Origin: Macrostomum hystrix
Lineage: Eukaryota; Animalia; Platyhelminthes
Direction of reading: 5' to 3'
DNA: 64,000 nt
Assembly (NCBI GenBank): GCA_950097015.1
Contig: CATNEN010000012.1
Coordinates: 2,666,001 to 2,730,000, forward strand
Below the pieces are notes generated by a model. It saw only the letters and a program-made list of their open reading frames with translations. It did no database searches and had not been told where the DNA came from. Below are positions 1 through 64,000 of the stretch, one piece after another; the first letter of the stretch is position 1, and every line of letters begins with the position of its first letter. A program made the translations under genes and the position numbers.

Positions 1-994
1 TTTCTTGCGATTGCTTCAAAATTTTTATGATATTATTTCACACTTTTTTTGCCTAGGGTTTCCGCCATTGATGACACAATTTTTGTAGCATTTGTTGGGT
101 CTGGGCTAAGTTGTTAGGGTTGTAGCCTGCATAGACTCAACTATACTCCGTGTCCAATGATAATTGAGATTCCAGCTGGCGCGACAGCAGTACTCAATGG
201 GCCGTATGCACCCAGCAACATTAAAGACTCAGTTGGCGGGCACACGGGAATACACATGGACCACTAGAAGAAGACTTCTTCTAGTGGTCCTTGGCAATAC
301 ATTTGAAAGCAAAACGTCGTCTATGGGTCAAGTTTGCGCTGTGCTGTTATTGTTACCAGCCCTTTGCTATTTACGGGCAAATATTTGCACCCTATAACGG
401 ATGTCTATGGCTTTCTTGCCCGCAAAATACGAATTAGTATAATTTTAAATATAGTATAAATTTGGCATTCGGCCTAACGGCGCCCTCTGGTTTTCCGATT
501 TTTGCCCTAAAAGCATATACTAATGTGAATGCGATATATCCCTATTCTTTGTAATGAACAAAATTGGAATGCCAAATTTATCTGCGCAGATTCTGCAGGT
601 TTCTCAGCATACAGAATTTTTTGATACAAAGTTTGCTTTTCACTTCTGCGCATCTCTGATCATCCCTGAGGCCCGGTAGGACCCCCGCTAGCAACCATCA
701 ACGCAGGAGAAGGTATTAAGCCGAATCTTTGAAGTCTTTAATACCGATGTTTAGCTAATTCAGATCAGTTCAATTCAATTCAGTTTTTGGTATCGATTGG
801 ACTGGGCCACAAATGAAGGGTCGATGGGACGGCGAATGCTTATAGCTAAGACAGGTAGAAACAGAGAATGTGCCCCACTATAAAATGCGACTTGAATTTT
901 GCTAGGGAAAAAGCTTGAAAACTGAGTTTAGAAGGCGGATAGTGGAGCAAGAGTTTGTCGGAATCAAACCCCACGGAAAATTGACTGCAGCCGA

Positions 995-3031
995 ATGACG
1001 AGAGCCAATGCAAGGAGCTGGTCCAGCTTGCTGCTGCTGCTGCTGCTGCTGCTCTGCCTTTTCGATGTGAATGCTCAATGTAAGACAACTGTGAGAAACC
1101 TTGCGAACTATTTATAGTTACTAACTTCTTATCACCAACACATTGAGTTCTCATTGTTAATAATTTAAATTATTTTAAAACAAGTCTTCCCTTGTTTTCA
1201 AGCCTTACAAAATAACCACTTTAACCTGTCAAACAGCAGTTACTAAGCCTCACTAAATAACCACTTCAACCTGTCACACAGCAGTTACTAAGCCTCACTA
1301 GTTATTATCTGCAGTGTAGTGCTATAACCCATGAAACCACCGCCACTTCGACTGTCACAGTCATAGACGATGGTACGACCCAGCAATGCGGCATGGCATC
1401 GGTGCGGCTTGACTTCTACTGGTCCAGCACCGACTTCCAGCAGAGATTCAGCCGCCTGATGCAGCCGTTTATTGAAGCTCGGGCTGCGAATGCCCAGTGC
1501 CCCTACGGCATGGTGTGCGCTCAGAAGCTGGTGGTCTTCCAGGACATGGAGGGTCGTTACAGCGAGGAGTGCTGGCGGAAGGAGCAGATTATCGAGTACA
1601 CAGAGATCGCCTGCTACTGGGATCTGTGCAATGCCAATTTAACATTTGGCAGCTACCAGAATATGAGGCGCTCATTCTACCAGCAAGGCAACCCAATAAA
1701 ATGCTACAACCACGGCCAGCTGCAGAACATGAACACCTATCGCCGAATCATCATGTCCGCTGAATATGAGTAAGATTTTATTGCCGATACTTTGAGTTGG
1801 AGAGATTGTACGAGTAGAAGCTTCGAAAGACCTGGATAAACGCTGGACTGAGAAGGCTGGAACACTGGTACACCGTGGGATAGAAACAATGGTAAAACAC
1901 AGACAACAAGTTGACGAAAATATGCTTTCTCTATAGAAAGCGTTTAACCACCAAAATCCGTGATAAAAAATACGAAAAATATACCGTATTCTTGATGACA
2001 GTGTGAAAAATACCGTGTCCTTGGTAGACAGTGTGGAAAATACCTTGTCCTTGGTAGACAGTGTGAAATATACCGTTTCCTTGGTAGACAGTGTGGAAAA
2101 TACCTTGTCCTTGGTAGACAGTGTGGAAAATACCTTGTCCTTGGTAGACAGTGTGGAAAATACCTTGTCCTTGGTAGACAGTGTGGAAAATACCGTGTCC
2201 TTGGTAGACAGTGTGGAAAACACCAAATACCGTGTCCTTGACAGACAGTGTAGAAAATACCAAATACCGTGTCCTTGACAGACAGTGTGGAAAATACCAA
2301 ATACCGTGTCCTTGGTAGACAGTGTGGAAAATACCGTGTGCTTGGTAGACAGTGTAGAAAATACCGTGTCCTTGATAGACAGTGTGGAAAATACCGTGTC
2401 CTTGGTAGAGAGTCGAGACATTCTGTGTCCTTGGTAGACAGTGTGGAAAATACCGTGTGCTTGGTAGACAGTGTAGAAAATACCGTGTCCTTGATAGACA
2501 GTGTGGAAAATACCGTGTCCTTGGTAGAGAGTCGAGACATTCTGTGTCCTTGATAGAGAGTGTGGCAATTATTACAATGTCCTTGATAGTCGGGAAAAAT
2601 ATGGTGTCTTTGATGGAAAGTGGGTAAAAATACAGTTCAATGAATTCAATAGTTAACCTACAAGCTTGTCCACACGAAAGATCAGGAAACATCGTTTTAG
2701 GTCCGTAAAGGGCAAGGCCAAAAAGGATGCGCGCGATTATCATATTTTCATTGTGTTGGGACACAACTCGCGTATGTGACTAGAAGCCTGCCAGCTCCAA
2801 CCCTCCAACTAATGCAGATATAAGTTCAGGCGCTCTCTGCCTGTGAGCCACTGGAGTCAAGGCATGTGTGGCGCAGCCATCTACGCATCGGACCAGCGCT
2901 CGCGCATCATTCATGAGCGCGTCCTGACTGGCGACAGAAACCAGAAGTTTGCCAGCCTGCGCCTTTGCCCCTACGATGGTTGCAGCCAGAAGATTGTCGA
3001 AGATTTTTTGCTACGAGGCTTCTCGAAGTGA
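995..3031 (+). CDS. Secreted Cys-rich protein of unknown function, 3 exons (approx. 995-1090, 1315-1769, 2830-3031; about 250 aa)
   Basis: ATG at 995 starts a signal peptide, MTRANARSWSSLLLLLLLLLCLFDVNAQ. The exon 2 frame is open from acceptor ctgcag|1315. Donor GA|GTAAG (1769) joins acceptor ttcag|G (2830) in phase 2 and continues to TGA 3031. The exon 1 donor is uncertain: 1090 ACT|GTGAGA fits phase 0, while 1079 T|GTAAG is a stronger site but out of phase. Confidence 0.7.
1995..2555. repeat. Intronic minisatellite, 30-bp unit (AAATACCGTGTCCTTGGTAGACAGTGTGGA)
   Basis: Direct tandem copies inside intron 2 of the secreted-protein gene. Confidence 0.95.
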
Positions 3032-3269
3032 AGCTTGAAAAACAAAGCCATCTGTGCTGAACCGCTAGCGAGTGATCACTTAGCAAAATGTGACTGTACA
3101 AGAGTACTATTGTCTCCGTTTATTGTTAGAAATGGAGTTCGCTTACTAATGCGTGTTATGCCAACAATATCAAATTTTTATTGGTCACAGGTGGTAACCC
3201 TTGCTTAAGTTAGAATTTTTTGTTTCTGGAGAATTGCACGTAGAGATCGCCAATGGAATCGCCCAGGCA

Positions 3270-3457
3270 GAGTCGCTAGTTGGAATGGCCCATAGACTCA
3301 GCTGGGGTGGAGTCGCTAGTTGGAATGGCCCATAGACTCAGCTGGGGTGGAGTCGCTAGTTGGAATGGCCCATAGACTCAGCTGGGGTGGAGTCGCTAGT
3401 TGGAATGGCCCAGAGACTCAGCTGGAGTGGAGTCGTTAGTTGGAATGGCCCATAGAG
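3270..3457. repeat. 40-bp tandem repeat, ~4.7 copies
   Basis: AGTCGCTAGTTGGAATGGCCCATAGACTCAGCTGGGGTGG at 3271, 3311, 3351, 3391 and 3431. Confidence 0.95.
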
Positions 3458-4847
3458 ATTTTTCATATCTCTTTCTAACCGAGGATCATCTTTGGGAATT
3501 TCATATTTGGCTGGTTAGCTGAAATTGCTTGGATAAGTCGCGCAGGGTTGCAACTCTCTTGAACAGTAACAGTGGTAATGTTTTCTTAAGAGACGTAATC
3601 ACTGTTCCAAAGCCAGATAATTTCATCGGATTGCATGAAACTGGAAATAGAGTAATCAATATATGCTATTTTTTAATAATTCTAACAAAAGCTGCATGTA
3701 TAACTATATATAAGCCCTCCAATTCTAATTACTAAGCTTCCTTGTGTCGCACACCCCACAACTCACTTGGTTAGCATGCATTGATCGAAAATTAAACAGT
3801 TCTAGGATGTTTATTTCGTTAAAAATAAAACTTTTTATTTGCTTTGGTGCATCTTTATAGACAACTAAAGCTGCTTCACTACTACATTTTAAAACTGACC
3901 GAAATGAATTCGTTAGCTGTCTGCTGATGACACGAAATGAAAAATAATCATTTAGTAAATTCTTTTTCTGAACCGCTGATTTCTATTTGAATCTTTTTTA
4001 TCTCTGCGCAAAGATAGACGCCAAAAATTTTCCAACATGTACTGATGCAACCGAATTCCGATTGCATTGCCCAACCCCGGTAATCAGTGCTTGCTTCAGG
4101 TCCTGCAACTCAATTTCCGATGGCTGCACCCACCACCTCAATTTGTCTAATCCAGTGACGTCACCCACCACCCAATTTTTTCTTTCCCTGTGGCTGCACA
4201 CACCATCTCATTTTCTCCCCCATTGGCTGCATCCACCACCTCATTTTCCCCCATAGGCTGCATCCACCACCTCATTCTCCCCCATTGGCTGCATCCACCA
4301 CCTCATTTTCCCCCATAGGCTGCATCCACCACCTCATTATCTCTAGCTTGCTTATTGCGCCCATAACTTCTTCATTGGATACTGCGACGCAACTGGGTTT
4401 AGGTCACATGCTAACTAAAAATAGAGCTCAGGTAAGTGAAAATCTAAGAAAATCTTTTCAGTGATGCTGAATGAAATAGTGAATTAAACGGAGCTTAAAA
4501 CAGCAAATGAGAACGGTAGAGGTTTCCAGTTTAGTCCGAGATTTTTTTCGCCGCAACTCACACTGAAACGTCCATTAATTAGTACGAATTGGCTGTAATT
4601 TTCTCCTTCTATCGAAAGAAAAATAAATTTCAAACATTAAATATCGAGTATATGCTCGCGAGTTCGCTTTTTTTCGGCAAAAAATTCGCGCTATTTCAAA
4701 TCCTGGAAAAAAAACCTTCAACAATTACCGCTCAGAGTCATTGTCGGGGACAAAGTTTGTTTTCTTATTTTGTTAGTCAGTGAAGTTAGACTGCATCGCT
4801 GTTAGCTGCTGGCCTTGACAGCTAGTTGACAGCTCTCATTGCTATCA

Positions 4848-7800
4848 TCACAGCTTCAAGCGGCTCAAGCTGCCGCTGACATTCAGCGAACTGTCGCCCA
4901 GTCGGCTGCCGTCGGCTCGGTCTGAGCCCTCCTTGTCCTCCTCCTCCGCTTCCTCCTCCTTGTCATCGGTCGATCCGCCTCCCATGGAGCTGCGGAAATG
5001 CGGGCGCGTTTTATCGAACTGTGCTCAACTTGAGCTCGGAGATTAAATAATTTCCAAAGTTTTCCAGCTTACCTGCAGCCGAACAGCTGCCGCACCCGCT
5101 TGGTCATGAACTCAACCAGCTCGTACTCGTTGCCCTGCAGGCTGGCATCGGCTTTCACCACGGCGAACGAGTCGTTGATGATGGTTAGGAAGATTCCCAA
5201 CAGGCCGAATGTCACCAGGCAGATGAAGGAGAAGAAGAACAGCGGCCCGAGCAGGGAGCTCACGGAGACCAGGTCCTTTGGAGTGCGGAGAGTGAGGCCG
5301 CATTCATTTGTGTGTGTGTGCCAAGGGGTCAGCGGAGGCGACTTTCGCCAAGTGGGTATTGAAATACCCTCGTGGTCGCTTATGAGTTAGAGGAAAGAGA
5401 AGCGTGGAGACCACTCACTTTGAACTTGAACACGCCCAGTGCCATTGAGAACAGGGCGCCCAGGGTGCCATAGAAGGAGCGATAGCTCTGCAGCTGGGTG
5501 CCGAAGATCAGGTAGGCGGCCGAGCAGAAGGCCACGAAATAGATGACGAACATGAAGACAAAGGAGCGCAAATCCTTGTAGGCCAGCTTGATGGTAGCTC
5601 CTAGCATGCCCATGCGTCTGTTGAAGCGCAGGATCTTGATGAACTTGACGGTGCTGATGAACACAACGATGCCGACCATGCAGGTGTACAACTCGTCGTA
5701 GGAAGCCAGGGAGCCAAAGTTCACGTAGTCAGAAGACTTGGCACTGTTCAACGCACCCATTGCAACAATGGCCAAGATCTTCTTGAACGCGTACATGACA
5801 ACAGCGGTGACGGTGATGCAGAGCGTCACGAATTCCAGAATGTTCCAGAAGCCAGAAAAATAGGCGCAGCGTTCGCGCCTGATTGTCAAGCCCTCGCGGA
5901 TGCTGAAGTACAACACGAACAGGGCGAAGACAATCTCCATGAACATCACAATGGCGCCGAAGCTGCCAACGTAGGAGAATAGGCGGAACACCTGAGGGAG
6001 AGTTTGAGACATTCAGAATTGGAGTTCAGAGTTTATTTGAGCTTTCAGTTATAATTTGTGACACTATAATCTAGAACAGTATACTCAAACCTACATTCTG
6101 CAAAAAATGTGTCAAGAATTAACAAAACCTCTGAAGAATTATCGACACTGATTACACGTCACTCTAGGTAAGCAGGTGTCAGAGTAGCGGCACTAATTAC
6201 CCGTCACTCCAGGTAAGCAGGTGTCAGAGTAGCGGCACTAATTACCCGTCACTCTAGGTAAGCAGGTGTCAGAGTAGCGACACTAATTACCCGTCACTCC
6301 AAGTAAGTAGGTGTCAGAGTAGCGACACTAATTACCCGTCACTACAGGTAAGCAGGTGTCAGAGTAGCGGCACTAATTACCCGTCACTCCAGGTAAGCAG
6401 GTGTCAGAGTAGCGGCACTAATTACCCGTCACTCTAGGTAAGCAGGTGTCAGAGTAGCGACACTAATTACCCGTCACTCTAGGTAAGCAGGTGTCAGAGT
6501 AGCGGCACTAATTACCCGTCACTACAGGTAAGCAGGTGTCAGAGTAGCAGCACTAATTACCCGTCACTCTAGGTAAGCAGGTGTCAGAGTAGCGGCACTA
6601 ATTACACGTCACTCTAGGTAAGCAGGTGTCAGAGTAGCGGCACTAATTACCCGTCACTCCAGGTAAGCAGGTGTCAGAGTAGTGGCACAAATTATACGCA
6701 GAAGTGGATCTCACCTTGACTTCCGAATAGGTCACAGCGCTGCCAGTCTGAAGGAACTCAGCCACCATGGTGACAGAAGCGAACAGATTGGACGGTGCAT
6801 TGTAAACCGTGAACTCGATGAACACAGCTCTGGTGCGAGTATCCAGCCAGTTCTGTTCGTAGATCTCACTAATTTTATTCTGCACTTCCTCCAGGGTGCG
6901 GGGAAAGTTTAATACATAGCCGCCACCCTTGTAAGTGCTGACCTGGGCCATGTAGGGTAGGCCTGTAATGAGGTGACGACAGGGGGGAGAAAGTGCTGGA
7001 ACTGAACTCCAATGACAGCACAGAATACTTTCAACTCACCCTTGAGCTTGATCGAAGAGCTGTACACAAACGGGGTGTTGTAGGTCTTGTTCTCCTTCTG
7101 CCAGGCCCACTTGTCCGGGTCCATCGGCTCCCACATAGGCTCGTAGGGCCCCGTATCGTCGTCCATCCAGTTGTAGGCACTTCGGCAGGACTTGTCAATG
7201 AAGGTTGAGAACACGGCAGGTGGCCGGCAGGTGTTGTCCTTGATGCGGAACTGGCGCAGGCGGGGCACGCCAACGCGGAAGATGTTGCGGCTGCCGTCAT
7301 TAATCGCCATCTTCTCGCGCCAGGTGGCCTCCGTCTGTCGTAGCGGTTGGGGATGGGTGCCTCTGTCAAGATTCTACCTGAATTCTGACTGAATTCTATC
7401 TTGATTTTGTCAGGATTCTACCTGGATTCGAACTTGATTCTACCTGGATTCGGCCTTGATTCTACCTGGATTCTGCCTTGATTCTACCAGGATTCTGCCT
7501 TGATTCTACCTGGATTCTGCCTTGATTCTACCAGGATTCTGCCTTGATTCTACCTGGATTCTGCCTTGATTCTACCTGGATTCTGCCTTGATTCTACCAG
7601 GATTCTGCCTTGATTCTACCTGGATTCTGCTTAGATTCTACCTAGATTCTACCTGGATTCTACCTGGATTCTACCTGGATTCTGCCTAGATTCTACCTGG
7701 ATTTGAACGTACGCTTAAGAGCACCAGTATAGCTTTGATTTCAATCGAACCAATGAATTTCCATCTAGATGACTAATTCGCGGTTCTTACCCCGTCTTCA

Positions 7801-10800
7801 AAGTCTCCGGCGTACATGTTGGGCACAAGTGTGCCATTCAAGTACTTGTAGAATGCCTGGTAGCTCGGAATGGCATTGTCGAAGCTTTTCGTGAAGGTGT
7901 TTCGCATCACCTCGCCAAGCTTGAAGGAGTTGATGCTGCGCGTCTGGTAGGAGATGAAGAACACGACTAGGACGAAGACTGAGTAGGCCAGCATCTCCTT
8001 GATGATGCCCTCCATTTTGATCTCCTTCAAGCGGATCTCGCGAATCTCGGCCAGTTTCTCCTGGTTGGGTAGGCAGAGATCCTCCCGAGCGGTGCGGCGC
8101 TGCAGCATGATCTGCTGGATGTCAACCTGGGTGATTTTGACCGAGTTGTCTATGGTAAAATACTCGTAGATCAAGGATAAAGCAAGACAACTAACCCAGT
8201 TGAACCATATGTACAGCCAGTGACAGTCGCAGTCATTACAGCTATTACAATTGAGTAAACTACAGTATTGGGTAATTTATTGCTCAAAGATACAAACTGT
8301 TTCGCGTCGGCTGAGATTAGAGCGCCAAATCTCATTTGGCTATAATCTGCACTCTTCTTTTTCAGCTTTCGGCACACTATCGGTGACTATCGCTTGGAGC
8401 ATGTTTATCATCCACTACTCGTTCTCTACCCCGCTACCCATCCTTATCGCTGATTGGCTAGCACATGGAGCATGTTTATATCCACTATTCCTTCTCTACC
8501 CCGTTACCCATCCTTATCGCTGATTGGCTAGTATATGGAACATATATGGAACATATCTCGAATTCTCAATTTCATCCCTACTCCGGCCACGTCTCTGATT
8601 GGCTGGCTCTCGAAACTGACCTCCTTCTTCTGCAGCAGCTCCTCGTCGTGCTTCAACATGGCGTCATCAAACGCAGCCTCTTCGTCTTCCATGTCCGGCT
8701 TCTTGATGATCATGGAGATCACGGCGGCCAACAGCAGCACCTTCAGCGGCTGCACCAGGATGACGTTTTGGAAGAAGGACAGTAGGAATGTGAGCAGCCA
8801 GTCGTTTGACTTATCCCGGCCCCACTCCATGCTGGAATGGAAAATAACGAGAAATTGAGAAGTAAACATTTTGGATGTCGACATGTCGACACCAAATAAA
8901 AGCTACTTGAAGTAGTTAGACAAAGCCGACGCACCTGTACAGAATGACAAAGAACGCCGAGCCGAACACACTGAAGAACACCAGCACCCAGGCAATGTAA
9001 ATGCACCAGTGCGGGAACAGGAACGGCTTGCTCTTCTTCATCTCCGGGTCCTCCACCTGGGTCTCCTTGCGGCCGCCTGACTGGAAGCTGAGCATGTTGC
9101 GGAGGCTCTCCCACACTCGGTTCGTCTTCTTCGAGGCCTCGGCGTCGCCATCCCAGCCGGCAGCCACGGAGCTGCCGGTGGCCTGGCCCTCCTCGGCAAT
9201 GTTGAACATCTCCATGCTGCGACCGACTGAGCGCCAGGTGTACTTGCTGGACTTGGTGCTCAAATCCTGATTGACCTGCAGCACCTTGTTGCCGGCTGCC
9301 TTGGCCTTGCACTTCTTAAAGAAGGTGATAATGATGACGGACGGCGGGAACACAATCAGGGTGGACACCACCGAGACGAACAGCTGGTCCAGGGTGAACG
9401 TTATGGGACCTTGGCGGGGATAGGACAGGAATTGTAGGATTCGTGGACCTGACACATGATTCTAACATACTGGCACATGATTCTAACATACTGGCACGTG
9501 ATTCTAACATACTGGCACATGGTTCTAGCATGCTGACACATGGTTCTAACATGCTTGATCCGTAATCGACAATTCATTCTCCCAATCAAGGATTCATAAT
9601 CCCAATCTAGGATTCATAATCCCAATCTAGGATTCATCAATCCCTAATCTAGGATTTCTATTCCCAATCTAGGATTCACTATACTAATCTAGGATTCATA
9701 ATCCCAATCTAGGTTTCACTGTACTAATCTAGGATTCAAAATCCCAATCTAGGATTCTAATTCCCTAATCTGGGACTTTTCCAACGCTAATCCCTAATCC
9801 AACCTATCGACATTCTCACCAATCGTGATGCCGGTCTTCTTCTCCATCTTGTCGGAGGACTTAAAGAACATGGCGTTGGTGATCATTGTGAGGAACAGCA
9901 GCGACAGGCAGCAGGAGATGCGCTGCACCCTAGTGAACGCACTCCTAGTCGGCCTGGAGAAGATACTGAACCACAGGTGCTCGTTACGCAACTTGCGCTG
10001 CACTGAGCTGGAGAACAGCTGCTTGAAGGCCACCAGGTCGGCGAGGCCGGAGACGGGCAGGATTCGCTCCACCTGGCCGTCGCCCTCCTCCACAGCCAGC
10101 CAATTGTTGCACAGGAAGAATGATCTTGAAATGAACAGTTTGAATGGAAGGGAGTGCAGTTAGAGTTTCCAAGAGGCCGGGAGTGGGAATCTCAGCCAGA
10201 ACAAGTGTCCGTGAGCAAGACAATTTAATTATCAATGTTCATGCTTTTAGTAAAATAGGTACTAGCATCAGCATCAGCAGAAGTAGTAATATCTATTTCT
10301 ACAGTAATTACAGCAGGGGTCGGCAAACTCCGAGCCAGCCCGCTTGCCAGATGCGGCCCTCGAAGCTACCAAGTCCGGCCCGTTGCTCCTTCCAGCACAT
10401 ATAGCATCCTGTTTCATCTCTCCTCGTTCTAGTATCCTTTTTCTTTCTCATTTAACCCTTTCTCATCTCTCCCGTATCTCATCTCTCCCGCGTCACATCT
10501 CATCCGTGTCTCATCTCTCCCCTGTCTCATCTATCGTGTCTCATCTGTCCTCTGTCTCATCTCTCCCGTGTCTCATCTCTCCCGTGTCTCATCTTTCCCC
10601 TGTCTCATCTGTCCTCTGTCTCATCTCTATCGTATCTAATCTCTCACGTGTCTCATCTGTCCTCTGTCTCATCTCTCCCGTGTCTTAAGAGCTATCCTCC
10701 CTTTTCTCATACTTCTAAAGTCAATACGGCCCACGGTCGTCTTTTAGGTTCTCTCCGTGGCCCGCACGCTAATGGGCTTGCCGAACCATGATATGCAGTA

Positions 10801-13800
10801 GTGAATAGGTGACAGGGTTACTAAACGCCTTGTTATAACGACAAAAAGGTACACATGTACTTTTATGTACCCCTACGTCCCACTCGTTGAGTTCTCAATT
10901 TAGCATTTGAATTTCTTTGTCCGCGGCCAGTAAACACTGTGCTCTGTACTTCCACAACTTACTTTTCACCCGTCTGCAAATCATTAATGACCACCTGGTC
11001 CAGGTACCAGGATTTCTCCTTGCCCTTGCCGGAATTGTCGTGCCAGATGCGCAGGAAGGTCAGCGGGCCCAGCGAGCTCTCCGTGGACATGACGAAGTTG
11101 TACACCTCGCCGCGCGGGAATCCCTGGCAAAGAGTGGCGGTTGAAATGCAGCTTAAAAGTCGATAACCTTTGACTCTGACTATATAGGATTAGTGATACA
11201 TTTGATATTGTCACGCAATCGTATCGTGCCACCTTCGACCTTGAATTCTAACAACATCACGTGACACTTATTGATACTTAAAAAGCTAGTCATCGAAATA
11301 GGACGAGTAAAATGTCTAAAAATATTAGCACTTGTCTCACCTTTCTATCACCGTCCGTCAGCTCGCGAATTCCCGTGTCGCCGTTGTCACCGCAGAGGAT
11401 AAAGTAGACCTTGGAAGTCGTGCCGGAGCCCTTCCTGTAGCCAGTCATGACCGAGATCTGGTAGTGGTAGGTGTCGCTGGGAATGTTGTCCTGCAGGTTG
11501 GTGGCGCCCCACCGCTTGATGTCCTTCTTGTCCATGATGCGGCCCCAGATCATCAGGATGATGTACAGAATCAGAGTGCTGATCACGGTAGAAAACACCG
11601 CGGCATTCTCGCTGAGGTTCTTGAACTTGCTCCAGACCGTGTTGAAGTCGATGGTGTTTGGTGGCACCACCATGTCGCTGGCGAATGACGTCAGATGTGA
11701 CACCTCCATGTGCATCAGCGACGGGCAGGAGAGCGGACCGACCTGAAGCACGCGCGATTTTAAATTTCGTTAAATTATAATGAAGCATCCCTTGTTTCGT
11801 GCTACTGGTGGCCCCTAAAAGGGCCGTTTTAAAAACAAATTACCATTTTTTTTCATTACACGCTAGTGTGCTAGGCTGATATGTACACGCTATTCTTGCG
11901 TCTGATTGGCTGGGCTTGTTTTTTGATATCGATCGTAGGCTTTTAAAGGTTTTTCTAAATATAAAAATAATAATGTGCGCGATCTCGTGCAATGATTTCT
12001 GTCAGGTTTAAATAATCACACAAGTATTGCCTTAAGCGAAACAATATAACAGTGTCTCCAAAGGTTGTTGACAGGTTTCAAAGTTAAGAGACTCACTTGG
12101 ATGCCATCGGATTTCCAAATCTTGGCTTCTTCGTCGAAGTACAACGGACTGTCAACAAAGGATGAGAACTCATACACTGTCTTCGGGTTGACTGGCTTAG
12201 CGGAAGTGTCAAACTTTACCGTAGCCTCTGGAATTTTCAATGGCAAATAGAAAAGTGAGTACTTCTGTCTGCCCATCTAAGCAGTTGAGAATATTTCTGA
12301 AATGCGTCTGGACGGAGCCATTTCACCCCATGCTTCCTGTGACTTTTCGCTCTGGCGCAACAGAAATATTTTCAATACTTATTCTGGGGGGTGGCTCTGC
12401 CGTTACAGACAAGGAAGCCTTCAAAGCTCACGATAAATTGTGACGAACACGCAGTAGAGCCCCGCCGTGTTGGTCAAATTCGCAGGAAAAATGTAGGAAT
12501 TCTTCAGCTCGTTCTGCAGTTCCAGACCGCTCTGGCCTTTCAGCATCGCCGCATCCGACTGACTCAAGTTGCCCTTGAGCTCGTCCAGGGATCTGGGCAG
12601 GTAGGTCACCCATGTGTAGTTGCCGCTTTCTGCATCCGGGCAGGAGCCGTTGTTCAGGTAGATGACAAAGTTAACCTCGGTCACCGAAGTGTCGTTCTTC
12701 AGATCCCGGACGTTGATGCCGAGGGTCTGGTTGTCCCGGGTCAGGTTGGAGCAGTGGCAGTTGCCTATCTTGTCGTCATGCTTCACCGGGTAGAGGCGAG
12801 TGTTCGAGGGCGCTGGAGAAAATTTTGGGAATTTTGTTACATGGCTAGCTCGTAGTTGTCTGGAGTTGAGTATCTATGGTACAATTTCATTGGGCTCTCT
12901 CAAGGTCATTCTCATTTAAGGTCGCGTCCCAACCTCAAGGTCGCTACGGTTCTGAATGATAACAACGTCGCAATGGTTGAATTTCCGCTTTTCAAGGTCA
13001 CAATGATTGAAATTTCCCCAAGAACTGTCCGTCTGACCTAGAATCTGCACCCAAATTCTCAAGGTCACCGTGTGTTGAAATTTCCTTTGAACGTTGTCAT
13101 AAATTTCTAGGGCTTTTTCCTTAGAAAGCTCTCTGGACTAACCGGAATTTCGCTTGATGAAGATTGAGATCGGTTTGTCCAGGTCTTTGGTGAGCACCGA
13201 GCCGCCGCCGACTTTGTTGATGTCAACCGACGTCAATGGCGAGTTCACCGCCCTGTCGCCGTGACAGATCGGATTCGTCTTGAAAGTTTGCATCTGGAAA
13301 GGGGAGTCGGTGGCAGAGCAGTCAACGCGATTGCCTCTCGCACCAAGGTCCCTAAACTCGATTTCATGTCGAGGCCACATTCATTTGAGGCGCAGCCGCG
13401 GAGAGAAGGCTTGCGGGCAAGTGTACACTGCCTGACGATGAGAATGTCAGGGTAGATCTACACACCTGTGTGAGCGTGTGCCTGCGTATAGATTCTGTGT
13501 GCGTGTGTGCTCAGGAGTCAGCGATATAGGCAGAATTGCCTCCTCGCTGGCTGTAGGTCCATTGTCACCAAGCGATGTGCCATTGCCTGTAGCCCTTCCG
13601 CAACTACGAGCTAATACGTAATAAGTTTTAAACATCAGTTGTAATAAAACAGCTTATAGTGTCCTTGACTATTTTCTAGCATTTCTGCTGCAAGTAATAA
13701 GATAAGATATTTTCGAAGCACGAAACGATTTGCCATTTTTTCCGTCAAACTTCACTAATAAAGATGCGAAATCTCACCCCGATTCCGACACCGGCGCCCA

Positions 13801-16800
13801 GTAGCTCCTTGGGAACGTTAACGCCACCGTCATCGGATGCTGCCCCGACTGCCGCTGAATAACGCATTGAAACGAGTGACAGATTCATGTTAATTAGTCA
13901 GTACACATTTGGCCTGAAAAGGAATTATATTTCGAAAAAACTTTTTCCCCCCTGCTAACCTTCATCGTTGCTTAAGTTGGACGGCGCCCGCACGCTTGCC
14001 ACAGCGACTGTCTTGGTGACCACCTCAGACTTTTCTCCTTTGTCCAGCGAGGTGCCAGCGCAGGTCTTCAGCGAGCTGAGCGACTTGGTGGCGATGTCAG
14101 CTTTCTGCCATTGGTGAAGGATTTAGAAGGGTCGGTTTTAAGTGAGAGAGAAACGATTCTTAGGAGTGACGACTCTCAGCAGTGACGACTCTCAGGAGTG
14201 ACGACTCTCAGGAGGAAAGATTCTCAGGAGGAACGATTCTCAGGAGGAAAGATTCTCAGGAGGAACGATTCTCAGGAGGAAAGATTCTCAGGAGGAAAGA
14301 TTCTCAGGAGGAACGATTCTCAGGAGGAAAGATTCTCAGGAGTGACGACTCTCAGGAGAAAAGATTCTCAGGAGTGACGACTCTCAGGAGAAAAGATTCT
14401 CAGGAGTGACGACTCTCAGGAGGAAAGATTCTCAGGAGCAAAGATTCTCAGGAGGAACGATTCTCAGGAGGAAAGATTCTCAGGAGTGACGATTCTCAGG
14501 AGCAAAGATTCTCAGGAGGAACGATTCTCAGGAGCAAAGATTCTCAGGAGCAAAGATTCTCAGGAGGAACGATTCTCAGGAGGAAAGATTCTCAGGAGTG
14601 ACGATTCTCAGGAGCAAAGATTCTCAGGAGGAAAGATTCTCAGGAGGAAAGATTCTCAGGAGCAAAGATTCTCAGGAGGAAAGATTCTCAGGAGCAAAGA
14701 TTCTCAGGAGGAAAGATTCTCAGGAGTGACGACTCTCAGGAGTGACGACTCTCAGCAGTGACGACTCTCAGCAGTGACGACTCTCAGCAGTGACGACTCT
14801 CAGCAGTGACGACTCTCAGCAGTGACGACTCTCAGCAGTGACGACTCTCAGGAGCAAAGATTCTCAGGAGGAAAGATTCTCAGGAGCAAAGATTCTCAGG
14901 AGGAAAGATTCTCAGGAGCAAAGATTCTCAGGAGTGACGACTCTCAGGAGGAAAGATTCTCAGGAGGAATGATTCTCAGGAGTGACGACTCTCAGGAGAA
15001 AAGATTCTCAGGAGCAAAGACTCTCAGGAGTGACGACTCTCAGGAGGAAAGATTCTCAGCAGGAAAGATTCTCAGGAGGAAAGATTCTCAGGAGTGACGA
15101 CTCTCAGGAGAAAAGATTCTCAGGAGCAAAGACTCTCAGGAGTGACGACTCTCAGGAGAAAAGATTCTCAGGAGCAAAGACTCTCAGGAGTGACGACTCT
15201 CAGGAGAAAAGATTCTCAGGAGCAAAGACTCTCAGGAGTGACGACTCTCAGGAGAAAAGATTCTCAGGAGCAAAGATTCTCAGGAGTGACGACTCTCAGG
15301 AGAAAAGATTCTCAGGAGCAAAGACTCTCAGGAGTGACGACTCTCAGCAGGAAAGATTCTCAGGAGGAAAGACTCTCAGGAGTGACGACTCTCAGGAGAA
15401 AAGATTCTCAGGAGCAAAGATTCTCAGGAGTGACGACTCTCAGGAGAAAAGATTCTCAGGAGCAAAGACTCTCAGGAGTGACGACTCTCAGCAGGAAAGA
15501 TTCTCAGCAGGAAAGATTCTCAGGAGGAAAGATTCTCAGGAGGAAAGATTCTCAGGAGGAAAGATTCTCAGCAGGAAAGATTCTCAGCAGGAAATATTCT
15601 CAGCAGGAAAGATTCTCAGGAGGAAAGATTCTCAGGAGGAAAGATTCTCAGGAGGAAAGATTCTCAGGAGGAAAGATTCTCAGGAGGAAAGATTCTCAGG
15701 AGGGACGATTGTCAGGAGTGGCTATTTTAAGGGGTCAATTCCATTGTGTTTGGCAATTGTGAGGATAAAAATCGGATCTCTATAATCGACTTCATCTTAC
15801 CTGAGCCTTCCTCTGCTCCTGCTGTGCCAGCAGCGCTTGAAACTTCTCACTGCACAACTCGTTTCTCATGTCGGGCATCATGTACTTTAGCATTTTCTGC
15901 AGCTGAGTGCAGTTCTTGATGCAGCTGAACCTAGAAGTGGATTTTTCATTGAGTTACTGATTAGAATTACTTATTGGCTGGGGTAGAAATTGGTGCAGAT
16001 GTGGCGGCCTCCCCAGTCCATGGACTGAACAGCTGTACACAGCCTTTAACAGCGTCGCACGATAGTTCAAAAGTACAACGTCTATAACCGCAACACCGAA
16101 TTCATTGTTTTATGGTCCCAACCTCCAATGCACTGTCCAATGGTCACATCCTCTGAAGCACTGTCTATGGTAAAAAACCCGTAATGCAGTCAATGTTCAC
16201 AACTTACACATTGTCTGGCAGGGTGTCTCCATCTGGCAGCGGACACTTTGAGCTCTTCGGAGCTCCGGCCTGCTCATTGTGCTGGGTTGGATTCAGCGGC
16301 GCTTCGCGAACAGCCCTGCGTCGCCTAGCAACAGACATGGCTGGGGCAGCGCTAGGATCACACCAGTCCAAGCTGAGATCGGCCGGCCAGCCCATCACAG
16401 TCTCCATGGTTGTTACGCACGCTTGAATGTCCTCCTGGGCTGGAGTCATTGTGGGCTGGATGTTGCCCACAGTCGAAGCCGTTCCTGAGGATTTAAAAAA
16501 ACAGATCGATATATATTTTCTTAATTTCCCGAGCTTTTCGATTCCGAAATTTTCTACTCCGAGATTCCAAAATATCCCATTCTGAAATCGCCCATTCTCA
16601 AATCTCCCATTACCAAATCTCCCATTACCAAATCTCCCATTCTCAAATCTCCCATTCCCAAATTTCCCATTCCCAAATCTCCCATTTTCAAATCTCCCAT
16701 TACCAAATCTCCCATTACCAAATCTCCCATTCTCAAATCTCCCATTCCCAAATCTCCCATTCCCAAATCTCCCATTCCCAAATCTCCCATTCCCAAATCT

Positions 16801-19800
16801 CCCATTCTCAAATCTCTCATTCCCAAATCTCCCATTCCCAAATCTCCCATTCCCAAATCTCCCATTCCCAAATCTCCCATTCCCAAATCTCCCATTCTCA
16901 AATCTCCCATTACCAAATCTCCCATTCTCAAATCTCCCATTCTCAAATCTCCCATTACCAAATCTCCCATTCCCAAATTTCCCATTCCCAAATCTCCCAT
17001 TCCCAAATCTCCCATTCCCAAATCTCCCATTCCCAAATCTCCCATTCTCAAATCTCCCATTCCCAAATCTCCCATTCTCAAATCTCCCATTCTCAAATCT
17101 CCCATTACCAAATCTCCCATTCTCAAATCTCCCATTCCCAAATCTCCCATTCCCAAATCTCCCATTCCCAAATCTCCCATTCTCAAATCTCTCATTCCTT
17201 ATTCTAAGATTCCTAACGGTTCAAAATCTCCCATTCCCAAATCTCCCATTCTCAAATCTCCCATTCCCAAATCTCCCATTCCCAAATCTCCCATTCCCAA
17301 ATCTCCCATTCTCAAATCTCTCATTCCTTATTCTAAGATTCCTAACGGTTCAAAATCTCCCATTCCCAAATCTCCCATTCTCAAATCTCCCATTCCCAAA
17401 TCTCCCATTCCCAAATCTCCCATTCCCAAATCTCCCATTCCCAAATCTCCCATTCTCAAATCTCCTATTCCCAAATCTCCCATTCTCAAATCTCTCATTC
17501 TCAAATCTCCCATTCTCAAATCTCCCATTCCCAAATCTCCCATTCCCAAATCTCCCATTCCCAAATCTCCCATTCTCAAATCTCTCATTCCTTATTCTAA
17601 GATTCCTAACGGTTCAAAATCTCCCATTCCCAAATCTCCCATTCCCAAATCTCCCATTCTCAAATCTCTCATTCCTTATTCTAAGATTCCTAACGGTTCA
17701 AAATCTCCCATTCCCAAATCTCCCATTCCCAAATCTCCCATTCTCAAATCTCTCATTCCTTATTCTAAGACTCCTAACGGTTCAAAATCTCCAACTCATT
17801 TCCCATGAGCAGATTCCAAGTTGTAAGTTTCGCAATGAAAACCCCCAGTACGCCAATTGCCTACCTCCAGTGGCGCTATTGACCTGAGCAGGCGTGGCCG
17901 ACTGAAACGAAGCCATGCTTTTGGCCGTATTGCTCAAAGCTGAGGCTGAACTCAACTGAGTATGGCAATGGGAAGCGGGATATTAGCCACGCTCATAGAC
18001 TGACAAAAAATGGTTTCTTTTTCAGCTTGAACGTGAAATGAAAACTAACCTGAGCGTTGACATTGCTGCCGTCTGAGGTTAGACTGGCCAGGGTGCTGCT
18101 AAGTGAGATGGCCTGAGTGGGATCAGTTAAGAACTGGGACACCTGGTTGACCACGTCGCAGGCGCTGTCCTTCACCTTCATGACCATCTCCGTGTCGTTT
18201 GAGTCTTTCTGCAGTTCATTAGGCATTGTGTTATGCGGAAGTTTGGTTGAAGTGGATTGGGTCGAGACACAATACGTCATGAGAATCAAGATGAGTCAAG
18301 ATGGGTCAAGATGAGTCGAGATGAGTCGAGATGAGTCAAGATGAGTCCAGATGGGTCAAGATGAGTCAAAATGAGTCAAGACGAGTCCAGATGAGTCAAG
18401 ATGAGTCAAGATAGGTCAAGATGGGTCAAGATGAGTCATTATGGGTCAAGATGGGTCAAGATGGGTCATGATGAATCAAGATGGGTCAAGATGGGTGGTC
18501 AAGATGGGTCAAGATGGGTGGTCAAGATGGGTCAAGATGGGTGGTCAAGATGGACCAAGATGGGTCAAAATGAGTCAAGGTAGATCAGTTGGAACGGATG
18601 ATATAGACCACTGTAGGTTCTAGTTGCATGAGATGGTCCTAGAAATGCATAGAATTAGCCGTTCGAAGCAAAAGTTTCGCAAATAGCAAACTGGCGATGG
18701 AGCGCAGTGCTGCGGTCCGCTTACAAAAGTGCTGCTGACCATGGAGATGACTGAGAGCGCTTTGGTCGGATTTCTGGGATCCAGGTTGGTGAGGATGTTT
18801 TTGGCGTCAGAGATGCTGTTGATGTTGAGCACCTGGACACGGACCTGATCGGAGGCCTGGCGCGCCTTCTTGTCGAAGGCGCAGACGCACACTTTCATCA
18901 AGTCGTTGTTGTTGAGCGCCTCCGGCTCGGCCTGCACCTGCTTCTCTGAGTCCTTGTACGTGAGAAGGTTCGGGTTCGGGAAGCAGCTGCCCTGGCCTTT
19001 CTTGTCGTACAGCCTAAAATCTGGCGCGTTCGGGCTCGGCGTGGTGCCATTCTGGTACAGACTGATCGGCGTCCACTGATCCTCGTTGCTGAAGTCCTGC
19101 TTGCAGCAGTCCAGGCTTGAGTAGATGGCTGTGCTGCTGTCGCCAACGCAGCCCATCACAATGCGCACGGTGTTGTTGCCAACGAAGTCGTCTGGATCCC
19201 GGCACTGGGAGAAATCCAGAGACAGGACGTCACCCAGGCTGACCGCCACGTCCGCGTCGCCCTTGAACTTGCAGACGAGACTCGACGGGATGACCCTGAT
19301 GGAGCTGAGCTGCCTGTTCTGCAGGTTGATTGGGAAGCTGGTTGGACTGCTGAACACGGACAGGCGGTAGAGGCCGTAGCTCAGGGTGTGCTTGTCCAAA
19401 ACGAAGCTGGCAGTCTGGGGCGCCTTGCACTGATAGTCCAGCGGCTTCAGATTCAGCGGATCGTCCAGCGAATTGCTGGGGTCCACCACCTTCAGCACCT
19501 GCCAGTTGAAGTAGTAGGTGTCAGGATTGCAGGTGCTGCTATAGCTGGCCGTGATGGTCAGTACCGCGCTCTTCTCCACCTGGATGACGGTTTCAGGAGA
19601 GACAACTGCGCCGTCGCGTCGGAATTCCACCTCCTGGGTGCAGGACGCGGTGTTCAGCGAGTTGAAGATGCTGCCGCACATGCCCAGCTGCTCGCCACCC
19701 TCCTTGCTAAAGACATTGAACAGCCGCAGGCCGACTGTGTTCTTGCCGGGCTGGAAGTTGTAGCCTAGCAAAGCGAACATGTACAGCCGGCCATTGCGTG

Positions 19801-22800
19801 ACACTGTCATCGTTCCCACCGGGTCAAACGCGCCTGAGGCCGTTGGCTGAGCGCCGTTCGTCGTGAGGCTGTAGACAATGGAGCTTGATGGACTCAGCGG
19901 CACTGACGTATTGTCCCAGGCCAGCTTTGAACGCCACAGGTAAATAGTGGCATTAGCCGCATAGTCAAACGGGTTGAAGTTCTCGATGGTCTGGGTCAAC
20001 ATAGCGCCGGATGGCATAATCTGGTTCAGCTGGAAGGTGATCGGAAAGCCTCGCTCGACAGTAACGGCGAAGATCACGGACCTGCTGGGCCCGCCGACGG
20101 GCTGAATTAGCTGCACTGTCGGCTCGAAAATATCCGAGCCTACTTTGGTCTCGTTGGTAACAGTCAAGCTACCGATGAGATTCTTCATGACGGCGGTGAC
20201 TGTGAACTGGCCGAAGCTGCTCACCTTGTACTTGAGCACAAATGGACCGTAATTAGTAAAGTCGCCATCAAGCGGGTAGGTCTTAGTGGCCATTCCATTG
20301 AGCTGCAGCTCCACTGTGTTGGACTCCCCGCCGATAGCCAGGCCGAATTTCGTGTTAATAAACAGGTGCAGCTCCAGATCGCTGGACAGGGACAGAAGCG
20401 GCTTGGCTACAATGTAAGCGTCCTTGAATGGCACCTGCGTTCCAAGCGTGACCAGCGCCTCTCGGGAGCAGCCTTCGTTGGCGGCGCGCAGCGATACGTT
20501 GAACACGCCGGTGGCGCCATAGACGAAGTCACGATCGACCTGCAGCTCGCCGTTCAGGCCGTCGACAACCAGAAACTCGCAGCTGTGAAGGCCGTCGCAC
20601 AGTTGCAGCTCGTACCGGCCGATGCCGTCGACGCGAAACTTCACCGGGAAAGTGTCGTCCTTGAGGCCGCTGAGTTTGTTTGCCACAATCTTGACAACTG
20701 GACAGGTGTTGATTTTAACGTGCAACGGGAGCACCACCATGTTGGTGTCGTAGGTGACGAACAGCTGAAGGTCCGCCGGGCCCAGCAAGGTCAGATTGGC
20801 GCAGGTGATGGTCAACGCGCTGGAGTCAGCGGTGTGCGGAACTACAGATCCGCCCGGCTGGCTAACAACCTTCAGCTTGTCCTTGACTGAGTCCACCATG
20901 GGAAATTCGATCTTGACCAGATCGGTGGGCGTGGTGCCGATGCACATCGCCATGCGGTTGCTGCGATCGCCAACCAGAACCACGGCGCTGTGGCATTTCA
21001 CCGTTCGACTATTGGTCACGCACAATGTGACGTTGTGAAATCCGAACGCGCTGGCCGGAATCGTGTCAGTCTTTACTGTTGAGTACGCGTCAACCTGAAA
21101 GGTGGCCTTCAGCACGTCGTTGACGAAGATGGTAGCGGTCTTGGACAGTCGCCCAGCGATGATGGCGGTGTAGGCGATGCTCTGGTCCGAGCCGCTCTGA
21201 GCTGGGAAAATCTTGGCGACGTCGATGTCAACAGCCTCCTCGGTGTCTTTGTCTGGAGGGGATGGATTTGATGGATTGATCATGAGAGTGCACAACTAGT
21301 TCTCATTGTCAAAGTATTGCCTGCCTTACTCTTGAGCGTGAGAACCATCTGGGTGGAGTTGTCGCCGTAGACGCTGGAAACTCTGATTTTAACCGTCTTC
21401 TGACCGGCTTTGTCGAATGTGTGCGAGAAGACGTTCTGTTTGAGCACGGCGGAGTTGCCGTCGCCGAAGTCGACGCTGACAGTGTAGTCGGCCGGGTTCA
21501 TCTCGACCGGCGGGCTGCCGACGCTGTACCTGTAGTTGCTCAGCACGAACGTGATGGCGTCACCCGTGTACATCACCGGAGCGTACGGGTTGGACACATT
21601 GATAGTGAAGTAGGTGTAAACATTGGGCGGCAGGTAGAGCTGGGAGGTGAGGAACAGGTGATAGGCCAGGCTGGGCGCGGTGGTACAGTTCCCGGTGGCG
21701 ATGCCGCTCAGGTAGGCTAGGCGCCCGATGCAGATGCATTGGCCATAGTTGGGACTGTTCTTCTGGATGCCATAGATCTGCTTCATGTCCACCACGCTTG
21801 ATGGATTTGGCCTGCGATTTGGGACAAAAATTCGTTGCTGACACATCTGGTTGACTTTTTAGTCCGAGTTGCGAGTAACGCTCCTAAAATTCAATAGAAG
21901 TGAAAACAACGAGGCAGAGATGCCGAGGTGTCACCTGAAGTAACCGCAGTTCTCAAAGCAGTCGGACTGGTAGTGCTCCTGGGTGCTGGTGAGCAGATTT
22001 GAGCTCACCAGATACGAGGGCTTCACAGCGGTGCCGTCAGTGCAGCCAAAGTCCGAGTAGGTACGCGGCATTTCTGAGAAAGGTTTTTGCCATTGTATTG
22101 CTTTAGAAGGGGGCGTCAACTAGTCTTCACTAGTAGACGAAAGAAAATCCTAAGGCTAAATTTCGACTCAGGCGCAAAACTCCTACCCTTGATAGTGTCG
22201 GAGTCCCACACGGCCTCCTGCACGCAGATGTTTGAGATGCCGGAATTCTCCGGTGCAATGCCTGTTCTGCCGCGGCAGAAGGCCATAGTCTCTTGGAACG
22301 GAATAATGGCGTTCAAGAAGTAGCGGTCGATGTACTTCGCCACTCCGTTCTGCTTGATGATGGCGCGCATGCCGTCAACGTAGAGCATCAGGCCTGACCG
22401 ATCCTCCCAGGTACCGCACAGCTGCGGGGTGAGGATGAGGATTCTGTAACTTCCTGCATCCTACGTACTCTCGTCCCACGTACTCGTATTGTACCAGTTT
22501 CTGTGCTTCTTGGTCACGTTTTCGCCCAGTTCTAGTCCCATTTAAAGTCCCAGTTCTAGTCCCATTTAAAGTCCCAGTTCTTATTCCCAGTTCTAGTCCC
22601 ATTCAAAGTCCCAGTTCTAGTCCCAGTTCTTAGTCCCAGTTCTAGCTCCAGATCTAGTCTCGTTTCTAGTTAATAATTATCTCACCGTGACTGGAAGTGA
22701 ACTTTTGGAGATCTCAAACGTGGCCTCCCAGCGCACACTGGAGCCAGTAAAGTCTGTGCCGTAGACGCCGAACACGAACTTCCATTGGCCGAGAAATTCG

Positions 22801-23773
22801 AGGTAGGAACCGAAAGCATACGGGCTGTCACCTGGGAAATTAAAAAGCAAGTATATAGATAACTTTATTGTACTCTAGAGCCAGCAGTGTCCCAGATCTG
22901 GTAGAGTCAGCTCTGTCCCAGATCTGGTAGAGTCAGCTCTGTCGCAGATCTGGTAGAGTCAGCTCTGTCCCAGATCTGGTAGAGTCAGCTCTGTCGCAGA
23001 TCTGGTAGAGTCAGCTCTGTCGCAGATCTGGTAGAGTCAGCTCTGTCCCAGATCTGGTAGAGTCAGCTCTGTCGCAGATCTGGTAGAGTCAGCTCTGTCC
23101 CAGATCTGGTAGAGTCAGCTCTGTCGCAGATCTGGTAGAGTCAGCTCTGTCCCAGATCTGGTAGAGTCAGCTCTGTCGCAGATCTGGTAGAGTCAGCTCT
23201 GTCCCAGATCTGGTAGAGTCAGCTCTGTCGCAGATCTGGTAGCGTCAGCTCTGTCCCAGATCTGGTAGAGACAGCTCTGTCGCAGATCTGGTAGCGTCAG
23301 CTCTGTCCCAGATCTGGTAGAGTCAGCTCTGTCGCAGATCTGGTAGAGTCAGCTCTGTCGTAGATCTGGTAGAGTCAGCTCTGTCCCAGATCTGGAAGAA
23401 CAGCCATACCTCCCGTGGTGAAGACTTTTCCGCAGCCATTGGTCTCGATTTTGTCCAGCTGAAGCTGCAGGCAGATGCTGAACTTGGTTGAGGCACACTT
23501 GCGAATGTCTTGGAAGCAGGACTGCAGGGACTGGGTCAGGCTGTCCACCGGGAAGACCAGGGCTCCTCCGACAATGCCTGGCTGGTTGATGCAAACCTTG
23601 CCATCAGGTGTTCTGGTGGTTGTGACAGCAGCTGCCGACCCTAAAATGTGTGAGCAGAATTCAGGAATCTAAAAAATTGACTAATGCGGGAGAGAATCAA
23701 GAGAATTACCATAGGCCAGCAGGCAAAGAATTTGCAGGCAATTTCTGAAAGCAGTGCCGCCACCTAGAAGCAT
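4848..23773 (-). CDS. Polycystin-1-like (PKD1L/REJ family) receptor-channel subunit, 27 exons, 2927 aa
   Basis: Exons from 5' to 3': 23773-23710, 23640-23410, 22831-22686, 22460-22187, 22100-21935, 21811-21330, 21252-18725, 18208-18050, 17955-17865, 16484-16208, 15930-15801, 14104-13960, 13854-13778, 13293-13143, 12812-12432, 12227-12097, 11742-11341, 11123-10963, 10124-9820, 9409-8935, 8831-8621, 8126-7791, 7334-7040, 6962-6715, 5991-5419, 5275-5073, 4989-4848. All junctions are GT-AG and phase-consistent, totalling 8784 nt. Motifs: signal peptide; WSC-like Cys pattern (SDCFENC...YGQCIC); PKD domain (VDFGDGN...FSHTF); REJ-like region; GPS (HLTSF); TM1; PLAT (YQISVMTG...RIWHDNSG...WYLDQV); RFTRVQR-like motif (AFTRVQRISCC); polycystin TOP domain (YKGGGYV, WLDTRTRAVFIEFTVYN); and channel TMs. 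Confidence 0.93.
6150..6690. repeat. Intronic minisatellite, 45-bp unit, ~12 copies
   Basis: GTCACTCTAGGTAAGCAGGTGTCAGAGTAGCGGCACTAATTACCC in tandem. Confidence 0.95.
7365..7703. repeat. Intronic 11-bp repeat (GATTCTACCTG / GATTCTGCCTT)
   Basis: Tandem copies with two alternating variants. Confidence 0.9.
9455..9780. repeat. Two adjacent intronic arrays (21-bp and 20-bp units)
   Basis: TGATTCTAACATACTGGCACA, then AATCCCAATCTAGGATTCAT. Confidence 0.85.
10455..10685. repeat. Intronic ~16-bp pyrimidine-rich repeat (GTGTCTCATCTCTCCC)
   Basis: Degenerate tandem copies; the reverse complement of the 27690-28765 unit. Confidence 0.85.
11680..12160 (-). other. GPS autoproteolysis motif of the polycystin-1-like gene, split over exons 16 and 17
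   Basis: Spliced sequence SPLYFDEEAKIWKSDGIQ|VGPLSCPSLMHMEVSHLTSFASDM lies just before TM1. Confidence 0.85.
14150..15715. repeat. Intronic 16-bp minisatellite with variant units and a 48-bp higher-order period
   Basis: GA(T/C)TCTCAGGAG followed by GAAA, CAAA, TGAC, AAAA or GAAC. Confidence 0.95.
16570..17795. repeat. Intronic 15-bp minisatellite (AAATCTCCCATTCCC)
   Basis: Long tandem array. The 3' part has a higher-order unit punctuated by CTTATTCTAAGATTCCTAACGGTTC. Confidence 0.95.
18285..18580. repeat. Intronic 10-bp repeat (GATGAGTCAA / GATGGGTCAA)
   Basis: Tandem copies. Confidence 0.9.
22890..23394. repeat. Intronic 26-bp minisatellite with a 52-bp dimeric period
   Basis: CAGATCTGGTAGAGTCAGCTCTGTC(C/G), with largely alternating variants. 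Confidence 0.95.
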
Positions 23774-24845
23774 GGCTTATTTAGTCGAGCTGATTGAGTA
23801 AAGCAAAATTATTCTTAGCTGGTGCTTGATTTGCTTAGTTAGACAAAGGCAAAGCCGCTTGCTGTTTCACATAAACTTCTGGATGGTTTACAGTTATATG
23901 CGCTGCTCGGCCTCCTGACTTTTTATTGCTCAACTGCCTTCTCATGTGGGCACGGGAACACTTTAATAATTAATTATCAACCCGGCTACCTGCACCTCAA
24001 CAGTTGAATTATTCATTAGCGAGTGCTTCATCAGCGGCGACTGTCTCGCCAACAACAACTTTGGTTGAGCAGAGCTTCACTGACTTGGTTGCTATGCCAG
24101 TGCAGCCTCAGACAATACGGACAACAACAGTGCTGCCGACCATATATTGTTCCATCCGTTGCTAACAACAGTATCGGAATCCGGAAAATTCTACGGCCAA
24201 ACGACATGCGCAGAAAAAAATTGTCCGATTTCTCACACTAACCAGCTTTGGCTGATTATTTATCAGTTGTCAAGACAACCCAGTGGGGAGTACAATAGTC
24301 AATTGAATCCGCTTCATTGAATTAAATGAGAGTCACCCGTAGCGGCTCTGACGTTACGAGTAATGCTGACGTTGGTGCACTATTATTCTCTAAGTCATTA
24401 GCAAGACCAAATCGGTGTGAAATCCGACAAGAAAATAGACAAATTATCCAATGACAATGAATAATCTAATTTCATTTATGCTCTGGAGTTATTTAGTACA
24501 AGTTACGAGCGTAGAATGAAAATGCATGTAATATTGACAACAGGCCAATAAGTTCTCATTAGAAGTATTTCCGAATTTTTTCCTCATGCACTTTAGAAAT
24601 GATTCATAGAAGTTCTAGAATGTCTATGGTAATTTTCTCCGAGGACACTTGGACACTTGACCAAGGATACCATAGACTACGAACGACAATCTAGAACAAA
24701 CCGGCTTCTGAATTTCACGCAAGTAATCCATTTATCTAGCCTAATAGTTTTTATAAAAATTTCTATCTATTTTTCTGAATCGAATTGTATCCAGACATTG
24801 AATATTCAACAAGACTAGCCAACAAGCAGTTAATTCGTCGAGGCA

Positions 24846-25355
24846 ATGCTGGACTGGATTATCGTGGCCGTTGGTGGCGGCCTCCTAGCTGCCGGTTGCG
24901 CAGTGGGCTCCATGGTAACCAAAGTGCTGCAGCGCCTGCTGGGCTCTCGGCGGGCTCAGAAGGACTCGATTAAAGCTGCGGTTGCCCGAGAAGACGCCGA
25001 AGCCAACAGGGAGACCCAAAGCGGAGTCGCCGGAGGCGGCTGCGGCGACGGCGGCGACGGCATGGAGGATCTGCTATTCGACGAGAAGCTCAAACTGCTA
25101 GTGCTGAAGGAGAACTTAAAGAAGAAGTTGTACCAGCAAAAGAAGTTAATCCAGCAATTGATGGGTGGCAACAGCGCCTCGGCGGCTGTTGAAATGTCCT
25201 CGACAAAGCCATCGGTGCAAGTCGGCGCCGCCGGGGATCTGGAAGTTGGCAGCTCAGACGGCACCGGCAGGAAAGCCAGCGAGCGCAAGGCGAAGCAGGA
25301 TGCCGAGGCTGAGTTCTTCGCAGCCGAGCTGGAACTGTCCAACTGGCAGAACTGA
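24846..25355 (+). CDS. Single-exon 169-aa protein with an N-terminal hydrophobic anchor and a central coiled coil, function unknown
   Basis: ATG-initiated GC-rich ORF in an AT-rich background. The N-terminus is MLDWIIVAVGGGLLAAGCAVGSMV, and the segment LFDEKLKLLVLKENLKKKLYQQKKLIQQL is heptad-like. An AATAAA follows near 25416. Confidence 0.7.
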   Translation: MLDWIIVAVGGGLLAAGCAVGSMVTKVLQRLLGSRRAQKDSIKAAVAREDAEANRETQSGVAGGGCGDGGDGMEDLLFDEKLKLLVLKENLKKKLYQQKKLIQQLMGGNSASAAVEMSSTKPSVQVGAAGDLEVGSSDGTGRKASERKAKQDAEAEFFAAELELSNWQN

Positions 25356-26646
25356 ACTTTCGAAGCCTACTACTAATAGTAGTACACCCTGTTTAACAAA
25401 TATGACGCGCACCGCAATAAAGTTCTTTTCCCACTGCCCACATGTTGGACGAAAGAATCTGTTGTCTATATTACGCTGTATTTTGCAGAATGCTTGTTAA
25501 GTACGTCTGCTGTAAGAACATGTACATGCACTCGCAATATAAATCGAACACAATGCTAGGTTTTGAAACTACAATTTTGTGCAATAAATCAGTACAAAAT
25601 ATTGTTTTCTCCGTTTCTTAATCTTCATAAAATAATTTTTCCAACTGAACTAAATTTTTCTGGCGATTTCATCAAGAATCCATCCGTATTCAACTTCGAT
25701 TTTTTCAAAATTTACTGTTTTAATTTTTTTTAATTGTTCAGAAATACTGTTACTACTGTGGTTACCAATATGGCCTTGTTATTTAAACTCGACAACGAAA
25801 TAGTTCCTAAAGAAACTGTTGAAAAAATTTCAACAAATCAAGGCCACTTAAAATCTTTCAAAAATCTAAAACAAATTTTTTTTCAATATCTTTTTTTTAC
25901 AAGAAAGAAGTGTCCATAAATGAAATATTTGCTAATTTTACACCTTTTCGTAGTAGGCTAAGCTAAATGAAAACATTCTAGAATTTTCAGAAGTCGTAAA
26001 ATACGTTTTCTCATTTTTCAGCTATAAAAATCGAATAGTCTCGCGATCATTTCGCAAACATGTTAGCACCAAAGGTATCAATTTTTATTACAAAGGTTTT
26101 ATTTAAGTGTTAAAGCTATTAGTTCAACTGCCATAAATTGAATAATTTTTCAACTGTCACAGACAGCACACGAATTAAAAAGTTATCCACAAAAACTGTT
26201 TAAGAAATGTCGAGGCAGATAAACAGACAATAAATATTCTGAAAATACTGTCACATCGTTTTTCTCTAATAAATACGATCATCGTAAAAAGCGGAAGAAT
26301 TATTTTATGCTTAAAACGCGATGCAGATACGAAAGTATTGATTTAAATCTAACTTATAACTCTTATTCATCTACTCATACATGATACAACACATAAAGCT
26401 ACGTGATTATGGATAACGGATAGTCAAAGAAAAAAAATTGTAGTTAAAAATGGAAACACGTCAATGAATCTCCCATATTAACCATAGAAATGATCAAAAA
26501 AGAAAATCAATAGAAAGTCCTCTATTCAGAAATAGGACAATTCAAGTGGACGTCTTTCTACTGCAATGCGCAATACATTTCAACGCCTAGCTAGAAAAAT
26601 TCATAATTGTATTAAAACAGCTGCATTAAAAACTTGTCAGCCTTGC

Positions 26647-30502
<3,856 letters not shown>

Positions 30503-33174
30503 TGTGCGATAAGTGCTAACTGACCTGCGCATGCTGGACATGCCGGCTGGCTTGCTTGTGTGGAAGATTCTAGCATGTTAGCAATATAATATGTTTTTCA
30601 TTTTTATTTTATATATTCTTTGTATTTTATGAGACACAATTATTATTTTTTAGTTCTTCATTAAACTCATCACCATTCTCAAACATATTATAAAATTCAC
30701 ATATGTAATTGAGTTTATGAGAATGAAGTGTGAGACTGGTGTTTGTGTAAAATTAAGCGAAAGACTTGTTCTAGCATTAAAAGTATACAATAGCGATAAG
30801 TTATCATCAGTTAAAACTTCAGTTACAGCTTTCATCAGTTAAAGTTTATTTTAAAAAGCTGTAAAGCAAAGAAATCAAACTATAAAATCAGAAATTAACC
30901 TAAATTAAGTTATCGCAATTTTTAAAATGTGTCGTTTTTTTACTTTTGTTGCACAGTTGTTTTGCGAAAAGAAAATATACGTAAAGTAAAGTTAATCTAC
31001 TTAGATGCTTTTATTCAAACTCTTTCAAAGGCTATTATGGTGTTTCTATTTAGGTAAGGTAAAAGTGTTAAAATGCTTGGATATTATATCATTGCCTGCA
31101 TGCTTATATCAAGGCCTTTAGATAAAATATAAAGGTCTTCATAATAGAGAACTTATGAAGATGCACAAGTACAGTCATCTTAAGACTATATGGAGGCTTG
31201 GAGGTAATTATAAAAAGTAGCAGAATATTATCATTATGAGCGATAATTTATCCACATATAATGCGATCAATTGCATAAATGAATTCTTAAAAATAGTTTA
31301 CTTACTATGTGAAATGGATAAATAGATGTAAGTCAATCGACCACCATTCGGCTGCGTGTACATGCAAACAGAAAAAAACCCAGCGTGCAAAACATTTTAG
31401 AAACCACTAACCAAACATACATTTAGCAATAGTTATGTTTTAAAGATGGTAATTCTAAAGTAGAATAACGTATGAATATTATTTTAAAATATATGCATTT
31501 TCATTATGACCTCCTTAATTTTTTACTTGAGATTATGACTTAACAGAGTGTTATAATAAATTAGTTGCGGCTTTTCTTCGCAAGTCAAAAGGCAAATTAC
31601 GATTCATACAAATTCGATCGATTACTTTTTATCAATAGTCGATCGCATTTGTTAACAACTTTACTTTGTTTTGCTAAATTCGTGCGACTTCATTCAAATT
31701 TTTCACTTAAACCTACAACGAATAATATTTTACCTGAAGTTAGTCCTTACTCCTGGCAGGGAACCATAAGAGTTGCCTCATCAATAACAGTTTCACGGTA
31801 GTAATTACTTTATATTAGGCTACATAAATAGAAATATAAAAACGGATAAAATAATTTTAGACCTCTAGTAAGCCAAATTACTCGCCAGTAATCCCTTTAA
31901 CGAAAGCGACGAATTAAAATTTGATATAGTAAATTCACTTTTATTGAATTTAAAGCGTTCATGTTTTTTGCTTAAATAATAATCCCGTGCTTTATATTAA
32001 CTATAAAAAATGAGAAAATCGAGACAATATATAAGTATTTGCGCAGCGTAGCTGCTTGACTGACAGAATTCGCCGCTTTTATTATAAGTGCTTTAGCTTG
32101 AACTTACGCTGCTCACGACTATATTTGAAGGCCCCACTAATGGGAAAATGAAAATTTAGTAACAATGAAATTATTCACGCAAGTATGATTATAGATGACG
32201 AGAATAATAATGGACACAGACGCAAAACTTTATTGAATAGCTGATGTAAATACTTAATTGTTAGTTCAACCCTAAACAAACAAAACCATAAGTTGTACAA
32301 AAACTATTGCAACTGTAATTATTTTACACATACAAATAGAAGCGTCGCTATAAAAAATGAAAATTACTAGCTACTTGTCACATCAAACTGCGTACAAACA
32401 GCTAAATTAAACGAAAAAAGCAACACCGTGAACGCGAATGCACTTAAACAAAAGAAAACGAATAAACGAAATATGTGAAGCAATCAATCAAACAAACATG
32501 TTAGTTTTATACATTAGCGTGGCGTGTGCAAGCAGCACAGAAAGAAACAAATAGAAAATGGGGAACAGAAAACAAGCACATTTTGGGAGCATCAAAATGT
32601 AAATTGGGTAGGGCTTAATGCATCACAGCATAGAGTAACTAACACCTGAACTCAATTTACAGGTGCGTCAAACTGAAACTTTGATGAAATTGTAAACAAC
32701 AACAGCCGGAGGAAATTCAAAGAAAAAGGCCTGAAAAACAGTGCACAACAGAGAGAAAAAATGGGGAGCAAAGTTTCACTGTTCACTGTGGCATTTAAGA
32801 CATTGCCGAGTCCATATAGAGGTTTCTCAGTAAACAGGATAATCTCGTATTTTATATATATAATGTGCAGTGTGTAGGTATGTGATATATATATTATAGC
32901 ATTCTAGTAAATCACAATAGCTAAGAAAAAACCACAGTAATTGTGTTAGTTTGTGTTAGTATCTTATAATATTTTATAGCATTCTAGTAAATCACAATAG
33001 CTAAGAAAAACCACAGTAATTGTGTTATATTAGAACAGTAACAGTATGTAGAAATGTTAGTGAACAAAAAATTTATTTAGCTATTTGTAAATTTGAGAAT
33101 CTTCCTAATATTTCTAAATTCCTTCGGCACGCTGCATCAAAGATGCAATAATGCTCAGAATGATACGATCTAGA

Positions 33175-33846
33175 TTGGATAAGGATGGCATTGGTTAGAT
33201 AAGAATGGTTTTAGGTTGGATAAGGATGGCTCAGGTTGGATAAGGATGGTTCAGGTTGGATAAGGATGGCAAAGGTTGGATAAGGATGGCTCAGGTTGGA
33301 TAAGGATGGTTCAGGTTGGATAAGGATGGTTCAGGTTGGATAAGGATGGTTCAGGTTGGATAAGGATGGCTCAGGTTGGATAAGGATGGCTCAGGTTGGA
33401 TAAGGATGGCTAAGGTTGGATAAGGTTGGTTCAGGTTGGATAAGGATGGTTCAGGTTGGATAAGGATGGCTTAGGTTCGATAAGGAAGGTTTAGGTTGGA
33501 TAAGGATGGTTCAGATTGGATAAGGATGGTTCAGGTTGGATAAGGATGGTTCAGGTTGGATAAGGATGGTTCAGGTTGGATAAGGATGGCTCAGGTTGGA
33601 TAAGGATGGCTCAGGTTGGATAAGGATGGCTAAGGTTGGATAAGGTTGGTTCAGGTTGGATAAGGATGGTTCAGGTTGGATAAGGATGGCTTAGGTTCGA
33701 TAAGGAAGGTTTAGGTTGGATAAGGATGGTTCAGATTGGATAAGGATGGTTCAGGTTGGATAAGGATGGTTCAGGTTGGATAAGGATGGCTTAGGTTGGA
33801 TAAGGATGGCATAGGTTGGATAAGGATGGCTCAGGTTGGATAAGGA
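33175..33846. repeat. 20-bp minisatellite (GGTTGGATAAGGATGGTTCA)
   Basis: About 33 tandem copies, including a duplicated block of variants. Confidence 0.95.
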
Positions 33847-34518
33847 TACATCTAGACAGGAATAAGGACAGGATACAGGTTTGACATGTAAAAAATCGCA
33901 ATAATGTAAAAAGAACACAACACAAAAGAATCACAACTTTGGACTCGCTCAGTCCAGTTGGTGTGCAATAAAATCTCCAGTTTCTCAGCAGTACCAGTAC
34001 ATCCGCAGCAACTAGCAATAATACCTTATCTAACTATATGAGTAGAAGTATACGACACAGGCTAACTAAACTATACTAGATAGATCAAGGAAATACAAAA
34101 AAGCTGTGAATAAAAAAGAACGAAGCTGGGCTTCCAACACACAAAACTGGTTGAATAATTCAGATTTCATCTGATCTGAATAAAACTAGTGAAAACGGTA
34201 TAATAAAAAGTGCAGCTCGATAATAACAGTCCCTGTTCTTGAGTTTAAACAACTAAATGAAGGCTTGCATGTTTTTTTAAAAGTCTGCTTAAAGCTTAAC
34301 TGTTAAATTTTGCAAAGAAAACAAGCAGCAGGGTAACAAGGCTAAGAGGAGCATAGCAACTACACCCTTGATGTCACAAACAGATTACATGGGATTGATC
34401 CCAAAAATATGAACAGGGGAGCAATGCCACATAAGGCGAGTTGCCGAACAAGTTGGCAGACGGAGCATGAACCTGAGCGCATAAAGACTAAGGCAATCAA
34501 TCAGTTGGCTGCAGCAAG

Positions 34519-36168
34519 TCAGGCATCGCTGGACTCAGCACCCTCCGGTTGTCGCAGCAAATTGAAGCTGCCATTCCTAATAGCCAGCAGCAGCTGCGGC
34601 AGGTCCTCTTCCACCTCCATGGCCTCCTGCCAGGTCTGAACAACTGAACTGTGGGATCGGAGCACGTGCTTCTGCAAGTTACCTGGCAGAGTGAAAGCAG
34701 ATTTACACAATCTGCAGACGTAGGGGCGCCGGCCAGTGTGTATGATCTGATGTTGATAGAGATTGTTAGACTGAGAGAAGGCCTTGGCGCATACAACACA
34801 CTGGAAAGGCCTAGCACCCGAGTGCACCCGCTTGTGCCGCATGAGATTGGAGTGATTGCTGAATGACTTGCCGCAGACCGGGCAGCTGTAAATCCGACTA
34901 TTGCCGTGCGAAACTCGGCGACCGTTGGACGCTGCTGCCGAGCCGGATGTGGAAGCTCCGTCAGCGTCTAAAGTCAACGGGGAAGCCGGCAGGGGCGGCA
35001 CCGAGGCCAGCCTCAGCGTCAGGCCGGATGCGTTGACGATCGGCGAGGAAGCGACTGCGGGGGCCTCTGCAAGGATCACGCCCGGCTTCTCGTCGACGAT
35101 TATCGGCTCGTCTTCGTCGTCGAATTCACCATAGTCTTCGTCGTCTTGCTCGGCAAAGTCGACGTCGGGATCAACAGATCGGGGCACAACATCGGCGATT
35201 ACTTCGTCGACTTCGCATTCGGGCGCCGAGTGCCTGACCGGACTAGGAAAGGAGGAAGCCGGGCTGGGTGTGTAGTCGCCCTGCGCTCCGCTGGCTCCGG
35301 AGTTGTTGCCGTTGCCAAGGACAACAATGGTGACGCCGTTGTCCATTGCAATTTCACCGTTGGCAATCGCAGCGGCGTGTAGTCGATTGAGTAGATTGAC
35401 AGCCTGGACAGCGAAGTTTGAATGCGCTAGCGAGGCCGGCAGGCAGAGACAGGGCGGACCGACAACAACGTCGCTCTGACGAAACAGCGGCGGCAGCGGC
35501 CGAGCTGTCAGGCCGGTTGGGGCTACGGGCTCTAGCTTGCCGTTGAAACTGCTGCTGCTTCCGCTGCTGCTGCCACCGTCGCCGCTGCAAAAGCTGCTGC
35601 TGACAGGCGATGAAAACAAGCTAGAAAAACTGGTGGCGGTCGTTTGCGTCGTTGAAACCATAGACGATGGCGCTGAAGGAGTCACCAATAGTGTCACAGT
35701 TGACACTGGTGGCACTGAATGATGCGTCGATGCAGGCGGCGGCGGAGGCTGCGACGCCCTAGCCGATGTCAGCGTCAGCTGTGGCATCAACGACGACGCA
35801 GAAGACGTCAAGGAGAAAGTTGGCAACGAAGGCGGCATCGTCGAAGTCAGGGTGAGCATCGGTGGCGTCAGCGGCTTGATCTGCGTTGTCATTGAGCCAG
35901 ACCCGGGCGTTGCTGATACGAGAACTACTTCGCTGTCATCGTCATCGCAGTTGTTATTGTTATCGTTTTCCTCGTCCTCTGGCACCACCGGCACGCACAG
36001 GGACACTGGCTGGCTAGATTCCAGCTGACTGTGATCAGGCTGGGACAACGCCGCCTGAGTAGTTTCATCATTCTCCACCTGCTCCAGGGTGCTGCAGGTG
36101 ACAGCTATGGTGGCCGTGTTGCCACCAGCATCAGCCACCTGCAGCAGCACGGGGACAGCCTTCACTCG
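34519..36168 (-). CDS. C2H2 zinc-finger transcription factor (3 C-terminal fingers), large terminal exon; 5' exon(s) unresolved
   Basis: 548-aa ORF with CPVCGKSFSNHSNLMRHKRVH-SGARPF-QCVVCAKAFSQSNNLYQHQIIH-TGRRPY-VCRLCKSAFTLPGNLQKHVLRSH, preceded by Ser/Pro-rich and acidic low-complexity regions. Acceptor cacttcag| at 36168. Confidence 0.9.
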   Translation of the reverse strand, partial: RVKAVPVLLQVADAGGNTATIAVTCSTLEQVENDETTQAALSQPDHSQLESSQPVSLCVPVVPEDEENDNNNNCDDDDSEVVLVSATPGSGSMTTQIKPLTPPMLTLTSTMPPSLPTFSLTSSASSLMPQLTLTSARASQPPPPPASTHHSVPPVSTVTLLVTPSAPSSMVSTTQTTATSFSSLFSSPVSSSFCSGDGGSSSGSSSSFNGKLEPVAPTGLTARPLPPLFRQSDVVVGPPCLCLPASLAHSNFAVQAVNLLNRLHAAAIANGEIAMDNGVTIVVLGNGNNSGASGAQGDYTPSPASSFPSPVRHSAPECEVDEVIADVVPRSVDPDVDFAEQDDEDYGEFDDEDEPIIVDEKPGVILAEAPAVASSPIVNASGLTLRLASVPPLPASPLTLDADGASTSGSAAASNGRRVSHGNSRIYSCPVCGKSFSNHSNLMRHKRVHSGARPFQCVVCAKAFSQSNNLYQHQIIHTGRRPYVCRLCKSAFTLPGNLQKHVLRSHSSVVQTWQEAMEVEEDLPQLLLAIRNGSFNLLRQPEGAESSDA

Positions 36169-36913
36169 CTGAAGTGGGTAAGGAAGATTTAACTGTTTCT
36201 GGCTTTATCACAAATGGTAAGAAGCTTTTTGCTTTTGCAATAATTTTGTATCATACAAGAATTATCATAGTAGCTTATAGGCTAGCCTTATAACATATAA
36301 CTTATACAATATAAAAAATATTTTGAGTTCAAAAAATTATTTCATGAAGATAAAGTAACTAATTATAGCTACAGATTGGTCTACAACTAAAAAAAAGCTT
36401 CAAATAAATTGAAGTTATTAAAATAGTTAAGCATTCGAGTTAATAATAAAAACACTTTTGTGCCACTGCAAGGCTACTGACTATTAATCAGTTAATTCAC
36501 TGGACTGGGTGCAATGCATTATCCGTCAAAAGGCCCTGTTCACCAGGTTTGCCAAGCTTGTTGATGTCATCTCTATTCTAGTGAAAGTTGTTAAGTCATT
36601 TCTCTCCTGTTGCTTCAACTGTCAGTTGAAGAACTTAGTGCAAATTTCTTACCTTGTGCTATGTACACCTGAAAATGTTGACCTGGCCACATGCTTTGGT
36701 GTTGTTTCATGTCTATAGGGGCACTTGGATAAGTAATAGAACCAACTATCTATCTATAACTATCTTCTGTTTTATATTTTCTCTTATCTATATTATATAC
36801 AAATAAAAATTTGCATACATATATAATTTCTTGTTAAGTAGATATAATTATTCTTTAATTTATTTTGTAGGAATTTGAGTGCTAGTTGCAGACGATGAAG
36901 TATTCATTACTTG

Positions 36914-37194
36914 CATACATGCGCAACACCCGGCCGACCCAGCCAAACTGGCCGGGTGAAACGAGGGCCAAGCAAGGTAAGTCGCAAAAACAAATCGACC
37001 AAGCGCCAAAAAATCAAAGGGGGGACCAAGGGACAAAAAAGGAAGGTGTAAAGAAAAGGAAAAAGGGGAGAGAAAAAGAGAGCAAATGAGAGCAAACTTA
37101 GTCGTAAATAGAGCAATGAAACGAACTAAGTCGCAAATGAGAGCAAAAACTAAGTCGCAAGGCCGGCTAAGATTTGGGAGGCTGCGCATGTATG
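36914..37194. mobile_element. hAT-type MITE, 281 bp
   Basis: Perfect 12-bp TIR CATACATGCGCA / TGCGCATGTATG. An identical 8-bp TSD, ATTACTTG, lies at 36906-36913 and 37195-37202. The internal motif TAAGTCGCAA occurs three times. Confidence 0.85.
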
Positions 37195-38224
37195 ATTACT
37201 TGCATAAACTTTTTTCTGTGAAATATTTTGTAATTCTATAGATAGAACTAGTCCAATAATGAATTGAAGGCAAAATCTTGAAGTACAATTATAAAGTCAC
37301 AGTTGAGAGAAAACTTAAGTTGCAGATTAAAGAATCATCTGTGCTCCCCAAAGGAGGGCAAAACAAACTGCAATTTAGTTTTTTTGTTTGATAAAGCAAA
37401 TGTTGTTTGATAAAACAAACTTCAATAAGTCATGAATGAGAAAAAGCAATAATAATTCACAAAGTTTGCTAATTTCCTAAAATATGGTAAACTGTTCTTT
37501 AGTCCCTTTTTGCTTTTAGCAGACTTCACCCTAATGTGGATTTACACAAAGCTAGAAAATATTGTCACTTGTCAGTATGCTATGATTTAATCCAAATGCT
37601 CAATCAGATCTCAAACCAATACAAAGTCTATATGACTATAGCTTTGATATACATGTAAGATGTAACTTCACAGATAGGCTATATTATTTTAATAATCTAA
37701 TTGCACCATTCCTAAATCTCTTAGACTCTAATGGTTTAGCTATTGAAATGCACATTATTTATAAAAATAAATTACTTAAGTTTAATGATTTTTTGTCTAA
37801 GAAACATGAAGACACTGTAAAATATCCTATGACAGTATGAGCCAAGGTCGCAAATTGCAAATACATGCATATATTGATTTTAATTTACTTTACATGTCCT
37901 GTTTGTGTGATCTGTGTCACTAAAGGGATCCAAAACTAAATTAATACGCTGCAAAACGGACACTAGCTAGCTATTCAAGTCATTTCGTCATTGTCAACTG
38001 GGGTTGGTACTTGGCAGGCCGCCTAGCGACTGATTCCAGTAGTTGTTCACGTCGTCATCAGCCAACTGGGACACCCAAATAATTAGTCACTTCGTCAAAT
38101 TATTTGACAAAAAACAGTTGACAAACTGCCCAGAACTCTATAGCCTCCTAAGACATGTCACCGCGGCACATACACATAACGGGCGCTCGTCATCACACTG
38201 GCATGCAATAAAAACGTGTGAATG

Positions 38225-39803
38225 ACGAGTGTAACTTTTTCCGCTCGTTTTCCCGCTCGATATTCCGATCAATCAATATTCCGGTCGACTAATTCAGTGT
38301 CGACACTTAAACAAAAGATTTAAAGCATATAAATAAATAAAAAGTCTCTTTATTTTTATTTTACTAATTTTAGTTTTTAATATTAAACACTATTATTTTC
38401 CTCTATTTCTCCAAAAAAAACAGTTAAAATGCATTTCATTTCAATTAAAATACATTAACTGTCGGGTAAGGTGGTGATTTAACTGTCGGGACGATGAATA
38501 ACTGTCGGGATGATGAATTTACTGTCGGGATGATGCATTAACTGTCGGGATGATGCATTAACTGTCGGGATGATGCATTAACTGTCGGGTCAGGTGGTGA
38601 TTTAACCGGGATGATTTAACACGCTGGGCGCAAGGACTAAGGTGATAAAAAGCGAGTAGCTTAAAATGACATTGTCAGTCCACCAGCGCGTTTTACTCAG
38701 CGTACATGAATATAAAATAATCAACCATTCAGCCAGCAGCAGCCAGCTGCTGCACGCAGGCTGCGCACTCACTACGTGACAGGTACAAGGCTCGGGAGTC
38801 GAGCAGCAGCCAGACCGCAGAGCTCGCGGCTTTCCGCATTGGAGGGCTGCCTGGAGCCCCTGAAGCGCTTACAAAACAAGGTCATCAAAACAATGCTGCC
38901 CAGGAACCTGGCTGTGCGGTACCTCTCTCCCTTGAATGTCCGTTTGCTTAGAGACAGGTCACAGAGTGTTTGCTCATCCCAGCTTTCTGCTAACAACTCT
39001 CTACTTGACATTGCTAAATATTATATTAAAGGAGAGAACTGCCAGCCAGGCCACTCCTCACGTTGCCCTGCGAATAATGCCAGGGCCTCAACTTGAGCCT
39101 CAAGTTGAGCCTCAACTGGGCTGCAAGCATGCAGGGACTCCTTAAACTACTTAATTTAAGTAGTCCCTAGCTGCAAGCAAGAACGCAGCCCAGGAAAAAA
39201 TATTGTGTCTTGATTGTCTTCAAATTAAAGCTGACAGGCAGAAGGAAACGAAACGGCTGCCGCCGCAGCTGCTTCCGAGGAAGTCGAACTGCTTCATCGG
39301 CTGGTCCGGATGCTGCCCTTGACGTCCGGCCCGATCGCCTGCCACCGGATGACATACCGCCTACGCCTTTCCTGAAGCCTTCTTCCGCTGCAACGCCTGT
39401 CCAGACTCGAAGGTACGGCGGATCGCTCCGGCGAAGGGACTCCAGCAGCTCCATGGCCCTCTCGGTACGGACCACCGGGGCTCCTGACCCGACCACTGGA
39501 CCAGCTGCGGGACCCGACAGTTAATTCATCGTCCCGACAGTTTAATTAACCAACCTGACCCGACAGTTAATGCATCATCCCGCCAGTTATTGCATTTTAA
39601 TTCATTGAAATGAAATGCATTTTAACTGTTCTATTGGAGAAAAAATAGTGGAAAATGATTGTGTTCATTATAAAAAACTAATATTAGTAAAATGAAAATA
39701 TAGAAACTATTTTTTTTTCATTTATTTTATTTTTTGCCTCTCTTTAAGTGCATTAACTGTCGGAATATCGATCGGAATATCGAGCGGGAAAAGATACACT
39801 CGT
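38225..39803. mobile_element. Long-TIR foldback-like non-autonomous element with tandem subrepeats in its arms
   Basis: 38225-~38600 is a diverged inverted copy of ~39513-39803 (ACGAGTGTA..TTTTCCCGCTCGATATTCCGATC..AACAGTTAAAATGCATTTCATTTCAAT..). Both arms carry a 20-bp subrepeat, TAACTGTCGGGATGATGCAT. No TSD found. Confidence 0.7.
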
Positions 39804-41488
39804 AAGTCGTAAGTTACAAAAAAAACAATTTAAACTTTTTTTTTAAATTAAAAAATTAACTACAAATAATCTTGGCTTACAAGCGTAGTAAGTATAAATA
39901 AAAAATCTGTATCTGAGTGAAATAAAAAAATGACTTCACAATTAACGTACTTAACATGTCATGTAGCTGGGTACTCTGTTCTAGGAAAAATTGTACTGAA
40001 TTGAAGTCAGCTGTAAAGTTTAAGTTTTGTTCAAACGATAGACTTCATGGTGACCTTCTAATAATTTAGCTTAGGCCTAGTAAACTTATATTAGTATATA
40101 CTTAAGCTAGTTCTAGTAGGAGCTTTCTTTCTCAACAATTAATTTCGTAGGCATAGGGGCCTATTTATCTAACTTCAAATCCTTATTCCAGCCCCTAATT
40201 CACAATCCCAATTTTTATTCCCTTAGTTGTATTTTAGAATTTAGGCCGGAACTTCTGAATCACGAATTTCCTAATTCTTATCGTTTAACTTAGCACAGCA
40301 AAGAGTTTGTACTAAAAATATCACTTTGGCAATCTTTTGGCTTTGTGTCATAAATTATTTTGATTAATGTTTCCTTTTTACCGGTAACATTAAAGGTAGG
40401 GGGGCCTAACATTAAAAAATCCTTAGAGTTTTATTAGGGCTTTGTTATTTTGGCACATTTTTTTGCCACATGGTTTTGGTAATGTTATTCATTAAAACAA
40501 TGAGTCCCGTGGTAAAAGTCCATGTTGCTGCAGGTCTGAACAATGCAGGTCAGTGCTAGAGGAGAGCAATATTTAAGCCTATAGGCAAATGTTGAACATA
40601 ATAATGTGGACTATTAAAAATCTCTAGTGTCTCTGAAATATTGGGACTGTGATTGTTAACGATTTATGTTTATACCCACTATGGCACTATGCTAGTATGT
40701 TTAGAAAAAATCAAACAAAATTTCTATGTTTAGACCCACTTTTCTACACTTTTATACACTTAGAGCTAATTATGTTTTTGTCTGAGACTTTAGTTCTTGC
40801 AGCTTCTAGTTTATGGTTTACAAGCTGGAAAGTTGACACAACTCTTTGGAACTCAAGGGTCTATGGATTCCATAGACTGAAAAATATTTTTAAGGCTATG
40901 GTAAAACTTAGTTTCTTTGAGTTTTTTTGTCACTAGTGTCTCTCATATTCTGGCTCAACATTTGCCCAATTTGACATAAAGGCAAAAATCTCTTAATTGC
41001 CTTTAAATGCTAGCTGCTATTTTTATAATCTTAAATGACCTCAGTGTTGATTTTTTCATTATGACCACTTTCCTATATGTAGGGTCAATTGCTAATTTGG
41101 AGATAATAGAATGTACATTACTTTCTAGGGAAACTTTTACTGAATGCTCCTCTTTTTAATATGGTAAACAAGGGGCAGCTTTCCAACTCTGAATGGGCAT
41201 TCTAATGTCATGTTAGTGCTTTAGACTTTTGATGTCTGATGTTGGCTTTGTATCTTGAATCTTTGAGCCTAGGAGTAAATAAATATCATCCTCTAGATAG
41301 ATGCTTATTCCCCAATCCCCGTTGCTTCAGTTCACCAATAGAATGGCAACCAACAATGCTCCAATAAGCATTTCGGTGTGTGTTATACCCGCCAGTCCAT
41401 GCACTTACTGCACAATTTTCGCTTACTAAAAAACAACAGATACTAAAAAGCTTACTATTTCTTTTCAGAAAGTTGCTACTAACCAGGC

Positions 41489-43342
41489 ATGTCCGACGAC
41501 TCAGCTGCGCCAGCCTTCAAGGTGGCGTTCGGCTTTCAACGGACCAAAACTGGCCGCCTAGCTGGTGAAGCGTCCGCCGATGTTCTAGTCGCCGACGATG
41601 CCGACGAGCGCAGGGGTGGCAAGCGCGGCCGCCAGCCAGTCGCCGAGCTCATCACCGCCATCGAGGGTGATCGAGTTGAACGACCAGACGGTCAGCTGGC
41701 TAGTGGTCTGGCTGGCGACGAGGAAGACAGCGGGCTGGTGGTGCCGCTGCTGGCTGACCGTCGCGACTGGTCGCTAGCGGCTAAGAAGCGAAAAAAGGCG
41801 GCAGCGGCAGACGAAGAGGACCCTGGGACTGACCAGCAGCTGACGAATGCCAGTCCAGCCGTGTTGGCCATCTTGGCCGAGTGTCGGAATGGCGGCGGCG
41901 GCGTCTCTTACACCGGCGCCGATGCAACTTCGTCTGATGCCACTATTGAAGTGCCGCTGCAGCCGAAGGAGGCGGAGTCGGAAGAGGACTCTGGCACGGA
42001 AGAAGTTAAAGACGCTGACTACAACGCTGTGCCAGTAGAATCTTTCGGATTGGCGGCTCTACGTGGCATGGGCTACAAAGGCACCGCTGCTGACCTGGCC
42101 AAGGAGTCCAGCCAGCGGGAGGTGCGACTCAGACCGCGCGGCCTTGGCCTGGGCGCCGACGGTCCCGAAACGGAGGCAAACGGGTGGGTGCACTTTTAGA
42201 TAGTTAGTTAACAGCGAATTCAAATGCCAGCTAGAACCTAGCATCAAATATCCGGTTAACGATTCCTGCTACTTTATTCACACACCTGTTGCTTGATTCA
42301 CACACCTGCTACTTGATTCACAAACCTGTTACTTGATTCTCACACCTGTTACTTGATTCTCACACCTGTTACTTGATTCTCACACCTGTTACTTGATTCT
42401 CACACCTGTTACTTGATTCTCACACCTGTTACTTGATTCTCACACCTGTTACTTGATTCTCACACCTGTTACTTGATTCTCACACCTGTTACTTGATTCT
42501 CACACCTGTTACTCGAGAGTGTCCAGTCTTTCTTATCGATTCACTTATCTGTCTAATAAATTTCTATCGTGCTCAGATTACGTCATTTAAGTGCGAATTT
42601 TTCAAGCTCTTTTCCTGCGAGTTCTTAACACAGCCTGTTAAATGCCCGCAGTAAGCAGCCACAGGCCGCCATAGGCCAGCTAGATGACAGCACTGGCGAA
42701 CAGCTTCAGTGGAAGTCGGGCAGCCGATGCCGTATAACAGCCGGTCGTGACGCCGGCCACTGCGGCACCCTGGTATCTGCCGACTCCAACGCCAGTCATT
42801 GGCTCGTGACCGTAGCTCAACTGTCCGACGAGGTGAAGTCCTACCCAATGTCCATCCTCCAGTTGATTAATCAGCGAGAATTCGACTCCGGTCGGCGGCT
42901 TTTGAACACTGGCCGCGTGGATCGATACAGGGCGCAGCAGGCTCGCCGTGGCTGGCTGCGCGCCGGCTGCCTTGTGAAAGTCTGCTCCAGCGGGCACCGG
43001 CTGTACGCCCGCCGTCTCCTAATTGTTGAAGAGCTTAACGACGGCGCCGCAGGTCGTTGTGTCGACGCCGCCGCCGCTGACGACCGAGTCGATCCTAAGT
43101 CGTCGACGGAACTGTCTGTCGATGACGTTGAATCGGTGGTGCCGCGGCGACGCGATGTTCGGGTGCTGATTGTCCGCGGCACCCTAGCCGGACAGCAGGG
43201 CCGCACAGTGGACGACGACAACAAAGACAATGGCCTGCGGAGCAATGGGCGGGTTCGCGTACGACTTCGGGAGTCCGGCGACGTAGTCACCCAGTTCCTG
43301 GACGATGTTTGCGAGTACCGGCGGCCGACTGCGTCTCGCTGA
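41489..43342 (+). CDS. GPKOW: G-patch and KOW-motif protein (Spp2/GPKOW), 2 exons (41489-42183, 42652-43342), 461 aa
   Basis: N-terminal FKVAFGF; G-patch DYNAVPVESFGLAALRGMGY...RPRGLGLGA; KOW-like segments (CRITAGRDAG, WLRAGCLVKV, VLIVRGTLAGQQGR) and a C-terminal DDVCEY. The phase-2 junction GG|GTGGGT..CGCAG|T is consistent. Confidence 0.88.
42285..42512. repeat. 20-bp minisatellite in the GPKOW intron (CACACCTGTTACTTGATTCT)
   Basis: About 11 copies. Confidence 0.95.
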
Positions 43343-43359
43343 TTAGATTGCTCATCTAA

Positions 43360-43835
43360 TCCTGATGGATTGCTGTTCTCTCACTAGGGATTGCTAATCT
43401 GTCCATATGGATTGCTAATCTGTCCATATGGATTGCTGTTCTCTCACTAGGGATTGCTAATCTGTCCATATGGATTGCTGTTCTCTCACTAGGGATTGCT
43501 AATCTGTCCATATGGATTGCTGTTCTCTCACTAGGGATTGCTAATCTGTCCATATGGATTGCTAATCTGTCCATATGGATTGCATTTCTCTCACTAGGCA
43601 TTGCTAATCTGTCCATATGGATTGCTGTTCTCTCACTAGGCATTGCTAATCTGTCCATATGGATTGCTGTTCTCTCACTAGGCATTGCTAATCTGTCCAT
43701 ATGGATTGCTGTTCTCTCACTAGGGATTGCTAATCTGTCCATATGGATTGCTGTTCTCTCACTAGGCATTGCTAATCTGTCCATATGGATTGCTGTTCTC
43801 TCACTAGGCATTGCTAATCTGTCCCTTTGGATTGC
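43360..43835. repeat. 21/42-bp minisatellite immediately 3' of GPKOW
   Basis: Alternating 21-mers GGATTGCTAATCTGTCCATAT and GGATTGCTGTTCTCTCACTAG. Confidence 0.95.
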
Positions 43836-44341
43836 TAATCTTTCGAATTGGTTTGCTCATTTTTAGATTGATAATCTATTCCTTTGTGTCCATCAAGTGC
43901 ACTGCTTAAAATGAGACGGCACTTTTGCATGGTAAAGAGTGTTTTTCAACAATTTTGTACTAATTGTCTATATTTCTGTATAAAATTGGCATTTGAATGT
44001 ATCTATAATTTGCCTGCATTTCGTGTTTGCACAAAACGTTTGCCATAGGTAATAAATAATATATATAGTGCTTGTACTATGTACAATTACGTAAAACTAT
44101 GTGCAACTATTCGAATTCAGTTTCTGTGCATGTAAGCACACTCTTAGAAAATTAGACTTTCTCTTTTAGTCTATGTCACAAGCTCATTTAATCTGGGCAG
44201 AAATCCCATTTTATTATGTAAAAGATAAAGCATGACTTTTAGGGTTGTATTTGTTTAAATCGCGAGGGCCGAAAATCTCACTTAAATCTATGCTTTCAAA
44301 CTCCGGGATGTATTTTGATACAACCCGGAATATAGTTTGGG

Positions 44342-46022
44342 CCATAGACACTGAATTCTTCCGTATCATTCTAAAAAAACGTTTCTAAGCATAGTGAAAA
44401 TCTTGTTCATTAAATGTCTATGGTCCGCTTTGAGTCAACTATAGAATGGATTTAAAGCGAAACATGAGTAAAGCTGCGTTTTTTAGCCTTGTGAGCAAGC
44501 AGAAAATCTATTGCTAGAATAGAATGTTTATTAGGATTAATCCATTGATTGATTTATCTGCGGATTTTGTCGTCGATTATGATCCAAATGTTCTGTCCAC
44601 CGAAGATTTTGAGCGACTACTCAGCTCTGAAAATGATCTGAGTGATCCCTATGCGTTGCAAAAGTTACGTGAAGAGGAACGACAACAGTTGGAAGCCAGA
44701 GAGGGAGCTGAGTTTGGAGAAGGAATGCAAGTTGCACCACAAGTTACGGCTTCTGGGTCTTCAACTGCAGACGGAATCGAGTATGATGTTGAAGTGATAT
44801 TAAAGAAACTCAACGGCACAACAAAGTCGGTGAACACCGTCACTAGAAATCGCTCGGCGGTGAGTGTTTGACCGATGGAGACGCATATGACTGCAAGGCA
44901 TATGACTGCAGCCGCGACGTGCATAACTTGGACGATTCCGAGCTAAGCAAGTGTCTGTCCGTCTTTATTCACGAAGTGCGACGCGAAGATGGAATGAAAT
45001 ACCCTCCAAATTCACTGGTGTCACTGATTGCCGGCCTACAGCAGACAGTCCGTACAGTTCGTCGGGTCGACTTCTTCAGAGGTGAGGCATTTCACCTCGT
45101 AAGAGAAAGCTTGGATGCCGCTATGAAAATCGGTACAGAGGAAGGACTAGGACTAAACAAACAGCACGCAGAGATTGTCAGCTACGCAGATGAAGAGAAG
45201 CTGTGGGACAAGGTCCTGGGCAGCGAAACACCTGAGCAGCTATTAAGGACATTCTTCTATCTAAACGGTTTGCACTTTGCCCTTCGGGGTGGTCAGGAAC
45301 ACAGTCAGCTGTCCATTGACCAATTCCGCCTCGAGGACAGAAACGGCAAGATGTGCCTTGTATACAAGACAACCAAGACCAATGCAGGCGGTTTGAGTGA
45401 CACTCGCTACGAGCCAAAGGAGGTCATCCAGTTTCCCAACGAGACACCCTGCTCGCGTCTGTAATGTCTGTTTATGTCTGTAAGGCCGAGCGGCAACAAA
45501 CTGTTCTATTTGCTGCGCGCCAAGACGCCTACGCACATTTGGTTCTCCAGTCGACCGATCGGAAAAAACCAGTTAAGCAAATTTCTAGCCGACATGTGCA
45601 AAACGGCTGGTGTCCAAGGCAAGAAGACCAACCATAGTCTGCGCGCAACCTGCGCTACTAGACTTTATCAATCTGGTATCGAGGAACAACAGATAATGGA
45701 GCGCTCTGGACATCGGAGTGTCACCGGAGTGCGAACGTACAAGCGAACGTCGGATATTCAGATTTGTCATTCATCGGCAGTTTTGGACAACAAGAAGCTT
45801 TGTGAGGTTGCTAAGGCGTCTGGAGCCAGCAGCTTTGTCTTCAACAATTGCTCAGTAGCTATCAACAAATAAACTAAAACTTCGCGTTATGTTGCCCCGA
45901 TAGTTTCAAATTTTGTCGCGATTGTACTTTTTTCGAATTCGTTGCGAGTGGGTGAACTTGCGGGTTTGGCGAAAAATACATCCCCGAAAAGCAAAGATAA
46001 CAGCCCGCTGTTGTGTCCATGG
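44342..46022 (+). mobile_element. Crypton-type DNA transposon encoding a DUF3504-like tyrosine recombinase; boundaries tentative
   Basis: Frames 44868-45464 and 45474-45872 are the same frame, split by one TAA. Motifs: FIHEVRREDGMKYPPNSL, FALRGGQEH, KTNAGGL, TNHSLRATCATRLY, SGHRS, RTYKR. The flanks carry CCATAGACAC (44342) and GTGTCCATGG (46013-46022), plus an imperfect inverted segment (GGGATGTATTTT near 44304 and 45974). Confidence 0.8.
44524..45872 (+). pseudogene. Crypton tyrosine recombinase ORF with an in-frame stop at 45462-45464 and a frameshift or 38-nt intron at 44860-44897
   Basis: The catalytic R, K, HxxR, H and Y residues are all present. TAA falls where a Tyr codon is plausible (CSRL*CLFMSVRP). 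Confidence 0.75.
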
Positions 46023-46184
46023 CTTTTTATGACTCTGAAAATTTGAAAGTAGGGATTCAAAGTTTATTGCGTTCAATTTACGAATACCAAAAGACTAGCT
46101 GCGCGTGGCAACAGTCAGAGGCTGTCTATGGTAAAGAGTGTCAGAACTGAGAGCTGACGAGACCAGTTGCTACGTAGTTAAAAC

Positions 46185-46220
46185 CACAGATTCTATATTA
46201 CCTGTAATATAGAATCTGTG
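46185..46220. mobile_element. 36-bp hairpin micro-element (two abutting TIRs) with an 8-bp TSD
   Basis: CACAGATTCTATATTAC-CT-GTAATATAGAATCTGTG is flanked on both sides by GTTAAAAC (46177-46184 and 46221-46228). Confidence 0.75.
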
Positions 46221-47305
46221 GTTAAAACAATGACCAAATTTTGGAGTTTCTGGTCAATCAGTTGAAAAAAGACATGCACTTCTGACCCACTGCAGATTGC
46301 ACAAAGATTGCTGTGCAACAAGCCACACCTTTTTAAACTCGTCAACAAATGGTATGAGGAATACGATTATCAAAAGCTGCTTATGCGCAGCGGGCCAACG
46401 CCAACAGTGGAGCGAACATGTGGATAGGAAACACTAGGGATCAGCAGCGGTTAAGAGGGCCCGCAATAAAATTCCGAAAAAAACGCTTGAAATGAATGAA
46501 ATAAAAACTTGACTGTAGAATTTTTATGTTCGATTAAGAGTTTAACTCACAATATAGAGTACGTATATGTAGCTAGCTATTCCCAGAGTGGTAAAAAAGT
46601 ATTTTATCAACAAAAATCTTCGGCAAGCAATCCTAATCTTCAGCAATCAGTTTTCGGCAAGCAATTTTAGTAAACCCACATTTTTCCGTGAAAATCAGCC
46701 CTAATAAATTTTTCAAGAAACAAAATTTCCCGTCTTTTTTCTTCTTGTGGTCCTTTGATACATTTTTTCATCAGTTTGAAATTTTGGTATAGCGAACAAT
46801 TAGATGACTTCTTAGTTAGTTCTCAAAAAGTGGTTTTGAATTTGTTACTTTAAATAATATAGAAATGTCTATAAATATGATTAATAAAAATATGTCACCG
46901 TTCGTTCATTTTCCATGCCTAAAGGTGTGAAGCGATATTGTGCTGAATTGGTTATTGGTTAAATAAGCTTCTTTACTTTCCGACTGACCGATGCAAATCG
47001 ACTGTCTGTTTGACTCAAAAGGGCACCAAATTTCGCGGGTGGGCAATCTTTGTCTATGGCATTCAACAGCCTATAGAATGTAACGAGGGGAAACCAAGTG
47101 CGAAAATGCGAAAGCGAGCAAAAAATAGCGCTTCATTCTTCTCTTTCCTCCACGGCAAAGACACGGATATCTAATTATTAGGCGGAACGTAGCTTTTCTT
47201 AAATTTGAACACAAAAATAACGATTGCTTTAGTAGACAACGGTATAATATATAGACAGTGGGATATGCTCGGCGCTGACGTCCTCGGTGTCAGCAGCCTG
47301 TGAGC

Positions 47306-48615
47306 ATGCTGACGCTACTCTCACGCAGGGACAATGTCGGCGTTGAAAACTTGGCCGAGAGCGGTGCCGCGGCATCGTCTGTCGCTACTGCCACTGCGCC
47401 ACGAGATGTTGTTAGAGACATAGATTCGGCCGATCTGCTTGGCGGAGTTCGTACCGGCCTTCGGGTGCCGCTGCCTCTCGGCTGGGCCCAGCTAGGCCTG
47501 GCGCTGTCCGGCCTGATCATTGTGATCACGTCCGCCTGCCTGGCTGCTGCTGGCGACAGATTCTATTGGTCCAACGTCTGGCCACTCTGGTGCTCGCTGT
47601 CTGTGAGTGCTAATTCCGCATGTTTTTCTTCGTCGTTAAAACGCGAATCGCATGCACTACTTACATACGCTCGAGTGGGTATGGCCCACAGGGTCCGTCA
47701 ATATTTGCACATTTTTATGCCAAAATGTACGCCAACCCCCCAAAATTTGCAGATGCTGCAGTGCGGCGTGTTGGCCCTGTGCTACGCTAGATTGCCACTG
47801 CGTAAACTGGTACCGCAATTCCATGCGACTCTGTATTCTGTACTCTGTAGAAAGAGCCTGTATTTATTGGGATTCCAAAGAGCCTGTATTTATGGGAATT
47901 TAAAAAGCATTTACTAATGGGATTTCAAAGAGCGTGTACTAATGGGATTTCAAAGAGCGTGTACTAATGGGATTTCAAAGAGCGTGTACTAATGGGATTC
48001 CAAAGAGCCTGTATTTATGGGAATTTAAAAAGCATTTACTAATGGGATTTCAAAGAGCGTGTACTAATGGTATTTCAAAGAGCGTGTACTAATGGGATTT
48101 CAAAGAGCGTGTACTAATGGGATTTCAAAGAGCGTGTACTAATGGGATTTCAAAGAGCGTGTACTAATGGGATTTCAAAGAGCGTGTACTAATGGGATTT
48201 CAAAGAGCGTGTACTAATGGGATTTCAAAGAGCCTGTCTTTTGGGGATGCGAAGAGCCTCATGGAAAAGCTCAATCTTGCCACCAACCAATCAGCTGGCC
48301 GCTTACCGGGTCGCCACTGCGCTAAGCCTACTCCTGCACTCCATCGGCCTCCTGCCGCTGCCGGCCAGCTCCAGGCCGACGCAACGCCTGCAGCAGCTGC
48401 GCACCGCCCAGTCGCTGCTGGTGGCTGCCGGCTGGTGCCTCCTGCTGGCCTGCAGCCTCTCTGATCTTTGCGTCGGCCGCAACGTCTGCCAGGTTGCTCA
48501 CATTTTCTGCCAAGCGACCTGCGGAACCGGGCGAGGCCGACGCACCGCCTCCTTGACGGAGATCAGCTACTCAGCCTCGGTGGATCGGGTGAGGGTGATT
48601 CATTCACAACCCTAG
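47306..48615 (+). CDS. Putative multi-pass (about 4 TM) membrane protein with CD20/MS4A-like topology, 3 exons (47306-47602, 47753-47809, 48295-48615)
   Basis: Hydrophobic segments LGWAQLGLALSGLIIVITSACLAAA, VWPLWCSLSMLQCGVLALCY, VATALSLLLHSIGLLPL and LLVAAGWCLLLACSLSDL. Donor GTGAGT at 47603; acceptors tttgcag| and aatcag|. The second donor (GTACCG) is weak and the start codon is uncertain. Confidence 0.55.
47860..48235. repeat. 25-bp intronic minisatellite (GGGATTTCAAAGAGCGTGTACTAAT)
   Basis: Tandem copies. Confidence 0.92.
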
Positions 48616-48669
48616 GAGCTCGTGCAGTCATTTGACAGCACTCAATCTTGAACCTTGAACTCTTGAACT

Positions 48670-48905
48670 CAGAAACTCTAGGACTCACCCACAAACTCTA
48701 GAACTCACCCACGAACTCTAGAACTCACTCACAAACTCTAGAACTCACTCACAAACTCTAGAACTCACCAAAAACTCTAGAACTCACCAAAAACTCTAGA
48801 ACTCACCCACGAACTCTAGAACTCACTCACAAACTCTAGGACTCACTCACAAACTCTAGGACTCACTCACAAACTCTAGGACTCATTCACAAACTCTAGA
48901 ACTCA
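48670..48905. repeat. 20-bp minisatellite (AAACTCTAGAACTCACTCAC)
   Basis: Tandem copies. Confidence 0.9.
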
Positions 48906-51833
48906 CTCTGGAACCACTCGCGAACCAATTGAGTTTGTGTCTTACCTGCTCTCCCGCAAATTCGCATATCCACTTTCAGTTAGACTTTTAGGGATAGAAC
49001 TCGAAGGTTGTCAAGGCAACAACTGCTAAAACGGCTTCTTTCGTCTGCATGGACACACCAATTTATTTTTTGACGCCAGTAATGAAAATGTGTTATTAAA
49101 TTTAATACGTTTTTCTAGGTATAAAAAAATATAGAAAAAACTTTCAAATTTGGCGGTCGTTGTCTATTTGTTTTGAACAAAAAGGGTGCCAAATAAACTG
49201 GAAGTAAATAAAGCATTGATTTTTACTGCACGATGTGAGCTGGAATTGAAATCGGATCTGAGTTGTAATGGTACTAAATATTCGACTAATTTAATTTGAA
49301 TTATAATGCGACTATGTACCTTTTTCGTGTTTAATAAGGGGCGTTTTGGCAGTAGTCCCTTGTACAAATTTCTGTGTGTTGGTGCAGTCAAATCTATGTA
49401 CAAAAAGTAACTTAACATCCTGGACCCATATGAAACACAAATTTTACATCCCCTAGCACATGCCATTATCAGGGCATCTGCTGTCCTCACTCACTCGTGT
49501 GTTCTGGCCCATTCTGAGCGATTAATAACCTGTTTAATCTAGAGAAAACATGTATTAAGTGTTGACGACTTCGTATTGCCTGAAGCTACATTTTTAGACA
49601 TTTAAGCTTGTGCTGAACCTGTGTATTCAATTAAGCATTAAAAGTAATTAAAGTTAAACTGGGACGTCATTGACTTATACCTGTTGAAGCTGAATTCAGT
49701 ATTAGCCCCGACAAGCAAGTTGTTGAGCAGAGAAGCACGACTTGAGCAGACTCTAGCCCAGGGCGGACTGATTTCCAGATTTAGTAGGATGGCTCAATAC
49801 AATAATTAATTTCGATTCGTCTGTTTAAGTTAAAGAGGACTATAATTCCATAGCTTCATTTCTCCCAATTGAAGGTACCCTTGTCTAATTCACAAATTTG
49901 AATGGCTTCGTATTAAAGTTAATGTCGTGCACAGTTTGCACTGAAGATAATAAAGCTATGAAATTTTATCAATGCTTTACAACGATAACTTCTCCAATTA
50001 ACGGTAGCTTTAACTTGTACTTGGCCTGTTGAAACGGCCAAGGTATCTTCGAAAAGTCACTTCGAAAATTAAGAACAAATAGATTGGTTTCGGACTGTTA
50101 ATGCCGAATGTAAAATGTCTGATGTAACTGACTACTCAAACTACGTTTCTCATCTGTTAAAACTGCCCATTGAAATATATTTGCTAAAATTGCTGCACCA
50201 AACTCATGTGCACTTTAACCTATTCAACTGCAAATGCAAGCAGTGACTAGTTAGTTTTAGTCAAAAATTGTCTGCGTACTTTCATCAAATATTTAATTCT
50301 GAAATCCTGAAGAACTTGCTAGCCTCCCATATGAAATACCAAAAATTCCCAAGAATCAAATATACCAGCATATAAAGTAAGGTCGTTTAGTAATATTAAA
50401 AATATTAAATATTAGATATTAGATAGTATTTAACTATTAGATAGTAATATTTAAAACTTCATGGAACCTTTATGAGCCCGGCCTCCCGGCCTCCCGGGCA
50501 TCACGCAGACGTTATGTGATTGTGAGCCAAGGTCAAGGTCATCTACTGACATACGAGTATAAGGAATACTTGTTGGATCACTCACGGGATGCGTGACAAG
50601 TGTCGCAACGCTTTATCTATAAACATCTTACGATCAGATGCGCATTTAAATTAGGTCGATTTTTAGTAATCTGTATGTTTCTTTCTTTATAAAAATTCCA
50701 TGGCCTGTTCTCGAAATCCTGCGACTATCAGCTCGCTAATTTGTATCGAATTTAATAATAACTCGCCAAGCAGTTAAACGCGGCATAGAAAACACGCAAT
50801 AGTCCTGATCAGTTTCAAAGCTTTGAGGATCGGCCTTGAAAGTTGTTTCATTGTTAAAATGAGCAGGGAATTGTAACTGATACTGTAAATCAAATTGCTC
50901 GGCGCAAAAATCTGTCGTCATATCGATAGTATCAATGTTTCTTTGCGGACCATTGTCCGGCCAAGGGCAAGGGTTATTGCCATTTCAGTTCAATAAAGCA
51001 AAAAATGTATCTGATTTACTGAAATTTCTATTCCCAGTATAGCTCCCTGCAATTTTATCCTGTTTTAATTTTTGTCTCTTAAAAATGTAACGAAACGCAA
51101 CCATTACCGTAGCGAAAATTCCAAGAAAGACCACACCCGCCCAGCAGTAAAACCGAGACGCTGCTCATCCATTTAGCATCCCTTGCTTGCTTGCCCATGT
51201 CATAAGACTATTTAGCCGCAATCTACGAGCTTTGGGCATACTCCCTCCTGTTTCATTTTATAGTTTTTGTCTTCCAGAGTTCAAACAGGCAAATAAGCTC
51301 TGTGTACTTACATATCCTAATGCAAACGACGTATAAAAACAAATGTTTAATATGAATGCAATGCCAATTGTCCTTTTGTCCTGTTGTAATCCAGCTACGG
51401 ATCCTGTTGCATTCCAGCTACGGATCCTGTTGCAATCAGCAACGGATCCTGTTGCATGTCAGCTGCTGATCTTAAATCATATAACACCCGAATACAAAAA
51501 AAATTGCATTAATTTTTTCGTATTTAGCAAAGACACAATTTGCAAGGTTTTGTAAAGCATTTTGTCTTGCACATGCAGATTGCAGGATCAGTTTCATCAC
51601 ATGGTGTAATTGCTGTCACTAAACCATTGCAATGCAGCGCTGGGTGCTGTGTGAAATACATGGGATAAGAAATTTGCAGACGGCAGGGCTGGGGGTTCGG
51701 GCGGGGCCTGGGTGGTTGGTGTAGCCTAAGGTTTGTATCGGGCCGACTTTGTCGTCACGCGCATCCGCTTCTCCACTTTCTCTTCATACTTCATCGATCG
51801 CGCACTAGGTCCATTTAATGAATAGTGAGATGG

Positions 51834-51859
51834 TCATGGCAGCCGGTGCCGACTGCTGC

Positions 51860-51895
<36 letters not shown>

Positions 51896-52840
51896 GCCGC
51901 TGCTGCCCCTCCTCCAGTCTGTTGGACTCGACTGGAGACTCCAGAGCTCTTGTCTGGAACATTTGATGGATTATTTGTTAACAGCTGCCCATCCGTGTTC
52001 GCGCTAGGAGGTGTGAAGCTGTCAGAGCTCTAAGGCTTGGCGGTGAGCGCCATTCCTAATTCCTATTTTTTATTTATGATAGAATTGTGATAGAATTCAT
52101 CCATTTTGACGAATGGCTTTTCTCAGTCAGATCAGACACCATCGAAAGGCGACACCATTAGCCATGCTTTATACGCCCTCTTCAAGGGATCTGAATTTAA
52201 GAAAAAATATCGTAAAGAACGATTGAAATACATGATCCCTTATAATTGTCGAGTAGATCTTGAATTCTACTCGGCTTGTCACACTGACGTCTATAAAATA
52301 AGGGACCAGGCGCATTTTCGTTGTTGCCATGCGGTTCATACCTCCAGCTGCCTAAGCTGCTTCCATAGAAGCTGCTGCTCTCGCCGTTTGACAGCGTTGA
52401 AGGGGCGATGAATGTCGGGGTTGGTCGCAGATTCGCCGAACCTCTTGCGCAGTCGGGCCAGGGCTCGCTTGAAGTTCCCTTTGAAGAAGAAGATTGGATT
52501 AGGGCAATATAGGTCAATTTTGAATGCAGATTCTTGCGCATTTTTTTATTATTTGAGTAGGATAACTCACATGAGTAGCAGTAGTTTAGGTTAACGTTGT
52601 CCGGGCAGTCTGAAAGGTTTGTAGGAGCCTTCGCATCACTTGACGCTTTGGGACGCTTCTAGTTTCACTTTTAATTTGAATTTTAAGGCATCAGCATTGA
52701 ATAATAAGAATGAGCTCCTTTGAGCACCAACAGTGGATACTAGTCTCACCCGCCTGAGCGCTGGCCTGTCCCACCAAGCAGATCAGCAGGCAGATGGCCG
52801 CACAGCTGGCCACAAGCAGAGCTCTCCCAGGTCCTTTCAT
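51834..52840 (-). CDS. Secreted prohormone/neuropeptide-precursor-like protein, 3 exons (52840-52750, 52478-52342, 51953-51834), 115 aa
   Basis: MKGPGRALLVASCAAICLLICLVGQASA-QAGNF-KR-ALARL-RKR-FGESATNPDIHRPFNAV-KRR-EQQLLWKQLRQLETRALESPVESNRLEEGQQRRQ11GSSRHRLP*. GT-AG junctions are in phase (G|GTGAGA, GAG|GTATGA). The exon 3 acceptor is less certain. Confidence 0.7.
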
Positions 52841-53404
52841 TGTAGCTAATTGTCCTTTTGATGGCGGTCTGTGTCCGCACGGCTGTAGCCTTACCGGCGA
52901 CTTCAAAACTGATTCCTAATCTGGAAGCGAAGCGCGAATTCACTGCAATTCGCTTCGCGCTATTTTAGTCCCTTGCGAAGCTTGCGAGATTGTAGGGCCT
53001 CGCCGATTGGCCCATCTCTAGGATCAGAAGGTCTTTTAAGCCAGCTTGAGCTCAGTACGTCCATTGCTTTTCACGGAGGGGAAGGACTCAAGTTCCAGCT
53101 GTCCATTTTGATTGGATTAACAGAGCCGCCTACAGCGAGAGCAGCAGAGAATGGGGTCCAAAAAAAATAATTGCAGTTGCAGACATGGATTCATTTAACT
53201 AATAACTAGTGAATAAATCTAATATACTAAAAATGAAAAGTGTGTGTGTTTGTGTGTGTCAATTGACTCAATGTAAAAAGTGTTATTGTCGTTGTTCTGG
53301 CGAACGCGTTGTCCGATTTTCACGATTCCTTGTCAAAGAAAGAGGGCAAATATTTCTGGAGGTTTGGTAGCCTGGTTTTATGGAGGTTCTCTTCTCTTTG
53401 GGGG

Positions 53405-54405
53405 AAATCGGTTCTCTGCTGCTGAGGGGACATTGGTTCTCTGCTGCTGATGGGACATTGGTTATTTGCTGCTGGGGGGACATTGGTTCTCTGCTGCTGA
53501 GGGGACATTGGTTCTCTGCTGCTGATGGGACATTGGTTATTTGCTGCTGGGGGGACATTGGTTCTCTGCAGCTGGGTGGACATTGGTTATTTGCTGCTGA
53601 GGGGACATTGGTTCTCTGCTGCTGGGTGGACATTAGTTCTCTGCTGCTGGGTGGACATTGGTTCTCTGCTGCTGATGGGACATTGGTTATTTGCTGCTGG
53701 GGGGACATTGGTTCTCTGCAGCTGGGTGGACATTGGTTATTTGCTGCTGAGGGGACATTGGTTCTCTGCTGCTGGGTGGACATTGGTTCTCTGCTGCTGG
53801 GTGGACATTAGTTCTCTGCTGCTGGGTGGACATTGGTTCTCTGCTGCTGATGGGACATTGGTTATTTGCTGCTGGGGGGACATTGGTTCTCTGCAGCTGG
53901 GTGGACATTGGTTATTTGCTGCTGAGGGGACATTGGTTCTCTGCTGCTGGGTGGACATTAGTTCTCTGCTGCTGGGTGGACATTGGTTCTCTGCTGCTGG
54001 GTGGACATTAGTTCTCTGCTGCTGAGGGGACATTGGTTATTTGCTGCTGATGGGACATTGGTTCTCTGCTGCTGAGGGGACATTGGTTCTCTGCAGCTGG
54101 GTGGACATTGGTTATTTGCTGCTAGGGGGACATTGGTTATTTGCTGCTGGGGGGACATTGGTTATTTGCTGCTGATGGGACATTGGTTATTTGCTGCTGA
54201 TGGGACATTGGTTATTTGCTGCTGATGGGACATTGGTTATTTGCTGCTGATGGGACATTGGTTCTCTGCTGCTGAGGGGACATTGGTTATTTGCTGCTGA
54301 TGGGACATTGGTTATTTGCTGCTGATGGGACATTGGTTATTTGCTGCTGATGGGACATTGGTTCTCTGCTGCTGAGGGGACATTGGTTATTTGCTGCTGA
54401 TGGGA
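53405..54405. repeat. 25-bp minisatellite (GACATTGGTTCTCTGCTGCTGAGGG)
   Basis: About 40 copies with variants. Confidence 0.95.
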
Positions 54406-54774
54406 TAGTATTCGCATGTACCTTAGTAGCATTAAGCTGAGTAGTGTCAAATGTAAGTTACTTGTGTAATTCTGCCCCAATGGTGCTCTTGGTGTACAGA
54501 CTGGATGTCTCAGAATGTATCCGAGCTCAGACTAACTTTTTTGTATTTATTGAGAATTCAAATTCTTGTTGAATCGCAATCACGTATATTCGCAATCAGG
54601 GAAATTGAAAATTAGTTTTCGTTTTTGTTTACTTTCGGGCGTGTTTTGTCCTTCTGCATTGCACAAGTTTCTTGTCTGAACAGTAGTGCCCCTCAAGGGG
54701 GGCTTAGTGTGCTCAGTAGTCACTAAAACTAATCCAAAAATCCAATTTTCAAGACACACTTTAGAGGTGAAAAC

Positions 54775-55265
54775 TGACAGAGCACTAGATTGAACAGGTG
54801 AAACTCGGTCTTGAACAGTTAGAGCACTAGATTGAACAGGTGAAACTCGGTCTTTAACAAGTAGAGCACTAGATTAAACAGGTGAAACTCGGTCTTGAAC
54901 AGTTAGAGCACTAGATTGAACAGGTGAAACTCGGTCTTGAACAGTTAGAGCACTAGATTGAACAGGTGAAACTCGGTCTTGAACAGTTAGAGCACTAGAT
55001 TGAACAGGTGAAACTCGGTCTTGAACAGTTAGAGCACTAGATTGAACAGGTGAAACTCGGTTTTGAACAGTTAGAGCACTAGATTGAACAGGTGAAACTC
55101 GGTCTTTAACAAGTAGAGCACTAGATTGAACAGGTGAAACTCGGCGGTTTATAACAGTAAAAGCACTAGATTGAAAAGGTGAAACTCGGTCTATAACCAG
55201 TAGAGCACTAGATTGAACAGGTGAAACTCGGCGGTTTATAACAGTAAAAGCACTAGATTGAACAG
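54775..55265. repeat. 42-bp minisatellite
   Basis: AGAGCACTAGATTGAACAGGTGAAACTCGGTCTTGAACAGTT in tandem. Confidence 0.95.
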
Positions 55266-55481
55266 TGTATAACAGGTGGATGGCTAGATTTAGTAGTTAG
55301 ACAGTTTTAGTCTGAATAATCTAACTCTTTCAAAGAATCATCCAGAGCAGTTTGCAATGTTAAAATGTAGTGCAAAGTTTCGGCAATGTCGGTTAGAAAT
55401 TTGAGAACCTATTGGTGAGATCATTCCCGCATAGGCCTAGTTAACTCAATTGTTGGATAGAACGCAAGCAGCAACAGTCTT

Positions 55482-55663
55482 CACGCCAGCGCAATGTCTG
55501 AGGACAGCATTGATATGGCGATACTAAAAATACACCATACAGTAACACCATACATACGCCTACACCATAAATAATACAGCATACAAACATTAATATGGTG
55601 ATTCTAAAAAAGAATTTTTAGCATCACCATATCAGTGTTGTCCTCAGACACTTCGCAGGCGTG
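55482..55663. mobile_element. Old MITE, ~180 bp, with ~50-bp imperfect TIRs
   Basis: CACGCCAGCGCAATGTCTGAGGACAGCATTGATATGGCGATACTAAAAA matches the reverse complement of ~55615-55663 (CACGCCTGCGAAGTGTCTGAGGACAACACTGATATGGTGATGCTAAAAA). No TSD seen. Confidence 0.7.
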
Positions 55664-56044
55664 AGAACAAGACGGTGTTTTAACAGCATTGCCAAAATTT
55701 CCTTCTGCGTGCTTCAAACAAGCATCAGATATTCGTTAGGCTAGAAGTAAGAACACGTTCTGAGTGACAGCCGCGAGGCTGGTGTCTTGAGTTGCGTTTC
55801 AGTCACGCTCTTAACTGATTGAATTGTGTATTGAAACTCTAATCTGGAATCTGCTTGTTTGACTTGAAAGAGTTCTACACCACAAGCTGCATGCGACCGA
55901 GATTCTAAGAAATACCACCGGCCCTGTTTGAAATTTGAGTTCCTATATTCCACTGGAGTCAAACGTATGAGAATTCGAATTAGAAGAAAATTTAAGATTG
56001 AACTCAATCACTATGCAGGTTGTTTGAAATCTGTTACTGTTGAT

Positions 56045-57378
56045 TGAACTCTGTCACTGTGGTAGCTTGAGCTCTGTCACTGTGGTAGCTTAAGCTCTGT
56101 CACTGTGGTAGCTTGAGCGCTGTCACTGCATGGTAGCTTAAGCTCTGTCACTGTGGTAGCTTGAGCTCTGTCACTGTGATAGCTTGAGCTCTGTCACTGT
56201 GGTAGCTTGAGCTCTGTCACTGTGATAGCTTGAGCTCTGTCACGGTGGTAGCTTAAGCTCTGTCACTGTGGTAGCTTGAGCTCTGTCACTGTGGTAGCTT
56301 GAGCTCTGTCACTGTGGTAGCTTGAGCGCTGTCACTGCATGGTAGCTTAAGCTCTGTCACTGTGGTAGCCTGAGCTCTGTCACTGTGGTAGCTTGAGCTC
56401 TGTCACTGTGGTAGCTTAAGCTCTGTCACTGTGGTAGCTTGAGCTCTGTCACTGTGGTAGCTTAAGCTCTGTCACTGTGGTAGCTTGAGCTCTGTCACTG
56501 TGGTAGCTTGAGCTCTGTCACTGTGATAGCTTGAGCTCTGTCACTGTGGTAGCTTGAGCTCTGTCACTGTGGTAGCTTGAGCGCTGTCACTGCATGGTAG
56601 CTTAAGCTCTGTCACTGTGGTAGCTTGAGCTCTGTCACTGTGATAGCTTGAGCTCTGTCACTGTGATAGCTTGAGCTCTGTCACTGTGGTAGCTTGAGCT
56701 CTGTCACTGCATGGTAGCTTAAGCTCTGTCACTGTGATAGCTTGAGCTCTGTCACTGTGGTAGCTTGAGCGCTGTCACTGCATGGTAGCTTAAGCTCTGT
56801 CACTGTGGTAGCTTGAGCTCTGTCACTGTGGTAGCTTGAGCGCTGTCACTGCATGGTAGCTTAAGCTCTGTCACTGTGGTAGCTTGAGCTCTGTCACTGT
56901 GATAGCTTGAGCTCTGTCACTGTGGTAGCTTGAGCTCTGTCACTGCATGGTAGCTTAAGCTCTGTCACTGTGATAGCTTGAGCTCTGTCACTGTGGTAGC
57001 TTGAGCGCTGTCACTGCATGGTAGCTTAAGCTCTGTCACTGTGGTAGCTTGAGCTCTGTCACTGTGGTAGCTTGAGCGCTGTCACTGCATGGTAGCTTAA
57101 GCTCTGTCACTGTGGTAGCTTGAGCTCTGTCACTGTGATAGCTTGAGCTCTGTCACTGTGGTAGCTTGAGCTCTGTCACTGTGGTAGCTTGAGCTCTGTC
57201 ACTGTGGTAGCTTGAGCTCTGTCACTGTGGTAGCTTGAGCTCTGTCACTGTGGTAGCTTGAGCTCTGTCACTGTGGTAGCTTGAGCTCTGTCACGGTGGT
57301 AGCTTGAGCTCTGTCACTGTGGTAGCTTGAGCTCTGTCACGGTGGTAGCTTGAGCTCTGTCACGGTGGTAGCTTGAAC
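56045..57378. repeat. 23-bp minisatellite (TGTCACTGTGGTAGCTTGAGCTC)
   Basis: More than 50 copies, with recurring variant units. Confidence 0.97.
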
Positions 57379-58275
57379 TGTCTGTTTTTTTCTCAATGGC
57401 TGGCTTTGATAACTGCTTGCTTGTGCATTAATTTGCACTAAAAGGGTGCTAAAAGGTCCTCCATTAACAATTGCTTTTGGTGCAAGCTCTAACGAGTTAA
57501 ATCTGATCACGCTAATTCAACCCACCTGTCAGTTTTTGGCCTCTATAGGCATAAGCAAAATGTTTTATTACTCTTACTCGGCTCCCCACGCGTACCTGTC
57601 TATTTACACAGGTGCCCAAACGTTGCAGTACTTTTTGTACCTAAATACATCACATACACATGCAGCAGCTGATCAAGCACTCTGTTACGGATTTGGCAAT
57701 CATTCGCGTGGGCTGGCTAAGAGATGAGCAAAACTAATTGGCAGGCTAAACATATAGCCAGCATGTGAGTAACTGAGGGCACAAGAGGTTGGCCAATTTT
57801 GGCATCGTTTTATGGCAGCGCGGATCGGATTATGACCTATTTTGTGAGCTACTGGGCTAGACATGCAAGAATTGTGGCGTTTGTCCCGCTTATTGAAATG
57901 ACTACAATTCTCCATGTTATTGATTGCGAATTCGAAGCCAATCACCAACAAAAAGACTTTAGACTGTTCAACGATCAGCTTCGGAACGCTACCAATAAGC
58001 ATGGTTGCGCAATTCCATTTTATGGCCACCAGGCAACCACGTTTTTGATACAAAAAACTGCAGAACGAAAGTTCATGCAACTAAAAACTTACAGCAAATT
58101 AATATTTAACAAGCAAAAAAGGGAATTGTAGATATCTAAAACACAACTTTGTCCTGAAAGGAAACACAGACTTAATTATTTCGTCGAAAAAATAGCGAAA
58201 TTTTGTTTAATATACCGAAACCTTGTAGCACCAACTTAGGAAACCAAGAAAATATATATTCGGCCAGATAATTTA

Positions 58276-58306
58276 TACGAAGGGTGTCCAAAAATATTGG
58301 CAATTT
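58276..58306. mobile_element. Mariner-type TIR with TA target
   Basis: TA|CGAAGGGTGTCCAAAAATATTGGCAA resembles typical mariner termini (TA-CGAGGG..). No matching partner found in the window. Confidence 0.5.
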
Positions 58307-58574
58307 TCAACGTAAATCAGATTTCAATCGGATTCAGACACATTAAATTCCTAAACGTTTTATGAAAGCGGATTTATGTATCTCTGTGTGACGTTGTCAT
58401 CTTCTGCAGGAGGCGCTACGAAATTAAAATTAATGCGTCCATGAGTTAGGCCGTTTTAACGAATGTAATTACGCTTTCACAACTTTTGAAATTCCGTATA
58501 TTTCTTAAACCGCTACTGTAAGTAGACGTCAACGTACATTTAAACCCCTTGCGCCACCCGTAATTATGATTTTT

Positions 58575-58700
58575 CTCTCAGCCAATAGCGCGCGTCCACG
58601 CTCATATGCAAAGGTCACCTGCCTGTTCATTTTCTAGCCAATCCCGCGCTGCGGCATAAATTATGTTAAAATTTGTGCCAGCCTATTTATAACAGCTCCC
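58575..58700 (+). promoter_or_regulatory. Pol II promoter-like cluster
   Basis: CCAAT at 58582 and 58638, an octamer-like ATGCAAA at ~58606 and TATTTATAA at 58684, followed by a pyrimidine-rich leader-like stretch. Confidence 0.35.
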
Positions 58701-59354
58701 CGCCCCAGCGCGCTCCACCACTGCTCTCCACGGCTCTCCACTGTTCTGTGTGTCACTTCTCTGCCCCGATCTCCCCTGTTGCTCCCTGCCAGTCTACTCT
58801 GTGAGTCACTTCAGTTCATTCGCCTAAATCTGACTGACTATCTGTTGACTGGTCATTACTACACTCGGTTCACTTGCCATTCTACTCTCTGTTTGCCTGC
58901 CATCATTGCCATCTGTTCACCTGCCATTGCTGCCATCTGTTCACCTGCCTTTGCCACTGCCGTTAATTTCACTAGTCACGCCCCCATCTGTGTTGCAACC
59001 CGATCGTGTTCGCCGTGTTAAAATACATATCGTCATCACTAGAAAACAAATCCATTGTAAAATGAGAGTACTACCGCTACACCACTTTGTTGAATCGAGT
59101 CAATCAATTTGCCATAGTATATCCGGCACCGCCGGAAATATTCGTCGCATCTGTAATAATTTTTTAATTTTGCTATTGTCTTCTGGCGTTCAAAAGTTAT
59201 GAACAATTTAGTGCAGTTCCCCAGGCTACAACTTACAGAAACTTTAACAAGTAGTCACTAAGTCGAAACATGACAACAAACTATCAGTCGTAATCCCATT
59301 GAAGTTCATCTTAACGTCAACTCAAATGTCCTTTTCGTTAGGGATGGAGACCTT

Positions 59355-60330
59355 CTACACGTAGTCGCCTTTGCAGCTGATGCACTTCTCCCAGCGAGTG
59401 CGCAACGAATCAATTGCATGAGCGTATTGCTCCTTGGGAATAGCAAAAACAAGGATGCGCCGAACCTCTTCTTCAAGACAGTGATGACGATTCGCGTAGA
59501 CTTTGCCTCGAAGCAGCTCCTTCAGTCTAGGAAAAAGACAAAAGTCTGCTGGCGCCAAGTCAGGGGAGTAGGGTGGGTGAGGCAGGAGTTCAAACTTCAT
59601 GCCCTGAATTGCCTCCACTGTCTTTGAAGCCGTGTGCGGTCGGGCATTGTCGTGGTGGAGAACTGAGGGCTTTGATTCCAGTGCGCCGTTTATTGTGGAT
59701 GTCAGCCTCGAGCTTCTTCAGAGACAAGATGTAGCGCTCCGCATTGACAGTTGTGTTTGGCTCTAGGAAATCGATTGCCAAGGGGCCGTGACAATCGAAA
59801 AAATCAGCAACATCAGCTTGTGGCAATGAGCCTCTCGACGAGCCTTGATTGGAGGGTCAGAGGGTCTGGGCCCTTTACTGCCCAGACTTTTGACTCTTCT
59901 TTTGTTGGGGGGGGTCGAAGTGAGGCAGCCAGGTTTCATCACCCGTTACAATGAGCTGTCGAAAGGCCTTCCATCCACCTCGATCTTCAACAAGCCTCAA
60001 CAAGAGCTCGTATCCAAGTTGCTCTTCTATGTTTTGTCGCTGTGCTTTCATCTCCGGGGTGAGAAGCCTGGGAACCCACCTGGCACTGAGCTTACCGAGA
60101 TTCATGCTGCAGATGCAATGATGAACTGTGGACTTGGGCGTATCCAGTCGGTCCGCAATTTCCCTGATGATAAGGCGAGCATCTTCTTCAAGCAGATCCA
60201 AAATGCGATTGTTAAGAGTCTTGGATGCGTTAGTCTTGCTTTTTCTTACTGCATGTTGTCCATGGATGCGCTTCAGGTTGCTAACAATCTCGGACCCATT
60301 GCTCCTGCAGTTATAATGAGGGGAAGATTG
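59355..60330 (-). pseudogene. Decayed mariner (D,D34D) transposase
   Basis: Frameshifted pieces carry KLSARWVPRLL, IVTGDETW, LHHDNARPH, PHPPYSPDLAPADF (34 residues between the second and third D) and WEKCISCKGDYV. The N-terminal HTH is partly deleted. Confidence 0.92.
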
Positions 60331-61741
60331 CTAAGGTCACCAGTAACTAGTCTAGCAAAGGATTCGCAAAAAGTGTGGGTCCGAAGTGACTCTCAAAAAG
60401 ACGCACTGTATCGAACTTCGCCCTACTCCGACACAACAGTCACCGTAAAATTGGATAATGGAGCCGAACAAATGTGTCACAAGGAGCAACTGAAGGAGAA
60501 TGCCGAACCATTAGCCTCCCCCCAAAAGAGCCATCTGAGGAGAACGATGTCATCACAGAGAGTGGAATGCCAATAGAGCACTCAGCAGAATCTGCTCAGC
60601 ATGGAATCTCGGCAGCCACTGATGCCATTCCCAGAACTCTGCCTGGTTGCATCATCGAACGACCCAAGAGTAACTGCAGACCACGAGACAGACTGAATTT
60701 CAGGGAACTTCAGATATGAGTTTTCGTTTATGGCTAACCCAGCCATGTGCGGGACAGGCATAGAGTCCCCGCTCAAATGTTTAAGAAAATAATAGACAAG
60801 CAAATAAGAGCACAAAATATGAATATGCTAAACTTGTTGTGTTGACCATAAACGCTAACGAAGGACTCTCCTTCGTTATTTCTGCTCTGCACTGATCCAA
60901 CAGTGCTGTCCCTCTTACGAGTGTGTAGGAACTGAGAAATGCGACTGTTTGTAGTCGATAGCCGAAAATACACAAGAGCGATTTCAAATGCGATTCGGTA
61001 TATTTTATAACAGCTGAGTTGAGCTGGGGTGGCGGCTAAAGCCGCACCCCGTACATCAGTAAACGTGCGTGCCAAGGGGGGTAGGGAGGTGGCAGAGAGA
61101 AAGACGCAGAACGCCGCCAACCCCATGCTCGCGTGACGGCTGGCGCCGCCTACAGAGTGGATATCCGACATGTTTGCACAATCTTCTGGTGCTTCAAATT
61201 CGCAAGTTGACAAATGTCTGGCTGATCTGGCATGCATCTAAAGCTTGAGACTGAGGGGTATTGATAATTGCTTGCATGAGCAATAGTTCTCATTTTTAGC
61301 ACATAGACATGCTCAAGCATTTCTGTAGACATCATCGCGTAAACTTGATGCAGAAAAAGTACAACGCAGAACTTTCTTCATTGAAAGCCTTCAAAATGTC
61401 ATTTTCTGTAAGTCGTATCCTGGGGAACTGTAATAAATGGTTCATAAATTTTAAATGACTCTAGGCATTGGCAAAATAAAAACTATTGCATAGATGGATA
61501 AATCCGCATTCACAAAAAGTTAACTATATTAATTTACCTTGAATTAATCTGAAAACGAATACTTTTTTGTTGAGTTTAAGTGTCCAATCGGCGCTCGCTG
61601 ATTGGGTGTAAACACCCACCCCAGGCACCCACCCCAGGCACCCACCCCTCCGCTTTTAGCTGGGTTGTATTTCAGCCGGCACCCCCGTGCTGCCCAGCCT
61701 TGTCTCTTCGCGCTGCGTGGTGTGAAATTTTTTCTACTGCA

Positions 61742-62818
61742 ATGGCTGAGCTTCCAATTGACCGGCTTACGGCTCGCCAGTTAAGAGACCGCCTGATTCA
61801 ACTTGGCCTGCCTAGCAGCGGTCGCAAGCGTGAACTGCAAGTCAGACTGGAACAATCCAGTTTAGTCAGCCGAACCACACGCCGCGTGCAGCAAAGGTCA
61901 ACCGCTTCGGCCCAAGTCGAGGACGACGGCAGCACCTGCAGCGAAGAGGACGGCGAGGCGAACCCGGACCAGGCGAGTGATCTGGGAGGCGGCGACGACC
62001 TGGACCAGAGGATCGCCAGACAAGAGAAGCTGCTCCGCCTGAGAACGCTTCAGCGCCAAACAGCGGAGATTGAAGCCGAGCTTGGAAAGGACGGCCAGCG
62101 CAGACAGAGTGGTAAGTCGACTAGCCCGATGCTGCTTAACCAAACCCTCAGTGCCCACGAGCCGGAGCAGCATCTGCCAGTGCCAGACTGGGAACTCCCC
62201 GGCAGCTACACTAAGCCAGCTGCCACCTCGAGGCCTCTGCTGGTGAGAGACTTCATCGATCGTGACTTCGAGGAGCCTGCGCCCCAATTAGCGAAGACTA
62301 GAGCCCGAACTGAGAACATCACGGCCGGTCAGTGGGTTGCAGGCAGCGGCCGCATCCTGCTGAGACTGCTTGACGACGGTGCCCTAGTCACAATGAGAAA
62401 CGGCACCATGGATTTGAGTGAGCTGAAAGCCTATGTGCGGTACTGCGTACAGTTCGGCGAGTTCATGCATCAGGGCTTCAGCCAGGCCGCCCTCAACGAC
62501 TACGACGAAGACTTCAGGATCCTGCAGCACCAGACCAGCGGCAACTGGGAGCGGGAGTCGTTGCAGCTGCTGTCCAAGCACATTCTGGCACCTAAACCCA
62601 ATCCTGCTGGCAGTTCGACCTATTCGCGGCCTGGCTTCAAGTTCAGCAAAATGAGAAACCAGACAAGCGGCTTGGTCGGCCCAACCGACGCTGAAGGTCG
62701 GGAGCTGTGCGTCAAATTCAACCGAAACAGCTGCCACAGACGCGACTGCAAGTTCAGACACGCGTGCTCTGCCTGCTACGCGGCGCACCCGCGCCAGCTC
62801 TGCACGTCAAAAAACTAG
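61742..62818 (+). CDS. Gag-like ORF1 with an N-terminal SAP domain and a C-terminal Cys/His finger
   Basis: ATG at 61742; SAP motif LTARQLRDRLIQLGLPSSGRKRELQVRL; YDEDFR motif; CVKFNRNSCHRRDCKFRHACSAC. Confidence 0.85.
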   Translation: MAELPIDRLTARQLRDRLIQLGLPSSGRKRELQVRLEQSSLVSRTTRRVQQRSTASAQVEDDGSTCSEEDGEANPDQASDLGGGDDLDQRIARQEKLLRLRTLQRQTAEIEAELGKDGQRRQSGKSTSPMLLNQTLSAHEPEQHLPVPDWELPGSYTKPAATSRPLLVRDFIDRDFEEPAPQLAKTRARTENITAGQWVAGSGRILLRLLDDGALVTMRNGTMDLSELKAYVRYCVQFGEFMHQGFSQAALNDYDEDFRILQHQTSGNWERESLQLLSKHILAPKPNPAGSSTYSRPGFKFSKMRNQTSGLVGPTDAEGRELCVKFNRNSCHRRDCKFRHACSACYAAHPRQLCTSKN

Positions 62819-64000
62819 ATTGCGGCCGGCCGGGGGACTTGACCGACGGCCCAGCTGCACCGGCCGATTCTGACAATGTCGATCACCCGCTCCCCCCTGG
62901 CCGGCCTCAAGCTAAGCCCATCGAGTCCGTTGCCTTCTCTTCTGACCTTATCACCGCCGCCTGGGATGCCGAGCTGCTCGGCGATCCCGATCGTGACTTC
63001 CTGCTGAACGGTGTCCGCAACGGCTTCCGCCTCACCTGCCCCAGCGCCCCTGACAATCAGCCTAATAGCACTTTCTCTCAGAACTACTTCTCCGCTGACA
63101 GTAATCGGCTACTGGTCGAGCAGCAGGTGCGGGAAGAAGTGGCCAACGGCCGTTACGTGAAAGTTAGCAACAAGCCGGACGTCATCAGCGCCCTTGGTGC
63201 CATCCCGAAAGGAAACAACAAGATCCGGCTGATCCACGACTGCTCGCAACCTCCGGACCTCTCGCTGAACAGCCGTTTCTCCTCTGACTACCAGATCAAG
63301 TTTGAGACCGTCAGCCAGTTCACTGCCAAGCTGCAGCCAGGTTGGTTCATGGCGAAGGTCGACTTGGCCAATGCTTACCGCAGTGTCGGAATCAGTCCCC
63401 ACGACTTCCGCTACACTGGTCTACAGTGGAAGTTCAGCGATCAACCGAGCCCGACGTACCTGTGCGACACGCGCCTGCCATTCGGCGCGGCAGCTTCAGT
63501 GGAAGTCTTCCACCGCCTCAGCCAGTCCATCAAGCGCATGATGCAGCGACGCGGCTTCAGCAATATCGGGAGTTACCTCGATGACTTTGCCGTGGCGGCA
63601 GAAACTGAGATCGCCTGCCAGCAAGCTCTGGACACTCTACTTCATCTGCTGCGGCGTCTAGGCTTCTCCATCAACTGGAGCAAAGTAGCTCTGCCGTGCA
63701 CTAGGCTGGTGTACCTGGGCGTCATGATTGACACCAACAGCGGCCTGCTAGAGCTCCCAAAGGACAAGCTCGAGGTCACGAAAGCGCAGCTGCAATCCGC
63801 ACTCTCGCACAAGCGCATCACCAAGCGCCAGCTCCAATCTCTCTGTGGCCGCATCAACTGGGTTTGCCAGGTCGTCCATATCGGGAGGTGTTTCCTGAGG
63901 CCGCTCCTGCTGGAACTCAATAAGTTAAAGCAGCACTGCCACAAACTGCGCATGCACAACGATCTCCGCGAGACCATCCTCTGGTGGGTGGCCTGCCTGG
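62695..64000 (+). CDS. Reverse transcriptase ORF2 (partial), in the -1 frame relative to gag
   Basis: The frame is stop-free from 62695 to the window end and contains the RT YLDD motif at ~63574. Its first in-frame ATG (63349) lies inside the RT domain. Confidence 0.9.

Follow-up and report, generated by a model that had tools for sequence, protein, structure and literature searches.

The GPS motif analysed in our study belongs to a polycystin-1-like protein of a Macrostomum-type flatworm and carries none of the four canonical Cys residues, while its His-Leu-Thr (HLT) triad is kept. On balance, we regard as the probable explanation that this window, a stretch of 64,000 nucleotides, encodes a functional, expressed receptor-channel of the polycystin-1-like-2 type in which the GPS disulfides have given way to hydrophobic pairs, with fold and cleavage probably retained. 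Both the stability of the fold without disulfides and the occurrence of cleavage are what we infer here.

The gene lies on the minus strand and encodes PKD repeats, REJ, GPS, TM1, PLAT and the polycystin channel in that order (Pfam on exon translations), which, with TM helices between PLAT and the channel, is the domain order of the polycystin-1-like (PKD1L/REJ) 11-TM receptor-channel family. The precomputed domain set of the Macrostomum lignano orthologue P0001 (PAA59473.1) is identical. Moreover, the alignment of the window gene with human polycystin-1 (6a70_B; E 5e-5) begins at the residue that follows the cleavage site, covers TM1 and reaches into PLAT.

The GPS motif is split by an intron and reads ...PLYFDEEAKIWKSDGIQ in exon B and VGPLSCPSLMHMEVSHLTSFASDM in exon C. 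Exon B ends with ...DSPLYFDEEAKIWKSDGIQ followed by a GTGAGT donor, and the acceptor ...CTTCAG leads into VGPLSCPSLMHMEVSHLTSFASDMVVPPNTIDF at the start of exon C, with phase 0 on both sides. Frame and splice sites confirmed, on the minus strand, the location given in an earlier sequence-only reading. The alignment columns likewise bore out its statement that all four canonical Cys are replaced (P, I, M and V) while HLT is kept, and the one non-canonical Cys that it had noticed (LSCPS) is present. The canonical two-disulfide pattern (C1-C3, C2-C4; C-x-aromatic-W...W-x3-G-C...C-x-C-x-H-L-T) is thus absent from the window, but the aromatic residue at C1+2, Trp-x3-Gly and the Gly before C2 are found in P-L-Y-F and W-K-S-D-G-I. 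HLT stands immediately ahead of the last beta-strand, 29 residues before TM1, where the usual distance is about 20-30. Since the motif has this position before TM1 and PLAT and its columns align one to one with those of the GPS in 108 polycystin-1-like relatives, it is more than a chance resemblance. The Pfam GPS profile (PF01825) found no match on the separate exon pieces of the window. On the M. lignano orthologue segment it reached 17.3 bits just where the motif lies (profile 4-43 of 45), below the cut-off of 22.5, with Haliotis (38.6 bits) and Pecten (27.6 bits) above it as controls. The coordinates of all features are listed in Table 1.

Table 1. Features of the polycystin-1-like gene and its GPS motif, in positions of the window
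Feature	Position	Strand	Exon or basis
PKD repeat and REJ matches, large upstream exon(s), ectodomain	18623..21858	-	REJ 26.5 bits; PKD_4 29.3 bits
Upstream GAIN-region exon (…NPICHGD…ISIFIKRNS), one lineage-specific Cys	13143..13293	-	contig joints, reading frame
Exon A, beta-rich GAIN part just 5' of GPS	12432..12812	-	contig joints, frame
Four of the six lineage-specific Cys, in exon A: GNCHCSNLT (x2), NNGSCPD, GLYCVFV	12432..12812	-	
Exon B, N-terminal GPS half (ATVKFDTSAKPVNPKTVYEFSSFVDSPLYFDEEAKIWKSDGIQ)	12097..12227	-	frame, splice sites, contig joints
Pro at C1 column	12147-12145	-	exon B
Tyr at C1+2, aromatic partner of His base	12141-12139	-	exon B
Conserved Trp	12117-12115	-	exon B
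Gly before C2	12105-12103	-	exon B
Ile at C2 column	12102-12100	-	exon B
GPS-splitting phase-0 GT..AG intron, 354 nt	11743..12096	-	absent from spliced contigs of X2, X3, X5
Exon C whole: GPS end, stalk, TM1, PLAT start	11341..11742	-	joints; PLAT match; 6a70_B alignment
C-terminal GPS half, exon C start (VGPLSCPSLMHMEVSHLT)	11689..11742	-	alignment columns
Non-canonical Cys (LSCPS)	11727-11725	-	exon C
Met at C3 column	11709-11707	-	exon C
Val at C4 column	11703-11701	-	exon C
HLT triad	11697-11689	-	exon C
Putative scissile bond	between 11692 and 11691	-	exon C
Stalk, 29 residues (TSFASDMVVPPNTIDFNTVWSKFKNLSEN)	11691-11605	-	within exon C
TM1	about 11604-11542	-	within exon C
PLAT domain start	from about 11469	-	within exon C
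Exon D, rest of PLAT domain	10963..11123	-	PLAT E 3.6e-6; joints
Polycystin domain	6646-7035	-	Pfam E 1e-24; exons span 5383..7035
PKD cation-channel domain	5383-6012	-	Pfam E 4.2e-42; exons span 5383..7035

Spliced public contigs of 6.2-6.3 kb and 1.6 kb from the runs X2, X3 and X5 of one study match the gene with 0-2 mismatches and contain the joints 11740>12095 (cut shifted by +2, i.e. 11742/12097), 12227>12432, 12812>13143 and 11122>11340. These exact joints demonstrate that the gene is expressed, and all exons that were checked form open reading frames. Splicing that brings the Cys back would have overturned the earlier reading. In the contigs of the three runs, which show the predicted junction exactly, we found neither a Cys-restoring splice form nor a second joint inside the GPS intron.

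Similar results were obtained for the M. lignano orthologue, which has P, I, L and V in the four Cys columns together with HLT. The window gene is distinct from this copy, since amino-acid identity is 71-96% per exon at a dS of 0.5-1.2. For this pair of genes, dN/dS amounts to 0.087-0.18 over the GAIN exons and to about 0.03 (0.027) over TM1-PLAT, with dS near saturation. Values of 0.03-0.18 argue against decay, in line with the proposal made from the sequence, and the gene is also transcribed and correctly spliced and shares its state with M. lignano.

To place the Cys loss in the family we inspected the best 150 of 1738 relatives. Among the 108 taken from these, Cys occupies the columns C1, C2, C3 and C4 at frequencies of 0.94, 0.72, 0.95 and 0.69, and HL[ST] stands at the triad position in 91. 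C2 and C4 are missing with HL[ST] kept (the C-C- state) in 23 of the 108, and four Cys without the triad occur in 13. Full loss of the four Cys with HL[ST] retained was found only in the pair of the window and its M. lignano orthologue. On a tree of 81, the C2/C4 pair was lost at least 10 times and the C1/C3 pair at least 5 times. Judged from these alignments, full Cys loss is rare yet not isolated, as the family has dropped GPS Cys many times. The comparison with relatives supports the earlier reading in that the Cys-less state is shared by the orthologue, but loss of Cys pairs as such is recurrent in the family. When the GAIN-PLAT region of the orthologue was used in a word-based protein search, 14 proteins came back, none of them from other flatworms.

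The GPS of human polycystin-1 resembles the flatworm one in its place (stalk of about 25-29 residues, TM1, PLAT), in HLT and in the Tyr-Phe after the C1 column, and its stalk, TM1 and PLAT align directly with the flatworm protein. Where the window has PLYF, the human protein has CQYF. However, human polycystin-1 has a single GPS disulfide, C3015-C3043; it has already lost C2-C4 and keeps C1-C3 (PMC4810088), whereas the flatworm protein is without all four Cys. The premise that the polycystin-1 GPS has two disulfides does not hold, given this single bond, the C-C- relatives and the recurrent pair loss, and reviews give '2-4' Cys for the GPS (PMC9672506). The flatworm gene, which belongs to the PKD1L2/REJ type and has a channel domain, is without the LRR, WSC and C-lectin N-terminus of polycystin-1.

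Further counterparts are the spiralian PKD1L2-like orthologues of Haliotis rubra (P0155), Mercenaria (P0156), Mactra (P0157), Patella (P0158) and Owenia (P0159), which have the identical domain set and 36-39% identity to the flatworm protein over GAIN-PLAT. Stalk, TM1 and PLAT start are near-identical (THLTSFGSDFVVAPNTIDFTNVWAKF...NENAAVFSTV...), and both sides have an upstream N-Y-H-x-[LIV]-N-[LV]-T motif in common. GNCHCSNLT (C-x-C-x-N-L-T) of exon A was considered as a vestigial second GPS and rejected, as it aligns with this family motif in the mollusc and annelid orthologues. Unlike the flatworm protein, the five orthologues possess the full C...GC...CxC and an above-threshold Pfam GPS (Haliotis, see above). 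Since mollusc and annelid orthologues carry all four Cys, both disulfides were lost in the lineage of the flatworm protein; the alignment shows a four-Cys ancestry and a loss specific to the lineage of the window and M. lignano. One-disulfide C-C- proteins of PKD1L2 type, for example that of Pecten maximus (XP_033737386.1, P0024) along with crustacean, sea-spider, rotifer and hemichordate members, lack C2/C4 yet keep HL[ST] as the flatworm protein does, but their C1-C3 pair is present. Support for a grouping of the Pecten protein with the flatworm one is weak (SH-aLRT 85). The only other fully Cys-less relatives found among the best 150 of 1738 form a Lingula anatina clade (P0109, P0113, P0123; XP_013384713.2). 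Unlike in the flatworm, FFG replaces HLT there and the C1+2 aromatic residue is gone, which from sequence looks like a true loss of cleavage function.

A structural model, which the earlier reading had called for, was obtained with AF2 for the orthologue segment only (P0001:1474-1828). It confidently predicts a GAIN fold for the orthologue (pLDDT 88.7, pTM 0.85), with helical subdomain A, a twisted beta-sandwich as subdomain B and the last five strands forming the GPS; the GPS strands have a pLDDT of 91-96 and the last strand is in place. In an exhaustive VIA-align search, which resolved the question of the fold, the top matches, covering model residues 14-342, were all GAIN domains of adhesion GPCRs (CD97 Z 14.7, Gpr126 13.5, BAI3 12.5, CELSR1 12.0, LPHN3, a latrophilin, 10.6, GPR56 10.5). 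Foldseek against the PDB was weak (TM 0.31-0.34, E about 1e-3), with the BAI2 and BAI3 GAIN domains as the sole matches of probability 1.0. As the AF2 alignment is dominated by Cys-containing homologues, this confidence does not probe stability without disulfides.

In the explanation that we favour, the C1-C3 disulfide was exchanged for Pro and Met/Leu and the C2-C4 disulfide for Ile and Val, hydrophobic pairs that arose in the flatworm lineage. The GAIN fold would then probably be held by hydrophobic packing, perhaps aided by new lineage-specific Cys. The elements that position the cleavage site, HLT, Tyr at C1+2, Trp-x3-Gly and the last beta-strand (stalk), are retained. Self-cleavage would probably take place between Leu and Thr and leave TSFASDM... 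as a tethered stalk with the neo-N-terminus TSFASDMVVPPN. That a natural GAIN domain folds and cleaves itself without both canonical disulfides, by hydrophobic pairs or by rewired new Cys, seems to us a little short of an even chance.

The term disulfide-free, which had been applied to this domain, is not warranted, as six lineage-specific Cys are conserved in it and rewired disulfides are possible. The six residues (NPICHGD, two in GNCHCSNLT, NNGSCPD, GLYCVFV and LSCPS) are all kept in both orthologues at a dS of about 1, and each falls in a column with Cys in at most 4% of 83 relatives. Unpaired Cys are unusual in extracellular proteins. The protein is extracellular here and has an even number of new Cys, so that they might form three bridges, one of them tethering the GPS hairpin via the LSCPS Cys and compensating for the canonical pairs. 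Such rewiring is compatible with cleavage as well as with non-cleavage. On the other hand, conservation of six out of six is not significant alone at about 80% identity (about 0.26 by chance), and the LSCPS Cys sits in a hairpin-tip column, usually T, N or S, where it may be exposed, unpaired or glycosylation-related. We regard rewiring as a possibility clearly below an even chance. The suggested mechanical lability of the domain was pure inference, and AFM work shows that thermodynamic and mechanical stability of GAIN domains need not correlate (bioRxiv 10.1101/2023.04.05.535724).

Somewhat unlikely, in our estimation, is a GAIN fold that is kept with an uncleaved site. Phylogenetic inertia, or structural constraint on the turn and the strand after it, would in that case explain why HLT persists. 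The protein would function without cleavage, like the polycystin-1-like receptors PKD1L1 and PKDREJ, family members that are not cleaved (PMC9672506), and the four-Cys relatives without a triad described above fit this as well. H-x-S/T is insufficient for cleavage, as BAI2 with HLS is largely uncleaved (PMC13062082). Moreover, the two GPS disulfides are regarded as highly conserved and as stabilising the strained turn at the cleavage site (PMC13197933, PMC4810088), where they are among three elements that hold it (PMC4810088), and neither GPR56 nor LAT-1 matures once a GPS Cys is mutated (PMC3776922). Nevertheless, both orthologues keep the triad, the C1+2 aromatic residue and the Gly, although they differ from each other at four of the ten residues preceding HLT. 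The Cys-less Lingula group also shows that, once constraint is gone, the triad is free to drift. Against cleavage it counts that the conservation of HLT is seen in two orthologues only, and that conservation across the stalk region as a whole extends to triad-less relatives. Adhesion GPCRs differ from the flatworm protein in their 7TM body, as opposed to 11TM, and in two highly conserved disulfides at CxCxHLT (PMC13197933), but HLT chemistry, the aromatic-His interaction and the Gly element are common to both (roles from PMC13062082). Among their cleavage determinants (PMC13062082) are the C1+2 aromatic residue (L1 F803, which can be replaced by Tyr with cleavage remaining complete) and the Gly in the Gly-Cys motif, with counterparts in PLYF and DGI of the window. 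By analogy, self-cleavage of the flatworm protein is plausible, since this Tyr and Gly are also kept.

An artefact or decay, be it a pseudogene, a wrongly predicted junction, or Cys brought back by a hidden micro-exon or by alternative splicing, is very improbable: the intron inside the motif could have led a reader without tools to a wrong join and Pfam calls no GPS on the exon pieces, but this reading is already contradicted by the exact GT..AG junction in three runs with no other joint in the intron, by open frames with dN/dS far below 1 and by the identical sequence state of the annotated M. lignano protein.

Single Cys mutations in GPR56 cause disease. GPS disulfides tie the four terminal strands together and may help refolding (PMC13062082). 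Being conserved and expressed, a receptor without both disulfides that keeps every other known cleavage determinant is an evolutionary test of how necessary they are, and the flatworm GPS is a template for Cys-free GAIN constructs. As GPS Cys loss is recurrent in the polycystin family, the case is the far end of a known trend and no new principle. Flatworm PKD1L-2 homologues are markers of the ciliated mechanosensory neurons of planarians (PMC11448475, PMC12626421), and by analogy a link of the Cys-less GPS to mechanical gating is conceivable. If the domain indeed folds and cleaves, it would provide a natural control for the role of disulfides in autoproteolysis, refolding and force-dependent stalk release in polycystins and adhesion GPCRs.

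The window is eukaryotic DNA and carries a long minus-strand gene from ~22,000 down to ~5,000. Its open segments matched several domains when translated (see table), and human polycystin-1 (PDB 6a70) aligned over a stretch that starts at the first residue past the cleavage site, spans TM1 and reaches PLAT (E 5e-5). Together these matches identify the gene as encoding a receptor-channel of the polycystin-1-like family, PKD1L2/REJ type. All inferences on the joined protein were drawn from the M. lignano orthologue (P0001, PAA59473.1), not from the window's own spliced protein.

The GPS, the self-cleavage motif at the end of the GAIN domain, is split by an intron with phase 0 on either side of the exon B/exon C junction. 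Spliced contigs of 6.2, 1.6 and 6.3 kb in the public runs X2, X3 and X5, respectively (one study), matched the window exons with 0-2 mismatches and skipped exactly these introns. Their joint across the GPS intron was 11740>12095, equal to 11742/12097 given a 2-letter ambiguity; further joints were 12227>12432, 12812>13143, 11122>11340 and 10124>10963. The sequence-only reading had claimed that all four canonical GPS cysteines (C1-C4) are lost while HL|T is kept, which sequence, splicing and the orthologue confirmed. Alternative splicing restoring the cysteines was not seen in X2, X3 and X5; their contigs carry exactly the Cys-less junction, and therefore this objection fails. A minor Cys-restoring isoform may still exist, since contigs drop rare variants.

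Features of the polycystin-1-like gene, with substitution rates against the M. lignano locus L001 (NIVC01002259.1)
Feature	Position	Strand	Description	dN/dS	dS
PKD repeats	21283-21858	minus	match of open-segment translations		
REJ	18623-21295	minus	match of open-segment translations		
Exon upstream of exon A	13293-13143	minus	junctions phase-consistent, canonical sites	0.18	0.83
Exon A	12812-12432	minus	junctions phase-consistent, canonical sites	0.087	1.19
Exon B	12227-12097	minus	3' end reads ...SSFVDSPLYFDEEAKIWKSDGIQ, then GTGAGT	not computable (dN 0.154)	saturated
Intron splitting GPS	between exons B and C	minus	354 nt, ends CTTCAG		
Exon C	11742-11341	minus	starts VGPLSCPSLMHMEVSHLTSFASDMVVPPNTIDFNTVWSKFKNLSEN; then TM1 and first third of PLAT	0.027	0.83
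Exon D	11123-10963	minus	junctions phase-consistent, canonical sites	0.032	0.51
PLAT	11293-11769 + 10962-11189	minus	match of open-segment translations		
Polycystin domain	6646-7035	minus	match of open-segment translations		
PKD cation channel	5383-6012	minus	match of open-segment translations		

Two intronic stretches, 10424-10607 and 13368-13551, showed enormous summed depth from many short contigs of the transcriptome-like runs (up to ~150,000 and ~10,000, respectively, vs ~20 on exons). Many of these contigs double back or show odd joints, and both stretches resemble repeats of high copy number, dispersed or in tandem. In run X1 a loose end at 13568 leads into TAACCC-type telomere-like repeats. 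At 14180-17620, long minisatellite arrays take up the large intron that precedes the GAIN exons; they translate as ...RFSGGKILRSDDSQEE... units on the plus strand and NGRFG/ENGRF units on the minus strand. Between 16 and 18 kb there is a strong GC skew (-0.56).

Adhesion GPCRs have two highly conserved bridges that anchor beside CxCxHL|T (PMC13197933) and join the four terminal strands (PMC13062082), whereas the window GPS has P, I, M and V in place of those cysteines. For polycystin-1, two GPS disulfides had been taken as established, a premise that is inaccurate according to the literature. H-x-S/T by itself is insufficient for cleavage; an aromatic residue at C1+2 must stack on the His (F803 in latrophilin-1, with Tyr equally good), and the Gly of the Gly-Cys element is also important (PMC13062082). 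The window retains both the aromatic (P-L-Y-F) and the Gly (D-G-I). We lean towards a mechanism in which Pro/Met and Ile/Val hydrophobic pairs would take the place of the two bridges, the GAIN fold would be retained and cleavage at HL|T would continue.

The fold was predicted for P0001:1474-1828 by AF2 with an alignment of 83 relatives. The model reached a mean pLDDT of 88.7 and a pTM of 0.85; its predicted GPS strands score pLDDT 91-96, and HLT is followed by a last strand (residues 334-340, SFASDMV). This confidence leans on Cys-bearing homologues and is no proof of disulfide-less stability. An exhaustive structural search with the model placed GAIN domains on top (CD97 Z 14.7, Gpr126 13.5, BAI3 12.5, CELSR1 12.0, latrophilin-3 10.6, GPR56 10.5), followed by the related ZU5 fold. 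Foldseek agreed with GAIN weakly, and the Pfam GPS model scored 17.3 bits on the orthologue, below the 22.5 cut-off, at the correct location. The GAIN region of the orthologue group is ~150 residues larger than a small adhesion-GPCR GAIN, with 167 of its ~330 residues aligning to CD97. Taken alone, model residues 148-300 (P0001:1621-1773; exon A) resemble GOLD/jelly-roll beta-sandwiches (Z ~7-8) and may be an inserted domain; the motif N-[YC]-H-x-[LIV]-N-[LV]-T is conserved in them. Moreover, three protein chains of the 96-nm repeat of axonemal doublet microtubules, one each from bovine sperm (9fqr_Hn, Z 13.4), Chlamydomonas (8glv_AE, 12.8) and Leishmania (9y6s_9f, 10.6), fit the model with scores comparable to those of true GAIN domains, which suggests a GAIN-like fold inside cilia.

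A rewiring of the disulfides, compatible with a cleaved or an uncleaved outcome, is a tentative alternative. Six cysteines of the orthologue (1578, 1636, 1638, 1675, 1738, 1794) fall in the beta-rich portion of the 330 residues that precede the triad, each in a column with Cys in at most 4% of the 83 relatives. The window has all six (NPICHGD, GNCHCSNLT, NNGSCPD, GLYCVFV, LSCPS), and that of LSCPS lies in the hairpin that separates columns C2 and C3. Since these new cysteines are extracellular, conserved and even in number, they could, as a hypothesis, pair into three new bridges. The proposal of a disulfide-free GAIN is unproven, as is its mechanical lability.

An uncleaved GAIN domain is a less likely alternative given the retained triad, aromatic and Gly, although mutating one GPS bridge blocked maturation of GPR56 and LAT-1 (PMC3776922). 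For the family comparison, exon C was used in an exhaustive HMMER search, which yielded 1738 relatives; among the best 150, 108 were aligned over the 80 residues before the triad. Cys occurred at C1, C2, C3 and C4 in 94, 72, 95 and 69%. With HL[ST], the pattern was CCCC in 61/108, C-C- in 23 (hosts include scallop, crayfish, shrimp, sea spider, rotifer and acorn worm), CCC- in three and other partial patterns (--CC, --C-, CC--) in three; the triad was absent from 13 CCCC proteins and one --C- protein. Three proteins of a Lingula clade (P0109/P0113/P0123) lack all canonical cysteines like the flatworm protein but, unlike it, have FFG at the triad and have lost the aromatic. The Pinctada imbricata orthologue P0161 keeps four cysteines, with a long Pro/Thr-rich insertion in place of HLT. 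P0161 and the Lingula clade appear to be independent routes to a non-cleavable GPS.

Among the best 150 of 1738 the top match was P0001 (2842 aa), whose GPS reads ...NPVYFDEEKQKWKTDGISVGQLSCPSQMHLEVTHLTSFASDM, with P, I, L and V at the Cys columns and HLT kept. Amino acid identity to the window was 96% in PLAT, 95% in TM1 and 71-81% in the GAIN exons. Divergence from L001 is very uneven along the gene, with dS similar between TM1-PLAT and GAIN exons; therefore the ectodomain evolves ~4-6 times faster in dN. The low dN/dS (0.027-0.18) shows purifying selection over a long divergence, so the gene is not decaying; artefact or decay is a highly improbable reading.

Partial GPS Cys loss is evidently common and recurrent in the family: on an 81-row tree built with the GPS columns left out, at least 10 changes were counted in the C2/C4 pair and at least five in the C1/C3 pair. 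Full loss with HL[ST] was found in 1/108, the Macrostomum cluster. No well-supported sister of the flatworm protein emerged on this tree, where it grouped weakly with scallop P0024 (C-C-) and with P0050 (CCCC). In a second search the closest full-length relatives were mollusc and annelid proteins (36-39% identity over GAIN-PLAT), with stalk and TM1 nearly identical to the flatworm's and four Cys plus HLT in all. Therefore, judging from these sequences, both disulfides were very probably present in the ancestor of the mollusc/annelid/Macrostomum orthologue group and were lost in the Macrostomum lineage. The sequence-only interpretation is partly supported: the loss of both canonical disulfides is coordinated, specific to this lineage and maintained by selection, with the cleavage determinants retained.
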